Below, piece after piece: positions 1 through 64,000 of a DNA stretch of 64,000 nucleotides; positions within the stretch are counted from its first letter, which is position 1; each line of letters opens with the position of its first letter. The stretch is from Eledone cirrhosa. Taxonomy: Eukaryota. The stretch is taken from NCBI GenBank assembly GCA_964016885.1, contig OZ024751.1, positions 21,204,001-21,268,000 of the forward strand, in the 5' to 3' direction. Made by a program: the position numbers and the translations under genes. The notes under the pieces were generated by a model, which was not told the origin of the DNA, ran no database searches, and worked only from the letters and a program-made list of their open reading frames with translations.

Positions 1-13980: not shown

Positions 13981-14160
13981 GTGAAAGAGTGAAGAATAAA
14001 ATGGTCGGCTGTACACAAATGGTTTTATTTACAGTATTAACAATTGTTTCATTGATCAGGTGAGTCCAAGGCCGCTAATCACTCGAAATTGCGTCACTCG
14101 ACCTTAAATACAGTGTGTGTCTCTGATCAAATCATCGGAATACTGGAGAGTGTAACACAT
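13980..14160 (-). mobile_element. PLE pLTR-like fragment carrying an HHR; homologous to 37531-37703 (+) and 13691-13743
   Basis: Alignable over ~170 bp in opposite orientation; ends at (TA)n. Confidence 0.7.
14032..14145 (-). ncRNA. Minimal hammerhead ribozyme with long stem II insertion
   Basis: Reverse complement: cagtatt CCGATGA t ttgatcag-(63 nt)-ctgatcaa t GAAA caattg TT aatactg; perfect 7-bp stem I and 8-bp stem II; U4C. Confidence 0.7.
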
Positions 14161-14414
14161 GGCATTGGTATTTATAGATACATCAGAGAATCAAGTGAAT
14201 TAAAGTAACTTTAAATATATATACAGTATATATATGTAGATAAATCTACCAATAGTGTCCAATCCGTATGAAGAACTCAATGTAATCCAAATATCATGAA
14301 AAGAGAAGATATATTCAAAAATTTTTTCGATGAAAATCACAGGAAAACAGAGTCAAGATAAATTAATAATAATAATAATGAATAAAAACAAAGAAACAGT
14401 TCCTTATATTAAAA

Positions 14415-14555
14415 CATTCATCATTTTACGATCGTTTCTAGGATATATATGTGTGTGTTGGTATGTATATCATATAGATCTATGTAAACATTTTACAAAC
14501 TATCAGAAGGAATATACATACCTACACATATATATGCTGTCTTCAGATATATTTA
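14415..14555 (-). ncRNA. Minimal hammerhead ribozyme with very long stem II
   Basis: Reverse complement: CTGAAGA cagcatatatatgtgtaggtatgtatat...atatacataccaacacacatatatatccta GAAA cgatcg TA; stem I decayed. Confidence 0.6.
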
Positions 14556-14911
14556 AAGTTATTATTCCGTGCTAATAGATTGCCATTTTGCCATTTTAAT
14601 CAAGTGTCCAACATTTTTAGAAGGAAAGATTGAGATTGTTAGAAATTGCCAACGAAACTGACACTGCACACTGAACGAGAAAATGGAGTCAGCCTTACAA
14701 CTGTGTAAGATTTATAACTTCTCCGGGGTCCATATATACATATATATAAATACATACACACACACACATACACACGTGTATATGTGTGTGCGTGTGTATG
14801 TGTGTGTGTGTATGTAAGTATGTGTGCATACGTGCGTGTGCTCGTGTGTATGTGTGTGTATATTATGTGTATGCATGTGTGTGCATGTGATTGTATGTGT
14901 TGATGTGCGCG

Positions 14912-14942
<31 letters not shown>

Positions 14943-14959
14943 ATTTATATATATATATT

Positions 14960-15048
<89 letters not shown>

Positions 15049-15180
15049 GTGTGTGTGTGTGAGCATATATATGTATGTGTGTTTGTGTATATGTGTGTGT
15101 ATGTATGTATGTGTGTGTGTGTGTGCATGTGATAATATGCTCGATGTGCGCGTGTTTGTATGTGTGTACGTACCTGTGTG

Positions 15181-15251
<71 letters not shown>

Positions 15252-15689
15252 GTGTGTGAGTATATATATATGTATGTTTGTTTATGTATGTGTGTGTGCG
15301 AGTATATATGTGCGCATGTATGTATATGTGTGCATGTATGTGTGTATATGTATATGCGTGTAATTGTGTGATTGGAGGCTGTTACATGTTGTAGGTTTAG
15401 AAGTTATTTACTGCTCTCTCAGTCAGGTTGTATGTTAGTTATTTCTGAATCTAATATTCACATGGGGCCTTGAAGAGACTTTTATTATTTTCCCTTTCAC
15501 TTCTCTGCAATATTATTTCTTCTCTCCCCCTCCCCTTCCCATCTCCCATAATCTCATAATCCAGTGCAGAACCTTGAATATCAACTTCCATACTGTGTGT
15601 ATCGATAATTTGGCTAAAACTATCGGATGACTTTCTACAATATTTATGATATTCTAGAGAAAGTTAAAATTTTTCTCTCGTTCTTTTGT

Positions 15690-16500
15690 TACCACACCAC
15701 ACCACACTACACCTCACCACACTACACCTCACCACACTACACCACTCCACGCCACACTACACCACACCCTACCACACCATACCCTACCACATTACACCTC
15801 ACCACACTACACCACTCCACGCCACACTACACCACACCGCACTACACCATACCACACTACACCACTCCACACTACATCACTCCACGCCACACTACACCAC
15901 ACCACACTACACCATACCACACTACACCTCACCACACTACACCACTCCACACTACACCACTCCACGCCACACAACATCTCACCACACTACACCATACCAC
16001 ACTACATCACACCACTCCACGCCACACTACACCACTCCACGCCACACTACATCACACCACACCACACCTCACCACACTACACCACTCCACACCACACTAT
16101 ACTATACCACACTACACCACACCACACTTCACCATACTACACCACTACACCCGCACTACACCACACCACTCCACGCCACACTACACCACTCAGCGCCACA
16201 CTACACCTCACCACACTACACCACTCCACGCCACACTACACCTCACCACATTACACCACTCCACGCCACACTACACCTCACCACACTACACCACTCCACG
16301 CCACACTGCACTACACCTCACCACACAACACTATACCACACCCCACCACATTCCACCACACTACACCCCACCCCACCACACCAAACCACACTACATCACA
16401 CTACACCTCACCACACCACACCGCACCACTCTACATCACACCACACTCCACTACACCACACCCCACCCCACTACACTCCACCACACCACGCCACGTCACA
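15690..16500. repeat. Degenerate (CACCA/CACTA)n pentanucleotide satellite
   Basis: Direct reading. Confidence 0.9.
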
Positions 16501-16504
16501 CTAT

Positions 16505-17176
16505 TTGTTACCTAATCTTTTTAATTTCATATGTAATTAATAATTCTAATTTATATATAGTTTCACTTGCCTTACTTTTTAATGTGATATGTAATTAATA
16601 ATTCTAATTTACATATAGCTTCACCTGCCTTACTTTTTAATGTGCTATGTTAATTAATAATTTTAATTTACATATAGTTTCACCTACCTTACTTTTTACT
16701 CTGATATGTTAAATAATAATTTTAATTTATATATCGCTTCACTTGCCTTACTTTATAATTTGATATGTTAATTAATTATTTTAATAACATATAGCTTCAT
16801 CTGCCTTACCTTTTAATTTGATATTCAAATCATTTTTTTAATTTCTATATGACATTCATTAACTGTCTTACCTGTTAATGAGATATCCTTGATAATTAAT
16901 ATTACTTTCTATATGGCATTACCTGTCTTACCTTTTAAAGAGATACCTTTGATAATTAATATTACTTTCTATATGGCATTACCTGTCTTACCTGTTAATG
17001 AGATATCTTTGATAATTAGTATTAATTTGTATATGGCATTACCTGTCTTACCTTTTAATGAGATATCTTTGATAATTAGTGTTAATCTCTATATGGCATT
17101 ACTTGTCTTACATTTTAATGAGATATCTTTGATAATTAGTCTTAATTTCTATATGGCATTACCTGTCTTACCTTTT
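16505..17176. repeat. AT-rich ~59-60 bp minisatellite whose unit drifts along the array
   Basis: taattaataattctaattt...cttacttttaatg grades into ttgataattagt...atggcattacctgtcttacc; about 11 units. Confidence 0.85.
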
Positions 17177-17239
17177 GCTCACGATTTACTTATATGATAC
17201 TTTCCCATACCGGATACGTTTATATTAATAATTAATAAT

Positions 17240-17905
17240 AAGGGTGGGGGATTGGCAGTGTCGGGGGAACGTCGGACACTGTGCTTTGCGGCATATGTTT
17301 ACGGCCCTTTACCTTCTGAGTTCAAATCTAGCCGAGGTTAACTTTACCTTTCATCCTTTCGTTGTCGATGAAATAAAGTACCAGTAAAACACTAGAGTCG
17401 ATTTAATATACTCTCCCTTTCTCCCTAAATGGTTAGTCATGTGCCTAAATCAAAATCGATTATTAATTGATAAAAATAAATTATAGAAGATTAATTATTA
17501 TTTTACACTTAATTTAATTTTTTTCGGCCTTAATTTTATCACAGCTGTTTACTAATTACTAGTTACATCCCTTTACGTTCTGAGTTCAAATCTAGTTGAG
17601 GTTATCTTTGCCTTTCATCCTTGCAGGGTCGATAAAATAAAGTGCTAGTAAAGCACTGGGGTCGATTTAATAGACTTTCCCCGTCCCACCAAATTGTTAG
17701 CCTCGTGCCTAAATCAGAACCGATTATTAATTAATAAGGGTAGGAATTGGCAGTATCGGTAGCATAGAATTATGGCCCTTTACGTTCTGAGTTCAAATCC
17801 CACCGAGGTTAACTTTGCCTTTCATACTTACGGGGTCGATAAAATAAAGTACCAGTAATGAATTGGGTAATTGCTGGCCTTGTGCCAAAAGTAGAAACAA
17901 TTATT
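17240..17905 (+). mobile_element. Cluster of three SINE family A copies
   Basis: ttctgagttcaaat...tttcatcc...gtcgat-aaataaagt occurs three times. Confidence 0.85.
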
Positions 17906-18700
17906 AATTGATAAAAATAAATTATAGAAGGTTAATTATTAAAGATAAATTTTACACTTAATTTTTTTCGGCCTTAATTTTATCTTAACTGTTTACTAAA
18001 GAGAAAGTTAATGTACCGGCTTTTTTTAATCCATGTAAATTATTTTCAAGGTGTTTACTCAGCAAGACTTTCGATAGAATTCCATCCGTACTTCTTCAAC
18101 TACGTTACACCACTACTCTTTTACTGTTATACCTGTTCCAGCCGATAGGCTGAGACCTGCTGGGGAACCATTATTGACGCTACACCTTCTATGTATTTAC
18201 TAAACTAAAAACTGGATGTTATACATTGCTACCTAAAGTTAGTATAACATATACATGGCTTGATATGCTATAAGGAGTAGTCGAATCTTTCTCAAACTGC
18301 ATCGCTCACTCCAGTTGTTCCAGTTCACTCATCTAGAAAAAAATGGAGTTGTGATGTGACTGGTGCCAGGTTGTATCGGCCATTTCCCTTCCATTTTAAC
18401 AACATCGGTGGCGTGGAGAGAGGAGACTGGTATGCATGGGTGACAGCTGGTCTTCCACAAAAACACTTTGACTGTCCCGGAACTTTCTAGGTGCAAAACC
18501 CATGGTCATTCGTGACCGATGGGGTTATACATATTCATTACTACCCAAAATATACGTACAATATACATACATATATATACATCAATTCGGCTGCTATGTC
18601 TAGCAGGTTTAAAGACCACTTCGATGATTAATTTTTGAAATGGAAGATAAAAAGAAAGGCGGTGAGGGGGAGGGGGCACTATCTGTGTTAGCAAAACAAC

Positions 18701-18764
18701 ACGTTTAACTCACCATCGCAAGCATAGACTAACGGGCATAAAATGATGATGATGATGATGATGA

Positions 18765-18843
<79 letters not shown>

Positions 18844-18912
18844 CATCATCATCATCATCATCATCATCATTTTATGCCCGTTAGTGTATGCTTGCAATGG
18901 TGAGTTAAACGT
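18701..18912. repeat. Inverted repeat with ~65-bp arms around a (TA)n centre
   Basis: acgtttaactcaccatcgcaagcatagactaacgggcataaaa(tga)n / (tca)n ttttatgcccgttagtgtatgcttgcaatggtgagttaaacgt. Confidence 0.9.
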
Positions 18913-19141
18913 ACACACACAGCCATATATATATGTATCTGTGTGTGTGCGTGTGTGCGTGCGTGTGTGTGTGTGGATACATACATGTATATACATATAT
19001 TTATACATATGTGCATAACATAAATACATGTATATGCATACCTCTATTCATAATATACACAGTTTATATATTTTGCGTATGTGCGCGTATGAGTATGTAT
19101 GTATGTGAGTATGTATGCATGCAGATACGTACGTACATACG

Positions 19142-19207
<66 letters not shown>

Positions 19208-19218
19208 TATATGTATAT

Positions 19219-19250
<32 letters not shown>

Positions 19251-19519
19251 GTATGTATTTATGAATGTATGTGTGTGTATATGTATGTATGTACGTGTAT
19301 ATTTATGTATGTGTATATATATTTTTTCTTCCATTCTTTCCACCCTATCCCGCTCCAATGTGAAAGTGTCAACAAACAATTTAAAAAATGAATGAACACA
19401 TTGCTTTTAGGAGAAAACTGAGGTGCAATGAACATATATATGACACAACTGTTAGTTTATCGGAGTTCTGATAAACGTGTCATATAAATTGGAATAATAA
19501 AAAAAATATACCACCAGAG

Positions 19520-19520
19520 C

Positions 19521-19553
<33 letters not shown>

Positions 19554-19920
19554 AACATCAAAAACAACAACTACCATAATTACAGGAAAAACAACAACAA
19601 CAACAACAACAACAACAATAACAACATCAAAAACAACAACTACCATAATTACAGGAAAAACAACAACAACAACAACAACAATAACATCAAAAACAACAAC
19701 TACCATAATTACAGGAAAACAACAACAACAACAACAACAATAACATCAAAAACAACAACTACCATAATTACAGGAAAAACAACAACAACAACAACAACAA
19801 CAATAACATCAAAAACAACAACTACCATAATTACAGGAAAAACAACAACAACAACAACAACAACAATAACAACATCAAAAACAACAACTACCATAATTAC
19901 AGGAAAAACAACAATAACAA
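19520..19920. repeat. Minisatellite of ~60-70 bp with embedded (AAC)n
   Basis: aacatcaaaaacaacaactaccataattacaggaaaa repeated 6 times. Confidence 0.9.
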
Positions 19921-20240
19921 CAAACACCATATTACCAAGAGCAAAAACTACTGCTGTATCAACCATCTCTATAAAACCCACGTTTACGACTACAACGACC
20001 ACCACCACCACCATCATCATCACTGCCACTACAGCAACAACAACAACAACAACAACAACAGCAGCAGCAACATTAGCAGCAACAACAACAGCAATAATAA
20101 TATCAAAAGCAAAAAACTACTGCTGCTCCAACCACCTCTATAAAAAACACGTTTAGCACCACCACCACCACCACCACCACTACTACAACCACCATCATCA
20201 CTGCCACAACAACAACATCAACATCAACAACAACAACAAG

Positions 20241-20295
<55 letters not shown>

Positions 20296-21224
20296 TTAAC
20301 ATCAACAACAACATCAACAATAACCACAATATCAAAAACAAGAACTACTGCTGCAGCAACCACTTCTATACAAAAACACTTTTAGCACCACCACCACCAC
20401 CACCACCACCACCACCACCACAACACCAACACCAACAATAACAACAATAATTATAATTTCCATAGAGACAAAAACAACAAATGTTGCAACCATCTCTACA
20501 AATACAACAACATCAACAACAACAACAAAACAGAAATGTATTTCACACATGCACATACACGCAAGAAGCAAAACAAATATTCAAAACTATCTACGAACGA
20601 AGTGTGACATTTTAAAATTATTCTTGTAAAATTATGGCGTCAAAGCGACTCTAGTTTAATTATTAGTATATTTGTTACCGTATGTGTGAAAGGACATTAG
20701 TGCCAATTATAAATATATTGTTATCGTTATTATTATTATTGAAATGTCAAATAGAGGTGGCGTTGTCATTTATTTTCCATCTTAACGTCGTACATTGACC
20801 AGTCGTTGTCTTGACCAGATTGGGACGCTTGGTCTGTTTTACACTCCTCGTGGAAAGACCGTGTCCTAATGATCAGACTATCCATCTATTGCCAATAACC
20901 CCTGTACCAGAGACTCAGCATACCGTGGCTGTTGTTGCACAAACATGCACTGTGTTTTGCGGTATTTTCAGAGATTCCTGTGCAAAAATTTTGTTAGTTT
21001 TTAAAAAGATTATTTTGTTTTTACACATTTTATGTAACCACACTACTCTGATGTATCTTTGAGTCGTTGCCGCTCTGCAAGATCAACTTTGCCCTTCATC
21101 CTTCCGGGATCGATAAAATACAGTAATAGTGAAATACTGGGGTCGATATAATCGAATTTCCTCTCCCTCCAAATTGCTGTCTTTGAGGTAACGTTAGAAA
21201 CAAGAAATTATTAATATTTATTAT

Positions 21225-21535
21225 TAGGGATGCGATGCCTTCCAACCAGTTGAAAGGTGGATGGAAGTGGCGGACATGGTCCGAGTGAACCGGTTTCCTC
21301 TAAATATGTACCTGTAGATTGGAGGAGGACACATGGCTGGGGACACATGACTTAGTGGTCAGTCTGGCCGTGGCTTTTTGTGGCTTCACGAGTGACCCTC
21401 AGAAGTCTCTTCTCTATTGAGACATTTTCTTAGATACAATTTTATTGTTACTTTTCCTGTTTTCATTACCTCACTGTTTACACTCAGTGCTTTTTCCTGT
21501 CCGTCCTTAATGTGATCTTTGTAAATCCTTCGTGG
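21225..21535 (+). mobile_element. Old Tx1/L1-like ORF2 C-terminus plus 3' UTR
   Basis: Encodes ERWMEVADMVRVNRFPLNMYL*, which aligns with RWVKVARMAQVNGPSLYISL* of the 34701-35015 copy. Confidence 0.55.
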
Positions 21536-21848
21536 ATTGTCAGTATCGGTAGAGCGTCGGACAACATGCTTTGTGGGATATATTTATTTCTTTACGTTCT
21601 GAGTTCAAATTCCGCCGAGGTTAGCTTTGCCATTTATCTGTATGGGGCACCAGTAACGAACTGGGGTCAATTATCGACTAATCCCTCCTCAGGATCGTTA
21701 GCTTTGTGTCTAAATCAGAAACCAATATTTGTTCATACTTTATCATACACACACACACACACACATACATACATACACACAAACATAAATATATATATAT
21801 ATAGTTATACTTTGGGAGGGTCGTGCTGCTAATATATCAAATATACAC

Positions 21849-21932
<84 letters not shown>

Positions 21933-21951
21933 GAAAATATTTAACCTATAC

Positions 21952-21984
<33 letters not shown>

Positions 21985-22082
21985 TGTATGTATGTATGTA
22001 TGTATGTATGTATGTATGTATGTATGTATGTATGTATCTATGTGTATATTTGATATATTAACAGCAAGACCCTCCCAAAGTA

Positions 22083-22127
<45 letters not shown>

Positions 22128-22293
22128 GATAATTACCACAGATGAAAAATACGCAGTTGCTTCGAAATGGTTTTGTATTGTTTTCTTTTGGTGTTGTTGT
22201 CATTGTCAATATTGTCATAAATTCTATATTTCTTCTTCTTCTTCTTCTTCTTCTTCTTCTTCTTCTTCTTCTTCTTCTTCTTCTTCTTCTTCG

Positions 22294-22357
<64 letters not shown>

Positions 22358-22407
22358 CATCACCACCACCACCACCACCACCACCACCACCACCACCACC
22401 ACTACCA

Positions 22408-22458
<51 letters not shown>

Positions 22459-22699
22459 ATATTACAAAAGGAAGATAAGAGAGAAAGAAGAAAGTTGTTT
22501 TCTCAGCCCCCCTGTCTCTCCCTGTCTCTGAATTATCTTCAACAATAAATAACGCCATGTTGCTGTTCCGACATTTACAAGACAGACTTTGTTTATTCCT
22601 CAACATTGAGCAACTTCTGCTTTTATTAAATATTTCTCGTGGGAAAAATTTATAAATAAACATAATATTGAAATAAATGAATAAAAATACAAAAATAAG

Positions 22700-22927
22700 G
22701 ATTTATGTTTGAGGCACAAGGCCAGCAATTTTATGGTGGGGGAAGGGAAAGTTTGATTAAATTGCCTCCAGTACGTCAGGATGTTAGGATGAAAGGCAAA
22801 GCTAACTTCGGCGGAATTTGAAATCAAAACGTAAAATCTGAAATTAACTCTATGCCGCAAAGCCTGTTGTCCGACGCTCTACCGATACTGCTAATCCACC
22901 ACCAGCACCACTACCATAACCATCGTT

Positions 22928-22972
<45 letters not shown>

Positions 22973-23450
22973 TTAAATTAATAAAAAACATAAAATAGTT
23001 GTTTCTACTTTTGGTACAAGGCCAGCAATTATCCCAGTGTATTACTGGTACTTTATTTTATCGACCCCGTAAGGATGAAAGGCAAAGTTAACCTCAGCGG
23101 GATTTGAATTCAGAACGTAAAGGGCCATGACTCTATGCTGCAAAATATGGTGTCTGACGCTCTACCGATATTGCCAATCCACAATTCTTTCTGGTTTAGA
23201 CAAAGCCAACAATTTTGGTCGAAGGGAAAGTTTGATTAAATCGATGCCAGAGAGATAATCATACTTTATTTCATCGACCCCGTAATAATAATAATGGTTT
23301 CTGATTTAAGCACAAGGCCAGCAATTTCGGAGGAGGGAAAAATCGATTAAATTGTCCCCAGTCCTTCACTAGTACTTTATTTTGTCGACCTCGGAATTAT
23401 GAAAGGCAAAGTTGACCTCAACGGGATTTGAACTCAGAAAGAAAGTTAAA
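22700..23450 (-). mobile_element. Cluster of SINE family A copies
   Basis: Repeated gcacaaggccagcaatt...gatgaaaggcaaag...ggatttgaa. Confidence 0.85.
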
Positions 23451-23601
23451 ATCCGTAACTAATTATCGTATGGCAATTTGTCCCACTCCACCACCAACGC
23501 CATCGCCGTCATCGCCATCATCATCATTATCATCATCATCATCATCAGTCATCATCCTCATCATCATCATCATCCTCATCATCATCATCATCATCGCCAT
23601 C

Positions 23602-23660
<59 letters not shown>

Positions 23661-23708
23661 ACATTTGTATATTACCTTTTCCTATCACGAAGGTAGACAC
23701 TTTAGAAT

Positions 23709-23915
23709 CTAAAGTGTCGCACATGCGGCCCGTGGACCGCATGTGGCCCTTTACAAGCACACCAGCGGCCCTCACAACGGTTTATTACTGCACGAGCATG
23801 TTTTATCTTCGTAAAATTAGTTGTAATGTGTGCAATTAGTTGTCGTATGTAGCCCTCAGACAACAGATAAGTGATCCATGTGACCCGCGGAGGGACCCTC
23901 AGTTTCACATACCTG
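23709..23915. mobile_element. hAT (Charlie-like) MITE remnant
   Basis: gtgtcgcacatgcggcccgtggaccgcatgtggccc at the left end and agtttcacatacctg at the right end resemble hAT MITE termini and subterminal gcggccc motifs. Confidence 0.55.
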
Positions 23916-24019
23916 CTTTAGATGATGTAATGGAATGTACACAATTACTCAAATTAAGACGAGGTGGCCATGGTTTTAAAGATTTTCACCATGCTCTTGT
24001 TTGAACAAGACTAAGCATT

Positions 24020-24723
24020 AAACAACAATAAAGACTGCAACAACAAGAACAACCACAACAATAACATTGGCATCAAGAACAGCAGCAACAACAAGAGCAA
24101 CAGCAGCCACACAAAAACAGCAGCAGCAACTAATGCAACAAACACAGCAATAACAGCAGTAACAACAATAACAACAGCAATAACAACATCAATAGCAACG
24201 ATAACAATAACAACAATATTAACAACAGCAGCAACAACAACAGCAACAGCAATAACAACATCAATAGCAAAGACAACAGTAACAACAACAGCAACAACAT
24301 CAACAACAATAGCAATAGCAACCACACACACAAAAAAAAAAACGGCAGCAGCAACATATGCAACAAAAACAACAGCAACAACAGCAACAATAACAGCAGC
24401 AACAGCAATGACAAGTACAACAGCACTCCAATAACAACGACAGCAACAAAAATAGCAACAACAACAACAGCAACAACAAAAACAACAGCGAAAACATTAA
24501 CCACAACAATAGCAACAACAGCAGCAACAACAATAGCAACAACAGCAACAACAACAATAGCAACAACAGCAGCAACAACAACAGCAACAACAGCAGCAAC
24601 AACAATAGCAACAACAGCAGCAACAACAACAACAGCAACAACAGCAGCAACAACAGCAGCAACAACAATAGCAACAACAGCAGCAACAACAATAGCAACA
24701 ACAACAGCAGCAACAACAGCAGC

Positions 24724-24795
<72 letters not shown>

Positions 24796-24890
24796 AGCAA
24801 CAACAATAGCAACAACAGCAACAACAACAGCAACAACAACAACAGCCTCAACAGCAACAAAAACAACAGCAAAAACAATAAGAATAACAT
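24020..24890. repeat. (AAC/AGC)n trinucleotide tract
   Basis: Direct reading. Confidence 0.95.
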
Positions 24891-26171
24891 TATCAAGATA
24901 TCTATAGTTGATTTTAGCCCATAATATCTTACCTGGTAGTCCCACCCTCACTCTGTTTCTATTGGCTGTACAGCAAGTTTAAATAACCAATCAACGTATT
25001 TCTTAGTTCCTTAAACTAATTTGATCTTTTATATAAATCAATAAATACATTTGAAAAAATATATTTAATATAAAAAAAAAGACAGAATAATTTCACACAT
25101 AGAGTGACACGTTCATTTCGAGACACACACGCACACACACACACACGCACACGCGCGCGCACACGCACATACATACGCACACACGCACACACGCACACAC
25201 GCACACACCACACACACATATATATATACACACATATACATGCATACAGTGACACGTTCATTTAGAGACACACACACATATATATACACATATACATGCA
25301 TACAGTGACACGTTCATTTAGAGACACACACACATATATATATATACACATATACATGCATACAGTGACACGTTCATTTAGAGAGACACACACACACACA
25401 CACACATATATACACATATACATGCATACAGTGACACATTCATTTAAACATACACACATACACGCATACATGCGCACACATACACGTTCACTTGGACACA
25501 CACACATGCACACATGCATACACGCACATGCACACTTTCACTCATACTGTGACACGTTCACTTAGGCGCACGCACACACACACACACACAACAAATGCAC
25601 ATACACACATATTCACAGATTCACTCATACATACACGTACACGTACACATACACATACACACACATACATACAGATATAAGCATACACATACATACACAC
25701 ATATACAGATACACGTACATACACATGCACCCATATACATGCACGTATACATGCATGCATACTTATATACATGCATACACATATGCACGCATACACAGAA
25801 ATACAGTCACAGACATACACGCATACACACGCACACATACACACATATAAAGACATACACATATGCAAATATACACACACATGCACACATACACACACAC
25901 ACATCTTTAACTCCCCCCTCTCTCTCTCTCTCTCTTTCTCTTTATCTTTATCTCTTTCTCTCTCAGTTTCTTTCTTTTTTCTTTCTCACACCCCTATCCC
26001 AAAATATTTTTCTTCATATAAATACATATATGCGAACATGCACACACACATACATGCATATATACATACACATAGATGTATGCATTCATACATAGATACA
26101 TGCATGCATAATGTATATATATATATATATACATATGATATATATGTATATATATATACATTATATTATAC

Positions 26172-26285
26172 GTGTGGCTGAGTGGTTAGAGAATTGGATT
26201 CGCAATCGTAAGGTTGTGAGTTCGATTCCTGGACCAGGCGATGCGTTATGTCCTTGAGCAAGACACTTTATTTCACGTAGCTCCT
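26172..26285 (+). mobile_element. tRNA-derived SINE family B, 5' part
   Basis: A box tggctgagtgg, B box gagttcgattcc, then tccttgagcaagacactttatttcacg. Confidence 0.75.
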
Positions 26286-26997
26286 TCTACCTGGAGTTGC
26301 GACCGATAGATAGTATTAACAATTGGAAAGACCAACGGAAACATTGTCCCCTCGGTCCGATTTGACGAAAGTCGATCGTCCAATTTATATATATATATAT
26401 ATATATATGCATACACCCAAACATTAATATATACATGTTTACTTAAACACATGTATACATGCATACATGCAAGAATTCATAAATGCATGCATACATACAT
26501 GCATGCAAACATACATATATCCGTACATACATATGTATACATATAAACATGCGTGCATGCATAAATATATACATATATGCATGCATGCATACATACATCC
26601 GTACATACATATGTATACATATAAACATGCGTGCATGCATAAATATATACATATATGCATGCATGCATACATACATCCGTACATACATATGTATACATAT
26701 AAACATACGTGCATTCATAAATATATACATATATGCATGCTTGCATACATATATACGATCATATACACATGCAAGTACGCATACAAATATGTATGCATAA
26801 TACACTCATACATGCATACATCCATACATTCATTCATACATACATGTGTGCATACATATACTCATACATGCGTGCATGCATACAACCACACAACCTCACA
26901 TATAGTAATATATCCACACATGATGGCTGCCCCCTCGTTATCGAGTATAGCCATTGCACGATATACCATTATTAATAATTGTTAATTAATTCTATCG

Positions 26998-27182
26998 GGC
27001 GGTGGATTGGCAGTATCAGTAGAGGGTCGGACGCCATGCTTTCCAGCATAGTTACGTCCCTTTACGATCTGAGTTCAAATCCCGCCGAGGTTGACTTTGC
27101 CTTTCATCCTTACGGGGTCGATAAAATAAAGTACCAGTAATGCACTGGGTAATTGCTGGCCTTGTGCCTAAAGTAGAAACAA
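26998..27182 (+). mobile_element. Full-length young SINE family A with 16-bp TSD, nested in an RTE-like element
   Basis: TSD ttaattaattctatcg at 26982-26997 and 27183-27198; B-box-like gagttcaaatccc; central ctttgcctttcatccttacggggtcgataaaataaagtacc resembles the Meta-SINE domain (from memory). Confidence 0.85.
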
Positions 27183-27728
27183 TTAATTAATTCTATCGTG
27201 CAATGCCTGTGCGTGAAGATATTTTTTAAAGTGAGGAAAGACTGTGCACTGAGCCAATCCCACTCTCTGAGTGACAGTAGCTATAACCCGAAAAAGAAGA
27301 AAAGATCAACATCATCGGTAATTACTGAGCCGCAGGTTTTATATCGGAGTTATCCCAGTTTCCTGAGTTGCCTTCTCCTAGAAGAATGCCCTGACAAAGG
27401 CTAGGGGTCCTTCACTCCCAGTGGTTTAACCGCGCGGTACATGTGTATATACATATTTACACGTATTTGGATGGCCGTTGACTCTTATGAGTTCTTCCGC
27501 CCTTTGTCAGGTTTTGTTTTTTGTCCTGCAGGGTGTCCAAAATCACCCTCTTCACCAAGTAAACTTGGTGGGGTTGCCGGTTTAGTCGCCGGCGACCCGA
27601 CCATCCGACAGGTTGTACTGGGTTACATGTTACCAGTAGCACTCAAGAATGACGCGACATCTCCACATATACATACATACATGAATACATACATACATAA
27701 ATACAAACATACATACATACATACATAC

Positions 27729-64000: not shown

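What the first reader, a model, noticed from the sequence alone, without database searches (positions are those of the whole stretch)
14032..14145. Two diverged copies (14032- and 37531+) reconstruct an HHR with a ~65-nt stem II insertion
Seen: both copies keep stem II ttgatcag/ctgatcaa and GAAAcaattgT exactly, while the internal loop has diverged. Each has a different single core defect (CCGATGA versus CTGATGT; GUU versus GUC), so the consensus is canonical CUGAUGA...GAAAC-aauu-GUC with stem I cagtatt/aatactg. Inference: the ancestral element had a functional HHR with an unusually large loop II, which standard HHR searches would likely miss.
Basis: partly seen in the sequence, partly recalled or inferred. 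Interest (0 to 1): 0.7.

Follow-up and report, generated by a model that had tools for sequence, protein, structure and literature searches.

The report
Long-armed hammerhead of Hydra retrotransposons
The two copies are broken tail ends of a known kind of jumping gene, and thousands of copies in this animal genome carry the same hammerhead motif, a likely self-cutting RNA whose side arm is lengthened by a conserved stretch of about 64 bases that is predicted to fold into a hairpin; cutting is untested.

Summary
The motifs are real at both places. Both copies are 5'-truncated 3' ends of a Penelope-like retrotransposon with Hydra-clade protein motifs. The hammerhead with an ~80-nt spacer is abundant: 1012 canonical-core, 3611 U4C-type and 738 A9U-type exact matches, with controls of 0, 6 and 2. 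The youngest intact family also has U4C. The 'loop' is likely a hairpin that extends stem II: its helix stays 65-83% identical to the youngest family where silent sites are at 24-33%, and 4 of 4 double changes keep the pair. An R-scape-like test did not beat its null. An intron reading is unlikely. Hammerheads in these elements are known, with published loop II of 3-10 nt in Hydra and up to 35 nt in a plant element. This scan noted long stem II in Hydra-type hammerheads before, on other DNA. Verdict: new variant of a known kind; cleavage and the hairpin's job untested.

The parts
13979..14204 (-). Copy A: 5'-truncated 3' end (pLTR) of a Hydra-type Penelope-like retrotransposon, subfamily A, ending at a TA/TG repeat
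   Evidence: 91.7% over 229 nt to L114, which carries the endonuclease region upstream
14032..14145 (-). Type I minimal hammerhead of copy A (C4 variant, U10.1-U11.1, GUU site); predicted cut between 14039 and 14038
   Evidence: subfamily states
14123..14130 (-). Stem II base (P2a), 5' strand
14060..14122 (-). 63-nt extension of stem II: helix P2b (14111-14099 with 14074-14064, one bulged A), 5x5 internal loop, 3-bp P2c (14093-14091 with 14082-14080), 8-nt apical loop
   Evidence: alignment A1, pair counts, folds
14052..14059 (-). Stem II base (P2a), 3' strand
14039..14050 (-). Core box GAAA, 2-bp helix III with palindromic ACAAUUGU, and N17
   Evidence: self-duplex of 8 bp, -6.4 kcal/mol
37520..37706 (+). 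Copy B: 5'-truncated 3' end of the related subfamily B2, between TA repeats
   Evidence: 92.0% over 187 nt to L116
37540..37644 (+). Hammerhead core of copy B (U9 variant, GUC site); predicted cut between 37644 and 37645; the 5' arm of stem I carries one private change
37556..37623 (+). 68-nt extension of stem II (P2b 37567-37579 with 37608-37619; private 4-nt insertion in the apical loop)
13690..13914 (.). Neighbouring insertion of the same family: a short 3' end on minus (13690-13726) joined to a 3' end plus 'tail' on plus (13728-13914), the inverted layout typical of Penelope-like elements

Best explanation
Both copies are truncated 3' ends of a Penelope-like retrotransposon with Hydra-clade motifs, each carrying a minimal type I hammerhead motif whose stem II is likely extended by a conserved hairpin of about 64 nt, and in full elements this motif is predicted to cut the tandem transcript weakly, as a dimer and likely with help from the element's own protein. 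Shown: the host element; the place of the motif about 60 nt before the element's 3' end; the subfamily-fixed core variants; the selective constraint on the insert. Inferred: the fold (8-bp P2a, internal loop, 12-bp P2b with a bulged A, 5x5 loop, 3-bp P2c), dimer pairing through the palindromic helix III, and cleavage. Most likely job of the extension (inferred, about 50%): a rigid arm that holds the core in register and offers a binding surface for the element's RT-endonuclease protein or a host factor. That would explain why families with U4C or A9U kept spreading. The two window copies themselves are old, promoter-less remnants and are likely inert.
For: Host element: loci with the same motif have RT and a C-terminal endonuclease upstream. 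The related family Y has intact 794-aa ORFs between twin repeats about 3.5 kb apart, with 0-2 mismatches in 370 nt in 6 of 7 elements. Its protein has DKT, RWK, CxCx5C, CxxC and CxH, the Hydra features in PMC8557442 section 11. Of 184 3' ends, 97 run into a TA repeat and 73 into the tail. Core: C3, G5, A6, G8, G12, A13, A14, A15.1 and U16.1 are the majority state in all 13 subfamilies; only positions 4, 7, 9, 10.1, 11.1 and 17 vary. Constraint: over 134 between-group pairs, four-fold sites of the endonuclease are 48-50% identical and the upstream UTR 51%, against P2b 75%, internal loop plus P2c 73%, apical loop 55%, GAAAC-GUH 94%. For A, B or GHI against Y, silent sites are 24-33% and P2b 65-83%. 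Pairing: 89.6% of 404 cells paired and 40 double-change cells against 15.0 in shuffles, 0 of 500, and all slid controls at 28-44%. 180 of 195 subfamily-majority cells are standard pairs. In 11 independent tip pairs, 4 of 4 double changes keep the pair (background 0.32, p = 0.01); paired columns differ at 10%, unpaired at 21%; G-U 47 against A-C 10 favours this strand. RNAalifold alone recovers the inner P2b pairs and P2c. Precedent for protein-assisted cleavage: the Anolis Poseidon hammerhead (PMC11167929). Precedent for U4C working in vivo despite low activity: a viroid (PMC3088659).
Against: No cleavage or expression data. Mutual information with APC for the helix pairs (best 0.57) does not exceed a tree-based null (mean maximum 0.59). 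Three of the compensated pairs change on one branch. Single changes in the tip pairs mostly break the pair (16 of 22, no better than background). Whole-motif folding z-scores are weak (-0.5 to -1.7 in 10 of 10), and the insert folds better on the sense strand in only 16 of 25 rows. U4C and A9U are expected to lower activity, and family Y has lost the helix III palindrome (self-duplex -0.7 kcal/mol). Core counts are biased upward, because most loci were fetched with patterns or queries that contain core letters. The 55 nt downstream are as conserved (74%) as the helix, so constraint could act on the whole 3' end and not on the ribozyme. No tree with published Hydra references was built, and the unit is 3.5 kb, longer than the usual under 3 kb.
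Confidence: 0.78

Rival explanations
1. The ribozyme is vestigial in this lineage: the fold and the extended hairpin are kept only as a recognition or positioning signal at the element's 3' end, and cleavage no longer matters.
For: U4C, A9U and A17 spread in thousands of copies. The youngest family has U4C and a non-palindromic helix III. Catalytic mutants of the Anolis hammerhead did not affect insertion in vitro (PMC11167929).
Against: The residues tied to catalysis (G8, G12, the C3-G8 pair, G5, A6, A13, A14) stay fixed in all 13 subfamilies while silent sites saturate, and position 17 is never G. Part of this is built into how loci were picked.
Confidence: 0.25
2. The insert is a short spliceosomal intron of about 56 nt; splicing would leave a compact hammerhead with an 8-nt loop, so splicing would switch the ribozyme on.
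For: B-type copies read AG|GTAAAT at the start and CTCTAG|A at the end, a TRAY-like word lies about 30 nt before the AG, and the TAG is kept in most families. Penelope-like elements keep introns, and in D. virilis an intron ends at helix I (PMC4209133).
Against: The GT donor is missing in subfamilies A, G and H and lies inside the stem in others. The TAGAC word is explained by pairing with the equally conserved GUAUU. No genomic copy has the spliced junction (0 matches with up to 1 mismatch), though intron retention weakens this test.
Confidence: 0.06
3. One reading: one ancestral canonical hammerhead with a large unstructured loop II, whose copies each decayed by a private core mutation.
For: Canonical-core copies exist (8 of 35 in the B cluster read CTGATGA/GTC).
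Against: The variants are shared by hundreds to thousands of copies. The insert's helix is more conserved than stems I and II themselves (75% against 57-61%). U4C creates a CpG, so stray canonical copies inside C4 families may be deamination products (inference).
Confidence: 0.05

Closest known systems
Hydra clade of C-terminal EN+ Penelope-like elements and their hammerheads (Craig et al. 2021, PMC8557442; section 11, passages, File S1 Hydra sheet and File S2 read)
   Same: RT plus C-terminal endonuclease with DKT, RWK, CxCx5C, CxxC and CxH; (TA)n targets; tail and inverted layouts; a hammerhead near the 3' end with single bases flanking stem II; GUU, GUA and GUC sites all occur.
   Different: Loop 2 in the published Hydra table is 3-10 nt and all listed cores read CUGANGA. 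Here 81-83 nt separate the core boxes in the window's subfamilies, and U4C or A9U are common. The unit is about 3.5 kb against 2-3 kb.
Minimal hammerheads (min-HHR) of metazoan Penelope-like elements (Cervera and De la Pena 2014, PMC4209133; parts 1-2 of 4 read)
   Same: Type I, helix II longer than usual (7-8 bp), short helix I, an extra base between 9 and 10.1, tiny palindromic helix III, predicted dimer, low activity.
   Different: Helix II there ends in a short loop; here it continues for about 64 nt as a second conserved helix.
PLE-X1 hammerheads of Selaginella (File S2 of PMC8557442)
   Same: Penelope-like hammerheads with a long loop 2 (35 and 29 nt), marked as deviating from the canonical structure.
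   Different: About half the length, in endonuclease-less plant elements; the table gives no conserved structure for the loop.
Discontinuous Clec2 hammerhead of mammals (as summarised in PMC6155905, passages read)
   Same: A hammerhead that tolerates a large insertion in one arm.
   Different: Type III, insertion of 150-1500 nt in helix I, in a host mRNA, not in a retroelement.
Protein-assisted hammerhead of Anolis Poseidon PAc (Frangieh et al. 2024, PMC11167929; parts 1-2 of 4 read)
   Same: Penelope-like pLTR hammerhead; internal initiation explains the two 3' ends (with and without tail) seen here.
   Different: Other clade; no long stem II in the parts read; activity tested there and not here.

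Membership tests
Hydra-clade Penelope-like element | [quoted passage not shown] | tested here: met
   794-aa ORF with YRDD at 351 and a VY...YIG module after the linker, read by eye; A- and B-type motifs have the same endonuclease region upstream. Pfam named no RT or GIY-YIG family on 3 of 3 partial ORFs.
Hydra-clade Penelope-like element | DKT in place of DKG, and an RWK motif | tested here: met
   ADKT at 119 and RWK at 37 in the family Y protein; the A and B copies fetched do not reach this far
Hydra-clade Penelope-like element | CxCx5C linker; CxxC and CxH in the endonuclease | tested here: met
   CNCHLPDRC at 654, CGLC at 752, CRH at 780; same words in L111 and L114
Hydra-clade Penelope-like element | CCHH motif absent | not tested
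   no alignment with CCHH-bearing references was made
Hydra-clade Penelope-like element | Insertion into (TA)n; tail and inverted pLTR structures | tested here: met
   97 of 184 ends run into TA repeats, 73 into the tail, 14 other; inverted arms in L002, L014, L021, L030
Hydra-clade Penelope-like element | Generally under 3 kb | tested here: not met
   unit length 3497-3558 bp in 7 of 7 family Y elements; a tendency in the paper, not a strict criterion
Hydra-clade Penelope-like element | Phylogenetic placement with published Hydra proteins | not tested
   67 homologues at 30-41% identity, two named from a sea anemone; no named Hydra reference was put in a tree
Type I (minimal) hammerhead ribozyme | Core C3, G5, A6, G8, G12, A13, A14, A15.1, U16.1 and H17 | tested here: met
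   both window copies and the majority of all 13 subfamilies
Type I (minimal) hammerhead ribozyme | U4 and A9 | tested here: not met
   copy A has C4 and copy B has U9; both are met in subfamilies AB, D, E, F and in the B1 copies
Type I (minimal) hammerhead ribozyme | Three helices around the core | tested here: met
   stem I 72% of cells paired in one fixed register, P2a 89%, helix III 100%
Type I (minimal) hammerhead ribozyme | Palindromic helix III for dimer folding | tested here: met
   ACAAUUGU in both window copies, 8-bp self-duplex; not met in family Y
Type I (minimal) hammerhead ribozyme | Site-specific self-cleavage | not testable with these tools
   needs an in vitro assay or RNA end mapping
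Spliceosomal intron in loop II | Conserved GT donor and AG acceptor | tested here: not met
   acceptor-like TAG kept in most rows, donor GT missing in A, G and H
Spliceosomal intron in loop II | Spliced form exists | tested here: inconclusive
   0 genomic matches to the junction; Penelope-like elements retain introns, so this is weak

The most novel reading that the evidence does not exclude
The stem II extension is a dedicated RNA domain, a docking arm for the element's RT-endonuclease, that turns a minimal hammerhead into a protein-gated ribozyme. It lets cores with U4C or A9U cut only inside the element's own RNP. Rod-like extensions of 60-95 nt arose at least four times independently among the hammerheads of this genome, which would make stem II a hot spot for adding protein-binding domains.
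Probability: 0.25. Interest if true: 0.65.

Novelty: new variant of a known kind. Interest (0 to 1): 0.4.

Why it matters
What hammerheads do for Penelope-like elements is open: they cut weakly, and in the one tested element they need the protein and are dispensable for insertion in vitro. This lineage offers a natural series: intact young elements, canonical, U4C and A9U cores, and short-armed and long-armed relatives in one genome. It makes 'what the extra arm is for' and 'does cleavage matter' directly testable. It also shows that descriptor searches with short stem II limits miss at least about 5000 motifs in this genome. If the arm is only a passive extension, the finding is a modest variant of a known motif.

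Tried and rejected
Rfam: the whole-window search at E <= 1 gave 392 rows; the 150 shown hold no hammerhead and nearly all are microRNA-family matches to TA/TG microsatellites; 242 rows were not shown. At the gathering threshold, 0 matches in 6 loci, including 2 short-loop hammerheads, so the Rfam miss is not specific to the long arm. Expression: no RNA holder listed. Contigs of X1, X2 and X4, none on record as RNA, listed no joint that removes the insert, and one X4 contig retains it; contigs show presence, not absence, so this is not used as evidence. The first pattern for a short-loop form was swamped by an internal look-alike word and was replaced. Pfam named no RT or endonuclease family on 3 partial ORFs. 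tblastn and a profile found no coding part of this element in the window. SECIS and kink-turn readings of the internal loop were rejected by eye from recalled consensus: no 10-bp helix above the G-A pairs, the wrong GA order, and no in-frame stop in the 794-aa ORF. An antisense donor-like word (CAG|GTGAGT) lacks a conserved acceptor in subfamily A. Branch-by-branch counting of compensatory changes was not done, so phylogenetic independence rests on tip pairs and a simulated null. The endonuclease tree is poorly resolved (1 of 16 inner branches starred) and cannot say whether U4 or C4, or long or short stem II, came first. The lead that twin hairpins follow the two 3' ends was not confirmed by a quick fold in one element. 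Lunse et al. 2017 on Penelope-associated hammerhead variants is not held (title seen in a reference list only) and may already describe such cores or arms.

Full report
Observation. Copy A lies on the minus strand at 14145-14032 with core CCGATGA, an 8-bp stem II base, 63 nt between the arms, GAAACAATTGT and U at position 17. Copy B lies on the plus strand with core CTGATGT at 37540, the same stem, 68 nt between the arms and C at position 17. The window is microsatellite-rich animal DNA from a 3.0-Gb assembly.

It is a high-copy repeat. DNA searches gave 2243 and 2637 first-look candidates, of which 40 each were scored. A 26-mer shared by both copies has 1311 exact matches, control 0. Copies end about 60 nt after the predicted cut site. 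Of 184 such ends in the loci then held, 97 run into TA repeats, 73 into a further 'tail' and 14 into other sequence. Several loci show inverted arms.

The host element. Longer copies extend more than 2 kb upstream into RT and endonuclease coding sequence. A protein search led to a related family, Y, with intact 794-aa ORFs between twin repeats 3497-3558 bp apart; 6 of 7 elements have 0-2 mismatches in 370 nt between their repeats and one has 45 in an ungapped count. The protein has DKT, RWK, CxCx5C, CxxC and CxH, which PMC8557442 section 11 gives as Hydra features. Its 67 homologues are 30-41% identical. I did not test placement in a tree with named Hydra elements. The window holds no coding part of this element; both copies are truncated 3' ends. 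Mean pairwise distance is about 7% in subfamilies A and B and 2.8% in Y, so A and B are older.

The core variants. Exact patterns over the genome: CTGATGA-N60-90-GAAACAATTGTC 1012 (control 0); CCGAWGA-N60-90-GAAACAAWTGT 3611 (control 6); CTGATGT-N70-90-GAAACAATTGT 738 (control 2). By eye about nine in ten of the 100 rows listed belong to the lineage of the window copies; the rest are other long-armed lineages. In 30 loci picked by a word that excludes positions 4, 9 and 17, 6 lack the 5' core; of the other 24, 10 read CCGATGA/GUU, 3 read CTGATGT/GUC, 6 are fully canonical and 5 are single other variants. Among 157 copies in 13 subfamilies (from 183 copies found, with singletons and three 2-member clusters left out and 10 later loci added), C4 is found in 42 of 44 A copies and 11 of 11 Y copies, and U9 in 26 of 35 B copies; C3, G5, A6, G8, G12, A13, A14, A15.1 and U16.1 are the majority everywhere. 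These counts lean towards intact cores because of how loci were fetched. GUU is ordinary: several Hydra hammerheads in File S2 of PMC8557442 have it. U4C lowers activity in vitro but is tolerated by a viroid in vivo, and U10.1-U11.1 is the best tolerated mismatch (PMC3088659).

The insert. In 27 aligned copies, the two window copies and 25 subfamily representatives, the insert reads as a continuation of stem II: an internal loop, a 12-bp helix P2b with one bulged A, a 5x5 internal loop, a 3-bp helix P2c and an 8-nt apical loop. I derived this structure by eye from these sequences, which favours it over slid controls. Pair counts: 89.6% of 404 cells paired, 40 double-change cells against 15.0 in shuffles, 0 of 500. 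RNAalifold on its own returns 6 of these pairs. Subfamily majorities give 180 of 195 standard pairs, with double changes at 47-88, 49-86, 50-85 and 52-83 and a stepwise A-U, G-U, G-C series at 60-75. In 11 tip pairs on non-overlapping paths, 4 of 4 double changes keep the pair (p = 0.01), but only 6 of 22 single changes do, and mutual information does not beat a simulated null. The stronger evidence is constraint: over 134 between-group pairs among 18 elements, four-fold sites are 48-50% identical, the upstream UTR 51%, the apical loop 55%, stems I and P2a 57-61%, but P2b 75% and internal loop plus P2c 73% (which corrects the four-fold figure). Against family Y, silent sites fall to 24-33% while P2b stays at 65-83%. 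The 55 nt downstream of the motif are also 74% conserved.

How it likely works. Shown: position, family structure, constraint. Inferred from PMC4209133: the tiny palindromic helix III means two motifs in a tandem transcript pair to cut, weakly. Inferred from PMC11167929: cleavage may need the element's protein, and internal initiation of reverse transcription explains the two 3' ends. My inference: sequence conservation of P2b beyond what pairing needs, with a fixed bulged A and asymmetric loops, points to a protein-binding surface, most simply for the element's own protein. The main rival is that the fold is kept only as a 3' signal and no longer cuts. The intron reading looked good in subfamily B but fails on donor conservation, and no spliced genomic copy was found.

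Other lineages. The same GAAACAAUUGUH box serves short-armed families (11-12 and 20 nt between the core boxes; 1047 pattern matches, control 11) and at least three more long-armed lineages of 61-63, 67-82 and 79-95 nt that look unrelated in sequence; the 67-82-nt group folds at -23 to -33 kcal/mol in 6 of 7 rows. One short-armed locus of each kind and one 79-nt locus have Hydra-like coding sequence upstream. Whether the arms were gained independently is not shown.

What is known. Hammerheads in Penelope-like elements, and in Hydra in particular, are published. Loop 2 in the Hydra table is 3-10 nt, and two Selaginella elements have 29 and 35 nt. Nine full-text searches listed no paper whose title or abstract start describes a 60-nt structured stem II in such an element; 'long helix II' in PMC13725137 means 6 bp (passages). 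Papers seen: PMC4209133 parts 1-2 of 4; PMC8557442 outline, section 11, passages, supplement rows and part 2 of 59; PMC3088659 section 8 and passages; PMC11167929 parts 1-2 of 4; bioRxiv 10.64898/2026.07.22.740005 part 1 of 5, supplements not seen; PMC6765202, PMC6155905, PMC13725137 and PMC7229834 passages only. Lunse et al. 2017 could not be read and may bear on novelty. The roles of G8, G12 and A9 are recalled, apart from the C3-G8 data. Earlier notes of this scan report long stem II in Hydra-type hammerheads in this genome and in others; a search by this sequence found none. These notes are unchecked and are not counted as support.

Verdict. A real, abundant and constrained variant of a known motif in a known element class. 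Interest 0.4; new variant of a known kind.

Noticed in passing
window 13600-13631 (+): A short-armed hammerhead of another family (12 nt between the core boxes, GUU site), 400 bp from copy A; common in the genome. L257 links this type to Hydra-like coding sequence.
   Followed up: partly
window about 36700-36870: An inverted pair from another long-armed hammerhead lineage (62 nt between the core boxes, CTGAGGA core, GUA site).
   Followed up: partly
window 1131-1342 (+): Tail-only fragment of a related family ending in a TA repeat.
   Followed up: partly
L120 near 5100, L190, L273-L277: A lineage with a 67-82-nt rod-like stem II and canonical core, whose flanks resemble the 20-nt short-armed family; a candidate for an independent gain of the arm.
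   Followed up: partly
L151-L159: Young family Y with intact 794-aa ORFs and near-identical twin repeats has C4, A7, A17 and a non-palindromic helix III; the best candidate for biochemical work.
   Followed up: partly
55 nt downstream of the hammerhead in all families (window 13979-14031, minus): This stretch, from the AATAAA-like word to the 3' end, is 74% identical between groups, as conserved as the stem II helix; its role is unexplained.
   Followed up: no
alignment A1 columns 21 and 106: Positions 10.1 and 11.1 change together across subfamilies (U-U, G-U, G-C, A-A).
   Followed up: no
window 29258-32759: A 62-bp tandem array of 56.5 copies at 98% identity.
   Followed up: no
window 17894, 36954, 39976, 40392, 50647, 51236, 51611, 52056, 62784: Nine copies of a SINE-like repeat ending in ...GAAACAATTAT; not related to the hammerhead despite the shared word.
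   Followed up: no
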